Source: a virus
Lineage: Duplodnaviria > Heunggongvirae > Uroviricota > Caudoviricetes
Virus record (IMG/VR): IMGVR_UViG_2660238499_000006
Coordinates: 1 to 16,014 of that record
Reading direction: 5' to 3' (one strand)
DNA length: 16,014 nucleotides
The position numbers and the translations under genes were made by a program. The notes under the pieces were generated by a model that had not been told where the DNA came from, ran no database searches, and worked only from the letters and a program-made list of their open reading frames with translations. Positions 1 to 16,014 of this stretch are shown here, piece by piece. How positions within the stretch are numbered: the first letter of the stretch is position 1; every line of letters begins with the position of its first letter.

Positions 1-297
1 GGGTGCTTAAGTTACAGGATCCTGGATTCGGGACCAGACGGTACTCAGACGACGCTTACCGCTGTCATTAAACATCACACCATTGAGGCTCTGAAGCTGT
101 TCCCGAACATTGGACAGCATTGCCGACTGTGATTTTACGGAAATAAATTCATAACCCTGATTCCGCAGGTCCTGAATCAGTTCACGTTCCAGGTCCGATT
201 CGCTCTGGTAGCTGTCGCTTGTTTGCTCAGCTTTGATGTACTTATCAAGGACGATAAAGTTATTGGATTCAGCAATGGTGTGTGTTTGATGAGTCAT
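1..297 (-). CDS. hsdR: Type I restriction endonuclease R subunit (HsdR), N-terminal ~97 codons only; gene runs off the window start
   Basis: Minus-strand ORF with ATG at 295-297 (MTHQTHTIAESNNFIVLDKYIKAEQ...), open to the window edge. Lies directly downstream of hsdM-hsdS in the order typical of plasmid-borne type IC systems. N-terminus resembles EcoR124-family HsdR from memory. Confidence 0.7.
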
Positions 298-418
298 AGC
301 GCATCCTTTGTGCCGCCTGGCAAGAGCCGGAAGGGCGTTAAGAGTGACTTCCGGCGCGTAAAAAATAGTCTATATACTGACCGGGTGTTAAGGTGGCCCG
401 ATCGGTAGCAATGGTCAA

Positions 419-1566
<1,148 letters not shown>

Positions 1567-1570
<4 letters not shown>

Positions 1571-3129
1571 TTCTGCACCTCGCAGCCTTCAATTTCAGCC
1601 ACAATCGCATCAATATCTTTACGCAACTGGTCGATTTTGCTAACCGTAGTTTTAAGCTCTGCATTTAGCTCAGCAATATTGATAATTTCGCGGTTATCTT
1701 TCGCTTCTACATAGCAGCTCACCGACAGGTTATAGTCATTAGCGACAACGGTCTCAAACGCGACAGATTTCGCCAGATGAGCAACATCTTCCTTGCTGGC
1801 AAATACCTGCATAATCTGTTCGATATGGGCATCGGTCAGGATATTGTTGTTGGTCTCTTTTTTGAATAGTTCGCTGGCATCAATAAACTGAACTTTGGTA
1901 TCCGTTTTATGTTTAGACAGCACCAGAATATTGACGGCAATAGTGGTGCCAAAGAACAGATTCGGTGCCAGTGAAATCACGGTTTCGACATAGTTATTAT
2001 CAACCAGATACTGACGGATTTTCTGCTCCGCGCCGCCACGGTAAAAAATACCCGGGAAGCAGACAATCGCAGCACGACCTTTGGCCGAAAGATAGTTCAG
2101 CGCATGTAATACAAACGCAAAGTCAGCTTTGGATTTGGGGGCCAGAACGCCAGCCGGGGCAAAACGCTCATCGTTAATCAGCGTCGGGTCATCGCTGCCA
2201 ATCCATTTCACCGAATACGGCGGGTTAGAAACGATGGCATCAAACGGTTTTTCATCTCTGAAGTGCGGTTCAGTCAGCGTATTGCCCAGCTTGATATCAA
2301 ACTTGTCGTAGTTGATGTTGTGCAAAAACATGTTCATACGTGCCAGGTTATAGGTCGTATGGTTGATTTCTTGTCCGAAAAAGCCTTCTTCAATGATATG
2401 GTTATCAAACTGCTTTTTAGCCTGCAACAACAGCGAACCGGAACCTGCGGCCGGGTCGTAGATTTTGTTAACGTGGGTCTGGCCATGCATTGCCAGTTGT
2501 GCAATCAGCTTAGAGACGTGCTGCGGTGTAAAGAACTCACCGCCTGACTTACCGGCATTTGCCGCATAGTTAGAAATCAGGAACTCATAGGCATCACCGA
2601 ACAGGTCAATCTGATGTTCGTTGAAGTCACCAAGTTTTAACCCTTCAACCCCTTTCAGAACCGCAGCCAGGCGGGCATTTTTATCTTTAACGGTGTTACC
2701 CAGGCGGTTACTGGTGGTATCGAAATCAGCAAACAAACCTTTGATGTCAGCTTCTGAAGGGTAACCGTAAGCAGAACTTTCGATAGCAACGAAGATGCTG
2801 TTTAAATCTGCATTCAGTCTGTCATTGGTATTTGCTTTCGCAGCTACGTTGCAGAAAAGCTGACTGGGGTAGATGAAGTAACCTTTGGTTTTGATGGCAT
2901 CGTCTTTAATGTCATCAGTAATTACGCTGTCATCCAGTTTCGCATAACAGATACTGTCATCACCGGCTTCAATATAGCTGGAAAAATTTTCGCTGATAAA
3001 ACGGTAGAAAAGTGCGCCCAGAACGTATTGCTTAAAATCCCATCCATCGACCGAACCCCTGACATCGTTAGCAATTTGCCAGATTTGACGATGAAGCTCT
3101 GCACGTTGTTGAATACTTGTCATTTTCAT
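1567..3129 (-). CDS. hsdM: Type I R-M N6-adenine DNA methyltransferase subunit (HsdM)
   Basis: 520-aa minus ORF with the catalytic NPPY motif (..[12 protein letters not shown]..) and an AdoMet-binding-like [11 protein letters not shown] motif. Stop overlaps the hsdS start. Confidence 0.93.
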
Positions 3130-3253
3130 CCACTTATTTCAGGCTTATGTAATTGGCGGTGATTCTACAGCAACTTGGATGCTTTAGCAGTTCGGACATT
3201 AGGCAACGAATGACCTAATTAGAGCTTTTTGGAAAAGCGGTATTGTCGGTGCG

Positions 3254-3478
3254 ATGATAGCTATGTTTGGGTGCGCGATGGTGCAATACAATGACGGTGA
3301 AAAGGTAAGCATCCAGTCTGATGGCTGGTATGGGCTGGATAGCCTGCAAAAAACCGCAGATAAAGCCTGTCAGCAATATGGAAAGTCCAAAGCTGTATAT
3401 CAGCATAGTGCGAACGCTAACCCTCATCTTACGCCCGGTTCGGGTGTTCAGAATACCATCTGGAAATGTGAGCCTTAA
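3254..3478 (+). CDS. Small hypothetical protein, tightly coupled to hot (stop 2 nt before the hot ATG); true start uncertain
   Basis: 74-aa [21 protein letters not shown]...; frame is open upstream to 3203 with a hydrophobic stretch but no ATG. Likely the P1 upf-type gene preceding hot. Confidence 0.4.
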
Positions 3479-3480
3479 AC

Positions 3481-3732
3481 ATGAGCAACTGGAACATAGC
3501 AGCTAAAAGCCAGGAAGAAAGGAATAAAGTTAACGTTGACCTGGCTGCCAGGGGGGTTGCCTACAAAGAGCGATTGAACATACCCGTCATAGCGGAACAG
3601 GTAGCCCGTGAGCAACCTGAGAACCTGCGCACCTATTTCATGGAACGGCTACGGCACTACCGGCAGTTAAGCCTCCTGCTGCCAAAAGGAAACGATCCGG
3701 TATATCAGAAAGAAGATATAGCCAAAAAATAA
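3481..3732 (+). CDS. hot: Hot, homolog of DNA polymerase III theta subunit (HolE-like)
   Basis: 83 aa containing [35 protein letters not shown], which matches the HolE/theta pattern ([20 protein letters not shown]...EQPE.LR). Sits immediately upstream of humD as in P1. Confidence 0.75.
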
Positions 3733-3792
3733 CGCGCCACCAGGCGAGCGCAAAGCATCGCGCTATTGCACACTTCAAGCATCTTTAATGTA

Positions 3793-3812
3793 TACTGTAT
3801 GGATAAACAGTA
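3793..3812 (+). promoter_or_regulatory. LexA (SOS) box upstream of humD
   Basis: tACTGTATGGATAAACAGta fits the CTGT-N8-ACAG consensus, centred about 28 bp upstream of the humD ATG. Confidence 0.7.
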
Positions 3813-3830
3813 CTCTGAGGTGAAAACGCT

Positions 3831-4220
3831 ATGGGCTTCCCTTCTCCTGCGGCGGATTATGCTGAGAGCCGTATTTCTCTTGATCAGCAGATAATTAGAC
3901 ATCCTTCAGCGACCTACTTCATGAGGGCAGCTGATAGTCATCATCGTGAGGGAATATTACAGGGTGCATTGCTGGTGGTTGATTCCTCACTTACCCCAGT
4001 TGATGGTTCTCTGCTTGTATGCGCTCTGGATGGGGAATATCGCGTAAAAAGATACCGGAAGTATCCACGTCAGCATCTGGAGGATTTAAGCACCGGGAAG
4101 AAAGAGGCGTTACCAGTAGATGACGATGGATGCACGGGCAGTAATGCTGTGTTTGGTGTGATCACTCATGTCATTAATGATGCCCGAAGTGGGGAATTTG
4201 ATGATTGTCCGGTGATTTAA
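3831..4220 (+). CDS. humD: HumD, UmuD'-like translesion-synthesis accessory protein (S24 peptidase fold)
   Basis: 129 aa, MGFPSPAADYAE... is the UmuD' N-terminal signature. SD gaggtga 8 nt upstream and a LexA box in the promoter. Confidence 0.85.
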   Translation: MGFPSPAADYAESRISLDQQIIRHPSATYFMRAADSHHREGILQGALLVVDSSLTPVDGSLLVCALDGEYRVKRYRKYPRQHLEDLSTGKKEALPVDDDGCTGSNAVFGVITHVINDARSGEFDDCPVI

Positions 4221-4255
4221 GCTGCAAAGTGCTGGTGCTTTATGCCTGTGAAGTT

Positions 4256-4283
4256 TATAATTGTGTACACATAACGAGTACAC
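4256..4283 (+). promoter_or_regulatory. phd-doc promoter -10 (TATAAT 4256-4261) followed by a palindromic candidate Phd operator (GTGTACAC 4263-4270; GTACAC 4278-4283)
   Basis: Perfect TATAAT, then the self-complementary GTGTACAC and a second GTACAC half-site immediately before the phd RBS. Confidence 0.5.
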
Positions 4284-4292
4284 GAGGTGTTT

Positions 4293-4514
4293 ATGCAATC
4301 CATTAACTTCCGTACCGCGCGCGGCAACCTTTCTGAAGTGCTCAACAATGTTGAGGCCGGGGAAGAGGTTGAAATCACCCGCAGAGGCCGTGAGCCAGCA
4401 GTAATTGTCAGCAAGGCTACTTTCGAAGCCTACAAAAAAGCGGCGCTGGATGCTGAATTTGCATCCCTGTTTGACACTCTGGACTCCACCAACAAGGAAC
4501 TGGTTAACCGATAA
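4293..4514 (+). CDS. phd: Phd antitoxin (prevent-host-death), 73 aa
   Basis: [49 protein letters not shown]... ATG at 4293 preferred over the GTG at 4287 reported in the ORF track. Stop overlaps the doc start. Confidence 0.92.
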
Positions 4515-4894
4515 TGAGGCATATATCACCGGAAGAACTTATTGCGCTTCATGATGCGAATATAAGCCGCTACGGCGGCCTGCCGGGAATGTCAGATCCG
4601 GGTAGGGCAGAGGCCATTATCGGGAGAGTTCAGGCCAGAGTTGCCTACGAAGAGATCACCGACCTTTTCGAAGTCTCCGCCACCTACCTGGTGGCTACAG
4701 CGAGAGGGCATATATTCAATGATGCCAATAAGCGTACCGCGCTAAACAGTGCGCTGCTATTTCTACGCCGTAACGGGGTGCAGGTATTTGATTCACCTGA
4801 ACTGGCAGACCTTACTGTAGGGGCTGCGACCGGAGAGATATCTGTATCTTCTGTCGCCGACACGTTACGTAGATTGTATGGTTCCGCGGAGTAG
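4514..4894 (+). CDS. doc: Doc toxin (death-on-curing; Fic-fold kinase), 126 aa
   Basis: [22 protein letters not shown]... with the Fic-type motif [14 protein letters not shown] overlap with phd. Confidence 0.92.
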
Positions 4895-4898
4895 ATTA

Positions 4899-5078
4899 AT
4901 GGCACGTAAATACAACAAGTTGTCCCGTGAAGCGTTAAAGATGCTTCTTGATGGCGTGAGTCGCCGCGAGGTAAAGCAATACCTGGTTGGTAAGCAAATT
5001 GGTGCCAGGACCGCTATTGCTGTGTTATGCCGTCAGGAAATGGTTGTGCTTAAACAGAGAATGTCGGGCAGCAGATAA
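4899..5078 (+). CDS. pdcA: PdcA (post-doc protein A), small protein; start chosen at the ATG with SD gcggag
   Basis: ORF in the P1 position after doc. ATG at 4899 (MARKYNKLSREALKMLLDG...) has a better RBS than the upstream in-frame start at 4878. Confidence 0.5.
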   Translation: MARKYNKLSREALKMLLDGVSRREVKQYLVGKQIGARTAIAVLCRQEMVVLKQRMSGSR

Positions 5079-5105
5079 AGCCCAATCAGTGATTAAAGGT
5101 GTGAT

Positions 5106-6149
5106 GTGAAAGCCGTAATTACTCCCTTTGTACAAAAAGAGCTTGGCGTCGCCACATTCAAAGTGGATCAGGAGGTCAGAAAGCTGGTGGAGGCTGGCCG
5201 TAAATTTATTATGGAGCCGGTGCCGCGTGAGTTAATCGAGCACATGGACGACGGCCTCGTTGCTTCCGAGCAAACTATAGCAACAAATGAGGCGTTGCAG
5301 CCGTTTTTTAACAGCGATGAACTGTTTCGCCGTATTGGTGGAATTGACGCGCTGGTGGCGTGGTTGCGCAGGAAAGAGGGGCAATGCCAGGCCGCAGATC
5401 GTAGCTGGTGTGACAACCATATTGTCCACGCAGAACGAGACAATAGCGCGGTGTTGTTGTGCTGGCATCACGATAACCATTACCGGATGCGTGGTTTTAA
5501 TGAGCTGAAAGAAACGCTGCATAATAATCGCGTTAACTGGATACTGGATGTCGCCCGTCAGGAAATGGGGCTTTCAGATGGCCATGATTTAAGTATTCAG
5601 GAACTGTGCTGGTGGGCTTTCATGCGCGACATGATGCACCTGATGCCGGAAGAAGTCTGCCGTATATCAATAAATAAGATTAAGGCTGCAACGCAGGATA
5701 GCGGACCTCTGAAAGAGGCGGATATTCGCCCGTATGACGATCGCGCTACAGCATATGTTCAGATGATGGAAGAACGCGCCGCGCCGATGCGTGCAAAAGT
5801 ATGCTCTGTGGATGTTGACTCCGACCCTGGCATGGCGCATTTCAAAATACCAAAACTGCAATCGCTAAAATTACCTGAGTACATGGACTTTGTTGCTTCC
5901 CGTCCATGCTGTGGGTGTGGAGCTGCGGGAGCTGGCGCTCACATTACGCCTTATATCGTTCGTCATAGTCGATTATGCGCGCATGACATTTACGCAATTC
6001 CTCTGTGCCAGTCATGCCAGCGTGATATTGAGCGTGACCGCGATAATTGGGAGAAGACGCACGGTAGGTTGGCGATGCATCAACGATTGTTCTTTGATTA
6101 CGCGCTTGGAGTGGGCGTTATCACAAGTCATTCGTCGAGTGTTAGATAA
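5106..6149 (+). CDS. pdcB: PdcB (post-doc protein B), 347 aa, Cys/His-rich C-terminus (possible HNH/zinc-binding-like module)
   Basis: GTG start with SD aaaggtg. C-terminal ...[41 protein letters not shown]... Position conserved with P1. Confidence 0.6.
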
Positions 6150-6150
6150 A

Positions 6151-6193
6151 ATTGCTCTAATGTATTGCTATTTCTTTAATCGAGGGTATTATA
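6151..6193 (+). promoter_or_regulatory. C1 operator (ATTGCTCTAATgtATTg, 6151-6167) overlapping a promoter for lpa (-35 TTGCTA 6165-6170, -10 TATTAT 6187-6192)
   Basis: 11/11 match to the ATTGCTCTAAT operator core; the promoter hexamers are read directly from the sequence. Confidence 0.65.
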
Positions 6194-6237
6194 TTCCACG
6201 TTGATTAGTTGACATGGGCTAATCAGTAGGTGACAGG

Positions 6238-6690
6238 ATGTTACTTAACTGGCAGGGACGCCACTTCATGGAAATAAATCACTCACGAATAACATCGTAC
6301 GAGATTGCGGATTACATGATCCGCACTAAATCTCTTCTATCAGCGAAAGAACTCGCAGCAATTCTTGAAAAGGAACACCCGCATCTGGATGTCGATAAGC
6401 GCGATGTTTATCTGCGCTTAAAGGCTATCGCTGTGTCTAAGTATTCGTCTGTTTTGATTGATGACAGTACACGCCCACGTAGATTTCAGATCCACTCTCT
6501 GAATCCTGAATTCTTTCGCCGTAGCCGCGCTCCGCGCCGGTTTGATGAAAAACTCCAGAATGAACTCTATATGACGCAGGACGAAAAGGAACGCCGGGAG
6601 CACCAGCCTTGGGTAATGGCGCGTCAACTTTTCAATAAGGTGGCCCGTCAGCACCGTCATTACGGTAATGCCACATCCGCACGTATCTGA
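6238..6690 (+). CDS. lpa: Lpa, late promoter activator (gp10-like)
   Basis: 150-aa basic protein immediately upstream of pacA and preceded by a C1-operator-controlled promoter. An alternative start at 6268 (MEINHSR) cannot be excluded. Confidence 0.6.
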   Translation: MLLNWQGRHFMEINHSRITSYEIADYMIRTKSLLSAKELAAILEKEHPHLDVDKRDVYLRLKAIAVSKYSSVLIDDSTRPRRFQIHSLNPEFFRRSRAPRRFDEKLQNELYMTQDEKERREHQPWVMARQLFNKVARQHRHYGNATSARI

Positions 6691-6776
6691 TTGATTGCTT
6701 GCCCGTTCCGGGCCTTTTGACATGTGACTTTCGTTACCCTCGCGTCAAAAAGAGTTTTATACGAAAGGAAGCATAA

Positions 6777-7970
6777 GTGACCTGGGACGATCACAAGAAG
6801 AATTTTGCTCGCCTGGCGCGAGATGGTGGTTACACCATCGCACAGTATGCCGCCGAGTTTAATCTTAACCCTAATACCGCACGTCGTTATCTCCGTGCCT
6901 TCAAAGAAGACACCAGGACTGCGGACAGCCGCAAGCCAAATAAGCCAGTCAGGAAGCCACTAAAAAGCATGATCATTGATCACTCTAATGATCAACATGC
7001 AGGTGATCATATTGCGGCTGAAATAGCGGAAAAACAGAGAGTTAATGCCGTTGTCAGTGCCGCAGTCGAGAATGCGAAGCGCCAAAATAAGCGCATAAAT
7101 GATCGTTCGGATGATCATGACGTGATCAACCGCGCCCACCGGACCTTACGTGATCGCCTGGAACGCGACACCCTGGATGATGATGGTGAACGCTTTGAAT
7201 TCGAAGCTGGCGATTACCTGATAGATAACGTTGAAGCGCGGAAGGCCGCGCGCGCTATGTTGCGTCGGTCCGGGGCCGATGTTCTGGAAACCACTCTTCT
7301 TGAAAAGTCTCTTTCTCATCTCCTTATGCTGGAGAACGCCAGGGATACGTGTATTCGCCTGGTGCAGGAAATGCGCGATCAGCAAAAAGACGATGATGAA
7401 GGTACTCCGCCTGAATACCGTATCGCGAGCATGCTAAACAGCTGTTCCGCGCAGATAAGCAGTCTGATCAACACCATTTACAGCATCCGGAATAACTATC
7501 GAAAAGAAAGCCGGGAGGCGGAAAAGCACGCTTTGTCTATGGGGCAAGCTGGCATTGTTAAGCTGGCATACGAACGAAAGCGTGAAAATAACTGGTCAGT
7601 GCTGGAAGCGGCTGAATTCATCGAGGCGCATGGAGGAAAAGTGCCGCCCCTGATGCTGGAGCAAATCAAAGCCGATCTGCGTGCTCCTAAGACCAATACC
7701 GATGATGAGGAAAACCAAACAGCATCTGGCGCTCCATCACTTGAAGATCTGGATAAAATCGCGCGAGAACGGGCCGCCAGCCGCCGCGCTGATGCGGCAT
7801 TGTGGATTGAGCATCGTAGAGAAGAAATTGCCGATATCGTCGATACAGGTGGTTATGGTGATGTCGATGCGGAAGGCATATCAAACGAAGCATGGCTTGA
7901 ACAGGATCTGGACGAAGACGAGGAGGAAGACGAAGAAGTCACCCGCAAGCTATACGGGGATGATGATTAA
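6777..7970 (+). CDS. pacA: PacA, packaging (pacase) subunit; contains the pac site and an acidic C-terminal tail
   Basis: 397 aa; GTG start with SD aaggaag. pac hexamer clusters lie inside the ORF. C-terminus ...[19 protein letters not shown] overlap with pacB. Confidence 0.85.
6970..7128. other. P1-type pac site: four TGATCA hexamers (6970, 6977, 6989, 7004) and three TGATC(G/A) hexamers (7100, 7112, 7123) flanking the cleavage region; an extra TGATCG at 7151
   Basis: Seven hexamers in a 4+3 arrangement over about 160 bp, each carrying a Dam GATC site, matching the described organisation of the P1 pac site. Confidence 0.85.
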
Positions 7971-9454
7971 TGGCCAGAAGTTGCGTAACGGATCCACGTT
8001 GGCGCGAGCTGGTGGCGCTATATCGTTATGACTGGATTGCGGCCGCTGATGTTTTGTTCGGCAAAACACCTACCTGGCAGCAGGATCTGATTATTGAGTC
8101 TGTGCAGGAACAGGGTAGCAAGACATCTGTTTCGTCTGGTCACGGTACCGGGAAATCAGACATGACTTCTATCATGATCATGTTGTTCATAATCATGTAT
8201 CCCGGTGCCCGCGCCATTATCGTTGCGAACAAAATTCAGCAGGTAATGACCGGTATTTTCAAGTACATCAAGATAAACTGGGCTACTGCCACCAGCCGTT
8301 TTCCATGGCTTGCTGATTATTTTGTTCTGACAGAAACCGCTTTCTATGAGGTTACTGGTAAAGGTGTATGGACTGTAGTACCGAAGGGCTTTCGTCTGGG
8401 AAGTGAAGAAGCTCTCGCCGGTGAACACGCAGATCATCTTCTGTATATTATCGATGAAGCCTCCGGTGTCAGTGATAGAGCTTTCGGTATCATCACCGGT
8501 GCTCTTACCGGACAGGATAACCGCATCTTATTGCTGTCACAGCCTACACGCCCAAGCGGCTATTTCTACGATACACACCATAAACTGGCCAAGCGTCCTG
8601 GTAACCCTGATGGCGTTTATACGGCGATCACGCTTAACAGTGAGGAATCACCGTTGGTAACGCCAGCATTTATCAAAATGAAGCTGGCGGAGTACGGCGG
8701 GCGTGATAACCCTATGTACATGATTAAGGTACGCGGCCTATTCCCTAAATCACAGGATGGCTTCCTTCTTGGACGTGATGAGGTTGAACGTGCAACGCGG
8801 CGGAAAGTCAAGATTGCAAAAGGATGGGGCTGGCTTGCATGTGTGGACGTTGCTGGTGGTACGGGACGGGATAAGTCCGTTATCAATATCATGATGGTGT
8901 CCGGCCAGCGAAATAAACGCCGTGTAATCAACTATCGAATGCTGGAATACACAGACGTTACAGAAACGCAGCTTGCCGCCAAAATTTTCGCAGAATGTAA
9001 TCCTGAGCGATTCCCAAATATCACCATAGCGATAGATGGCGATGGCCTGGGTAAAGCAACGGCGGATCTGATGTACGAGTATTATGGTATTACCGTACAG
9101 CGTATACGCTGGGGTAAAAAGATGCATAGCCGTGAAGATAAGAGCCTGTACTTTGATAAACGTGCTTATGCCAACGTTCAAGCCGCAGAGGCCGTAAAAT
9201 CTGGTCGTATGAGACTGGATAAGGGTAATGAAACTATTGAGGAAGCGTCGAAAATCCCTGTAGGGATTAACTCCGCAGGTCAATGGAAGGTGATGAGTAA
9301 GGAGGATATGAAGAAAAAACTCAACCTGCACTCACCAGACCATTGGGATACATATTGTTTCGCTATGCTGGCGGATTATGTTCCTCAGGATGAAGTGCTT
9401 AGCGTCGAAGACGAAGCGCAGGTTGATGAAGCTCTGGCATGGCTTAATGAATAA
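7970..9454 (+). CDS. pacB: PacB, packaging (pacase/terminase-like) large subunit
   Basis: 494 aa, translationally coupled to pacA. Contains a Walker-A-like [10 protein letters not shown] motif and an acidic region. Confidence 0.85.
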
Positions 9455-9457
9455 ATA

Positions 9458-9474
9458 TTTGCTCTAATAAATTG
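9458..9474 (+). promoter_or_regulatory. C1 operator (tTTGCTCTAATAAATTg) immediately after the pacB stop
   Basis: 16/17 match to the ATTGCTCTAATAAATTT consensus. Confidence 0.7.
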
Positions 9475-9605
9475 TGTTTTTTAACTACCGATGTTACATT
9501 GAACCTGACCTCTTGCGCCTTGAGGCATTTTCGGTTTATGCTTATCAGGCACCTCAGTAAAACGGGTGCCGGGATTGAGACCCCGGATAATGCAAAAGGC
9601 GACAC

Positions 9606-9629
9606 AGACGCCAAAAGCGTCTTTTTTTG
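9606..9629 (+). terminator. Rho-independent terminator (stem agacgc/gcgtct, loop caaaa, T7)
   Basis: GC-containing hairpin followed by TTTTTTT on the plus strand, about 150 nt after pacB. Confidence 0.6.
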
Positions 9630-9813
9630 TGTCATGCCATCGCACAGCCATACGTAGCGTTTAGCTCAGAGATCAATGGTAGTGCTGGCTGGGCTGCCGA
9701 AAGGCAGGCCGGTTCCCTTTTGCGCCGGTAGTCTCAACCCAGTCAGTGCTACCGCCATTGAGATTGAGACCTCACGCGGTAGCTCCTTAAATTAGCAAAA
9801 GGAGGCTGCCATT

Positions 9814-10035
9814 GTGGCTACTATCCCTACCCCTGCTCATCCTGAATTTATCTGGCGCTTTTACTCCTGCCAAAAACGTCACTATCACTTCGTTATTGCA
9901 CCGACAGAAGATGAGGCACGTTCTCAGCTTCCGGATGCTCCCTGTATTTTCTCTGCCCGCTTTTCTACCGATTCGCGCAATTCTCTCAGTTACTGGTGCC
10001 TCCCTGTTAACGCTTCTGCTCAGGAGGGACTATGA
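9814..10035 (+). CDS. Icd-like small protein (candidate host cell-division inhibitor), 73 aa
   Basis: GTG start 8 nt after GGAGG. PEFIWRF...PTEDEARSQL...IFSARF fits the Icd-like F.WRF / TE.EAR pattern as I recall it. Its TGA stop overlaps the ATG of the next ORF (ATGA). Confidence 0.45.
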   Translation: MATIPTPAHPEFIWRFYSCQKRHYHFVIAPTEDEARSQLPDAPCIFSARFSTDSRNSLSYWCLPVNASAQEGL

Positions 10036-10214
10036 GAACGTCATTAGTCACCCGTGAAGAGATGATCGAGGCAATTGAACAGCACACTGCCTGTATCAGT
10101 ACCAGGGATATACCGGGCGTTATTGCCAACTACTTCATTCATGATCACCAAACAACTTTACCGGAGAAAGGACAAACACGCGGTTCACCGCATTCTGCTA
10201 ACCGATATCCGTGA
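10032..10214 (+). CDS. 60-aa ORF translationally coupled to the icd-like gene; possibly the N-terminal remnant of a frame-disrupted Ant1-like start
   Basis: ATG overlaps the upstream stop (ctATGA). The ORF ends at 10214 while the ant frame (+1) is open across the same region. Confidence 0.3.
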   Translation: MRTSLVTREEMIEAIEQHTACISTRDIPGVIANYFIHDHQTTLPEKGQTRGSPHSANRYP

Positions 10215-10284
10215 ATACCTGCTCGAACAGGGTCATCTGAATTACGCAACCGTCGCAGCCGAAGCACGCAAGGAGGCACACAGA

Positions 10285-11148
10285 ATGAAAGCAACTAACG
10301 TTAAATCAGAAAAAATTTATGCACCTTCAGTTCAGGAATCGGAACTGGTGGTTGTTCAGAATCAGCCGGATGAAATTCCCGTTCTGGAATGGCAGGGAGT
10401 ACGTGTCGTGACAACCGAAACTCTTGCTAGAGGGTATGGGGTCGATGAAGCCAATATTCGCAACAATTTGTCTCGCAACCTTGACCGCTTTGAAGAAGGT
10501 AAGCATTACTTTCTTCTAACTGGTTTAAAATTAAGAGAATTTAAGAACAGAGTAACCGGAAGTTACTCTGTTGGTAAGAACGCCAGAAGCCTTACACTCT
10601 GGACAGAGCGCGGCGCTGCACGCATGTCTAAGATCGTGGACACAAATGAAGCGTGGGCATTCTTTGAAAAACTGGAAGACAGCTACTTCCGACAAAAAGA
10701 ACAGCAACCGATCGCAATCCCCCAGACGCTTCCAGAAGCTCTGCGCCTGGCTGCCGAACTGGCTGAACAAAAGCAGCTTCTGGAACAGAAAGCCCACCAG
10801 CTAAATCAGCAGCTGGTGGCCGCCGCTCCTAAAGTCGATTTTGCCGACCGGGTATCAGTAGCTAAAGGGATCCTGATTGGGAATTTTGCAAAGGTTGTTG
10901 GACTTAAGCAAAACGCGCTGTTTGCCTGGTTACGGGAGAACGGCATCCTGATAGCGTCCGGTGGACGTAAAAATGTGCCGTTCCAGCAGTACATCAATGC
11001 GGGGTATTTCACGGTGAAAGAAGTGATGCTGGATGATGAAGATGGCTACCAGATACGGTTGACGCCTCAATTAACGGGTAAAGGCCAGCAGTGGTTGACG
11101 CGTAAACTGCTCGATGCTGGCTTGTTAAAACCGGTGGCGGCTGAATAA
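10285..11148 (+). CDS. Phage antirepressor-like protein (N-terminal ORF6N/Bro-N-like, C-terminal KilAC/Ant-C-like), Ant2-sized (287 aa)
   Basis: Strong SD AGGAGG 8 nt before the ATG at 10285. ...PVLEWQGVRVVTTETLARGYGVDEANIRNNL... and C-terminal ...FADRVSVAKGILIGNFAKVVGLKQNALFAWLRENGILIASGG...YINAGYFTVKEV... are antirepressor-type domain patterns. The frame stays open upstream to 10066. Confidence 0.6.
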   Translation: MKATNVKSEKIYAPSVQESELVVVQNQPDEIPVLEWQGVRVVTTETLARGYGVDEANIRNNLSRNLDRFEEGKHYFLLTGLKLREFKNRVTGSYSVGKNARSLTLWTERGAARMSKIVDTNEAWAFFEKLEDSYFRQKEQQPIAIPQTLPEALRLAAELAEQKQLLEQKAHQLNQQLVAAAPKVDFADRVSVAKGILIGNFAKVVGLKQNALFAWLRENGILIASGGRKNVPFQQYINAGYFTVKEVMLDDEDGYQIRLTPQLTGKGQQWLTRKLLDAGLLKPVAAE

Positions 11149-11155
11149 TGGAAGA

Positions 11156-11177
11156 ATGCCCGGTTGATGCCGGGCAT
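11156..11177. terminator. Hairpin (atgcccgg/ccgggcat) between the convergent ant-like and c1 genes; candidate bidirectional terminator
   Basis: 8-bp stem lying between the ant-like stop (11146-11148) and the c1 stop (11181-11183), with T-rich flanks on both strands. Confidence 0.4.
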
Positions 11178-11180
11178 AAT

Positions 11181-12032
11181 TTATTGCGCGCTTTCGGGGT
11201 TGTCGTTTACTGGCTGCCCCTTCTTGGTTTTACGGCTGCGCGTAACTGATGCGGCTGACTTAACCTTTTTCTCTTCGCGAGTGATGGCAATTTGTTTTTT
11301 TACATTTTCAATATCTGCCAGGCGATATATTTTTGCTTGCGGCCAGCGGTCGCAGATGATCGGTTCTATGGAGTCATAAAGGCTAAATTTTGCTTTTTCG
11401 AATTCACCGTTGATGATAATTCCATCACGGAGAGTTTCATCGCAGATAAACACGCCACACAGTGGCACATGGTAACTAACTGATTTACCATCATTGTAGT
11501 TAGGGCTACTGGAAATGTAGTGGACGCGCAGCATTGTTTCGCTAAAGCCGTGTACGCGCATACGGAATTTTTCATCCTCCGGGTACTGCCTCATTAGCTC
11601 TTTTGTTGCTTCCAGGTTCTCTATGTATTTCGCACTGTGCTCATTGATCCCCGCGCTTTTTTGGATGCGAATGTCCTTATCAATCAGATGAATAATGCGG
11701 CCAGCGGTCATGTTGACGCTGTTCACAGCTTCTGTCTGATAAGTTGTAACCTTGCGCACACCGCGAAGGATGTTAGGCACTGGATATAAAATAGTCTTTG
11801 GGATATTGAGGTCTGGGTACTGTTCCAGTTCCCGCGCCATTAAAGTCCATTTATCAATTTCAGCCTGAATGCTGTCCGTTTCTTTGAACGGTAGAACGAC
11901 AACCGGGCGTACAGGACGACCGTCGCTGGCGGTATCAACGTGTTGGGCGCGTGCAACAGCTTTTTTTAGAAAGAGATCCCTGAAGCTGACGAACTCCTGG
12001 TACAGTTGTTCGCCGTAGACATAATTTATCAT
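11181..12032 (-). CDS. c1: C1 repressor of lysis (primary immunity repressor), 283 aa
   Basis: MINYVYGEQLYQEFVSFRDLFLKK...; length, position next to coi/loxP and the surrounding operators all match P1 C1. Confidence 0.92.
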   Translation of the reverse strand: MINYVYGEQLYQEFVSFRDLFLKKAVARAQHVDTASDGRPVRPVVVLPFKETDSIQAEIDKWTLMARELEQYPDLNIPKTILYPVPNILRGVRKVTTYQTEAVNSVNMTAGRIIHLIDKDIRIQKSAGINEHSAKYIENLEATKELMRQYPEDEKFRMRVHGFSETMLRVHYISSSPNYNDGKSVSYHVPLCGVFICDETLRDGIIINGEFEKAKFSLYDSIEPIICDRWPQAKIYRLADIENVKKQIAITREEKKVKSAASVTRSRKTKKGQPVNDNPESAQ

Positions 12033-12126
12033 TGATCCTCCTCCAGAATTGACATGGTCAATAACGCCCGGCTGAGAAAACCGGTCATTACTGACCTATA
12101 TTATAGAGGGATCAAACAAAAATAAT

Positions 12127-12143
12127 AGATTTATTAGTGCATT
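12127..12143 (-). promoter_or_regulatory. C1 operator (reverse orientation, about 14/17) between coi and c1
   Basis: agATTTATTAGtGCAtT compared with AAATTTATTAGAGCAAT. Confidence 0.5.
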
Positions 12144-12352
12144 TATTGTGAGTCTAACTGGTTAGTTGCCATGAGATATTCGATTGTGTCAGTGAGGTCA
12201 TCCAGGTCGTCTTGGGTGATGCGGTACTCCTGATTGGATATCTTTGAGTAGTGTTCAGCAATGGCGCGGGCAGCGTCGGTTTCGGCAGGGTCTACAGATA
12301 AAGCGTTAGAGCAATGTCTAACGTCGTCGATGGTTGGTTGAATGAAAGCCAT
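12143..12352 (-). CDS. coi: Coi, C1 inactivator, 69 aa
   Basis: 69-aa acidic ORF (MAFIQPTIDDVRH...) directly upstream of c1 on the same strand, with SD GAGG 7 nt before the ATG. Confidence 0.8.
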   Translation of the reverse strand: MAFIQPTIDDVRHCSNALSVDPAETDAARAIAEHYSKISNQEYRITQDDLDDLTDTIEYLMATNQLDSQ

Positions 12353-12590
12353 AATTATGCCTCACTGTATTGACAACACAGAGCCTGAAGCTCTGACCTA
12401 CTGTTTCACCCATGATCCATGCTGGGGTAATCTAACAACATTGCGCTGTGTGTAAGATGAGCAATGCATAGCTGTAATGCCGTTGTATAAGGTTTCCCTG
12501 TTTGCTCATTTCCTTCTGAGCCGCTCTACAACGCTGAAGACACATTAAATAGTGAATCCAAAGTCGTATTACGTAACGGCGGCAAAACTA

Positions 12591-12607
12591 TAATTTATTA
12601 GAGCAAT
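12591..12607 (-). promoter_or_regulatory. C1 operator (reverse orientation, 16/17), overlapped by a minus-strand TTGACA (12609-12614) and a plus-strand TATAAT (12589-12594)
   Basis: tAATTTATTAGAGCAAT. Candidate immC promoter/operator driving coi-c1. Confidence 0.7.
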
Positions 12608-12673
12608 TGTCAAACAACTATGAAAAACAATCCAGTTTTTAGCTGGTGGAGTGGGATTTTTCTCTCAAAATTT

Positions 12674-12690
12674 ATTGCTCTAATAATTCT
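12674..12690 (+). promoter_or_regulatory. C1 operator (ATTGCTCTAATAATTCT, 14/17)
   Basis: Direct match to the operator core, 44 bp left of loxP. Confidence 0.65.
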
Positions 12691-12733
12691 TGATTTTTGT
12701 GCGCAGCTGGACGTAAACTCCTCTTCGGACCTA

Positions 12734-12767
12734 ATAACTTCGTATAGCATACATTATACGAAGTTAT
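12734..12767. other. loxP site (ATAACTTCGTATA-GCATACAT-TATACGAAGTTAT)
   Basis: Exact 34-bp canonical loxP: two 13-bp inverted arms around the asymmetric 8-bp spacer. Confidence 0.98.
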
Positions 12768-12786
12768 ATTAAGGGTTATTGAATAT

Positions 12787-12859
12787 GATCAATTTACCTG
12801 TAAATCCATACAGTTCAATACCTTGGCAGGTCAAATAGTGATCACTTGATCATTTGATC
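12787..12859. promoter_or_regulatory. Cluster of four Dam GATC sites in the cra/cre upstream region (candidate methylation-sensitive promoter)
   Basis: GATC at 12787, 12840, 12848 and 12856; three lie within 20 bp (gtGATCacttGATCatttGATCaagg). Confidence 0.5.
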
Positions 12860-12956
12860 AAGGTTGCGCTACGTAAAATCTGTGAAAAATTGGCGGTGTC
12901 AGTCCTACAGATTTCGCGTAGCGCACTTAGCACCACCAATCAATCAGAGGTGAAAA

Positions 12957-13178
12957 ATGGGATATTCAGCTGCTAAAGTGTCCACTCATCTTGAGCTTGA
13001 GAAAAATCGTGGTTACTGGCGGGCAAAAGGGTTTGATCGTGATAGTTGTCAACTGTCATTATCGCGCGGTGAAGAAAAGATAGAACGCAGTCGCGGTCGT
13101 TGGCGTTTCTATGACGAGAACCATAAACAGGTAAAGGCAGAGCCGATCCTGTACACTTTACTTAAAACCATTATCTGA
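12957..13178 (+). CDS. cra: Cra (cre-associated small protein)
   Basis: 73-aa ORF with SD gaggtg, immediately upstream of cre as in P1. Confidence 0.65.
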   Translation: MGYSAAKVSTHLELEKNRGYWRAKGFDRDSCQLSLSRGEEKIERSRGRWRFYDENHKQVKAEPILYTLLKTII

Positions 13179-13185
13179 GTGTTAA

Positions 13186-14217
13186 ATGTCCAATTTACTG
13201 ACCGTACACCAAAATTTGCCTGCATTGCCGGTCGATGCAACGAGTGATGAGGTTCGCAAGAACCTGATGGACATGTTCAGGGATCGCCAGGCGTTTTCTG
13301 AGCATACCTGGAAAATGCTTCTGTCCGTTTGCCGGTCATGGGCGGCATGGTGCAAGTTGAATAACCGGAAATGGTTTCCCGCAGAACCTGAAGATGTTCG
13401 CGATTATCTTCTATATCTTCAGGCGCGCGGTCTGGCAGTGAAAACTATCCAGCAACATTTGGGCCAGCTAAATATGCTTCATCGTCGGTCCGGGCTGCAA
13501 CGACCAAGTGACAGCAATGCTGTTTCACTCGTCATGCGACGGATCCGAAAAGAAAACGTTGATGCCGGTGAGCGTGCAAAACAGGCGCTGGCGTTCGAAC
13601 GCACTGATTTCGACCAGGTTCGTTCACTCATGGAAAATAGCGATCGCTGCCAGGATATACGTAATCTGGCATTTCTGGGGATTGCTTATAACACCCTGTT
13701 ACGTATAGCCGAAATTTCTAGGATCAGAGTTAAAGATATCTCACGTACTGACGGTGGGAGAATGTTAATCCATATTGGCAGAACGAAAACGCTGGTTAGC
13801 ACCGCTGGTGTAGAGAAGGCACTTAGTCTGGGGGTAACTAAACTGGTTGAGCGATGGATTTCTGTCTCTGGTGTGGCTGATGATCCGAATAACTACTTGT
13901 TTTGCCGTGTCAGAAAAAATGGTGTTGCCGCGCCATCTGCCACCAGCCAGCTATCAACTCGCGCCCTGGAAGGGATTTTTGAAGCAACTCACCGATTGAT
14001 TTTCGGGGCTAAGGATGACTCTGGCCAGAGGTACCTGGCCTGGTCTGGACACAGTGCCCGTGTCGGAGCCGCGCGAGATATGGCCCGCGCCGGAGTTTCA
14101 ATACCGGAGATCATGCAAGCTGGTGGCTGGACCAACGTAAATATTGTCATGAACTATATCCGTAACCTGGATAGTGAAACAGGGGCAATGGTGCGCCTGC
14201 TGGAAGATGGCTATTAG
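13186..14217 (+). CDS. cre: Cre site-specific tyrosine recombinase, 343 aa
   Basis: MSNLLTVHQNLPALPVDATSDEVRKNLMDMFRDRQAFSEHTWKMLLSVCRSWAAWCKLNNRKWFPAEPEDVRDYLLYLQARGLAVKTIQQHLGQLNMLHRRSGL...; start lies 436 bp from the loxP centre, as in P1 numbering. Confidence 0.98.
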   Translation: MSNLLTVHQNLPALPVDATSDEVRKNLMDMFRDRQAFSEHTWKMLLSVCRSWAAWCKLNNRKWFPAEPEDVRDYLLYLQARGLAVKTIQQHLGQLNMLHRRSGLQRPSDSNAVSLVMRRIRKENVDAGERAKQALAFERTDFDQVRSLMENSDRCQDIRNLAFLGIAYNTLLRIAEISRIRVKDISRTDGGRMLIHIGRTKTLVSTAGVEKALSLGVTKLVERWISVSGVADDPNNYLFCRVRKNGVAAPSATSQLSTRALEGIFEATHRLIFGAKDDSGQRYLAWSGHSARVGAARDMARAGVSIPEIMQAGGWTNVNIVMNYIRNLDSETGAMVRLLEDGY

Positions 14218-14234
14218 CCATTAGCGCGCAAATG

Positions 14235-14251
14235 ATTGCTCTAATTCTTTG
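14235..14251 (+). promoter_or_regulatory. C1 operator (ATTGCTCTAATTCTTTG) just after the cre stop
   Basis: 11/11 core match. Confidence 0.6.
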
Positions 14252-14267
14252 GTATTTATGGTGACAT

Positions 14268-14579
14268 GTGAGAAAGGATTTCAACATCGACGGAAAATAT
14301 GTAGTGCTGTCTGTAAGCACTAATATTCAGTCGCCAGCCGTCATTGTCACTGTAAAGCTGAGCGATAGAATGCCTGATATTGACTCAATATCCGTTGCGT
14401 TCCCTGTCAAAAGTATGCGTAGTGCTGAACATTTCGTGATGAATGCCACCGAGAAAGAAGCACGGCGCGGTTTTGCCAAAGTGATGGCCGAGTTTGGCGA
14501 ATTTTTGGGGCACGTTGACAAAGCCCTTTCAATCAGTTCAGCAAGGTCCAAAGCGTTAACAGCTTCCATGCTGAAATAA
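14268..14579 (+). CDS. Hypothetical protein in the c8 position between cre and ref; weak start (GTG, no clear SD)
   Basis: 103-aa ORF. The coding call is uncertain because the adjacent terminator belongs to the opposite strand and the start context is poor. Confidence 0.3.
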   Translation: MRKDFNIDGKYVVLSVSTNIQSPAVIVTVKLSDRMPDIDSISVAFPVKSMRSAEHFVMNATEKEARRGFAKVMAEFGEFLGHVDKALSISSARSKALTASMLK

Positions 14580-14604
14580 AAAAAGCCTGGCAAGGAGCCA
14601 GGCT
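14574..14604 (-). terminator. Strong rho-independent terminator for a leftward (minus-strand) transcript
   Basis: 8-bp perfect stem agcctggc/gccaggct with loop aagga; on the minus strand it is followed by TTTTTTTATTT. Confidence 0.65.
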
Positions 14605-14709
14605 GCACAAAAGAGCGGGTTTGTATTCCGCATTCAATCAATCAAGAAGGAGTATAGTACACAGGTACTGAAGTGAAAAAATGTGATTCGCGATAAACAA
14701 ATAACTTTA

Positions 14710-14739
14710 ATTGCTCTAATTGATTGCTATAATTGAGCC
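14710..14739 (+). promoter_or_regulatory. Two overlapping C1 operators (ATTGCTCTAATTGATTG 14710-14726; ATTGCTATAATTGAGCC 14723-14739) with an embedded perfect -10 TATAAT (14728-14733)
   Basis: Operator cores and the -10 hexamer are read directly; the arrangement resembles the tandem C1 operators reported upstream of ref in P1. Confidence 0.65.
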
Positions 14740-14793
14740 GCAGTTTTTGTCAACTACGAAGACGTTGCCATTACTTCACTCCTTGACATCATT

Positions 14794-14819
14794 GGCGGCC
14801 ATTAGGCCGCCTTTTTTTT
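14794..14819 (+). terminator. Strong rho-independent terminator/attenuator ending 5 nt before the ref ATG
   Basis: 7-bp GC stem ggcggcc/ggccgcc, loop atta, followed by T8. Confidence 0.7.
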
Positions 14820-14824
14820 GCCAT

Positions 14825-15262
14825 ATGAAAACAATCGAACAAAAACTTGAACAGCGCCGCGAGTGGCAGAAGGCAGCCAGAGAACGAGCGATCGATCGGC
14901 AACGGGAAAAGTTGGCTGACCCCGCCTGGCGAGAATCGCAATATCAGAAAATGCGGGATTCTATCGACCGCCGTATCGCTAAACAGAAAGAGCGCCCACC
15001 AGCCAGCAAAACGCGGAAAAGTGCGGTAAAAATAAAATCTCGTGGCTTGAAGGGGCGAACACCGACGGCGGAGGAACGGACCATCGCCAATGCTCTTGGC
15101 ACTCTCCCCTGCATTGCCTGCTACATGCATGGAGTAATATCTGAAGAGGTGTCTCTGCACCATATCTCCGGTCGTACCGCGCCGGGTTGTCACAAAAAGC
15201 AATTGCCCCTTTGTAGATGGCACCACCAGCATGCAGCACCGGCTGAAGTAAGAGGGGTTTGA
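14825..15262 (+). pseudogene. ref: ref (recombination enhancement function, HNH-type nuclease), 3'-truncated by a Tn3-family insertion; the last codons and the stop come from the transposon inverted repeat
   Basis: MKTIEQKLEQRREWQKAARERAIDRQREK... with a Cys/His cluster (CIACYMHGVISEEVSLHHISGRTAPGCHKKQLPLCRWHH). The ORF is 145 aa against the 186 aa I recall for P1 Ref, and the frame runs into the IR starting at 15254. Confidence 0.6.
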
Positions 15263-15291
15263 GGGCCAATGATGTAAAAAACCACGCTAAG
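15254..15291. repeat. Tn3-family 38-bp terminal inverted repeat (GGGGTTTGAGGGCCAATGATGTAAAAAACCACGCTAAG)
   Basis: GGGG...ACGCTAAG architecture; the first 18 bp match the gamma-delta/Tn1000-type IR as I recall it. The tnpA stop codon (15287-15289) lies inside it, as is typical of Tn3-family elements. Confidence 0.8.
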
Positions 15292-15956
15292 GAGGTAATT
15301 CATTGTTTAAATTGAGATTTAACGGCCTCAATTCCCCCTTCATAATATCCTCCGGTAGTGTGAACGTATAATGTCCCAGCATGTTGATATGACCATGCAT
15401 CAGAGGCGAAAGCCGCGCGATATGTTCATCTTCTGGCCCTTCCCCAGTGCTACGCAGGTGCGACAAGGCTTCCTGCATATAAAGCGTATTCCACAGCACC
15501 ACTGCGTTTGTCACCAGACCCAGCGCACCCAACTGATCTTCCTGCCCCTCGCGGTAACGTTTTCTGATCTCACCACGCTGACCGTAGCAAATGGCTCTTG
15601 CCACGGCATGGCGACCTTCGCCCCGGTTAAGCTGTGTTAGGATCCTGCGGCGATAGTCCTCATCATCAATATAGTTGAGAAGATACAGTGTCTTGTTAAC
15701 TCTTCCGACCTCCATTATTGCCTGAGCAAGCCCTGACGGTCGGGTACTTCTCAATAGCGATCGAATGAGTTCTGACGCATGAATTGTGCCCAGCTTCAGC
15801 GAACCTGCAACCCGCATCATCTCATCCCAGTGGCTTTCGATTTTAGAAAGGTCAACACAACCCCGAGCCAGTTCGTCCAACGCCCCGTAATTCGCTGCTT
15901 TGTCAGCCCGCCAGAACACCGCCTCACCAGCATCCGCCAGACGAGGTGAAAATTGG
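15287..15956 (-). pseudogene. tnpA: Tn3-family transposase (TnpA), C-terminal ~220 codons only; 5' part removed by IS26
   Basis: Translation ...IESHWDEMMRVAGSLKLGTIHASELIRSL...LNYIDDEDYRRRILTQLNRGEG...LGLVTNAVVLWNTLYMQEAL...HINMLGHYTF matches the conserved Tn3-family TnpA C-terminus. The frame is cut at the IS26 boundary, with an in-frame stop inside IS26. Confidence 0.8.
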
Positions 15957-16014
15957 GGCACTGTTGCAAATAGTCGGTGGTGATAAACTTATCATCCCCT
16001 TTTGCTGATGGAGC
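15957..16014 (+). mobile_element. IS26 left end (IRL GGCACTGTTGCAAA plus 44 bp of leader), continuing beyond the window
   Basis: GGCACTGTTGCAAATAGTCGGTGGTGATAAACTTATCATCCCCTTTTGCTGATGGAGC matches the IS26 IRL and tnp26 upstream sequence from memory. Confidence 0.85.

Follow-up and report, generated by a model that had tools for sequence, protein, structure and literature searches.

Whether the short asymmetric motif that recurs in this DNA marks a dispersed set of operators for a single immunity repressor, and whether that set extends beyond the operator map drawn from phage P1, is the question raised by this locus. The window (the whole stretch of DNA analysed, 16,014 nt) is a segment of a P1-like phage-plasmid with the gene content hsdS/M, phd-doc, lpa, pacAB, c1-coi, loxP-cre, c8 and ref. 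In P1, the C1 repressor recognizes an asymmetric 17-bp operator (consensus ATTGCTCTAATAAATTT); its operators overlap or abut sigma-70 promoters dispersed across the genome, so that in the plasmid prophage a single C1 protein silences many small operons of the lytic phase. P1 contains 22 dispersed C1 operators of this consensus (PMC8546580). The cognate repressor gene is carried by the same element as the motif copies, and we consider it very probable that the C1 immunity repressor encoded by the phage binds at these copies. The genes and landmarks concerned are:

6238-6690: lpa, late-promoter activator, under Olpa control
11181-12032, minus strand: c1, the repressor reading the operators; product 281/284 identical to P1 C1.100 (99%), position as in P1
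12143-12352, minus strand: coi, which contains Oc1c
12734-12767: loxP, 44 nt 3' of Oc1e
14268: GTG start of c8

A Pfam search with C1, Coi, C8 and the small ORFs of the pacB-c1 insert gave nothing informative.

Motif enrichment and the operators with P1 counterparts

The preliminary description had proposed a dispersed C1 operator network from eight core copies. Five of these are exact copies of the 11-bp core ATTGCTCTAAT (6151, plus; 12597, minus, within the 17-mer 12591-12607; 12674, 14235 and 14710, all plus), while those at 9458 (TTTGCTCTAAT, one mismatch), 14723 (ATTGCTATAAT, one mismatch) and 12127-12143 on the minus strand (AATGCACTAAT, two mismatches) are variants. In the shuffled-sequence control, dinucleotide shuffles held a mean of 0.01 exact copies and none of 200 reached five; the enrichment of the core in the window is real. 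The list was both too long, 14723 not being an operator, and too short, having missed Oc1b and Oc1c (the latter at 12299-12315, minus, with core ATTGCTCTAAC, equal to P1 Oc1c).

The window was also scanned with a weight matrix trained on 12 P1 operators, all of them outside the P1 region homologous to the window. Six sites exceeded a score of 14, where 0.16 would be expected. The best score of a null window equals or exceeds 20.5 with a probability of 0.0035, 15.0 with 0.08 and 7.1-7.2 with 0.96. The scores were:

12591, minus strand: 25.7
12674, plus strand: 25.6
12127, minus strand: 23.4
9458, plus strand: 20.5
14710, plus strand: 16.4
14235, plus strand: 15.0
6151, plus strand: 12.8
12299, minus strand: 8.0
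14723, plus strand: 7.2
3212, minus strand: 7.1

The near-invariant core of the 17-bp operator (T3, C5, C7 and T8-A9-A10-T11) is present at 6151, 9458, 12127 (minus), 12299 (minus), 12591 (minus), 12674, 14235 and 14710, the 12299 site having C in place of T11 exactly as P1 Oc1c does; 14723 (A7) and 3212 (A2, A3) depart from it. All 20 annotated P1 operators but one, the weak half-site Oc1b, have C at core position 7.

Our reference for operators and promoters was the feature table of P1 AF234172, in which C1 sites appear as 'phage repressor C1' protein_bind features. Seven window sites coincide with such features (Olpa, Oc1a, Oc1b, Oc1c, Oc1d, Oc1e and Oref), which, together with the near-identity of the repressor, bears out the proposed network. 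Their overlap with -35 or -10 hexamers, also part of the earlier proposal, follows from the P1 promoter annotation. The seven sites, and the bivalent operator formed by two of them, are:

6151-6167, plus strand: Olpa (former Op94), ATTGCTCTAATGTATTG; 17-mer and position identical to P1 89904-89920
12116-12143: Oc1ab bivalent operator (former Op99a,b), P1 features 94166-94193; overlaps the Pc1 -35
12116-12132, plus strand: Oc1b, ACAAAAATAATAGATTT; weak partner of Oc1a
12127-12143, minus strand: Oc1a, AATGCACTAATAAATCT; invariant in 22/22 relatives
12299-12315, minus strand: Oc1c (former Op99c), ATTGCTCTAACGCTTTA, within coi; P1 feature 94349-94365; invariant in 22/22 relatives
12591-12607, minus strand: Oc1d (former Op99d), ATTGCTCTAATAAATTA; P1 feature 94641-94657; invariant in 24/24 relatives
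12674-12690, plus strand: Oc1e (former Op99e), ATTGCTCTAATAATTCT; abuts the P4cre -35; P1 feature 94724-94740
14710-14726, plus strand: Oref (former Op2a), ATTGCTCTAATTGATTG; P1 feature 1962-1978; core kept in 24 of 26 relatives

Olpa starts 2 nt past the pdcB stop, and its 3' end overlaps the Plpa -35 (TTGCTA, 6165-6170; the -10 is TATTAT, 6187-6192), so that C1 bound here would shut off Plpa and hence the late-promoter activator. Oc1d occupies the spacer of the P1coi promoter; Oc1a/b, Oc1c and Oc1d would serve c1 autoregulation and control of coi. Oc1e adjoins P4cre, beside loxP, and Oref lies between the -35 and -10 of P2ref. The window lacks Omat, the remaining member of this cluster in P1, because ref is cut short by the end of a Tn3-family transposon. 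Across 9-30 related contigs the operators are invariant or nearly so while their flanks have diverged by 1-6%; Olpa, for example, is unchanged in 9/9 contigs against 3.1% flank divergence.

Two other readings of the motif copies can be weighed against these data. That they match by chance in AT-rich DNA between genes, with no network behind them, might be suggested by the relaxed search, where 14 matches with up to two mismatches against 5.75 expected is only weakly significant, and by the weakest candidates, which lie at background level. The shuffle controls and the orthology with seven annotated P1 operators refute a chance origin, and conservation is higher within the sites than around them; we give this reading practically no credence. 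Conversely, the network might be wider, with 14723 adding a further operator in tandem at ref and a site near 3212 placing the type I hsdMS genes under C1, the latter having been raised in the preliminary description for the R-M operon. It is true that 14723 repeats 10 of 11 core bases only 2 nt past Oref and that the 3212 site lies about 83 nt 5' of the hsdM start, but scores of 7.2 and 7.1 are attained in 96% of null windows and we regard this extension as very unlikely. According to the P1 annotation, 14723-14733 (plus strand) is the extended -10 of P2ref (TGcTATAAT, with TATAAT at 14728-14733); it has A at core position 7, and its TATAAT is the same in all 26 relatives compared, the ATTGC portion being variable. 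The match at 3212-3228 (minus strand, AAAGCTCTAATTAGGTC) deviates from the core at two positions, one of them the near-invariant T3, and its 3' half does not match. Both were rejected as operators, and the suggestion of immunity control over restriction-modification falls with the second. Returning to C1 operators proper, the window holds nine credible monovalent sites, of which those at 9458 and 14235 are candidates.

The site after pacB and the cassette behind it

The network itself being already known, the sites at 9458 and 14235 are its two plausible new members. The one after pacB is:

9458-9474, plus strand: candidate operator, unannotated in P1/P7, TTTGCTCTAATAAATTG; 4 nt past the pacB stop

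Its matrix score (window-wide p ~0.004) is as high as those of proven operators, and it is identical to the known operator OrepL/Op53 at 16 of 17 positions, the last base alone differing. The site and the 26 nt that follow can be aligned with Oc4(Op51)/P51a, which heads the P1 immI operon, and it is only through this paralogous operon (Op51) that the site has an annotated P1 counterpart. A P51a-like promoter (-35 TTGTGT, 9472-9477; 17-nt spacer; -10 TACATT, 9495-9500) overlaps the site at its 3' end; the hexamers are weak (8/12), and the promoter was not called by a generic sigma-70 scan and is assigned solely by alignment to P1. The site is identical in RCS47, JL22 and 673R5 and unchanged in 28 of 31 relatives (by flank-only patterns), across three C4 specificity alleles, while the cassettes carrying it diverge by about 12%.

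Behind the site, between pacB and c1, lies an immI-like cassette (9455-11180) of leader, C4 antisense RNA, Icd and Ant:

9520-9548, plus strand: P51b-like candidate constitutive promoter, 3' of the operator; TTGAGG, 17-nt spacer, TATCAG
9549-9627, plus strand: isrK-like leader (Rfam RF01394, 58.2 bits, above gathering)
9575-9581 and 9592-9599, plus strand: C4 target sites a1 and b1 in the leader
9672-9759, plus strand: C4-type antisense RNA (Rfam RF01695, 75 bits, E = 2e-13; fold -46.4 kcal/mol)
9716-9723 and 9731-9737, plus strand: C4 loops b' and a'
9764-9770 and 9795-9802, plus strand: downstream C4 target sites a2 and b2, exact complements of a' and b'
9814-10035, plus strand: Icd-like ORF, 73 aa, GTG start; 81% identical to P1 Icd (BLASTP, E = 1e-40)
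10032-11148, plus strand: antirepressor gene ant (Pfam ANT/KilAC 1.5e-31, ORF6N 1.8e-18)

The P51b-like promoter aligns with P1 P1c4/P51b (TTGACC, 17 nt, TATAGT); its consensus match is weak, the generic sigma-70 scan did not call it, and alignment to P1 is the whole basis of its assignment. A terminator scan placed an intrinsic terminator followed by a T run in the leader (9606-9622); the P1 immI leader itself shows a weak isrK match plus c4-a1b1. The C4 targets were found by direct search for complementary a/b motifs, since duplex prediction with the whole C4 RNA against the leader gave long, uninterpretable duplexes. The a1 and b1 sites are also exactly complementary to the C4 RNA, b2 overlaps the Shine-Dalgarno sequence of the Icd-like ORF (AAGGAGG, 9799-9805), and the loops covary with their targets in the three alleles. 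The Icd-like stop overlaps the long-Ant ATG at 10032 (ATGA, 10032-10035), as in P1 icd/ant1. The C-terminal 177 aa of Ant are 76% identical to P1 Ant1 (BLASTP). In the window a 4-bp duplication (TTCATTCA, 10134-10141), evident on comparison with JL22 and RCS47, throws the long form out of frame; the short form, 287 aa from ATG 10285, is intact. Judged by its sequence, the cassette is a complete immI homologue whose predicted activity is antirepression of C1.

A plausible scenario is that the 9458 site is the Op51/P51a counterpart of this second cassette and is bound by C1. C1 would then turn off the upstream P51a-like promoter, while the P51b-like promoter would go on producing C4 antisense RNA; C4 would mask the a/b target sites and the icd-ant ribosome-binding site, leaving the antirepressor silent. 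The earlier proposal that the post-pacB copy controls the ant-like module thus gains from the alignment with Op51/P51a, but given the second promoter downstream C1 would control only part of the cassette's transcription. Furthermore, because the long Ant is frameshifted, such control may be partly moot in this particular element.

The cassette is widespread: at least 80% of the interval from pacB to c1, in which it lies, is present in at least 309 PLSDB records. Our literature search turned up no account of a C4 RNA or an operator for the insert between pacB and c1, although one may exist elsewhere; it yielded a single remark, on the insertion of two short ORFs and an ant gene at that place (PMC6906374).

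The site between cre and c8

The other new candidate shares with the first its orientation, which is that of the downstream gene, and its start less than 20 nt past the upstream stop codon, a placement also seen at P1 Olpa, Orlf, OpmgRa, OpmgT and Oppp:

14235-14251, plus strand: candidate operator, unannotated in P1/P7, ATTGCTCTAATTCTTTG; exact 11-bp core

It lies 18 nt past the cre stop and 17 nt ahead of the c8 GTG, and it overlaps an extended -10-like element read from the sequence (TGcTCTAAT, 14237-14245). It matches Oref at 15 of 17 positions. The perfect core is the majority allele, being present in about 27 of 30 IMG/VR relatives and also in phiW39, whereas P1 and P7 have ATTGCTATAATTATTTG at this position (core ATTGCTATAAT) and neither record has an operator feature there. 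The cre-c8 spacer exists in two states, a perfect C1 operator core in most relatives and a consensus extended -10 in P1/P7. The matrix score of 15.0 is one that 8% of null windows attain by chance, and the matrix does not separate this allele from that of P1/P7 (14.7); position 13 of the site is C, in place of the A common to all 12 training operators. It is plausible, on these comparisons, that this is the second extra C1 operator, and C1 bound there would render c8 repressible.

One must ask whether 9458 and 14235 are instead non-functional look-alikes, the former a relic brought in with the imported immI cassette and the latter a weakened c8 promoter. ATTGCTCTAAT is a single substitution away from the extended -10 promoter TGcTATAAT, so that the conservation of 14235 could reflect promoter function; this would agree with the unannotated ATTGCTATAAT of P1 and P7 at the c8 site, with the equal matrix scores of the two alleles there, and with the example of 14723, where a one-mismatch copy is a -10 element alone. 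The frameshift in the long Ant would likewise fit a relic. We nevertheless consider this reading unlikely. The 9458 site scores like proven operators, all but matches Op53, sits at the exact place of Op51 in the homologous P1 operon, and has been retained by most relatives despite the divergence of the cassettes. The 14235 site, for its part, has the full invariant core, including the C7 that annotated P1 operators share apart from weak Oc1b, and its two differences from the validated Oref fall in the variable 3' half. We therefore favor C1 operators at both positions, binding by C1 and its effects on the adjacent promoters being what we infer from these parallels.

Implications and comparison with known systems

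The network as such is textbook P1 biology, and its rediscovery serves chiefly to identify the window as a P1-like immunity region. What the two extra sites suggest is that the operator map based on P1 and P7 is incomplete for P1-like phage-plasmids, elements that now occur commonly in E. coli and Salmonella. In a widespread variant there is a second operon for an antirepressor, apparently wired to C1 like immI and with antisense alleles of its own, and ahead of c8 most relatives have an operator-like site that is missing from the reference phages. We would tentatively suggest, while leaning slightly the other way, that in many P1-like phage-plasmids a second C1-gated immI acts as an exchangeable heteroimmunity determinant and that c8 is C1-repressible in most natural elements, though not in P1/P7. 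If so, a cassette with at least three C4 specificities would add to the canonical immI, and both sites would bear on the stability of prophage repression, coexistence and mutual induction. Many of these phage-plasmids bear resistance genes.

With respect to the P1 C1 operators (Op94/Olpa, Op99a-e/Oc1a-e and Op2a/Oref; ATTGCTCTAATAAATTT), the window has the same 17-bp asymmetric motif and a repressor that is 99% identical, and seven of its sites share sequence, position and promoter overlap with them; the P1 and P7 records contain no counterpart feature for 9458 or 14235. The cassette has the same part order as P1/P7 immI (Op51-P51a/P51b-c4-icd-ant1/ant2), namely a candidate operator over a first promoter, second promoter, a1/b1 leader, C4, a2/b2, Icd and ant, and the two have in common an internal short Ant form and an ATGA-coupled ant. 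It differs in that: (i) it is a second copy, located between pacB and c1, the canonical immI also being retained in relatives; (ii) its C4 recognition loops are different and come in three alleles; (iii) its Ant has a different N-terminal domain (ORF6N); (iv) its leader passes the isrK gathering threshold and (v) its long Ant is frameshifted in the window. The isrK-orf45-anrP locus of Salmonella Gifsy-1 (PMC4825925) is similar in that an RNA of the isrK family, with a terminator of its own, precedes a small ORF and an antirepressor gene, and in both cases read-through of the terminator would yield a long mRNA. No AntQ-type antiterminator was seen in the window, and unlike its Gifsy-1 relative the window RNA lies inside a P1-type immI operon, with C4 and with a putative P1 C1 operator ahead of it.

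Operators shared with P1

The dispersed C1 operator network that the preliminary description proposed is real and already known. Seven sites in the window are, by sequence and relative position, operators annotated in P1, for which 22 dispersed C1 operators with the consensus ATTGCTCTAATAAATTT have been described (PMC8546580). Megablast assigned the window to the P1 family (Punavirus), with 94-98% identity to P1, P7, SJ46, RCS47, JL22 and vB_EcoM-673R5 over lxr-humD-phd-doc-pdcB-lpa-pacA-pacB, c1-coi and loxP-cre-c8-ref. The window repressor is identical to P1 C1.100 at 281/284 positions and we therefore infer that it has the DNA specificity of P1 C1. Across 9-30 related IMG/VR contigs the known operators are invariant or nearly so, as against 1-6% divergence in their 60-nt flanks. 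The operator-promoter overlaps remarked on earlier (Plpa, P1coi, P4cre and P2ref) follow from the P1 annotation; two of the seven operators, Oc1b and Oc1c, had been missed.

Sites considered in the window, with weight-matrix scores
6151, plus: Olpa (Op94), overlapping the -35 of Plpa; 12.8
12116, plus: Oc1b, half of the bivalent Op99ab
12127-12143, minus: Oc1a, half of the bivalent Op99ab, core variant AATGCACTAAT; 23.4
12299, minus: Oc1c; 8.0
12591, minus: Oc1d, occupying the P1coi spacer; 25.7
12674, plus: Oc1e, adjoining the -35 of P4cre; 25.6
14710, plus: Oref (Op2a), between the P2ref hexamers; 16.4
9458, plus: candidate, core variant TTTGCTCTAAT; 20.5
14235, plus: candidate; 15.0
14723, plus: rejected, core variant ATTGCTATAAT; 7.2
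3212, minus: rejected; 7.1

The core ATTGCTCTAAT had been placed at eight positions, five of which carry it exactly (6151+, 12674+, 14235+, 14710+ and the minus-strand copy listed at 12591, whose core lies at 12597); 9458, 14723 and 12127 (minus) are variants. Five exact copies compare with 0.01 expected and were not reached in any of 200 shuffles, so that the motif is above background. For the matrix we gathered the 20 'phage repressor C1' features of the P1 record (AF234172) and trained on 12 of them, excluding those from the part of P1 homologous to the window in order to escape circularity. Six sites scored above 14, where 0.16 were expected. The window was simulated 2000 times with a first-order Markov model and the best score of each run was taken; the share of runs reaching 20.5 was 0.35%, against 8% for 15.0 and 96% for 7.1. 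The weak core near hsdM (3212, minus), which had been noted as a poor match that might place the restriction-modification genes under immunity control, thus scores at background and was discarded.

The copy listed at 14723 was also ruled out as an operator. It coincides with the extended -10 of P2ref in P1, and among 26 relatives its TATAAT is invariant while ATTGC varies to GTTGC, ATTGT, CTTGC, ATCGC and GTTGA. Its base at operator position 7 is A; of the 20 annotated P1 operators, 19 carry C there, the weak half-site Oc1b being the sole exception.

The ends of the window carry other genes. In P1, genes other than hsdS and hsdM stand at the place corresponding to 1-3129, and remnants of EcoDXXI hsd flanks are recorded there in the P1 entry. 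The P1 operator Omat, at the end of ref, is missing from the window because ref is cut by a Tn3-family end.

Features at the left (3.1 kb) and right ends of the window
7-297, minus: ORF with a weak match to the HsdR N-terminus
419-1570, minus: hsdS, type I restriction-modification
1567-3129, minus: hsdM, type I restriction-modification
from about 15254: Tn3-family terminal repeat (GGGGTTTGAGGGCC...), truncating ref
15287-15961, minus: tnpA fragment (Pfam DDE_Tnp_Tn3)
about 15959: IS26 inverted repeat (GGCACTGTTGCAAA), cutting the tnpA fragment

A candidate operator between cre and c8

The candidate at 14235-14251 (plus, ATTGCTCTAATTCTTTG) lies 18 nt past the cre stop and 17 nt ahead of the c8 start, contains the whole core and is identical to Oref at 15 of 17 positions. 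In P1 and P7 the corresponding sequence is ATTGCTATAATTATTTG, with no operator annotated, and it can be read as a consensus extended -10 element, TGcTATAAT (ATTGCTATAAT). Comparison of the spacer across loci (window 14235-14251; loci L002, 1485-1501, and L040, 106-122) indicates that it is a two-state polymorphism, with ATTGCTCTAAT in most relatives and ATTGCTATAAT in P1 and P7; in 30 IMG/VR relatives and phiW39, the operator-core allele was counted 27-28 times and the P1/P7 allele 3-4 times. The matrix does not tell the alleles apart (15.0 for the window, 14.7 for P1/P7). C7 is a gain of the window allele, but its C at position 13 departs from the A present throughout the training set; position 13 also deviates in the validated operators Olpa, Oref and Oc1c. 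On balance we lean slightly towards 14235 being a functional operator, and as a new member of the network it is moderately supported. The predicted Pc8 of the P1 record sits elsewhere, within cre.

The candidate operator after pacB and a second immI-like cassette

In P1, P7 and phiW39 pacB is joined directly to c1, whereas the window has a 1.7-kb insert between them, noted previously as 'two short orfs and an ant gene, as in RCS47' (PMC6906374). Judged by homology, this insert (9455-11180) is a full counterpart of the P1 immI operon. JL22, RCS47 and 673R5 also have canonical immI at its usual place and the insert is therefore a second cassette. In PLSDB, which gave about 800 hits for P1-like plasmids, 309 plasmids contained at least 80% of a 1.8-kb query (pacB end, cassette and c1 end).

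Features of the cassette
9458-9474, plus: candidate operator TTTGCTCTAATAAATTG, 4 nt past the pacB stop
9472-9477 (-35, TTGTGT) and 9495-9500 (-10, TACATT), plus: P51a-like promoter, by alignment to P1
9520-9548, plus: P51b-like promoter (TTGAGG, 17 nt, TATCAG)
downstream of the P51b-like promoter: leader, Rfam isrK (58 bits), with its own terminator
9575-9599: C4 targets a1/b1, in the leader
3' of the leader: C4 antisense RNA (Rfam 75 bits, E = 2e-13)
9716-9737: C4 loops a' (GUCUCAA) and b' (CCUUUUGC)
9764-9802: C4 targets a2/b2, over the icd Shine-Dalgarno sequence
3' of C4: Icd homologue, 81% identical to P1 Icd, its stop overlapping the antirepressor start as ATGA
after Icd: antirepressor (Pfam ANT and ORF6N), C-terminus 76% identical to P1 Ant1

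The candidate operator and its adjoining 3' bases align with P1 Oc4(Op51) and promoter P51a. In an IMG/VR pattern scan with the flanks fixed and all 17 operator positions free, pooled with the other loci compared, the 17-mer was identical in 28 of 31 instances, with single substitutions in the remaining three. Homology and conservation together strongly support 9458 as a predicted operator, and C1 control of the ant-like module, as proposed earlier for this copy, is well supported by the likeness to P1 immI.

The C4 loops are exactly complementary to both pairs of targets. RCS47 has b' CCUUUGAC and 673R5 has CCUUGGAC, with both b targets altered to match in each. In the pooled instances (L005, L006 and L041-L064 among them) three C4 alleles were distinguished by b', namely CCUUGGAC (n=19), the window type CCUUUUGC (n=6) and CCUUUGAC (n=5), and in all three both b targets changed in step. 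The alleles resemble interchangeable antisense specificities of the kind by which P1 and P7 differ.

We noted that the P1 immI leader (locus L004, 3217-3311) gives a sub-threshold isrK match of 35 bits, overlapping the c4-a1b1 family. Because of this weak match and the c4-a1b1 motif we take the isrK-like element to be the immI leader; the match also points to homology between the Rfam isrK family and that leader.

Compared with JL22 and RCS47, the window carries a 4-bp tandem duplication at 10134-10141 (TTCATTCA) that frameshifts the long (about 371 aa) form of Ant; the short form from the ATG at 10285 is intact. The duplication may be genuine or may be an artefact of assembly.

Comparison with P1

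The analysis adds two plausible operators to the network. Neither was found described in the papers that could be searched. Both face in the same direction as the downstream gene and begin less than 20 nt past the upstream stop codon, a placement like that of P1 Olpa, Orlf, OpmgRa, OpmgT and Oppp. The control logic of the second cassette is likely that of P1 immI; by this analogy C1 would shut the upstream P51a-like promoter, the downstream P51b-like promoter would go on supplying C4, and C4 would block icd-ant translation.

Follow-up and report, generated by a model that had tools for sequence, protein, structure and literature searches.

The three-part immunity circuit of P1, the textbook phage-plasmid, comprises immC, immI and immT; the reference strain in which it was elucidated has the terminase gene pacB and the master repressor gene c1 as near neighbors. 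The window analyzed here, a stretch of 16,014 nucleotides from a Caudoviricetes record (IMGVR_UViG_2660238499_000006), carries a long segment between these two genes, where a first reading made from the sequence alone (the sequence-only reading) had placed an antirepressor module under C1 control. The locus raises the question of what occupies the pacB-c1 junction, whether it is a second or a relocated immunity region, and how far it can still act.

The pacB-c1 junction holds a probable second immI-type operon

The gap, which the sequence-only reading put at about 1.7 kb, measures 1,726 bp (9455-11180), with pacB ending at 9454 and c1, on the minus strand, ending at 11181. The corresponding spacer is 24 bp in P1 (NC_005856) and likewise in SJ46, so that pacB does lie close to c1 in the reference, as the sequence-only reading had it, and the interval is not the same as that of the window. 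The segment takes the exact place of the 24-bp spacer, from stop codon to stop codon. Its parts follow each other in the order operator, putative promoters, a1b1 leader, c4, a2b2, icd and ant1/2, and homology was observed for every one of them. We consider that 9455-11180 is probably a complete second immI-type immunity operon, paralogous to the canonical immI of P1. The features are as follows.

7970-9454, plus strand: pacB (terminase B), left flank; matches the annotated pacB of RCS47, JL22 and P1
9458-9474, plus strand: C1 operator (Oc4/Op51-like) TTTGCTCTAATAAATTG; 15/17 matches, that is 2 mismatches, to the consensus ATTGCTCTAATAAATTT
9472-9500, plus strand: putative C1-controlled promoter (P51a/P2c4-like), by positional analogy with the annotated P2c4 of P1
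9513-9542, plus strand: putative operator-distal promoter (P51b/P1c4-like), TTGCGC-18 nt-TATGCT, proposed from its position
9549-9628, plus strand: leader RNA of a1b1/isrK type with two hairpins and a terminator; match to Rfam RF01394 (isrK)
9606-9622, plus strand: intrinsic terminator followed by T7, from the terminator scan
9672-9759, plus strand: C4-type antisense RNA gene; 75 bits with Rfam RF01695 (gathering score 45)
9764-9805, plus strand: C4 targets in the icd leader, a2 TTGAGAC (9764-9770) and b2 GCAAAAGG (9795-9802), exact complements of a' and b'
9814-10035, plus strand: icd-like gene starting at GTG; its 73-aa product shares 81% identity with P1 Icd
10032-10214, plus strand: 5' part of ant1, frameshifted, 60-aa product, from alignment with JL22, RCS47 and 673R5
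10285-11148, plus strand: ant2-like antirepressor ORF, 287 aa, with a central ORF6N and a C-terminal KilAC domain; similar to P1 Ant
11156-11177, no strand assigned: GC-rich hairpin ATGCCCGGTTGATGCCGGGCAT where the ant and c1 genes converge, from the terminator scan
11181-12032, minus strand: c1 master repressor, right flank; matches the annotated c1 of P1, RCS47 and SJ46

The hairpin at 11156-11177 probably serves as a bidirectional terminator for ant and c1. Three further small ORFs, at 9444-9635 (minus strand), 9472-9657 (plus) and 9812-10057 (plus), overlap RNA elements, have no Pfam matches and were set aside as spurious.

Distribution and origin of the occupied junction

Among complete E. 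coli genomes, 286 pacB-c1 junctions are occupied and 310 are empty, and the module is present in 299 PLSDB plasmids. What the sequence-only reading implied to be a peculiarity of one lineage is thus one of two roughly equally frequent alleles of this junction. That reading also left it undecided whether the module is second or relocated. A canonical sim-c4-icd-ant1/2-kilA locus accompanies it in RCS47, in 673R5 and in JL22, which is 99% identical to the window in this region, and relocation was rejected for this reason. Judged from these close relatives, the module would be a second copy in the source genome as well, whose canonical immI presumably lies beyond the 16-kb window. In IMG/VR locus L025 the module appears twice in tandem; this was rejected as an assembly artefact, because both copies are the same allele and an N stands at the junction. 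GenBank records already annotate the insertion, and a 2019 paper gives it one sentence (PMC6906374); the annotation and that single sentence give no account of how the module works.

At the junctions of 9455-11180 we detected no terminal inverted repeats, target-site duplication, IS ends or transposase, and a transposon or IS carrying the module as cargo is ruled out on these grounds. Weak repeats near the junctions (D3 and I7) look like chance matches. The same bare flanks, together with the almost equal frequency of the two junction states, fit the occupied junction being ancestral, with the 24-bp state of P1 arising by deletion, so that the module would not be an insertion at all. Compared by eye, the P1 spacer TTGACCATGCCGGATAGAA also bears a loose likeness to the ant/c1 terminator in its distal half, TTGATGCCGGGCATAA; however, this likeness is short and not clean. 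Moreover, the module is a mosaic, with a c4-icd part 87-95% identical to D6 locus A and a KilAC part 86% identical to P1 ant, and such a composition fits acquisition by recombination equally well. An ancestral occupied junction is a possibility to which we give somewhat less than even weight. Under either history, the reading of the segment as a second immI-type operon is the one followed below.

Operator, putative promoters and leader RNA

A C1 operator had been claimed for the gap, and one is present at its left end. Its orientation and its position relative to c4 are those of P1 Oc4, its sequence is identical in JL22, RCS47 and 673R5, and C1 sites with at most three mismatches are far more numerous in the window than chance predicts (6 observed vs 0.07 expected). 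Both promoters are proposed purely by positional analogy, and a strict consensus promoter scan called neither (9472-9500 or 9513-9542). For the P51a/P2c4-like candidate, the -35 element would be TTGTGT (9472-9477), overlapping the operator, followed by a 17-nt spacer and a -10 element TACATT (9495-9500); control by this overlap is likewise suggested by analogy. The P51b/P1c4-like candidate would set the transcription start at about 9549, coinciding with position 1 of the isrK model. Its region is invariant across the four aligned phages, and D6 locus A has TTGCGC-N17-TATATT at the place equivalent to 9513-9542.

The Rfam search placed isrK (RF01394) at 9549-9627 with 58.2 bits against a gathering score of 50; at the equivalent place, the canonical leader of P1 scores 51 bits for c4-a1b1 and 35 bits for isrK. 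According to the fold prediction, a1 TTGAGAC (9575-9581) lies in the loop of hairpin 2, and b1 GCAAAAGG (9592-9599) is single-stranded. The intrinsic terminator noticed by the sequence-only reading was recovered by the terminator scan; it belongs to an a1b1/isrK-type leader RNA, a kind of leader that P1 immI also has.

The C4 antisense RNA and its targets

The stretch behind the terminator, described in the first reading as structured and non-coding, is indeed structured, and it is a C4 antisense RNA gene rather than merely a leader. Its minimum free energy is -46.4 kcal/mol (z = -5.6), and its helices are 100% paired across five alleles, with 9 pairs showing compensatory changes. The b' loop CCUUUUGC lies at 9716-9723 and the a' loop GUCUCAA at 9731-9737; both are exactly complementary to both target copies, a1/b1 in the leader and a2/b2 before icd. 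The b2 site overlaps the Shine-Dalgarno sequence of icd (AAGGAGG, 9799-9805). PGAP calls an "ash family protein" CDS at the equivalent of 9676-9795; it sits on the C4 RNA gene, its translation has no NCBIfam match, and we treat it as a mis-called RNA gene.

We further compared the alleles of loops and targets. Four C4 alleles occur at the pacB-c1 locus, each distinct from the canonical alleles of P1, P7 and D6, and in these four as well as in four canonical or D6 alleles the C4 loops and both target copies change together, every cognate pair matching at 15/15 positions. Cross-pairing of the module C4 with canonical alleles reaches 7-10 of the 15 positions, and the P1/P7 pair reaches 12/15. Because loops and targets co-vary perfectly, the antisense lock of the module is probably functional and probably orthogonal in vivo to the canonical one. 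P1 and P7 are described as heteroimmune through minor differences in immI (PMC6906374). The suggestion of a hetero-immune circuit gains support at the RNA level: between the C4 recognition sequences of the module and any canonical allele, the difference is larger than that between P1 and P7.

The icd-like gene and the interrupted antirepressor

The 73-aa ORF had been called Icd-like, and its homology to P1 Icd is confirmed by the identity listed above and by a match to the NCBIfam family phage_ICD_like (NF033153, 49.8 bits). Its stop codon overlaps the ATG of ant1 in the sequence ATGA (10032-10035).

The 287-aa ORF carries both domains expected of an antirepressor, ORF6N (PF10543, 2.3e-18, 66.7 bits) and ANT/KilAC (PF03374, 2.4e-31, 108.7 bits), so that clear homology to Icd and to Ant1/2 was found for the two ORFs whose similarity had been in question. 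Over its C-terminal 177 aa the ORF is 76% identical to P1 Ant, and the KilAC C-terminus is about 90% identical. The context of the internal ant2 start, RKEAHRM, is common to the module and P1 Ant2, and a Shine-Dalgarno sequence AAGGAGG precedes it at 10270-10276. The central ORF6N part has no relation to the middle of P1 Ant; it is hypervariable, with at least five variants that are shuffled relative to the c4 alleles. The full-length Ant of JL22 is 57% identical to P1 Ant1 from end to end, with an N-terminus homologous to the Ant1-specific one of P1 and a conserved internal Ant2 start.

Long and short forms of about 372 and 287 aa had been predicted. The short form is intact, and the long one is frameshifted: a 4-bp tandem duplication of TTCA at 10134-10141 leads the frame from the ATG at 10032 to a stop at 10214, after a product whose first 34 aa match JL22 Ant1. 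The interval 10032-11148 has 1,117 nt and no open long frame in the window. Among 21 modules the duplication occurs in the window only (absent from 20/20 comparators), and a programmed frameshift at this site is ruled out, the 4 bp being missing from all relatives. Initiation of an N-truncated Ant1 at the in-frame ATG 10141 is unlikely; that frame is formally open but has no Shine-Dalgarno sequence upstream.

Ant is described as a heterodimeric complex of Ant1 and Ant2 (PMC8546580), and with ant1 frameshifted, antirepression may therefore be lost in the window. At most Ant2 would be made; the immunity half, C4, is intact, whereas the offensive half, the antirepressor, may have lost strength. 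The module in the window could be a defence-only or decaying version, immune-active through C4 against phages of the same type and inactivated in its antirepressor half, with selection in the plasmid state perhaps favoring ant losses. Besides the cut of Ant1 to 60 aa and the action of Ant as an Ant1/Ant2 complex, lesions in relatives speak for this: 673R5 and L020 are frameshifted within ORF6N and L041 has a foreign IS-like insertion directly after the ant1 start, all with c4 and targets intact, and in phi456 an IS1-associated deletion has removed the greater part of the module. On the other side, Ant2 is intact with a strong Shine-Dalgarno sequence, full-length Ant1 (364-372 aa) is retained in 17 of the 20 comparators, and the TTCA duplication, being in no other database record, could be a recent mutation or an error of sequencing or assembly. 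We regard this defence-only version as possible and rather doubtful.

That the ORF6N-KilAC protein acts on the repressors of other elements or as a Roi/Rha-like DNA-binding regulator instead of on C1 is unlikely, and a module serving mainly the cross-induction of other elements, or some other function, is equally so: the variable, unrelated ORF6N center, the database name "Roi" for the protein and the related segments that adjoin Q-type antiterminators in prophages of the Stx and Gifsy types (PMC4825925) point that way, but both the Ant1-specific N-terminus and the KilAC C-terminus show clear homology to P1 Ant1/2, and the operon has a C1 operator and adjoins c1. We accordingly retain an immI-type operon whose antirepressor would be directed at C1.

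Proposed mechanism

The P1 immI operon works through the P51a/b promoters, RNase P processing and Rho polarity. By homology with it, C1 bound at 9458-9474 would close the operator-overlapping promoter, and the weaker downstream promoter would still transcribe from about 9549. Some transcripts would end at the terminator (9606-9628), giving a short RNA that displays a1 and b1, and processing of those that read through would yield a C4 RNA of about 77-88 nt. Through its a' and b' loops this RNA would then pair with a2 and b2 and cover the ribosome-binding site of icd. In the lysogen, polarity and the translational coupling of ant1 to icd through the ATGA overlap would keep both Icd and Ant off. 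Once the operon reaches a cell lacking the cognate C4, Icd and Ant would be made, and Ant, which we infer from its homology to bind and inactivate C1, would turn the element towards lytic growth. The a/b code of the module, TTGAGAC / GCAAAAGG, is unlike every canonical allele; therefore it should act as an independent second lock, which would serve both immunity and anti-immunity.

Implications

In complete E. coli genomes, roughly one in two P1-like elements has a second antirepressor operon under antisense control beside c1, a module absent from the reference strain of the P1 circuit. If it works as its anatomy indicates, lysis-lysogeny, heteroimmunity and cross-induction of natural P1-like elements deviate from the reference model. 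Many P1-like plasmids carry ESBL or mcr genes.

As a tentative proposal, which we hold a little short of an even chance, natural P1-like phage-plasmids would operate a pair of orthogonal C4 locks, one in the canonical immI and one in a c1-adjacent immI-2, which diversify independently into a combinatorial code of immunity and anti-immunity. If so, mutual induction and exclusion among co-infecting P1-like elements, many of them bearing antibiotic-resistance genes, would be governed by this code, and repeated loss of ant with c4 kept, as in the window, would turn the module into a pure defence device. The co-varying a/b alleles would also be a ready set of orthogonal RNA regulator/target pairs. 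All parts of the module are of known kinds, and it is a refinement of known biology, not a new kind of system.

Comparison with known systems

The module is closest in plan to immI of P1 and P7 (Oc4/Op51, P51a/b, a1b1, c4, a2b2, icd, ant1/ant2), with the same order of parts. It shares with P1 immI the place of the operator, an a1b1-type leader with a terminator-like hairpin, the Rfam family of C4, b2 lying over the icd Shine-Dalgarno sequence, the ATGA overlap of icd and ant1, and a nested in-frame ant2 start. The differences are these. First, the module lies between pacB and c1, whereas the canonical immI lies between sim and kilA-repL. Second, its a/b code is TTGAGAC/GCAAAAGG, compared with TTGACAG/GTTAGTG in P1 and TTAGCAG/GATTGTG in P7. 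Third, its leader is above threshold as isrK and not as c4-a1b1. Fourth, the center of its Ant is ORF6N, whereas that of P1 is a P1-specific segment, and the intact nested pair of ant1 and ant2 is missing in the window through the frameshift.

D6-like genomes have two c4-icd regions each (PMC6799933). In D6 locus A (orf83/orf82, at about 75 kb), the leader, c4 and the 5' part of icd are 87-95% identical to the module in DNA, with the same a/b code. However, the antirepressor there is a Rha/HTH-type protein and not an ORF6N-KilAC protein, no C1 operator was seen within 200 nt upstream, and the context is ref ... pmgF instead of pacB/c1.

In the immunity of satellite phage P4, a processed antisense CI RNA has target copies, seqA and seqC, upstream and downstream of it in one transcript. 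In P4 this ends transcription of the replication genes prematurely, and the icd/ant cargo of the module is absent. IsrK is a structural homologue of P4 seqA (PMC4825925).

The isrK-orf45-anrP region of Salmonella Gifsy-1 (IsrK sRNA, STnc1160) resembles the module in having a promoter-proximal IsrK-family RNA with its own terminator. There, a read-through transcript is also made, the RNA processed from the downstream part is complementary to IsrK, an antirepressor-like gene is translationally coupled to a small ORF preceding it, and the region has a role in prophage induction; the short IsrK RNA was shown to act in trans as an activator of translation of its own read-through mRNA, with the antiterminator AntQ as the end product (PMC4825925). 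Such activation in trans, and Hfq binding, are known for Gifsy-1 only. In parallel with IsrK, the short a1b1 RNA of the module might act as a decoy for C4. For the module, the logic of P1, in which C4 represses, is better supported than activation of the Gifsy-1 type.

Results

Location of the module

The window is part of a P1-like (Punavirus) phage-plasmid. Its genes were named from 88-99% DNA identity to P1, P7, SJ46, RCS47 and JL22 and from the annotations of those records:

6777-7970, pacA
7970-9454, pacB
11181-12032, minus strand, c1
12143-12352, minus strand, coi
beyond coi, cra/cre

The P1 reference has pacB ending at 93206 and c1 at 93231, a spacing of 24 bp, and this spacer is the same in SJ46, whose flanks are 98% identical to the window. 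This spacer (CTCATTGACCATGCCGGATAGAAAC) is absent from the window, where 1,726 bp (9455-11180) run exactly from stop codon to stop codon. Measurement against P1 thus confirms the extra pacB-c1 DNA proposed by the sequence-only reading, whose interpretation as an immI-like antirepressor module is essentially right; the finding is real. Counterparts were found in JL22 (99%), RCS47 and vB_EcoM-673R5. Neither terminal repeats, direct or inverted, nor a transposase were found at the module ends. The module contains the following features:

9458-9474, C1 operator, two mismatches to the 17-bp consensus
9472-9500, candidate promoter TTGTGT-17-TACATT, overlapping the operator
9513-9542, candidate promoter TTGCGC-18-TATGCT, predicted start about 9549
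9549-9627, leader RNA (Rfam isrK, 58.2 against a gathering score of 50)
9606-9622 plus T7, intrinsic terminator at the leader 3' end (terminator scan)
9672-9759, C4 antisense RNA gene (RF01695, 75 bits against 45)
9764-9770, a2 target, complement of C4 loop a'
9795-9802, b2 target, complement of C4 loop b', overlapping the icd Shine-Dalgarno AAGGAGG
9814-10035, icd-like gene, GTG start, 81% identical to P1 Icd (NCBIfam phage_ICD_like)
10032-10035, ATGA, ant1 start codon overlapping the icd stop
10285, internal in-frame start of ant2 with its own AAGGAGG
11156-11177, GC-rich hairpin common to the module and convergent c1 (terminator scan)

Operator, promoters and leader RNA

The C1 operator matches P1 Oc4/Op51 in position and orientation. 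Within the window, six sites with at most three mismatches were observed, against 0.07 expected. The five others, with 1-3 mismatches, lie at 6151-6167, 12127-12143, 12591-12607, 12674-12690 and 14710-14726; those across 12127-12690 are the counterparts of P1 Oc1a/b, Oc1d and Oc1e around c1/coi/cre, and that at 6151 is upstream of lpa. Both candidate promoters are proposed from positional analogy with the P1 P2c4/P1c4 pair, and a strict consensus scan called neither. The intrinsic terminator noticed in the sequence-only reading closes the isrK-type leader RNA. At the equivalent place, the canonical P1 leader gives both c4-a1b1 (51 bits) and sub-threshold isrK (35 bits) matches, together with a terminator-like hairpin, so this leader is the immI-type a1b1 leader.

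C4 RNA and its targets

The C4 RNA is predicted to fold at -46.4 kcal/mol (z = -5.6). Its loops in allele A, b' (CCUUUUGC) and a' (GUCUCAA), are exact complements of the b and a sites, which flank c4 on both sides (a1 and b1 upstream, a2 and b2 downstream). In all alleles tabulated, C4 and its two target copies carry the complementary change.

C4 target alleles at the second locus (immI-2) and at other immI loci
Locus and allele; source; a site; b site
immI-2 A; window, JL22, D6 locus A; TTGAGAC; GCAAAAGG
immI-2 B; RCS47; TTGAGAC; GTCAAAGG
immI-2 C; an IMG/VR locus (L029); TTGGAAC; GCAAAAGG
immI-2 D; 673R5; a1 TTGGCCT, a2 TTGGTCT; GTCTAAGG
canonical; P1; TTGACAG; GTTAGTG
canonical; P7; TTAGCAG; GATTGTG
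canonical; JL22; TTGACAG; GATTGTG
locus B; D6; TTGACAG; ACTTACG

Cognate C4-target combinations pair at 15/15 positions in every allele. In five alleles, 100% of the C4 helix positions are paired, and nine pairs have changed on both sides; none of 500 shuffles reached this value, and slid registers collapse. The loop-target match and its joint change are evidence that the predicted RNA switch is functional. Between loci, 8-10 of the 15 positions pair for the window C4 against canonical targets and 7-9 for canonical C4s against the window targets. Since this is below the 12/15 between P1 and P7, which are reported to be heteroimmune via small differences in immI (PMC6906374), the second lock is predicted to act independently of the canonical lock.

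A 39-aa "ash family protein" CDS of PGAP/RefSeq sits exactly on the C4 gene (window 9676-9795, corresponding to 1877-1996 of locus L006), and its translation has zero matches in NCBIfam. This CDS seems to be an RNA gene that annotation systematically mistakes for a protein, in hundreds of P1-like plasmids.

Antirepressor and its decay

Full-length JL22 Ant (370 aa) and P1 Ant1 can be aligned over their entire lengths, with 57% identity; they share a homologous Ant1-specific N-terminal extension and the "RKEAHRM" context of the Ant2 start. In the KilAC C-terminus, identity to P1 Ant is about 90%, whereas the middle of the protein is formed by an ORF6N domain, which P1 Ant lacks. This domain (window 10380-10660; alignment columns 1000-1220) is hypervariable, with at least five variants at the second locus, between a conserved N-terminus and the near-invariant KilAC. 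Variants and c4 alleles occur in reshuffled combinations, a pattern that suggests modular recombination or diversifying selection.

Long and short antirepressor forms had been proposed for the window. The short one (287 aa) is intact, but the long one is frameshifted by a previously overlooked tandem duplication, TTCA.TTCA (10134-10141), so that ant1 runs from the ATG at 10032 to a stop at 10214 (60 aa). The duplication occurs in 0/20 complete comparator modules, 17 of which encode an unbroken Ant1 (364-372 aa). Searched against PLSDB and complete E. coli genomes, 9300-11300 gave a best identity of at most 99.3%, the top matches each being 4 bp shorter. Either a real private mutation or an error of sequencing could account for the extra 4 bp. 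Because Ant is described as a heterodimeric Ant1/Ant2 complex (PMC8546580) and ant1 is frameshifted, antirepressor activity may be reduced or lost here. Decay of the second locus is recurrent: besides the ant1 frameshift of the window, ORF6N is frameshifted in 673R5 and L020 (possibly one shared lesion), foreign, IS-like sequence lies directly 3' of the ant1 start in L041, and an IS1-associated deletion that extends from pdcB into ant has removed most of the module in phi456. These damaged relatives have mostly kept c4 and its targets.

Origin and distribution

The module had been described as second or relocated. It is a second one, since JL22, RCS47 and 673R5 also keep the canonical (sim)-c4-icd-ant1/2-kilA-repL locus; for the window's own element we infer this from its 99%-identical relatives, because the 16-kb window stops short of the canonical region. 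The module is a mosaic: its operator and the region of the first promoter are similar to P1 Oc4/P51a, identity to D6 locus A is 87-95% across the leader, c4 and 5' icd, ORF6N is about 70% like Roi/Ant genes of lambdoid Stx phages, and the KilAC DNA is 86% identical to P1 ant. Two c4-icd regions were already known in D6-like elements (PMC6799933). Phage D6 also has a sub-threshold third C4-like match (40 bits against a gathering 45; L007 3116-3195), about 550 nt upstream of the locus A c4, which may be a degenerate extra copy.

Of the 5,426 E. coli genomes searched, all complete, 286 have the occupied and 310 the P1-type empty junction. PLSDB holds 299 plasmids of the occupied form, with hosts including Salmonella, Klebsiella, Shigella, E. 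albertii and E. fergusonii, and IMG/VR 32 additional loci. In one IMG/VR record (IMGVR_UViG_2698536372_000019), the pattern matches twice, at a distance of 1,566 nt, as if the whole module were duplicated in tandem; the copies are the same allele with "N" at the join, so that an artefact of assembly or circularisation is most likely. In more than 300 Stx-type phages, leader/c4/icd-like and ORF6N ant segments match at about 70%, adjacent to "antitermination" and "antB/Roi" genes. These Stx-converting and related lambdoid matches suggest that an isrK-C4-small ORF-antirepressor cassette is widespread outside phage-plasmids.

Discussion

Parts of the second locus have been labelled before. The GenBank record of RCS47 names "ant" there, PGAP gives "Icd-like" and "KilAC antirepressor" beside the mis-called c4, and Venturini et al. 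refer to the segment, naming RCS47 (PMC6906374). A full-text literature search, with most subscription journals outside its scope, found no account of the module as a full paralogue of immI that has C4 specificities of its own.

The module is common, has been annotated in part, and is a paralogue of an operon that is well understood; the best explanation is that it would work like P1 immI. Low-level constitutive transcription would supply C4, which would pair with a2/b2 and block icd translation, and ant as well through coupling and polarity, while C1 would further repress the upstream promoter. In a cell without cognate C4, Icd and Ant would be produced and Ant would antagonise C1. More speculatively, the short terminated a1b1 RNA might act as a C4 decoy, by analogy with IsrK in Gifsy-1 (PMC4825925).

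Follow-up and report, generated by a model that had tools for sequence, protein, structure and literature searches.

The window analyzed here, a stretch of viral DNA of 16,014 nt, is part of a P1-like phage-plasmid of the JL22/RCS47/D6 group: around the locus under study, 861 bases share 98.8% identity with phage-plasmid JL22 and 94.7% with RCS47, and D6 matches part of the same region. From 5' to 3', the cassette in the window consists of a C1-operator-like site, a promoter, an isrK-like leader, a c4 RNA gene, an icd-like gene and ant (Table 1). In RCS47, as in a RefSeq plasmid, the genes run in the order pacA, pacB, the intergenic region holding the cassette, the icd-like gene, the antirepressor gene and c1/coi, with c1 and coi on the opposite strand. 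The cassette region is matched in 449 of 5,426 complete E. coli genomes, and 563 of the 580 matching places lie on plasmids. The insertion between pacB and c1 was described by Venturini et al. as "two short orfs plus ant", with no RNA described. Because the same phages also carry a canonical P1-type immI, at a distance of about 50 kb, the pacB-c1 cassette represents a second immI-like module. Near-identical Icd loci are preceded by three kinds of cassette, namely that of the window, a second isrK type whose c4 has no blastn similarity to the c4 of the window, and a P1 type with a c4-a1b1 element.

Table 1. Features of the cassette and its surroundings, numbered from the first base of the window.
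Feature	Position	Strand	Remarks
C1-repressor operator-like site TTTGCTCTAATAAATTG	9458-9474	+	2 mismatches to ATTGCTCTAATAAATTT; position of P1 Oc4 (Op51)
Possible C1-controlled promoter, TTGTGT, 17 nt, TACATT	9472-9500	+	analogy with P1 P2c4
Cassette promoter, -35 TTGCGC (9513-9518), 18-nt spacer, -10 TATGCT (9537-9542)	9513-9542	+
isrK-type leader RNA (a1/b1 element), two hairpins	9549-9627	+	Rfam isrK (RF01394)
a1 UUGAGAC, loop of isrK hairpin 2	9575-9581	+
b1 GCAAAAGG, single-stranded	9592-9599	+
Intrinsic terminator of the isrK element	9606-9627	+	stem 9606-9622 plus U run
c4 antisense RNA gene	9672-9759	+	Rfam C4 (RF01695) match
c4 basal stem, 17 bp	9677-9693 / 9738-9754	+
c4 hairpin 1	9694-9707	+
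c4 hairpin 2	9708-9729	+
b' CCUUUUGC, loop of c4 hairpin 2	9716-9723	+	perfectly complementary to b2 and b1
a' GUCUCAA, single-stranded c4 junction	9731-9737	+	perfectly complementary to a2 and a1
a2 UUGAGAC	9764-9770	+	position as P1 a2, directly after c4
Leader segment X (GCGGUAGC)	9776-9783	+	complementary to 3' strand of c4 basal stem, 9748-9755
b2 GCAAAAGG	9795-9802	+	overlaps icd Shine-Dalgarno AAGGAGG (9799-9805)
GCUGCC box, Shine-Dalgarno to start codon	9805-9810	+	nearly invariant
icd-like gene, 73 aa, GTG start	9814-10035	+	phage_ICD_like, 49.8 bits vs cut-off 25 (NCBIfam)
Antirepressor gene (ORF6N + KilAC)	10032-11148	+	Pfam ANT 108.7 bits, ORF6N 66.7 bits

The c4 RNA gene, its leader and the genes downstream

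That the c4 region is an RNA gene is certain. The Rfam C4 model is matched over its full length (1-87) with 75.0 bits, against a gathering score of 45 (E = 2e-13), and the c4 sequence alone folds into the structure of the family (-46.4 kcal/mol, z = -5.6). The original prediction, that a c4-like antisense RNA lies upstream of an Icd-like gene, is borne out by this covariance-model match and this fold, and by the assignment of the downstream reading frame to phage_ICD_like. The gene is an ordinary member of the known family of c4/P4-CI-type small RNAs, unannotated here. Its tRNA-like 3' GCCA (9754-9757) and a U|G at 9677/9678 match the positions of the annotated ends of P1 c4, by analogy with which the mature RNA is predicted to span about 9678-9756/7.

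The leader, which lies outside the coordinates originally proposed, is matched over its full length by the Rfam isrK model with 58.2 bits, above the gathering score of 50 (E = 2e-10); its b1 site ends 6 nt ahead of a strong intrinsic terminator. The c4-a1b1 motif (RF03163; Weinberg et al., 2010, PMC2864571) similarly lies upstream of c4 and forms a pair of hairpins, the second of which holds a1 in its loop, but its model, unlike that of isrK, does not cover b1 and the terminator. In a permissive scan, this model reached 22.3 bits (E = 0.002) at 9536-9589, below its gathering score of 46.7, and the sub-threshold match covers the first two isrK hairpins. At one other locus (L183), a single element passes the thresholds of both models.

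The cassette promoter predicts a transcription start at about G9549. It falls below the threshold of a consensus scan, but the same register is found in P4 (TTGCCT / TATAGT), APSE-7, phiP27, Stx phages and Salmonella phage 118970_sal3, and in these the -10 element ends 6 nt ahead of the RNA start. Further upstream, the operator-like site belongs to a set of six in the window that resemble C1 operators, where 0.07 would be expected; its P1 counterpart, Oc4 (AATGCTCTAATAAATTT), lies upstream of c4 in the P1 RefSeq record. The adjoining hexamers at 9472-9500 are a weak match to consensus and were not found by the promoter scan; by analogy with P1, in which the -35 element of P2c4 abuts Oc4, they may constitute a C1-controlled promoter. 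The promoter scan also returned a promoter-like TTGAGA-18-TAAATT at 9764-9793, the -35 element of which is the a2 site.

The product of the icd-like gene aligns with P1 Icd, both in length (73 aa each) and in position, and its start codon is ATG in most relatives. The start of ant overlaps the icd stop codon in an ATGA at 10032-10035. In the window, a 4-bp duplication, TTCA, at about 10134-10137 shifts the long antirepressor frame, which is intact in relatives (370-371 codons); an internal, ant2-like start (ATG 10285, with the Shine-Dalgarno sequence AAGGAGG at 10270) is intact in the window. The output of the module may therefore be crippled by the frameshift in the window's own element.

Recognition sites and their co-variation

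Six complementary sites, two within c4 (a' and b') and two on either side of it (a1 and b1, a2 and b2), define the recognition system of the cassette. Two inverted repeats escaped the original prediction, CCTTTTGC (9716-9723) with GCAAAAGG (9795-9802) and GTCTCAA (9731-9737) with TTGAGAC (9764-9770), and it is these, b'/b2 and a'/a2, that are the true contacts, in place of the pairs originally listed as candidate antisense interactions. The b' duplex has an energy of -12.4 kcal/mol, and a second, overlapping a2 register, UUGAGA, occurs at 9758-9763. The arrangement at the ribosome binding site is that of P1, in which b2 (GTTAGTGA) is followed by GG, the record placing the Shine-Dalgarno sequence after b2.

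The motifs that had first drawn attention to the region prove to be real, if in part misplaced. While gcggtagc (9776-9783) and the GGAGG at 9801-9805 lie where they were reported, gctaccgc, identified here as the 3' strand of the basal stem of c4, lies at 9748-9755 and not, by one base, at 9749-9756; likewise, cggtag lies at 9726-9731 rather than 9725-9730, and recurs at 9777-9782. The pair caatgg (9674-9679) and ccattg (9755-9760) was correctly placed but is not conserved; we reject it as a functional helix, since it clashes with the conserved register of the c4 stem and is absent from type B and P1-type cassettes. A second ccattg, at 9809-9814, is part of a predicted precursor fold discussed below.

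Co-variation was examined in an alignment that spans c4 through the start codon in 78 distinct sequences, drawn from a pattern scan of IMG/VR and from the related loci described here. Across the c4 helices and the a':a2 and b':b2 contacts, 98.8% of cells are paired, compared with 76.5% when shuffled and 29-49% when slid; compensatory changes occur in 29 of 42 pairs, and the covariation score is 0.63 (0.20 shuffled, at most 0.09 slid). Taken separately, the three c4 helices are 99.7-100% paired with compensatory changes in 17 of 27 pairs, b':b2 is 98-100% paired (6 of 8 pairs with compensatory changes) and a':a2 is 94.9% paired (6 of 7). The b2 site overlaps the Shine-Dalgarno sequence in every relative examined. 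A cognate a1 is present upstream in 71 of the 78 cassettes and a cognate b1 in 68, while non-cognate combinations pair in only 1.7% and 0.3% of cases, respectively.

These data also settle whether the complementarities might have arisen by chance in a G+C-rich intergenic region. When 9640-9810 is shuffled with its dinucleotides preserved, a perfect inverted repeat of at least 8 bp, as in gctaccgc/gcggtagc, arises in 15% of cases, and such a repeat is therefore not significant by itself. The same stretch, however, holds 14 six-mer inverted repeats where the shuffles average 3.6 (P = 0.002), and the Rfam matches to c4 and isrK, together with co-variation in 78 relatives, refute an origin by chance, to which we assign a negligible probability.

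The specificity of the system varies widely among the 78 cassettes, which contain 18 variants of a' and 26 of b' in 48 combinations. In one instance (locus L026), c4 differs from that of the window at 4 bases only, all of them within a' and b', with a matching change for each in a1, a2, b1 and b2, amounting to a natural specificity swap. The c4 of the canonical immI of JL22, the closest relative, is calculated to pair with the leader of the window at -5.5 and -2.8 kcal/mol, as opposed to -12.4 and -9.2 kcal/mol for the cognate c4; it is thus predicted not to bind this leader, and the two modules of one phage would be orthogonal. The combination of isrK and C4, as recognized by Rfam, extends to P4, APSE-7, phiP27, Stx phages and a Salmonella phage.

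Segment X and an overlapping reading frame

The 8-bp repeat, insignificant by itself, gains its standing from the 78 homologs, in which it is conserved and co-varies. Segment X lies at a fixed distance past c4, between a2 and b2, and the 9-bp core of its helix with the 3' strand of the c4 stem is 93.6% paired, with compensatory changes in 6 of 9 pairs and a covariation score of 0.43, compared with 0.245 when shuffled (none of 500 shuffles reached 0.43) and at most 0.12 when slid. The pairing partners read GCUACCGC/GCGGUAGC in the window, GCUAUCGCC/GGCGAUAGC in P4 and CCACCGC/GCGGUGG in Stx phages, with CUCACCACC/GGUGGUGAG and UUCACCACC/GGUGGUGGA elsewhere. The helix, which is absent from the Rfam C4 model, appears both in the minimum-energy fold of 9660-9830 and in the RNAalifold consensus as part of a predicted four-way junction, in which the 5' strand of c4 (9677-9682) pairs with the GCUGCC box, leaving a2 in a small hairpin loop. 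X could alternatively pair with the box itself. Five of the six box positions are invariant in the 78 sequences, one of which has G for U. Consequently, X:box (88.5% paired) and 5' strand:box (paired in 467 of 468 cells of a 6-bp core) constitute neutral evidence, one side being almost invariant and neither helix having compensatory changes.

The original prediction had allowed that the repeats might be simple leader structure. This proves accurate to the extent that gctaccgc and gcggtagc pair in a conserved alternative fold of the precursor, which exists beside a true c4 RNA rather than in its place. In the alternative fold, the lower half of the c4 stem would swap partners, its 3' strand taking X and its 5' strand the GCUGCC box. 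Our best guess, drawn from the modeled structures, is that this fold is a precursor state that bars processing by RNase P and holds the icd start region. Whether X goes further, providing a switch between this second fold and the native c4 fold that couples maturation of c4 to the translatability or self-repression of the transcript, is a suggestion that we make tentatively and consider rather doubtful. We know of no earlier description of a second fold of a c4/CI precursor. P1-type cassettes, when folded as a set, are predicted to form a different long-range helix, which joins the 5' flank of c4 to the region of the icd start, and these cassettes are without sequence variation that could test it.

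A more radical reading of the same structures would dispense with a trans-acting small RNA altogether, and have alternative hairpins in a cis-acting leader gate the translation of icd. The conserved, co-varying helix of X and the strand-swapped four-way junction, being at once the minimum-energy precursor fold and the consensus fold, fit such a gate, as does a local hairpin that could hide the leader's own Shine-Dalgarno sequence in the lineage of the window. As a conserved anti-Shine-Dalgarno element, this hairpin (CUCCUU, 9783-9788, with AAGGAG, 9799-9804) was rejected, being paired in only 54.5% of relatives. A gate acting purely in cis would not, however, require that a' and b' co-vary with both the upstream and the downstream sets of targets; moreover, the homologs in P1, P7 and P4 are established as trans-acting RNAs, and the tRNA-like stem with its 3' GCCA fits the excision of a discrete RNA. 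We therefore regard control in cis alone as very improbable.

The region had also been described as non-coding. While the RNA gene stands, it is overlain by an ORF of 39 codons (9676-9795) that RefSeq labels "ash family protein", raising the question of whether the conserved feature is a protein-coding gene, of the Ash family or similar to orf45, instead of or beside an RNA gene. Pfam Phage_ASH matches the 39-aa ORF with 29.1 bits, above its cut-off of 26, but it also matches a phiP27 translation that runs through the isrK element and its terminator, as well as the obsolete 'cI' CDS of P4. Starting from the conserved AUG, the reading frame meets no stop codon before the next gene in 62 of the 78 relatives, as opposed to 29 and 2 in the remaining frames, and it is in frame with that gene in 77; indels are mostly multiples of three. 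Against this, variability does not follow a codon period (0.79, 0.80 and 0.84 bits for the three codon positions in order), the 78 sequences encode 62 distinct peptides, and no consistent Shine-Dalgarno sequence precedes the AUG, which coincides with the U|G at which RNase P cuts P1 c4; substitutions in the c4 region are compensatory at the level of RNA. In favor of coding, the Gifsy-1 study gave orf45 an SPA tag for Western analysis, and stop or start mutations in this ORF lower translation of the antirepressor (PMC4825925). The c4 precursor may be translated, but that a protein accounts for the conservation, in place of the RNA or beside it, seems unlikely.

Proposed control of icd and ant, and relatives of the cassette

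The reading that we prefer, and consider very probable, is that the stretch is the central part of an immunity cassette built on a c4/CI-type antisense RNA, the second immI-like module of these phages between pacB and c1. In the proposed mechanism, transcription would begin at about 9549 from the conserved sigma-70 promoter, and most transcripts would stop at the terminator that closes the leader, producing an isrK-type RNA that contains a1 and b1. RNA arising from read-through would hold c4, which RNase P is predicted to cut at U9677|G9678, by homology with P1 c4 and P4 CI, and the 3' end of which would be trimmed to GCC(A) at 9756/7, leaving a stable RNA of ~79 nt. Pairing of b' with b2 over the icd Shine-Dalgarno sequence, and of a' with a2, would block translation of icd and, through translational coupling and polarity, production of an antirepressor that would otherwise inactivate the C1 repressor, such that the P1-like plasmid-prophage would be kept quiet. 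As for the upstream sites, binding of c4 to nascent a1/b1 should favor termination, as in the model for P4, while free isrK-type RNA should titrate c4, as the result obtained with Gifsy-1 IsrK suggests.

The immI operon of P1 and P7 provides a close parallel in overall organization, and its c4 antisense RNA was reportedly described by Citron and Schuster in 1990. The P1 RefSeq record lists Oc4, P2c4, P1c4, a1 (TTGACAG), b1 (GTTAGTGC), a c4 of 77 nt, a2, b2, icd and ant1/ant2. Both systems thus present an operator, a promoter, a1, b1, c4, a2, b2 at the Shine-Dalgarno sequence, a 73-aa icd and an ant that overlaps it in ATGA; both c4 RNAs belong to the same Rfam family and are built on a long tRNA-like stem and two hairpins, the second of which carries b' in its loop while a' lies in the junction; and in both, specificity resides in a few bases of a' and b' that are matched in the targets. 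Despite these similarities, c4 RNAs of the P1 type (type C) have no blastn similarity to that of the window, and their a and b sequences differ. The window is further distinguished by an a1/b1 element of isrK type with a strong terminator at its end, by the location of its cassette between pacB and c1, where in relatives it adds a second copy to the canonical immI, and by alternative pairings of the leader other than those predicted for the P1 type.

In sequence, the closest relative is the CI region of P4, 72% identical over c4 and leader, with the identity spanning X, the Shine-Dalgarno sequence and the GCUGCC box and reaching into the first codons of the ORF that follows. P4 shares with the window an isrK-type element, a promoter in the same register and a co-varying X helix, but differs from it in having a replication operon (epsilon, alpha) downstream in place of icd-ant, a longer spacer between isrK and c4, and different a and b specificities. 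Control by P4 CI is summarized as transcription termination brought about by pairing with seqA and seqC (PMC4825925).

This raises the alternative that control in the window is mainly of the P4 type, with c4 acting on nascent a1/b1 and a2/b2 to cause termination at the isrK terminator and further downstream, and with occlusion of the ribosome binding site being secondary. The cassette is indeed nearer to P4 than to P1 in blastn (among the matches listed, P1-type records match by icd or by a second cassette only), P4 itself has the isrK-type element, and in the window b1 is placed 6 nt before a strong terminator. Conversely, the position of b2 on the Shine-Dalgarno sequence in all relatives examined, and an ATGA overlap of icd and ant like that of P1, for which translational repression is the annotated mode, argue for control at translation. 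We regard predominant control by termination as a reading of some weight that nonetheless falls short of being probable, and it is compatible with the antisense cassette preferred here.

Additional insight comes from the Gifsy-1 locus of IsrK, orf45 (STnc1160) and anrP, in which, as observed or predicted for the window, an isrK-family element lies upstream, its terminator is subject to read-through, and a stable processed RNA with an overlying short ORF precedes the antirepressor gene. In that system, IsrK supplied in trans raises antirepressor translation 139-fold, and the compensatory mutations G28A/C162U and G31A/C159U restore a helix (PMC4825925). These mutations were mapped here through the related Salmonella phage 118970_sal3, with an offset of 3 nt in the Gifsy-1 numbering; in that phage, G28 and G31 lie in a1, and their predicted partners C162 and C165, likewise 3 nt apart and matching in orientation, in a'. 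Since IsrK thereby pairs with the downstream RNA at positions equivalent to a1 and a', we infer that IsrK is the a1/b1 element of a c4 system. Gifsy-1 differs from the window in being without icd and in the model put forward by its authors, according to which IsrK acts not by titration of c4 but by activating translation through orf45, which overlaps the c4-like RNA; some of the cis mutants in that study (PMC4825925) are at odds with simple titration.

None of these findings changes the known principle of c4-type control. What they do provide is an explanation of the pacB-c1 insertion as a complete RNA-controlled antirepressor module, which would equip these common E. coli phage-plasmids with a further immunity switch whose specificity is predicted to be orthogonal to that of the canonical module. 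They also place three literatures, those of P1 c4 with a1/b1, P4 CI with seqA/seqC and Salmonella IsrK with orf45, on one cassette plan, and reveal a specificity code that is very polymorphic, with at least 48 combinations of a' and b'. The c4 gene is mislabeled as a protein gene in RefSeq, and the "ash family protein" gene, together with the Pfam family behind it, is largely a translated isrK-c4 RNA cassette. Lastly, a co-varying precursor helix, that of X, is brought to light, and the fold switch suggested for it, if true, would span the whole isrK-type family of P4, Stx phages and P1-like elements.

Antirepressor and icd reading frames in the window

Relative to pPEC301_4 and RCS47, the ant gene of the window (10032-11148) carries a 4-bp tandem duplication, TTCA TTCA, within 10130-10140, which shifts the long antirepressor frame past approximately 34 codons, such that the frame opened at ATG 10032 ends with a stop at 10214. 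An internal ant2-like start (ATG 10285, with the SD AAGGAGG at 10270) is unbroken. The icd-like gene begins with GTG at 9814, and the sequence from c4 to this start codon is common to 14 loci, a lineage with the GTG icd start. In the majority of the remaining cassettes, the matching position is occupied by ATG.

The window as a whole contains six sites that fit the C1 operator consensus of P1, against 0.07 expected. Besides the one at 9458-9474, these are five putative C1 operators, each with at most 3 mismatches to the P1 consensus, placed before lpa, around c1/coi, and beyond.

Further C1 operator-like sites in the window
Feature	Position	Strand	Basis
C1 operator-like site	6151-6167		consensus match
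C1 operator-like site	12127-12143	(-)	consensus match
C1 operator-like site	12591-12607	(-)	consensus match
C1 operator-like site	12674-12690		consensus match
C1 operator-like site	14710-14726		consensus match

Cassette architecture in related loci

In P1-type loci, including P1 itself (L082:1625-1783), the immediate upstream flank of c4, CGUUACGCCC, is predicted to pair with the icd SD/start region, GAGGCCGUAAC, and c4 would thereby be enclosed by a long-range helix in the modeled precursor fold. The sequence of this predicted helix does not vary among loci. Elsewhere, two IMG/VR contigs each carry three isrK-C4 cassettes in tandem, with periods of approximately 385 nt (L183:1190-2110) and 656 nt (L107:9650-11210), and in both arrays the a'/b' sequences differ from cassette to cassette; in L183, one upstream element scores above the thresholds of both the isrK and c4-a1b1 models. 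Additionally, in a deletion variant (L058:1340-1504, IMGVR_UViG_2609459791_000005), a type B leader is fused, at its b2/SD, straight to pacB-internal sequence. This variant retains Icd and contains neither isrK nor c4, and its icd-ant genes are therefore predicted to be unrepressed.

Annotation of the RNA cassette

In APSE-7 (L086, LR794151.1, 836-859), the depositors designate the hairpin-2 loop a' and the junction b'; the P1 RefSeq record, through its annotated a and b target sites, implies the opposite assignment. The accompanying paper records the isrK and c4 pair; isrK as the carrier of the a1/b1 sites is absent from it. The c4 RNA gene of the window (9676-9795) is presented in RefSeq as an 'ash family protein' CDS (relative's entry, WP_071527722.1). 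Similarly, Pfam Phage_ASH (PF10554) matches the old P4 'cI' CDS and, in phiP27 and Ss-VASD, long ORFs spanning the isrK element, c4, and the leader. Because of these matches, the Phage_ASH family looks like a translation of the isrK-c4 RNA cassette.

Follow-up and report, generated by a model that had tools for sequence, protein, structure and literature searches.

A four-base tandem duplication in the ant1 frame of a P1-like phage-plasmid

Results

An icd-ant module between pacB and c1

The stretch of DNA analysed here (the window; all 16,014 nucleotides of IMG/VR record IMGVR_UViG_2660238499_000006) comes from a P1-like phage-plasmid of the RCS47/JL22 type. Over 1.6 kb (9600-11200) it shares 98.8% identity with Escherichia phage JL22 and 94.3% with RCS47, both members of Punavirus. 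Its genes follow in the order pacA/pacB, c4 RNA, icd, ant, then c1 and coi on the opposite strand, and cre. pacA/pacB (6777-9454) are the upstream neighbours of c4-icd-ant. The c4 antisense RNA gene (9672-9759, plus strand) was recognized as a full-length match to Rfam RF01695 (75 bits against a gathering score of 45), upstream of icd and ant and in the same orientation as both. On the far side of ant, a consensus scan found a terminator-like hairpin where ant and c1 converge (11156-11177, plus strand; a 9-pair stem with 6 GC pairs, a pattern match only). The c1 repressor gene (11181-12032, minus strand) is intact, and its 283-aa product, the presumed target of the antirepressor, matches NCBIfam NF041318 phage_rep_C1 with 612 bits (cutoff 500). 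cre occupies 13186-14217.

Whereas the immI region of P1 lies beside sim and kilA-repL, the module in the window sits between pacB and c1, where a c4-icd-ant insertion is already known from RCS47-type elements (PMC6906374). JL22 carries a canonical icd-ant1-kilA-repL module elsewhere in its genome (43650-46744), and its pacB-c1 module is thus a second immI-like copy. With JL22 as a proxy, as the window covers only 16 kb, the window module is probably also a second, redundant copy. Several IMG/VR contigs contain two or three ant paralogs each.

Just 5' of c4, the window also matches isrK (Rfam RF01394; 9549-9627, 58 bits against a gathering score of 50), with a terminator-like hairpin (9606-9622) and a T-run at the 3' end of the isrK-like element. 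As this match adjoins c4 upstream, the element belongs to the extra immI-like module. In L005, one of the loci retrieved for comparison, two 39-aa ORFs (2507-2626 and 2645-2764, corresponding to window ~9538-9657 and ~9676-9795) overlie the isrK-like and c4 RNA genes, and one of the two has a weak 'Phage_ASH' match. These ORFs are likely protein calls on RNA genes, and the PGAP label 'ash family protein' in related records probably sits over the isrK-like and c4 genes too.

Two reading frames downstream of icd

The icd-like gene (9814-10035, plus strand) starts with GTG, preceded by AGGAGG at 9801-9806, and encodes 73 aa with 81% identity to P1 Icd and a match to NCBIfam NF033153 (E = 2.6e-13). 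The homologous 222-nt ORF of phage 673R5 carries an Icd annotation. In JL22, gp121 ('hypothetical protein', 246 nt; 1713-1958 of locus L001, window 9812-10057) was annotated in another frame; it is the frame of 9814-10035, not that of gp121, which matches P1 Icd and NF033153.

The icd stop codon (TGA, 10033-10035) overlaps an ATG (10032-10034) in an ATGA (10032-10035, plus strand), an architecture typical of translational coupling. The first-pass annotation had compared this arrangement to P1 icd-ant1, and the comparison holds, as P1 has the identical 4-base overlap (icd end at locus position 1311, ant1 start at 1308). Its description of the two frames that follow, one coupled and ending after 60 codons at 10214, the other open from 10066 with a strong internal Shine-Dalgarno (SD) sequence and an ATG at 10285, was borne out as well. 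Translation of the truncated ant1 frame (10032-10214, plus strand; TGA at 10212-10214) gives a 60-aa product made up of Ant1 residues 1-35 (MRTSLVTREEMIEAIEQHTACISTRDIPGVIANYF), identical to the N-terminus of JL22 Ant, and 25 out-of-frame residues (36-60), which are conserved Ant1 codons read in the wrong frame. The ant frame, in +1 relative to it, follows a TGA at 10063-10065, stays open from 10066 to 11148 and reads ...FMITKQLYRRKDKHAVHRILLTDIREYLLEQGHLNYATVAAEARKEAHR, the same as in intact homologs. The rest of the Ant1-specific N-terminal extension (codons 36-83; 10138-10284, plus strand) is therefore displaced into the +1 frame and is not translated from the ant1 start.

A TTCA duplication accounts for the frame discontinuity

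Alignment of 9990-10330 with JL22, RCS47 and 673R5 located the lesion. The sequences are otherwise nearly identical, but the relatives read ACTAC-TTCA-TGATC where the window reads ACTAC-TTCA-TTCA-TGATC (duplicated allele: TTCATTCA), and the window is alone among the four in having the extra bases. This 4-bp tandem duplication, TTCA|TTCA at 10134-10141 on the plus strand (equivalently TCAT|TCAT at 10135-10142), shifts the Ant1-like frame by a net +1 after Phe35. When 10134-10137 was deleted in silico, a continuous ORF of 370 aa resulted, collinear with P1 Ant1 and with the short-form ATG at codon 84, as in P1. As judged from the sequence, the lesion is a discrete mutation and not a chance pattern. 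The first-pass annotation had considered a single-base frameshift between about 10100 and 10214 that leaves only an Ant2-like form, and had proposed an alignment with homologs to see whether one base restores a continuous ORF of ~372 aa. The interval, the remaining short form and the restoration (370 aa) stand, whereas the lesion comprises four bases (net +1) and not one. Of the aligned records, that of phage vB_EcoM-673R5 (L003) has 49 gaps relative to the window over 4.4 kb, a fragmented c1 and a shortened ant CDS, and looks error-rich as an assembly rather than biologically divergent.

A continuous ORF is the rule among relatives. We sampled 80 IMG/VR loci that encode relatives and found an uninterrupted ORF of 320-384 codons in 74; every one of these starts at an ATGA and has an ATG at codon 84 with AAGGAGG at equal distance upstream (74/74 each). 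Of the remaining six, four run off a contig end and two are rearranged at the 5' end. The ant CDSs of JL22 and RCS47 run continuously from the ATGA (1113 and 1116 nt), and records of the RCS47/JL22/pTZ20_1P type have the ORF intact, at 370-371 aa. In complete E. coli genomes, taken as a spread sample, full-length single-piece matches were 1113 or 1119 bases long, all multiples of 3, and one slightly clipped match fits 1113 bases. Variable sites in the 83-codon extension of the IMG/VR loci are distributed 30/22/63 over the codon positions, indicating purifying selection on the extension as protein. As one continuous ORF with in-frame long and short starts is missing from the window yet occurs in the 74 relatives and reappears after removal of the four bases, the window represents a mutant member of this family and not a different family.

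The Ant2-like short form (10285-11148, plus strand) is intact. Its 287 aa contain the whole ORF6N and ANT/KilAC domains (PF10543, E = 1.8e-18; PF03374, E = 1.5e-31), and its ATG, which is codon 84 in JL22 and aligns with the Ant2 start within P1 Ant1, is preceded by AAGGAGG (10271-10277, plus strand), seven bases before the ATG at 10285. RNA around this internal start has less structure than its shuffled counterparts (z = +1.68). With a strong SD and weakly folding RNA retained at the internal start, the short form should still be made. RNA structure hiding the Ant2 start was considered and rejected, as the region folds more weakly than the shuffled controls. A PDB sequence search with the restored protein returned only marginal L9 matches (E = 0.008), which we disregarded.

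The duplicated allele is rare and forms one haplotype

The duplication was not found in 24 phage records, 337 plasmid records, 348 complete E. coli records or the 74 IMG/VR loci, and the best match of a 156-base probe to the plasmid and E. coli records, at 97.4% identity (152/156), differs by exactly the 4-base gap. The allele was likewise absent from 5426 complete E. coli genomes, and exact-pattern scans for the duplication junction in viral and genome contig collections gave no hits. The exact 60-aa peptide, in turn, is recorded on 58 contigs, from E. coli KTE108, Logan runs and ENA assemblies. All six loci that we retrieved carry the duplication; they come from NCBI GCA_000408645.1, two ENA metagenome assemblies and three Logan SRA runs, that is, from different projects and assemblers.

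The two carrier loci that reach past cre (L004 and L005) match the window exactly over 7905-12767, and the four shorter ones match it to their ends (~10816-10857), apart from one substitution at 8838 in L008. Taken by sequence, the six carriers are one haplotype. L005 and L007 diverge from the window in pacA, and L005 does so again in 12768-13100; such differences around a shared core point to a single origin followed by recombination in the flanks. A search for a wild-type ancestor of this exact haplotype found none, the nearest intact relative having at least 19 differing sites in 3.9 kb. In some metagenome variants of the peptide (P0002, P0005 and P0006), the TGA at 10212-10214 is read through, with Arg in its place, giving 65-88 aa. 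These stop-loss variants show that the allele has gained further changes.

Could the extra TTCA be an artefact of sequencing or assembly, the source genome having a single TTCA and a continuous ant1? Its absence from every curated collection searched would fit such an error. However, the same duplication recurs in independent assemblies, the exact peptide is present on 58 contigs from independent sources, minor variants of the peptide exist, and the site is not a homopolymer and hence not a typical error site, so that we give an artefact almost no credence. The resequencing check that had been proposed for an indel in 10100-10214 is in effect answered by these assemblies, which reproduce the duplication. 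Together, these data identify a real and circulating allele, confined to one lineage, in which a known gene of a known operon type has lost function; in itself this is ordinary.

Recoding and a separate small gene are poor explanations

The two frames could also reflect recoding or a separate coupled gene, both of which the first-pass annotation had raised. Full-length Ant1 might be recovered by +1 frameshifting, by a +4 hop of tRNA-Phe from the TTC at 10134 to that at 10138, or by an SD-less start at Met36 (ATG 10141). The duplication does provide identical take-off and landing codons four bases apart, such that a hop would yield precisely the wild-type sequence, and directly after the repeat comes the native Met36 ATG, in the ant frame. 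Against this, the frame overlap contains no X XXY YYZ slippery heptamer, no homopolymer of at least four bases and no +1 re-pairing codon ahead of a stop or rare codon; the codon following the take-off site is an ordinary ATT, and no SD precedes 10141. Moreover, the allele is derived and rare, and a conserved two-frame arrangement was not seen among homologs, which are single-frame. As they read one continuous frame, no recoding signal can have evolved. The claim that the long form needs recoding is thus not supported, and restoration of full-length Ant1 by any of these routes is very improbable, although a trace hop or SD-less start is conceivable.

A functional small gene coupled to icd fares no better. 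The 60-aa ORF has a good coupled ATGA start and is retained on a repeatedly sampled haplotype. Yet the peptide joins 35 native residues to 25 that come from conserved Ant1 codons read out of frame, matches no Pfam or NCBIfam family, and occurs only on the duplication-bearing haplotype, while all the other relatives encode a continuous ORF. Its cluster at 90% identity has six members, each derived from this one frameshift; some no longer have the stop. Since neither conservation beyond one haplotype nor a recognizable family was found, a separate coupled gene is most unlikely. We instead regard it as highly probable that the 4-bp duplication broke the Ant1-like long form and left a 60-residue stub together with an intact Ant2-like form.

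Other lesions in the 5' part of ant

Several retrieved loci have independent lesions in the same region that likewise remove the long form, each with the 287-aa ORF intact: a +A frameshift near window 10228 (L015), an IS3-family insertion with a 5-bp target duplication at 10247-10251 (L014), IS ends abutting window 10200 (L011/L012) and 10035 (L064), and a deletion that joins ~6435 to 10201 and removes pacA, pacB, c4 and icd (L038). Most of these were found through their 287-aa products; the sample is therefore biased by ascertainment and shows no enrichment.

Such independent lesions that spare the 287-aa ORF, together with the mcr-1 insertion in ant1 of P7-like plasmids (PMC5786510), would be consistent with adaptive loss, in which knockout of the long form is selected as it stabilizes the plasmid-prophage state while Ant2 is retained for a separate role. 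The duplication is present in carriers that differ in their pacA allele, so it has persisted through recombination. However, besides the ascertainment bias, the unbiased IMG/VR sample has 74 intact loci out of 76 that are informative, the two exceptions being matched by about one rearranged body, and the allele is missing from the 5426 complete E. coli genomes. Selection of this kind is compatible with loss of the long form through the duplication, but we consider it unlikely, if less so than the alternatives above.

Discussion

Overall, our analysis suggests the following model. In intact relatives, ant is a single ORF of ~370 codons that begins at an ATG overlapping the icd stop, and a second, in-frame start at codon 84, preceded by an AAGGAGG of its own, yields the short form, as in P1 icd-ant1/ant2. 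The TTCA duplication shifts the ant1 frame after Phe35, such that ribosomes coupled from icd would make the 60-aa stub and terminate at 10214, whereas the 287-aa short form would be initiated independently, 70 nt downstream of the stub's stop. On this evidence, the most likely outcome is that Ant1 is lost and Ant2 still made.

What this would mean for immunity depends on the division of labour between the two forms, for which we relied on the P1 GenBank annotation and secondary citations. The P1 antirepressor has been described as a heterodimeric Ant1/Ant2 complex (PMC8546580), and the P1 annotation refers to an 'Ant1/Ant2/C1 complex'. As the antirepressor is thus described as a complex of both forms acting on C1, absence of the long form would leave the window module with weaker antirepression or none, and its antirepressor activity is probably lost or reduced. 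Such a loss would be tolerated, as ant1 and ant2 were non-essential in a P1 CRISPRi screen (PMC10695390) and the module is probably a second copy beside a canonical immI of the kind seen in JL22. We found no account of the activity of an Ant2-like protein alone in the literature consulted, and the allele offers a natural Ant2-only variant for asking what the short form does by itself.

The main importance of the finding lies in annotation. The 60-aa 'hypothetical protein' (EOW30115.1) and the 287-aa 'DNA-binding protein Roi' (EOW30116.1) of E. coli KTE108 are two pieces of one frameshifted ant1/ant2 gene. The allele is also a further case of an antirepressor inactivated in a P1-like phage-plasmid, a loss that could lower induction and favour the plasmid lifestyle. 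A bolder reading, which we think distinctly improbable, is that phage-plasmids with two immI modules repeatedly lose the Ant1-specific 5' segment in a non-neutral manner while keeping the short form, and that the duplication could act as a reversible switch. If so, the Ant2-like protein would be a stand-alone or modulatory factor, for example by titrating the partner from the other module, and the tandem duplication could switch antirepressor output reversibly and at low frequency, via precise deletion or a ribosome hop.

Comparison with known systems

The closest model is immI of P1, where the GenBank annotation gives a 73-aa icd and a 347-aa ant1 with a 4-base overlap, and ant2 beginning at ant1 codon 84. 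The window module shares with it the c4 RNA upstream (in P1, c4 RNA represses icd/ant translation, and the c4 match in the window likewise lies 5' of icd), an Icd of equal length and 81% identity, the ATGA overlap, the 83-aa extension, the codon-84 start with its own SD and a C-terminal ANT/KilAC domain that is ~90% identical. The intact protein nearest to the restored one, JL22 Ant, can be aligned with P1 Ant1 along the entire protein (57% identity, E = 2e-131), with ~60% identity across the Ant1-specific extension (83 aa). The window differs from P1 in its frameshifted long form, in the middle of the protein, which is an ORF6N domain here, unlike the central part of P1 Ant, and in the position of the module between pacB and c1 instead of by sim and kilA-repL. 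Knowledge of immI itself is unchanged by the allele.

Programmed +1 frameshifting, as in prfB, and ribosome hopping resemble the locus in that overlapping frames would give a full-length protein when fused, but the window lacks a shift site, a stimulatory element and the conservation of two frames in homologs. In P7-like mcr-1 plasmids, a P1/P7-type long-form antirepressor has likewise been inactivated and the element persists as a plasmid; there, an ISApl1-mcr-1 insertion interrupts ant1 of the canonical immI, in contrast to a 4-bp duplication in an extra module. With the ant genes of RCS47/JL22/pTZ20_1P-type elements, finally, the window shares location, gene order and sequence, and what sets it apart is its extra TTCA.

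Follow-up and report, generated by a model that had tools for sequence, protein, structure and literature searches.

A 25-codon reading frame upstream of coi in a P1-like prophage maps to imcA and is most likely non-coding

The window, a 16,014-nt stretch of an IMG/VR virus record, contains the repressor gene c1, the coi gene with its promoter and leader, loxP, cra, and cre (Table 1). The positions of annotated P1 features were obtained from alignments to AF234172, AY751747, and AY751748, in which a locus position x of the P1 record corresponds to window position 12751 - x. Positions 12100–12900 shared 97–99% identity with P1, P7, phiW39, SJ46, JL22, and RCS47, and the 321 nt around the 25-codon ORF studied here were 100% identical to numerous E. 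coli plasmids. The gene layout, together with the 97–99% match to P1 relatives, indicates that the window represents the immC/lox/cre segment of a plasmid prophage of the P1 type. Directly downstream of c1 and convergent with it lies a 357-aa ORF (10075–11148, plus strand) with ORF6N and ANT/KilAC antirepressor domains (Pfam, 66.7 and 108.7 bits, respectively); in the P1 reference, pacB adjoins c1 at this place, and RCS47 has "ant" annotated there.

Table 1. Positions of genes, regulatory sites, and leader features in the window.
Feature	Position	Strand	Remark
c1	11181..12032	-	Primary repressor; baseline for protein-type selection
C1 operator Oc1ab	12143-12116	-	Mapped P1 annotation
coi	12143..12352	-	C1 repressor inactivator, 69 aa; SD GAGG 6-7 nt before ATG
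C1 operator Oc1c	12299..12315	-	Within coi start; mapped P1 annotation
imcB	12318..12413	-	31 codons (MGETVGQSF...); mapped P1 annotation
P1coi transcript 5' leader	12353..12583	-	~230 nt; holds imcA and imcB
25-codon ORF	12432..12509	-	imcA codons 13-37 plus stop; internal in-frame ATG
imcA	12432..12545	-	37 codons, MCLQRCRAAQKEMSKQGNLIQRHYSYALLILHTAQCC; maps to AF234172 imcA 94482-94595
Operator-like site ATTGCTCATCTTACACA	12449..12465	-	Inside imcA; ATTGCTC core 12465-12459, 9/17 consensus positions
Local hairpin GCUCA-GAAGGAAA-UGAGC	12506..12523	-	MFE and centroid structures
P1coi promoter (formerly P99d)	12584..12613	-	Includes Oc1d; P1 annotation via alignment
C1 operator Oc1d	12607-12591	-	Mapped P1 annotation
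P1coi -35 hexamer	12613-12608	-	Mapped P1 annotation
loxP	~12750-12783		
cra	12957-13178	+	
cre	13186-14217	+	

The promoter/operator sequence TTGACAATTGCTCTAATAAA was conserved in the JK004, Salmonella arizonae, and L112 types. By its sequence, P1coi would be a poor sigma-70 promoter, with a perfect TTGACA, yet a TATAGT only 15 nt downstream; the -10 hexamer of the P1 record reads AGTTTT in the window. A promoter consensus scan of positions 11900–13300 returned no sigma-70-type site by the criteria of the scan, P1coi included, and a terminator scan found none that was convincing in the leader.

A sequence-only reading of the window had proposed an imcB-like micro-ORF upstream of coi. The minus-strand ORF of 25 codons exists and translates as that reading had it, from ATG (12509) to TAG (12434–12432) with the product MSKQGNLIQRHYSYALLILHTAQCC, but the true open frame begins 12 codons further upstream at ATG 12545 and comprises 37 codons. 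Its position between the immC operator/promoter and coi was confirmed by the P1 mapping of the -35 hexamer, Oc1d, and coi; the first two coincide with the operator/promoter that had been placed at about 12591–12614, and the locus is indeed the imcA/imcB region of P1, on the strand of coi and downstream of the immC operator/promoter. The likeness to imcB did not survive the alignment, which gave the in-frame 3' two thirds of imcA (AAQ14084.1). Because P1 annotates the 37-codon ORF as imcA, the 25-codon frame constitutes its 3' portion; judged by alignment, it is an already-annotated P1 feature under a wrong name. P1 imcB (AAQ14083.1) resembles the 25-codon ORF in lying in the leader on the same strand, in the same reading frame, and with a similar size (31 codons), but it is a separate ORF at 12413–12318, and the imcB reading was rejected as its peptide has no similarity to the product of the 25-codon ORF. 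The two annotated frames are separated by the TAG and 15 nt, and the 3'-terminal 35 nt of imcB overlap the start of coi, whereas the 25-codon ORF ends 80 nt before coi.

The name imcA has stood in the P1 annotation since 2004, and imcA and imcB are likewise annotated in phiW39 and RCS47. P1 imcA shares its locus, strand, frame, and stop with the window sequence (113/114 nt identical), follows P1coi/Oc1d and precedes imcB and coi, and encodes a product that differs at one residue (A27 in the window, T27 in the P1 reference). It differs from the 25-codon ORF in its annotated start at ATG 12545, the shorter frame starting at codon 13; the full ORF is present in the window. P1 imcA is a purely predicted ORF, and the accompanying phrase "immunity C function; may regulate expression of c1" is a conjecture of the annotators. 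In P7 and in the IMG/VR locus L106, the TAG stop reads AGG, which fuses imcA and imcB into a 75-aa imcAB; the first 37 residues of the P7 product (AAV28857.1) equal ImcA of the window. The stop of the 25-codon ORF thus varies even among members of the clade. Other small frames of the region were also considered and set aside: the ATG of a 23-aa ORF at 12469–12398 is lost in P1 and E. albertii, and no support was found for the plus-strand ORFs at 12342–12455 and 12477–12548.

The length of the frame is within chance expectation. Among 5000 dinucleotide shuffles of the leader, 66% contained an ATG-initiated ORF with 25 or more codons, and 35% contained one with 37 or more. The sequence-only reading had also pointed to an SD-like AGAAGGAA located 1 nt upstream of ATG 12509. 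The sequence is SD-like (best anti-SD duplex, -5.7 kcal/mol), but it directly abuts the ATG, and a spacing of 0 nt leaves too little room for normal initiation. The annotated imcA ATG at 12545 has no usable SD (anti-SD duplex of only -3.1 kcal/mol), and imcA and imcB both have weak start signals (-3.1 kcal/mol, at spacings of 10 and 1 nt); proper SDs are present at coi (-6.5 kcal/mol at 6 nt) and c1 (-12.1 kcal/mol at 3 nt). ImcA matched no family in Pfam or PHROG, and ImcB matched only PHROG 35478, which is P1-derived and has no assigned function. The RefSeq records listed carried no annotation over the imcA stretch. One paper simply lists coi, imcB, and imcA as short ORFs (PMC2409434), and a CRISPRi screen found knock-down of imcB to be non-essential for plaque formation and left imcA out (PMC10695390). 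The literature searched contained no discussion of imcA function or of insertions in imcA, and a search for evidence of its translation yielded nothing.

Selection was analyzed by comparing the window with E. albertii plasmid p2RM9976 (L093), which is ~93% identical. Between the two sequences, imcA showed 0 synonymous and 6 non-synonymous differences and imcB 1 and 3, respectively, both being small numbers, and c1 showed 47 and 8, which is the signature of a constrained protein. Without a synonymous excess in imcA, no protein-type selection was seen in this pair, small as the numbers are; the imcA frame is still open in E. albertii despite the 6 substitutions. Among 100 P1-type loci, an identical 37-aa ORF was found in 79. 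The variants comprised a stop-loss fusion (n = 2), a 16-nt frameshifting deletion (L064), a premature stop (L097), interruptions by insertion sequences in 10–12 loci, and a single case of a synonymous change. These are mostly kinds of variant that a real gene would not tolerate.

Segregating sites were counted in 48 uninterrupted P1-type sequences. They amounted to 2/114 (1.8%) in imcA and 0/78 in the part of it that forms the 25-codon ORF, compared with 26/137 (19%) in the non-coding DNA upstream of the promoter, 13% in the first 38 nt of the leader, 12% in coi, 25% in the coi–c1 spacer, and 98/284 (35%) at c1 third codon positions (9/9/98 for c1 by codon position). The bodies of imcA and imcB taken together (6/175) differed from c1 third positions with p = 5e-17 (Fisher), and their stretch (12353–12545) was the least variable part of the lox–c1 interval, with variable DNA on both sides. 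Comparison with E. albertii likewise gave a divergence of ~5% in the ORF bodies versus 17–18% in short flanks. With c1 third positions as the baseline, nucleotide-level conservation of the imcA stretch exceeds the neutral expectation, and because the three codon positions are frozen alike, the constraint acts on nucleotides and not on the peptide. This unexpectedly low variability points to a candidate nucleotide-level role of the imcA stretch.

The same stretch is interrupted in many natural plasmids. IS5 (1195 bp, ends GGAAGGTGCGAA) was found at three or more positions within imcA and in both orientations: after CTAT 12471–12468, at 12456, and at the stop-containing TTAG 12435–12432, all of them inside the 25-codon ORF. 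Composite insertions were also present, IS5-dmsABC-IS1-IS5 in RCS47 and IS5 plus IS1 in L045. Loci with an interrupted imcA included L004, L005, L021, L023, L028, L035, L041, L045, L087, and L105. The 321-nt region was split in 140/702 PLSDB records, 81 with an identical IS5::imcA junction, and in 133/701 records from complete RefSeq E. coli genomes, which corresponds to an interrupted imcA in about 20% of natural P1-like plasmids. As the 81 identical junctions may share one ancestral insertion, these cases are counted as approximately four independent events and not as 140. An IS5 in imcA separates coi from its C1-controlled promoter. Phage phi456, which carries IS5 at the common imcA site, is released spontaneously at ~1e7 PFU/ml and forms plaques on MC1061 (PMC10967188). 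Since phi456 plaques despite the IS5, an intact imcA and a direct linkage of coi to P1coi are dispensable for a working phage. Interruption of imcA by IS5 was not mentioned in the literature searched.

Folding of the leader on both strands revealed no stable global structure (z = -0.54 and +0.17), and an Rfam scan of window positions 11900–13300 with E values up to 5 gave chance-level matches only. When 19 P1-type haplotypes, which differ by few substitutions, were analyzed with RNAalifold, the only hairpin with pair-preserving, one-sided changes was located at the 5' end of the leader, where it buries the annotated imcA AUG; covarying hairpins were seen only in non-P1 leaders. In the local hairpin listed in Table 1, the loop contains the SD-like purines, and the stem includes the U and G from the AUG of the 25-codon ORF; the sole E. 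albertii change in this hairpin (A to G) falls in the loop. Comparison of leader k-mers with the whole window, in direct and reverse complement orientation, yielded one 12-mer (0.44 expected), and the idea of a trans-acting RNA was dropped as complementarity within the window was no better than chance. The operator-like site inside imcA is one of only three minus-strand copies of ATTGCTC in the window (Oc1d, Oc1c, and 12465–12459), and it has no operator annotation in P1. The E. albertii version of this site, ATTGCTCT, is one base nearer to the consensus. Looping between the immC operators, mediated by C1, has been described in earlier work on P1; such looping could constrain the spacing but would not explain the sequence invariance.

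Searches of GTDB genomes and IMG/VR with C1 returned almost only near-identical P1-type copies, and divergent lineages were reached through protein database searches with Coi and C1. The C1 identity was ~77% for Cronobacter phage JK004 and a Klebsiella contig, 77–79% for the Salmonella pCVMN1543 type, and 71–74% for further Salmonella sequences and the metagenomic loci L108, L112, and L113. The order lox, C1-controlled promoter, coi, and c1 is retained in these lineages, and a Coi homologue was found by tblastn in every one of them. Searches by tblastn with ImcA, ImcB, and ImcAB matched P1-type sequences only, at least five divergent lineages being without a match. The small ORFs 5' of coi vary in frame, length, and position among lineages; one crosses the coi start in the Salmonella Newport type, JK004, and L112/L113, and none does so in the Salmonella arizonae type. 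The sequence-only reading had named non-conservation of the reading frame in related phages as the finding that would speak against the ORF, and this is what was observed: the frame occurs only within the near-identical P1 clade and is absent in Salmonella, JK004/Klebsiella, L108, L112, and L113.

The coi leaders of JK004, the Salmonella pCVMN1543 type, L108, L112, and L113 share synteny with that of P1. They have the blocks TTTGCCGCCGT, CAGAAGG, and GCAAAC.AGG in common with it, as well as GCUCUGUG (GCTCTGTG) before the coi SD, and homology to the P1 leader is recognizable in their 3' part. However, the distance from the -35 hexamer to the coi ATG is 552–584 nt in the divergent lineages versus 261 nt in P1, and the divergent leaders carry a tRNA-like element and strongly conserved non-coding blocks, both of which P1 lacks. 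The AAATGA that supplies the ATG of the 25-codon ORF is an insertion peculiar to P1-type sequences. In the other lineages, CAGAAGG forms the 3' side of a hairpin in which compensatory changes occur (e.g., CCUUUUUG/CAGAAGGG vs CCAUGAUG/CAUCAUGG) and is not followed by an AUG; a better interpretation of the "SD" of the 25-codon ORF is therefore that it belongs to a conserved element of the leader.

The long leaders (L090 1711–2258 from JK004; L092 984–1500 and L091 983–1500 from Salmonella plasmids; also L108, L112, and L113) contain no conserved ORF in these divergent phage-plasmids. Blocks such as CCAGCCGGAGGTGGC..TAACACCGGCAGCAATAGCAGT are conserved across all lineages, and the stem ACAACGGTTAGAGCATTG/CAGTGCTCTAATCGTTGTG, which resembles inverted C1 operators, is accompanied by several covarying hairpins. 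From its sequence, the long leader looks like an undescribed structured leader with no Rfam family. Its tRNA-like element (L092 1126–1248, L091 1124–1246, and L090 1873–1996) matched Rfam RF00005 with 41, 39, and 27.7 bits, respectively, against a gathering threshold of 29; the acceptor, D, and T arms are intact, and the variable region holds ~50 extra nt. ARAGORN reported no tRNA in the JK004 leader, although the Rfam tRNA model matches there. The c4 RNA of P1 is processed by RNase P from a tRNA-like precursor, and the tRNA-like element of the long leaders recalls this precursor.

Four kinds of result bear on what the frame is: its identity as imcA, the lack of protein-type selection, the loss of the ORF in divergent lineages, and its frequent natural disruption. 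The explanation that we favor, with a probability of roughly 70%, is that the 25-codon frame and imcA are non-coding, being chance-open frames in a functional coi leader that has a nucleotide-level role; imcA is, on sequence grounds, most likely not a protein-coding gene. According to this explanation, the C1-repressed P1coi transcript, in whose leader imcA and imcB are annotated as tiny ORFs, has Coi, the C1 inactivator, as its real product. The leader would link coi to a repressible promoter and space the C1 operators Oc1d, Oc1c, and Oc1ab; cis-acting RNA or DNA elements that determine the amount of Coi are probably also present in it. It is possible that the imcA peptide is constrained jointly with an overlapping RNA or DNA element.

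That imcA, as the 37-aa or the internal 25-aa version, encodes a micro-protein of the P1 clade acting in trans in immunity appears improbable. The intact and identical ORF in 79 of 100 loci, the frame left open by six substitutions in E. albertii, the strong conservation of the stretch, and the annotation in P1, phiW39, and RCS47, with "immunity C function" in the P1 GenBank note, would agree with such a protein, and the heavy remodelling of the divergent lineages weakens any comparison directed against a young clade-specific gene. On the other hand, the absence of synonymous changes beside six non-synonymous ones and the equally frozen codon positions are not what a protein would leave behind, and neither are the stop-loss, frameshift, and nonsense variants, the ~20% of copies interrupted by insertion sequences, or a plaque-forming phage with IS5 inside imcA. 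The frame further lacks a usable SD, a length beyond chance, a homologue outside the P1 clade, and a protein family. We would give an equally small chance to imcA and imcB being cis-acting upstream ORFs whose translation, and not whose peptide, tunes coi; for example, ribosomes that terminate on imcB 34 nt into coi could expose or block the ribosome-binding site of coi. Such ORFs would leave the peptide free to vary, which fits the 0:6 ratio, and imcB, which shares the frame of imcA, does overlap the coi start, one change in the stop codon joins both ORFs in P7 without evident harm, and a small ORF also runs across the coi start in the Salmonella Newport type, JK004, and L112/L113. However, among the other lineages the ORFs that cross the coi start vary in both frame and length, and they are missing altogether from the Salmonella arizonae type. 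The imcA and imcB start signals are weak, interruption of the leader by IS5 is tolerated, CRISPRi against imcB left plaque formation unaffected (PMC10695390), and the frozen third codon positions are left unexplained.

A discrete regulatory RNA or DNA element in the imcA stretch, to which the ORFs would be incidental, overlaps the favored explanation and does not compete with it; we regard it as a possibility of limited weight. Candidates would be a small RNA processed from the leader in analogy to P1 c4, a site bound by a protein, or a weak C1 operator engaged in repressor looping. The nucleotide-level constraint, which forms an island amid variable DNA, the ATTGCTC operator core inside imcA, and the homologous leaders with their deeply conserved non-coding blocks, tRNA-like element, and covarying hairpins are consistent with an element of this kind. 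Less easily reconciled with it are the lack of a significant fold or an Rfam match in the window, complementarity to the rest of the window that does not exceed chance, an operator-like site agreeing at only 9/17 positions, a P1 leader without the tRNA-like part, and the tolerance of insertions.

Taken as chance-open frames in a functional leader, imcA and imcB also raise a more speculative idea, which we consider rather unlikely as a whole: instead of two genes, imcA–imcB may be a reduced form of the conserved, structured, non-coding coi leader of ~520 nt present in other P1-like phage-plasmids, the near-invariance may reflect RNA- or DNA-level regulation of Coi/C1, and IS5 may rewire the switch. 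If this were true, the leader RNA would possibly be processed like the tRNA-like precursor of P1 c4 RNA, and insertion of IS5 would be a recurrent natural rewiring of the Coi/C1 lysis–lysogeny switch. For the P1 switch and for phage-plasmids, the interest lies in a coi leader that is strongly constrained at the nucleotide level yet is a recurrent target of IS5, and in the divergent relatives, whose conserved non-coding leader is far longer and includes a tRNA-like element. The likelihood that imcA is a gene is lowered, not raised, by the present analysis. This also concerns annotation hygiene, as P1-like records have taken over imcA and imcB as "immunity function" proteins with nothing to support that label. 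The P1-type coi leader itself was present in 698 of 5426 complete RefSeq E. coli genomes (13%) and was plasmid-borne at 819 of 833 places.

Follow-up and report, generated by a model that had tools for sequence, protein, structure and literature searches.

A proposed ref attenuator and a candidate leftward small RNA in the c8-ref spacer of a P1-type plasmid prophage

Two strong intrinsic terminators, one on each strand, bracket a non-coding interval beside the phage gene ref, which raises the question of what transcripts they end. The interval lies near the right end of a 16,014-nucleotide stretch of Caudoviricetes DNA (IMG/VR record IMGVR_UViG_2660238499_000006), the whole of which is referred to here as the window. 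With 98% identity to phage P1 over positions 14540-14860, the interval can be identified as the spacer between c8 and ref in a plasmid prophage of the P1 type. On its left lies c8 (14268..14579, + strand), annotated as a putative lysogeny-establishment gene and showing a coding-type diversity across codon positions, with its stop codon at 14577-14579. On its right lies ref (14825..15262, + strand), which encodes a RecA-dependent nuclease and is 95% identical to P1 ref. The gene is cut by the end of a Tn3-family transposon, represented by a transposase C-terminus at 15287-15961 on the - strand. This truncation is the only difference between the right arm of the window and that of P1; the operator, both annotated promoters, the hairpin with its T8 and the ref start are unchanged. 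P1 is widely used in bacterial genetics, for transduction and Cre-lox; plasmid prophages related to it are common and carry resistance genes, and the Ref nuclease sensitises lysogens to ciprofloxacin. We consider it rather probable that the spacer holds two back-to-back units that point apart, each with its own intrinsic terminator: a rightward attenuator and a leftward regulatory RNA candidate.

To identify terminators we used strict criteria of seven perfect base pairs with at least five GC, followed by at least 7 T among the next 8 nucleotides. Only two sites on both strands of the 16-kb window qualified, and 60 dinucleotide shuffles yielded none. The rightward terminator (14794..14819, + strand) consists of seven GC pairs and an ATTA loop, GGCGGCC-ATTA-GGCCGCC at 14794-14811, followed by T8 at 14812-14819, and has a hairpin energy of -16.2 kcal/mol. 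The leftward terminator (14577..14604, - strand) consists of AGCCTGGC-TCCTT-GCCAGGCT, an 8-bp stem at 14604-14584 followed by seven T (U7 in the RNA, 14583-14577) that adjoin the c8 stop codon, and has an energy of -15.7 kcal/mol. Both had been pointed out in a first-pass annotation of this DNA, the former as a 7-bp GC stem with T8 ending 5 nt before the ref ATG (14825) and the latter as a - strand terminator left of the operator, and both descriptions hold. Neither terminator is entered as a feature in the GenBank P1 record.

The rightward unit is largely annotated in P1, where the record (AF234172/NC_005856) places P2ref, Oref, P1ref and ref in this region. Oref (14710..14726, + strand), the C1 repressor operator annotated in both P1 and P7, matches the asymmetric 17-nt C1 consensus ATTGCTCTAATAAATTT with 3 mismatches, for which the chance expectation is 0.07 per window, and it overlaps P2ref. 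The extended -10 element of P2ref (TGcTATAAT, 14725..14733, + strand) includes the TATAAT at 14728-14733 that had been proposed to fire rightward; that element is present and is the P2ref of the P1 annotation. Tandem operators had also been proposed, and of these only Oref stands. The second, a partial operator-like repeat at 14723..14739 (+ strand) whose core ATTGCTATAAT doubles as the P2ref -10 region, has 1 mismatch in its 11-nt core and 6 across the 17 nt. Neither the P1 nor the P7 record annotates it as an operator, and AF234172 words Oref as a monovalent C1 controlled operator, as does the P7 record. The TGnTATAAT of P2ref is retained with n = C, T or A in most variants, and in the divergent lineages TGTATAAT overlaps their operator. 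A second promoter, P1ref (TGaCATCAT, 14784..14792, + strand; -35 TTGCCA at 14765-14770), is labelled "predicted" in the P1 annotation and is also found by our promoter scan. H-NS binds the ref 5' region, and CGATAAA at 14691..14697 (+ strand) is the nucleation site reported there (PMC4713147).

Between P2ref and the hairpin lies a leader of ~54 nt (14740..14793, + strand) with intermediate diversity (π = 0.028). The leader contains a reading frame that is open from 14720 and has 4 in-frame TTG codons, but among relatives this frame is disrupted by 1-nt and 5-nt indels and by changes in T-run length. Because these indels break the frame, we rejected both a leader peptide and an N-terminal extension of Ref. 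No conserved helix other than the terminator was found in the leader, and the lineage comparison recovered no conserved antiterminator helix. A 5' leader hairpin in the minimum-free-energy fold (14740-14768) was discarded, since its 5' side varies without compensation and RNAalifold did not recover it. An antiterminator pairing between GCCGC (14737-41) and the 5' arm of the terminator was likewise set aside because it varies and lies for the most part 5' of the probable start. The GUCA...UGAC motifs in this region are conserved and may pair, but they are too short to judge. Downstream of the hairpin, the absence of a visible Shine-Dalgarno sequence (SD) for ref had been remarked on before, and indeed no purine-rich SD occurs within 20 nt 5' of the ATG. 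The start itself, MK(T/L).., is common to distant Ref homologues that possess an SD.

The attenuator stem is invariant across ~180 loci, with a loop that occurs in five forms, and all three stem variants give G-U pairs in the + strand RNA only. Additionally, 2 of the 7 pairs show compensatory changes in divergent lineages whose Ref is 65-68% identical. By this pattern of substitution, the ref hairpin is under selection at the RNA level, on the + strand. The order of operator, extended -10, leader, hairpin with T-run and start codon is retained at 65-68% Ref identity; promoter, hairpin and ref start follow one another in this way in L213, L214, L216, L227 and L190, and a Pantoea locus (Ref 61%) has the operator, a short leader and the terminator. 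Ref homologues at 55% identity or less are without such an attenuator. Thus, a GC hairpin with a U-tract sits between promoter and start codon and is selected as RNA, which supports the attenuator-type layout that the first-pass annotation had suggested for ref.

That idea was already in print, since the title of Windle, Laufer and Hays (J Bacteriol 1988) states "attenuator-antiterminator control" of ref. As far as this title goes, the rightward unit is known and its attenuator is the one proposed in 1988; for a P1 antiterminator the wording in the literature is "no direct experimental evidence". New for the right arm are the compensatory changes in the hairpin and the existence of P1-like contigs (~14%) that have the unit and lack ref. 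In 14 of 102 contigs homology stops exactly after the T-run, and in E. albertii plasmids without ref it likewise ends right after the T-run. Because the stretch from promoter to terminator is kept without ref, it forms a self-contained unit. The comparative data indicate that the attenuator is ancient.

On the left arm, the only leftward promoter-like site lies at 14679-14651. In the P1 consensus its extended -10 element (14651..14659, - strand; promoter scan) is made up of TATACT at 14656-14651 and TG at 14659-14658, and is preceded by a weak -35, TTTTCA at 14679-14674, that is not constant among sequences, which is typical of extended -10 promoters. In the window, a private T at 14658 destroys the TG. 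The TGnTATACT element is retained in the divergent lineages L216, L219 and L227, among which the 7-nt discriminator differs. The predicted +1 is G14643, 7 nt past the -10 element, and transcription from there through the U-tract would give a candidate non-coding sRNA (14577..14643, - strand) of 67 nt in the window and 65-71 nt in relatives.

The candidate RNA is ordered as a single-stranded 5' seed, a middle hairpin, a GUGCAGCC linker, the terminator hairpin and the U-tract. The seed (14634..14643, - strand) has the consensus GAUUGAUUGG and reads GAUUGAUUGA in the window because of a private T at 14634; this change excepted, it is invariant in all lineages. The middle hairpin (14615..14631, - strand) has the form GCGG-loop-CCGC in the P1 type. 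Its sequence is unrelated between P1, L216/L219 and L227, yet every type still folds there. The P1-type variants L218 and L244 differ in it by point changes, and variation within the P1 type is confined to the loop or yields G-U or new pairs. The terminator is paired in 8/8 sequence types (100%). One of its pairs has changed in a compensatory manner, from U-A to C-G, and two one-sided changes (G-C to G-U and C-G to U-G) preserve pairing only in the - strand RNA. The fold of the whole candidate is more stable than expected in six of six sequence types (z = -3.0 to -3.6). The Salmonella-type block keeps TGnTATACT, an identical GAUUGAUUGG, GUGCAGCC and the terminator with its compensatory pair, with a different 7-nt discriminator and an unrelated middle hairpin.

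To assess conservation, we compared 61 distinct sequences that were picked via Ref and hence independently of the RNA block. Positions 14584-14663 contain non-singleton variable sites at 1/80 positions (π 0.005), compared with 46/103 at c8 third codon positions (π 0.17) and 16/46 in the adjacent spacer. The Fisher P value for the block is highest against c8 positions 1+2 (3e-4) and lowest against c8 third positions (4e-13), and it is 3e-5 or lower in every silent-site or spacer comparison; these statistics count kin genomes, as the P1-type sequences are closely related, and about three independent lineages carry the block. Within 1.2 kb, conservation is highest from the promoter to the U-tract. 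When P1-type sequences are set against the divergent lineages, similarity starts precisely at the predicted +1. For the neighbouring gene, a word-indexed search returned no C8 homologue below 82% identity, and a homologue ~45% identical was later found at the Salmonella-type locus L216.

The features expected of an sRNA are thus present as a prediction: a promoter and a terminator 67 nt apart, a conserved seed and a variable, structured body. The only ORF in the candidate RNA encodes 25 aa (14633-14556, - strand) and passes through the terminator, and an A-run length polymorphism of 5-9 breaks its frame. On both grounds we rejected this hydrophobic ORF as a small toxin. A boxA-like CGCUCUUU was dismissed because it is not conserved across lineages. 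A lambda-type nut site, for which a conserved boxA core GCUCUUU beside a hairpin would be expected, was likewise unsupported: the - strand RNA carries CGCUCUUUU, but L218 and L244 have CGCUAUUUU in its place, and L216, L219 and L227 lack it. Rfam gave no family at 14578-14652, with SorX the best match (22.4 bits; threshold 46.6), and the literature searched contained no report of a leftward RNA of ~66 nt. We regard the leftward terminator as real, and judging by the conservation and pairing described above it most likely ends a conserved, unannotated RNA of ~66 nt, which is a computational candidate.

The complement of the seed, CCAATCAATC, occurs in four extra copies in P1, compared with 0.17-0.33 expected (P ~4e-4). 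Only 99 of ~154,000 distinct P1 10-mers reach 5 copies, the commonest of them belonging to C1 operators and to Chi (GCTGGTGG). Of the four P1 boxes, three are sense-strand sites at translation starts (cra, pmgT and pmgS), and the fourth lies away from any start codon. In the window, the cra box (12936..12945, + strand) precedes an AGAGGTG SD by 1 nt and the cra ATG (12957) by 12 nt. Two extra boxes each were found in L222 (0.04 expected) and L227 (0.025 expected), all four at or just 5' of start codons; one of these sits past the ref attenuator and ahead of the ref ATG. Across P1, L222 and L227, 7/8 boxes thus occupy sense-strand positions at a start codon or immediately 5' of one. When we scanned along the 67-nt RNA, more than one extra copy was obtained only for the 5' 10-mer and for one A-rich 10-mer. 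The repeats of the latter, ACAAAAGAGC, all fall within ORFs in P1 and share no common context, and we judged them to be chance.

Predicted duplex energies agree with this distribution at two of the boxes. The seed duplexes at pmgT and cra reach -17.2 and -16.6 kcal/mol, respectively, with the following match at -12.0 kcal/mol; the cra duplex is second best among 82 P1 translation-start regions, and 1.7% of shuffled seeds match the best real energy. The first 41 nt as a whole (seed, middle hairpin and linker) gave no significant result against P1 start regions (P ~0.1). As a direct target in P1 and in the window, ref was rejected, since its match is 7 bp including a G-U pair and ranks 31. None of the lineages found combines a changed seed with matching changes in its boxes, so true seed-target covariation is missing; scans of metagenomes and further viral sequences added no new lineage and no seed variant, and the private seed change of the window is unmatched in its cra box. 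From the boxes and duplex energies, the candidate RNA appears to target several P1 genes.

Several other readings of the spacer were weighed against this one. The first-pass annotation had seen a divergent C1-operator-controlled promoter firing two short C1-regulated RNAs of 80-130 nt. Oref and the TATAAT are real, there is a terminator on either side, and a terminated rightward leader of ~72-80 nt is plausible. However, the sole leftward promoter-like site, at 14679-14651, does not overlap the operator but is set off from it by 55-70 bp to the left, and Oref falls at about -67 to -83 relative to the predicted leftward start (14643). In the divergent lineages, moreover, the RNA gene has no operator adjoining it, and its distance to the ref operator is ~1.5 kb in L216/L222 and ~2 kb in L227. 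Because of this distance and separation, C1 control of the left arm is unsupported, and the leftward RNA is instead predicted at ~66 nt, from an operator-free promoter. One divergent promoter pair thus strikes us as very improbable. We hold it unlikely, though less so, that the hairpin with T8 mainly terminates cra-cre-c8 and P2ref transcripts while ref is expressed chiefly from P1ref. A transcript from P1ref would begin within the 5' arm of the hairpin and could therefore not form the terminator, and RNA begun there would have an unstructured leader (-3.8 kcal/mol). Furthermore, c8 is without a + strand terminator of its own before 14794, and the extended -10 TGnCATCAT is kept in P1-type and ref-less variants. 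Against this, P1ref is missing where Ref identity is 65-68% and the operator-leader-hairpin layout is conserved, so we set P1ref aside as a conserved bypass of the hairpin, it being specific to the P1 type. In addition, C1 inactivation induces ref 73-fold (PMC4713147), which points to an operator-controlled promoter 5' of the hairpin. This reading is in any case compatible with attenuation rather than exclusive of it.

The leftward terminator could also be a mere backstop against transcription from the right that would run antisense into c8 and cre, the incoming transcription being read-through from res/mod or, in ref-less variants, from the c4-icd-ant operon. The conserved block would then be a DNA-level or + strand element, and CCAATCAATC a + strand translational enhancer or protein site upstream of ribosome-binding sites, with one further copy present by coincidence in the block. 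In ref-less variants the whole c4-icd-ant operon does converge on the region; the GC hairpin has no T-run on the - strand, and the next - strand terminator is that at 14577-14604. An SD also lies 1-8 nt downstream of most boxes, and the copy in the P1 block has AAGAAGGAG behind it. Yet no start codon follows the block copy, and the SD-like run is not preserved in L216 and L227 (GCGAATGAG and GCGAACGAG). A backstop would need just the hairpin and T-run, which leaves unexplained both the 40-nt invariance through the extended -10 and the onset of conservation at the predicted +1 despite a differing 7-nt discriminator, and the stem substitutions preserve pairing solely in the - strand RNA. We therefore give this explanation a low probability, about equal to that of expression chiefly from P1ref. 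Least credible by a wide distance is that both features are chance hairpins of an AT-rich spacer. Loose terminator and promoter scans do return counts near those of shuffled sequence, and the promoter-like matches taken alone are near chance level. However, the two strict sites stand alone in 16 kb with none in the shuffles, no other non-coding segment of the region varies as little, and compensatory changes occur at both, so that conservation and covariation refute this reading.

Under the two-unit arrangement, C1 bound to Oref would occlude the extended -10 promoter P2ref. Once C1 is lost, a leader of ~72-80 nt would be made and polymerase would mostly stop at the GC hairpin with U8. Only read-through transcripts would carry ref, with its SD-less start directly behind the hairpin. 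The RecA-dependent nuclease would thus be kept low at three levels, by the repressor, the attenuator and poor initiation. Leftward, the operator-free extended -10 promoter (14651-14659) would start at G14643, and the ~66-nt RNA would end at its hairpin and U7. Its single-stranded 5' GAUUGAUUGG could then pair with CCAAUCAAUC boxes at or just before ribosome-binding sites. In P1 the predicted targets comprise the leader of cra, that of pmgT (itself under C1 control) and early pmgS; in divergent lineages they are other first genes and, in one lineage, ref itself. Pairing with the boxes would most likely block access of the 30S subunit, which would be a post-transcriptional layer above C1.

We tentatively propose, as a possibility somewhat short of even, that P1-family phage-plasmids have a second regulatory RNA, a constitutive trans-acting sRNA with a small regulon that is tied indirectly to the lysis-lysogeny switch. 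Its members would be the leaders of cra(-cre) and pmgT together with pmgS, and in some lineages also ref, just past its attenuator. C1-controlled transcription of c8 crosses the RNA gene antisense and could silence the RNA upon induction, by interference or as a sponge. Such silencing by c8 read-through would provide the indirect link between the regulon and the switch.

The candidate invites comparison with three kinds of known RNA. Lambda OOP RNA is 77 nt long, has its own promoter and intrinsic terminator, and is antisense to cII, which it overlaps. Similar to OOP, the candidate is a short RNA of a phage, has a promoter and terminator of its own and runs from the downstream spacer toward the 3' end of a lysogeny-establishment gene. 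Unlike the cis-antisense OOP, it would halt at the c8 stop codon with an overlap of at most 3 nt, and it is complementary to c8 read-through RNA only. Matches between its invariant 5' end and boxes at other sites in the genome point instead to a role in trans. The 5'-seed, Hfq-type sRNAs of enterobacteria include RybB and OmrA/B, and some such RNAs are prophage-encoded, e.g. DicF. The candidate resembles the RybB and OmrA/B class in its size of ~70 nt, its own predicted sigma-70 promoter, its conserved single-stranded 5' seed, its variable middle hairpin, its U-rich stretch and its terminator with a poly-U tail. It is also predicted to resemble them in having several targets at ribosome-binding sites with ~10 nt of perfect complementarity. 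It differs from that class in that the predicted targets are the phage's own genes and in having no similarity to an Rfam family, either in sequence or by covariance model.

To our knowledge, P1 has one known regulatory RNA, the C4 antisense RNA of P1 and P7 (RF01695). C4 arises by processing of the immI operon transcript and exerts its effect on that same transcript, where base pairing regulates how lytic or anti-repressor functions are translated. Like C4, the candidate is predicted to be a small RNA of the same phage that controls translation by base pairing, but its sequence, location and predicted targets all differ. Rfam found C4 in related loci (70.7 and 71.7 bits) and nothing at 14577-14643. 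If our reading of the left arm is true, it would be only the second P1 regulatory RNA after C4, and its seed-and-box regulon would take in the cra-cre operon through its leader. About 11% of complete E. coli genomes carry P1-family phage-plasmids, and the block itself is found, unannotated and at 95% identity or higher, in 615/5,426 complete genomes of this species.

Positions 13186–15262 of the window cover the cre-c8-ref part of a plasmid prophage of the phage P1 type (P1 coordinate + 12748 = window coordinate). A 1071-nt query was 95% identical to P1, P7, SJ46 and RCS47, and the 321 nt surrounding the features described here share 98% identity with canonical P1, the operator and both hairpins being unaltered. 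A 454-kb E. coli plasmid, an IncHI1B/IncY cointegrate with IS26 and Tn3-family elements, matches the 401 nt at 14500–14900 with 100% identity. Here, ref is interrupted at ~15262 by a Tn3-family transposon end (15257–15961). Among plasmids, four distinct insertion points of Tn3-family/Tn21-type ends fall within this short region: in ref in the window and in P7 (record position 2619), in the ref leader of pPK8568 (~14775 equivalent) and in the candidate RNA promoter of pE94-3 (~14650 equivalent). The c8–ref region looks like a recurrent target of transposon insertion.

The first-pass annotation placed C1-controlled divergent promoters between two strong terminators, with short RNAs or an attenuator before ref as possible outcomes, and the underlying observation was confirmed. 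TATAAT is present at 14728–14733, the plus-strand terminator (GGCGGCC-ATTA-GGCCGCC, 14794–14811) is followed by T8 to 14819, and no SD precedes the ref ATG at 14825. The minus-strand hairpin, AGCCTGGC-TCCTT-GCCAGGCT (14604–14584), runs into a T7 tract that ends at 14577 and touches the c8 stop codon. These two terminators are the sole strict-criteria matches on both strands of the 16-kb window, and none arose in 60 dinucleotide shuffles. The C1 consensus match at 14710–14726 is significant; the proposed second, tandem operator matches the 11-nt core only, and the P1 record labels Oref monovalent. C1 control of a leftward promoter was not supported, as the sole leftward promoter-like site (14679–14651) lies 55–70 bp from Oref. 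Overall, the interpretation was partly right, though already published for the right (plus-strand) arm; the left arm differs from what was claimed.

The P1 GenBank record annotates P2ref (whose -10 is the window TATAAT), Oref, a predicted second promoter P1ref (14765–14792) and ref. A 1988 paper, by its title, proposes attenuator-antiterminator control of ref. Later work reports a 73-fold rise in ref once C1 is inactivated, and binding of H-NS to CGATAAA in the ref 5' region, here 14691–14697 (PMC4713147), and a 2023 paper still finds "no direct experimental evidence" of a P1 antitermination protein. Thus, the attenuation idea matches a proposal already in print.

Comparison across elements supplied further detail on this arm. 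P2ref is of the extended -10 type (TGnTATAAT, n variable), and P1ref is restricted to the P1 type. In ~180 P1-like loci the attenuator stem is constant save for three variants, all G-U only in the plus-strand RNA; five loop forms occur, and T-runs are 5–10 T long. Salmonella and Klebsiella elements with Ref 65–68% identical keep the P1 order of operator, TGTATAAT, ~50-nt leader, hairpin with T-run, 10–14 nt and start codon; aligned to the P1 hairpin, their GACGGTC/GACCGTC hairpin has 2 of 7 pairs compensatory. A Pantoea element (Ref 61%) likewise has operator, short leader and terminator. More distant Ref genes lack the attenuator and have an SD, and their SD and start confirm the MK.. start codon of Ref. 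RNAalifold gave no conserved ref-leader helix besides the terminator, and the leader's reading frame is not maintained. Two motifs persist across lineages amid otherwise different leader sequence (14748–14754 and 14779–14788 in the window; also the ref leaders of the comparison loci L214, L216 and L227): TGTCA(A)C, and CTCC(Y)(Y)TGAC immediately 5' of the hairpin. Their GUCA and UGAC could pair, which in divergent lineages would include part of the terminator 5' arm; no compensatory support for this pairing was found.

Some elements lose homology exactly past the attenuator T-run (14 of 102 IMG/VR contigs, and E. albertii plasmids); there, a convergent c4-icd-ant operon stands in place of ref. 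Because operator, promoter, leader and hairpin are retained where ref is replaced, the promoter-to-terminator unit is a module in its own right. In this ref-less P1-like subfamily (L002, 1501–3317; L123, 1–2700; 13 further IMG/VR loci), the operon that runs towards the hairpin from its far side is a complete immI operon (C4 RNA, icd, kilAC-type ant), and the hairpin has a GAAA, TAAA or GCAA loop on the same stem as elsewhere.

The left arm is best described as a candidate minus-strand RNA gene (14577–14643, predicted +1 at G14643). Its promoter-like site is TTTTCA-17-TATACT, with an extended -10 TG in the canonical P1 copy. Among 61 distinct sequences gathered via Ref rather than via this block, 1 of the 80 sites in the promoter-to-U-tract stretch 14584–14663 shows non-singleton variation (π 0.005). 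The corresponding counts are 46 of 103 (π 0.17), 26 of 105 and 20 of 92 for third positions of c8, cre and ref, respectively, and 16 of 46 for the spacer next to the block. Fisher P values against these classes range from 3e-5 to 4e-13, and against c8 codon positions 1+2 P is 3e-4. The sequences compared are mutually related, and the lineages that carry the block number only about three. Variation in the block is restricted to hairpin loops and A-run length. The window copy has two private changes, T14634 (position 10 of the predicted seed) and T14658 (loss of the extended -10 TG), both absent from the other 66 distinct sequences of a Ref-anchored comparison, which fits decay in a transposon-ridden cointegrate. 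Of 5,426 complete E. coli genomes, 615 contain the block, and none annotates it as RNA.

A diverged homologue of the block is found in Salmonella-type elements (L216/L222, L219, L227), where it sits after c8 and an extra, hydrophobic 52-aa ORF, 1.5 kb from the ref operator. It retains TGnTATACT; a 7-nt discriminator of other sequence comes next, and the predicted +1 coincides exactly with the start of GATTGATTGG. The middle hairpin is of unrelated sequence, still folds, and is followed by GTGCAGCC. In the terminator, one pair is compensatory (U-A to C-G) and one G-U is viable on the minus strand only. Judged from sequence, this anatomy is that of a 65–71-nt non-coding RNA gene. Rfam holds no family for the candidate, and no mention of it was found in the searchable literature. 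The left arm probably represents a small RNA that is new but belongs to a familiar class, in a phage that has been studied very closely.

The complement of the RNA's 5' 10 nt (seed, 14634–14643), CCAATCAATC, has four further copies ("boxes") in the 88-kb P1 genome, where 0.17 (uniform) or 0.33 (first-order Markov) are expected (P ~4e-4). Five copies are reached by only 99 of ~154,000 distinct P1 10-mers; the commonest are C1-operator sequences and, by their GCTGGTGG core, Chi. One box lies 1 nt 5' of the cra SD in the P3cre leader (window copy 12936–12945), and another in the leader of the pmgT transcript, controlled by the C1 operator Op88, with AGGAG and an in-frame ATG directly after. The third spans pmgS codons 7–10. 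The fourth (P1 OP279344, minus strand, 69788) is antisense to the dbn 3' end, 176 nt past the gene 5 stop codon, with no annotated start codon nearby. Across 82 P1 start regions, predicted seed duplexes were strongest at pmgT (-17.2 kcal/mol) and cra (-16.6), all others being -12.0 or weaker; 1.7% of shuffled seeds matched the best real energy. Scanning the P1 start regions with the candidate RNA's 5' 41 nt gave no significant result.

Both seed and boxes are kept in divergent lineages, and no seed-box covariation was found among those compared. L222 has two boxes (0.04 expected), 5' of the two genes that come first after coi. L227 also has two (0.025 expected), one 5' of its first gene and the other between the ref attenuator and ref start, ...GACCGTC TTTTTTTT GGG CCAATCAATC ATG. 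The two halves of the region are thus connected in L227; this does not hold for P1 or the window, since ref comes only 31st there among the predicted targets. The pmgT leader (P1 OP279344 80550–80670; AF234172 84293–84395) has the same layout as the L227 ref leader: Op88 and promoter, hairpin ACATGCCGC-AAGGC-GCGGCATGT with TTT, CCAATCAATC, AGGAG and ATG. Since this ATG is in frame and 96 nt 5' of the annotated pmgT start, that annotation may be wrong.

It is unlikely that the leftward terminator is simply a backstop and the box a plus-strand motif, since such a reading leaves unexplained both the conserved promoter and why conservation sets in precisely at +1. The sequences themselves show the anatomy, its conservation and covariation, and the motif statistics. 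For the small RNA, we infer expression from an operator-free promoter and pairing of the 5' end with boxes adjoining ribosome-binding sites, most likely blocking initiation. On the right arm, Oref-bound C1 would block P2ref; upon derepression, most transcripts would stop at the attenuator as a ~72–80-nt leader and the remainder would carry SD-less, poorly translated ref, a low output that would suit a toxic nuclease.

The adjacent c8 gene (14268–14579) also appears to be under C1 control. A C1-operator-like site with a perfect 11-nt core, ATTGCTCTAATTCTTTG, which the P1 record does not list as an operator, lies at 14235–14251, 17–33 nt 5' of the c8 start. It is kept in about all 67 P1-like variants, the 15 nt on its left being hypervariable, and a better copy, ATTGCTCTAATAATTTT, lies 5' of the c8 homologue in L216, which suggests that c8 is C1-controlled. 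As c8 lacks a dedicated terminator anywhere short of 14794, its induced transcription would run antisense through the RNA gene and, more speculatively, could lower or sponge the RNA. Few relatives of C8 are detectable: a word-indexed search of 5.8 billion proteins returned none below 82% identity, and just one diverged C8 (~45% identical) turned up, in L216. The start of c8 differs by gene caller, giving 103, 91 or 69 aa.

Follow-up and report, generated by a model that had tools for sequence, protein, structure and literature searches.

P1-like plasmids are known to vary in their res-mod region, for which a role as a resistance-gene hot spot has been proposed (PMC9603915). SJ46, which carries blaCTX-M-27, and other resistance-bearing P1-like phage-plasmids have their cargo directly past ref, in this variable region. 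Heat resistance has been described at the same place: pFec10 (Kamal et al. 2021), a P1-derived IncY plasmid with TLPQC and a close match to plasmid A of E. coli H15, has its cargo inserted beside ref, as has the H15 plasmid, and is free of antibiotic-resistance genes; the main text of that paper makes no mention of Tn3 or of the recombination enhancement function (PMC7984374). The product of ref is a RecA-dependent HNH nuclease, whose structure in P1 is PDB 3PLW. His153 of Ref is a ligand of the active-site zinc and is required for the second cut, and the H153A variant still nicks the paired strand (PMC3973344). Intact Ref is described as giving a P1-dependent enhancement of ciprofloxacin killing (PMC4713147).

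Here we analysed 16,014 nucleotides of a Caudoviricetes record (IMGVR_UViG_2660238499_000006), hereafter the window, at whose right end ref, a Tn3-family transposon and IS26 are nested. The nested junction is real, ordinary and already present in public records, P1-derived IncY plasmids with a heat-resistance island have been published, and no new mechanism is involved. Taken as a whole, the reading that we hold with high confidence is that of a P1-like plasmid with a Tn3-family transposon in ref, truncated by IS26, and with probable heat-resistance cargo behind it.

The window as part of a P1-like phage-plasmid

The window is 95-97% identical at the DNA level to P1, P7, SJ46 and many IncY plasmids. 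On this identity and on its gene order (Table 1), we assign it to a P1-like (IncY) phage-plasmid; the replicon itself lies outside the window. No record identical to the whole window was found among plasmids or complete E. coli genomes, the best matches being 96-97% identical over 84-90%. Both ends lie inside repeated elements, as in short-read contigs, and the window looks like such a contig ending in repeats. At the left end, an IS3-type end cuts hsdR; the cut is absent from the longest contigs with the same hsdS, in which hsdR is intact. A first guess from the motif GTAAGCG, that this left-end element belongs to the IS66 family, was rejected, as the adjacent orfA carries PF01527 (HTH_Tnp_1), which we take to be the mark of an IS3-type orfA.

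Upstream of and within ref, positions 14700-15254 align with P1 1952-2506 at 95.1% identity and with no net gaps. The P1 annotation places P2ref at 1957-1985, Oref at 1962-1978 and P1ref at 2017-2044, and the function of their counterparts in the window would be carried over from P1.

Table 1. Features of the window and the basis of their assignment
Feature	Position	Strand	Basis
P1-like (IncY) phage-plasmid gene order: phd-doc, pdcB, lpa, pacAB, c1, cre, c8, ref			ORFs and DNA identity
P2ref with C1 operator Oref	Oref ~14710-14726 (region 14705..14792)	+	homology to P1
P1ref promoter	14765-14792	+	homology to P1 and promoter scan match at 14765-14792
Truncated ref, codons 1-143 of RecA-dependent HNH nuclease Ref, SJ46-like allele	14825..15253	+	amino-acid identity and Pfam
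Chimeric 145-codon ORF: Ref 1-143 plus Gly-Val-stop from the transposon repeat	14825..15262	+	translation
TAAGA, left copy of the 5-bp target-site duplication	15249..15253	.	second copy in H15 plasmid A
38-bp terminal inverted repeat, tnpA-proximal end of an unnamed Tn3-family transposon	15254..15291	+	38/38 match
tnpA remnant, codons 781-1002 of 1002 plus stop, stop inside the repeat	15287..15956	-	identity to full-length TnpA
First 58 bp of IS26, with the 14-bp terminal repeat GGCACTGTTGCAAA at 15957-15970	15957..16014	+	identity to complete IS26

Truncation of ref

The reading frame starts at the ATG at 14825, and DNA homology to ref ends at 15253/15254, after TAAGA (95.1% identity to P1 ref and 99.5% to SJ46 ref). 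At the amino-acid level, Ref 1-143 is 99% identical to SJ46 Ref and 92% to P1 Ref. The G at 15254 is assignable to either ref or the repeat; we placed the break after 15253 because the repeat starts with GGGG elsewhere. From there the frame reads GGG GTT TGA of the repeat as Gly-Val-stop. The last codons and the stop are thus transposon-derived, as a preliminary description of this DNA had it. That intact P1 Ref homologues might naturally end here can be set aside, since they have 186 residues in P1 and 193 in SJ46, of which the window keeps 143.

In comparison with P1 Ref, residues 1-143 are conserved, as is the promoter/operator region, whereas residues 144-186 (the last 43), with the zinc ligand His153 among them, are missing. 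Pfam RecA_dep_nuc matches only its positions 1-64 of 103, the other 39 being gone, and the protein is a truncated remnant that lacks a complete RecA_dep_nuc (HNH) domain with His153. The 3' part of ref that is lost at the window locus is GAAAAATACCC. Because the last 43 residues of the nuclease domain, including His153, are missing, RecA-directed double-strand breaks by this Ref should be lost. The protein is very probably inactive, in line with the earlier suggestion that loss of the C-terminus may abolish nuclease function, and judged by its sequence ref is a pseudogene. Complete loss of every activity would go further, and the nicking retained by Ref H153A counts against it. Loss of Ref could remove the enhancement of ciprofloxacin killing mentioned above (PMC4713147), which would be a small phenotypic consequence.

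A Tn3-family transposon end truncated by IS26

The repeat at 15254-15291 reads GGGGTTTGAGGGCCAATGATGTAAAAAACCACGCTAAG, starting with GGGG and ending with ACGCTAAG. It occurs once in the window, with none expected by chance (200 shuffles). It agrees at 38/38 positions with one end of a 7,517-bp element in Salmonella plasmid p08-4425.1 (L007), and at the opposite end of that element the repeat recurs inverted, with 37/38 positions matching. This bears out the 38-bp Tn3-family inverted repeat that had been placed at 15254. The complete 7.5-kb transposon carries tnpA, tnpR and SIR2-HerA. On the minus strand, the ORF at 15287-15961 is identical at 222/222 residues to positions 781-1002 of the 1002-aa TnpA of p1585m1_C. 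The first two of its 224 codons belong to the IS26 repeat, leaving 222 true tnpA codons, where about 220 C-terminal codons had been estimated. Only the second half of the domain DDE_Tnp_Tn3 (PF01526) is matched by the remnant (positions 194-389 of 389, E 1e-76); full-length TnpA contains PF13700 and PF01526.

With Tn3 and the Tn3 subgroup, the transposon shares 38-bp repeats that start with GGGG and end with ACG(C/T)TAAG, a 5-bp target duplication, a TnpA of ~1000 aa with DUF4158 and DDE_Tnp_Tn3, and the divergent arrangement of tnpA and tnpR. It differs from Tn3 in that its TnpA is only 65% identical, its repeat matches at 25/38 positions (counted by hand, base by base) and its passengers are a SIR2-HerA defence pair instead of bla. 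The window itself holds the ~38-bp GGGG repeat with the inner ACGxTAAG and the large TnpA with its DDE_Tnp_Tn3 domain, in a truncated, non-functional copy; the resolvase gene that, with a res site, adjoins tnpA in the Tn3 family is absent from the window. Full copies of the transposon carry a divergent recombinase (resolvase) gene, and its absence here is attributed to deletion by IS26. The remnant is predicted to be immobile because it retains one end only and lacks the catalytic N-terminal two-thirds of TnpA. The attempt to identify the Tn3-family member led to the complete 7.5-kb element and to no specific name, as literature and protein searches gave only 'Tn3 family transposase'; in a distant DNA search, Tn3 was the nearest named element (~71% over 1.2 kb).

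The last 58 bp of the window are identical (58/58) to bp 1-58 of the complete 820-bp IS26 in CP034659.1, at the end upstream of tnp26, which would read rightwards, starting 6 bp past the window end. This identity and the 14-bp terminal repeat place the sequence in IS26 (IS6 family) and confirm that tnpA is cut by an IS26 starting at 15957. Truncation of a neighbouring mobile element is typical of IS26.

As the window starts and stops in repeated elements, the way short-read contigs do, its junctions might be artefacts of a chimeric contig joined via short repeats. However, they are reproduced to the base in entries deposited as complete plasmids, and many independent assemblies share them: the exact 145-aa chimeric Ref product was found in 277 index blocks of public assemblies and the 224-aa ORF spanning TnpA and IS26 in 93. 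An artefact is effectively refuted. Among complete E. coli genomes, five have the ref/transposon junction and two the tnpA/IS26 junction. The two ORFs are exact markers of a widespread P1-derived IncY plasmid lineage, and the value of this finding lies mainly in annotation and epidemiology.

Mostly heat-resistance cargo in relatives with the ref junction

The long-read complete plasmids CP061756.1 (E. coli strain 873.10; beef, Uruguay) and CP034659.1 (ATCC 98082) are 100% identical to window positions 14700-16014, both junctions included, whereas the remaining backbone is 93-98.6% identical and IS26 is complete in both. Directly past the junction, CP061756.1 has IS26, a locus of heat resistance (LHR) and another IS26. 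In CP034659.1, a truncated IS3-type element and GmrSD-like genes adjoin IS26 instead, and LHR is absent within 20 kb of the junction. Plasmid A of E. coli H15 (CP010179.1) has the same ref/transposon junction at TAAGA, followed by IS26 and LHR; it differs in its longer tnpA remnant, its P1-like ref allele, its LHR1, and the presence of the right transposon end and the 3' part of ref, while in the window the ref allele resembles that of SJ46 and the IS26 breakpoint lies elsewhere. In p1585m1_C, the same left junction is followed by full tnpA, tnpR, SIR2 and ATPase genes.

The flanks past the ref junction were inspected over 15-20 kb in CP061756.1, CP034659.1 and CP010179.1 and over 55 kb in CP086387.1. 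No antibiotic-resistance genes are listed in these flanks of the four complete plasmids. They contain genes of heat-resistance (LHR/tLST), efflux, metabolic and restriction/defence type, the heat-resistance genes being the only predicted resistance genes. Using hsp20, clpK/clpG, hsp20-GI, yfdX1/2, hdeD-GI, trx-GI, kefB-GI, psiE-GI, htpX and degP as the core set, we found the locus (LHR/tLST/TLPQC) in three of the four plasmids (CP061756.1, CP010179.1 and CP086387.1). The cargo of the complete relatives is thus an island of heat and chlorine resistance with relevance to food safety, in contrast to the antibiotic-resistance cargo of SJ46-type phage-plasmids, and an IS26 junction alone is no predictor of antibiotic-resistance cargo.

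Closer still to the window are two metagenome contigs from separate assemblies: over positions 4825-16014, L012 is 100% identical and L014 shows a single gap. After tnpA, the two share the same continuation, IS26 bp 1-102 and then TGTGGGATGCAAATAAAG... Past this IS26 stub, L012 carries degP-htpX-psiE-GGDEF-kefB-trx-mscS, 83-87% identical to LHR1, and shows the distal half of the island only (degP to mscS) before the contig ends; L014 shows just 585 bp of this flank. In the chromosome of E. coli 81, the same end bounds tnsABCDE and a tLST2-type island. A metagenome misjoin as the source of the 102-bp stub was rejected, since the same junction comes from two assemblies made with different assemblers and its non-IS26 side begins precisely where a Tn7-like element known from complete chromosomes ends. 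This IS26/Tn7-like junction was found in none of the complete E. coli genomes. In at least one contig that shares the junction, L024, IS26 is intact past bp 102, to at least bp 110, where the contig ends; this counts against a continuation of the window as in L012 and L014. Outside the compared 11.2 kb, the L012 and L014 plasmids may not match the source of the window, because the cut in hsdR is not seen in the longest contigs with the same hsdS.

The DNA beyond IS26

The continuation past 16014 is unreadable in the window because the apparently short-read contig ends in a repeat, 58 bp into IS26. Judging from the relatives, the next DNA would most probably be 44 more bp of IS26 and then a Tn7-like (tnsABCDE) transposon inserted in IS26, with a tLST2-type heat-resistance island. 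It was also considered earlier that the sequence past 16014 might not be IS26; in L012 and L014 this is half true, as the relatives' IS26 runs on for 44 bp and is then interrupted. A less likely continuation, likewise suggested by relatives, is an intact IS26 with LHR1 or some different non-antibiotic cargo behind it. The cargo behind the junction is probably a heat-resistance island and not antibiotic resistance.

The preliminary description thus stands in its structural part, with all four elements where it had placed them, the nesting, the TAAGA duplication and the likely inactivation of Ref. It was also right in placing the edge of an acquired cargo region here, adjoining the variable res-mod region of P1-like plasmids (PMC9603915). 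Its expectation of antibiotic-resistance cargo past the window did not hold up. Resistance regions are usually assembled by IS26, and an IS26-assembled antibiotic-resistance island in place of mat/res/mod would agree with this; SJ46 has blaCTX-M-27 and IS903D ~1.1 kb downstream of ref, and the res-mod hot-spot proposal (PMC9603915) points the same way. However, the flanks of the four complete plasmids and pFec10 (PMC7984374) lack such genes, as given above, and the contigs identical or nearly identical to the window enter the Tn7-like tLST2 element instead. We therefore consider an antibiotic-resistance island at this place improbable.

Somewhat less improbable, but still unlikely, is a continuation as in CP034659.1, where a complete IS26 abuts the truncated IS3-type element in a large cointegrate or rearranged plasmid with no adjoining heat-resistance island. 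Both junctions are common to CP034659.1 and the window at 100% identity. In addition, the outer 60 bp of the truncated element directly after IS26 are identical to window positions 1-60, so the two ends of the window could neighbour one IS26/IS cluster. The backbone, however, is only 98.6% (11182-16014) and 93% (4217-9461) identical, compared to 100% for L012. The shared IS end is weak evidence because it is found elsewhere too; CP061756.1, for one, has it 245 bp beyond hsdR.

Insertion history of the transposon in ref

The order of events can be read from the nesting of the observed structures. By replicative transposition, a 7.5-kb Tn3-family transposon (tnpA, tnpR, SIR2-HerA) would have landed at TAAGA in ref, and IS26 would later have entered tnpA. 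IS26-mediated deletion or rearrangement may then have removed everything past TnpA codon 781, that is, the rest of tnpA, tnpR and SIR2-HerA, together with the far end of the transposon and, at the window locus, the 3' end of ref.

The window holds one transposon end only. The second copy of TAAGA, which had been proposed for the other end, was found in plasmid A of E. coli H15 (L019, ~6030-6203), which carries the insertion at this very site: there, TAAGA and the rest of ref come after the right-hand repeat. This right junction was recovered only with a synthetic query made of repeat, TAAGA and ref 3' end, and it is the one right-hand junction on record. In the flanks of four relatives, the other transposon end was not found with up to 10 mismatches allowed, and the P1 ref 3' end and mat gave no BLAST match.

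Two ref haplotypes flank the identical insertion point: SJ46-like in the window, CP061756.1 and CP034659.1, and P1-like in H15 and p1585m1_C. The P1-like haplotype has 27 differences in 14825-15253, the last just 15 bp from the repeat, and the two haplotypes agree fully over 703 bp on the transposon side. This pattern could mean that TAAGA in ref is a preferred target that was struck more than once, and a single ancestral insertion, spread by descent and recombination, needs extra recombination to explain two flanking haplotypes. However, the same 5-bp target hit twice in the same orientation by chance is very unlikely, and just one right-hand junction is available. Branch migration stalls at large heterology, and gene conversion up to the transposon border is therefore plausible. 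The identity of the transposon is uninformative here because the element is near-invariant everywhere; compared with plasmid-borne copies from Salmonella and Citrobacter, it shows 0-1 differences. On balance, repeated insertion at TAAGA seems doubtful, and we favour the single ancestral insertion. More doubtful still is the wider proposal that TAAGA is a true preferred target hit independently in two ref alleles, and that the stack of Tn3-family transposon, IS26 and TnsE-encoding Tn7-like tLST2 element marks P1-like phage-plasmids as recurrent landing pads. If it were true and the plasmid still phage-inducible, food-relevant heat and chlorine resistance could spread by infection.

The ref Gene Is Truncated by the End of a Tn3-Family Transposon

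The window is part of a P1-like phage-plasmid: it comprises truncated hsdR, hsdS, hsdM, phd-doc, pdcB, lpa, pacA, pacB, the ant region, c1, cre, a c8-like gene and ref in this order, and is 95–97% identical to P1, P7, SJ46 and many IncY plasmids. On the left, hsdR is interrupted after codon 79 by the end of an IS3-type insertion sequence, which recurs in the flanks of comparison plasmids next to an orfA of family PF01527. In CP034659.1, this same truncated element directly adjoins the far side of the IS26 next to the tnpA remnant. Since the window begins with this IS3-type end and stops 58 bp inside IS26, its limits suggest a complete short-read contig with repeats at both ends.

Homology to ref of P1 and SJ46 stops at 15253/15254. 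The G at 15254 can be assigned to either ref or the adjoining repeat, and the break was placed after TAAGA (15249–15253) because the repeat begins with GGGG in the unrelated context of Salmonella plasmid p08-4425.1. The product consists of Ref residues 1–143 followed by Gly-Val-stop (GGG GTT TGA), so that, as the preliminary description had it, the last codons and the stop are transposon-derived. Intact homologues do not naturally end here, as full-length P1 Ref has 186 aa and its SJ46 counterpart 193 aa. The truncated protein keeps 64 of the 103 positions of the Pfam domain profile, while the folded nuclease domain spans residues 77–186 (PDB 3PLW). Among the lost residues is His153, an active-site zinc ligand; the H153A variant fails to make the second cut required for a double-strand break (PMC3973344). 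The proposed inactivation of Ref is thus strongly indicated by its sequence. The promoter and the C1 operator upstream of ref appear to be retained by homology to P1, and the truncated protein may therefore still be produced.

Beyond residue 180, the Ref protein of phage SJ46 differs from that of P1 (GGTAEFGKNRTLS vs MANIMH), and blaCTX-M-27 and IS903D lie within about 1.1 kb past ref, indicating that the cargo region of SJ46 also begins at the extreme 3' end of this gene.

The Transposon Remnant Belongs to a 7.5-kb Element

The 38-bp sequence adjoining ref occurs once in the window (0 expected by chance) and agrees at every position with one end of a 7,517-bp element carried by the Salmonella IncHI plasmid p08-4425.1; the opposite end of that element is a 37/38 inverted copy. 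The element has genes for a TnpA of 1002 aa, for a divergent resolvase and for a SIR2 and HerA pair matching PADLOC defence models (E-values of 4e-155 and 7e-250, respectively). The full TnpA shares 65% identity with that of Tn3, and 25 of the 38 positions of its repeat are shared with the repeat of Tn3 (manual count). No published name for the transposon was found in the literature; public sources give only "Tn3 family transposase". The transposon is widespread in Enterobacterales plasmids, with the SIR2-HerA anti-phage defence pair as passengers.

In the window, the tnpA remnant covers only positions 194–389 of the 389 in the Pfam profile DDE_Tnp_Tn3 and lacks the N-terminal DUF4158 region; the first two codons of its reading frame derive from IS26. 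With a single end left and the catalytic N-terminal two-thirds of TnpA missing, the remnant should be immobile. Sequence identities confirmed the positions and descriptions previously assigned to ref, the Tn3-family repeat, tnpA and IS26.

Coordinates of features in the window and its relatives
Feature	Location	Strand	Remark
Outer 59–60 bp of IS3-type insertion sequence	window 1–60		
Same IS3-type end	L003 22539–22598; L001 3720–3779 (comparison plasmids)		
hsdR, truncated	window 60–297	minus	
cre	window 13186–14217		
ref, retained part	window 14825–15253		start ATG 14825
ref of P1	NC_005856 2077–2637		
ref of SJ46	L009 3116–3697		
Tn3-family terminal repeat	window 15254–15291		
tnpA remnant ORF	window 15287–15961	minus	222/222 identity to TnpA residues 781–1002
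IS26 bp 1–58	window 15957–16014		58/58 identity to complete 820-bp IS26, end preceding tnp26
Intact 7.5-kb Tn3-family transposon	L007 (p08-4425.1) 12002–19518; L002 (comparison plasmid) 15555–22864		
Continuation of window 15957 onwards	L012 11133–11500; L014 11133–11819 (metagenome contigs)		
Tn7-like element with tLST2-type island	L027 (E. coli 81 chromosome) about 6700–35560		~29 kb

Insertion at TAAGA Generated a Target Duplication

The first relatives examined contained neither a second repeat nor the 3' end of ref near the junction. A synthetic query (right end, TAAGA and ref 3' part) matched one record, E. coli H15 plasmid A (CP010179.1). Its right junction reads ...CATCATTGGCCCTCAAACCCC TAAGA GAAAAATACCCATGG... 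and continues through the normal ref end, about 58.7 kb from the left junction. This shows that the Tn3-family transposon entered ref at TAAGA and duplicated these 5 bp, as had been predicted for the other transposon end. All DNA now between the two ends in this plasmid is later accretion or rearrangement.

Two haplotypes of ref are found next to the identical insertion point (window 14825–15253 compared with L002 and L004, flanks of comparison plasmids): an SJ46-like one in the window, CP061756.1 and CP034659.1, and a P1-like one in p1585m1_C and H15. Between the two haplotypes there are 27 differing sites, of which the last lies just 15 bp short of the repeat; the adjoining 703 bp of transposon sequence are 100% identical. 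Repeated insertion of the transposon at a preferred site may have produced two such haplotypes, but the simpler account is gene conversion that extended as far as the heterology border.

Among 5,426 complete E. coli genomes, five contained the ref/transposon junction, which was also present in four PLSDB plasmids; the tnpA/IS26 junction was present in two complete genomes, CP061756.1 (strain 873.10) and CP034659.1 (ATCC 98082). In indexed public assemblies, the exact 145-aa chimeric Ref product was found in 277 blocks and the 224-aa ORF across the tnpA/IS26 junction in 93. RefSeq annotates the features under the junction as "Ref family recombination enhancement nuclease" and "Tn3 family transposase".

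Several Relatives Carry Heat-Resistance Cargo

The preliminary interpretation is partly supported: the structure and the inactivation of Ref hold, but the guess that antibiotic resistance lies beyond the junction does not. No antibiotic-resistance genes are listed in the flanks of p1585m1_C, H15 plasmid A, CP061756.1, CP034659.1 or a draft genome (L011); the cargo beyond the window is probably heat resistance. In p1585m1_C, efflux and redox genes come after the full transposon, together with IS elements and the heat-resistance island LHR1, up to an IS26. In H15 plasmid A, a longer stretch of tnpA survives, and after it come IS26, a cation-transporter gene, IS110-type elements and LHR1; lactate-utilisation genes sit immediately inward of the right transposon end, and tetrathionate genes are located past the ref 3' part. 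CP061756.1 shares the exact junctions of the window and continues with IS26-LHR1-IS26. After the same junctions, CP034659.1 has IS26, the truncated IS3-type element and GmrSD-like genes, and the draft genome carries tnpA, tnpR, IS26 and ars genes.

The island of H15 plasmid A matches that of pFec10, a P1-derived IncY plasmid that combines TLPQC/LHR with tetrathionate, lactate and arsenic genes and lacks antibiotic resistance (PMC7984374). Neither Tn3 nor the recombination enhancement function is mentioned in the main text of the pFec10 paper. The res-mod region beside ref is a recognised variable region in P1-like phage-plasmids (PMC9603915).

A Tn7-Like Element Probably Follows IS26

The contigs nearest to the window come from two different metagenome assemblies. 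L012 is 100% identical to window 4825–16014, and in L014 a single gap is the sole difference; all other relatives have at least 27 substitutions in 11182–16014 and about 7% divergence in 4217–9461. Both contigs continue alike, with IS26 up to bp 102 and then TGTGGGATGCAAATAAAGTTTCATCC... Three spaced AAAGTnTCATCCT copies were read directly from the sequence of this flank (TGTGGGATGCAAATAAAG...). L014 stops 585 bp into the flank; in L012, it is followed by degP, htpX, psiE, a GGDEF fragment, kefB, trx and mscS, which are 83–87% identical to LHR1. In complete E. coli chromosomes, homology to the flank begins within one base of the same position. The strain 81 element encodes TnsA, a Mu-type transposase at the TnsB position, an ATP-binding protein at the TnsC position, TnsD and TnsE, and its island contains hsp20, clpK, cls, ftsH, hsp20-GI, yfdX1/2, hdeD-GI, mscS, trx-GI, kefB, GGDEF, psiE, htpX and degP. 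As the flank corresponds to the end of this element, the IS26 of L012 and L014 is interrupted after bp 102 by a Tn7-like transposon with a tLST2-type heat-resistance island. In another contig with the same junction IS26 is intact beyond bp 102, so a Tn7-like continuation of the window itself is probable, not certain.

Tn7 elements can flank tLST (reviewed in PMC8290217). The structure was therefore read correctly; it is an ordinary one that public records already contain, and the plasmid family to which it belongs has been published.

There are hints of a wider association of this Tn3-family transposon with LHR-bearing replicons. The same transposon end was also found on plasmids NZ_CP073626.1 and NZ_CP072541.1 of E. 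coli AW1.7, the reference heat-resistant beef isolate.
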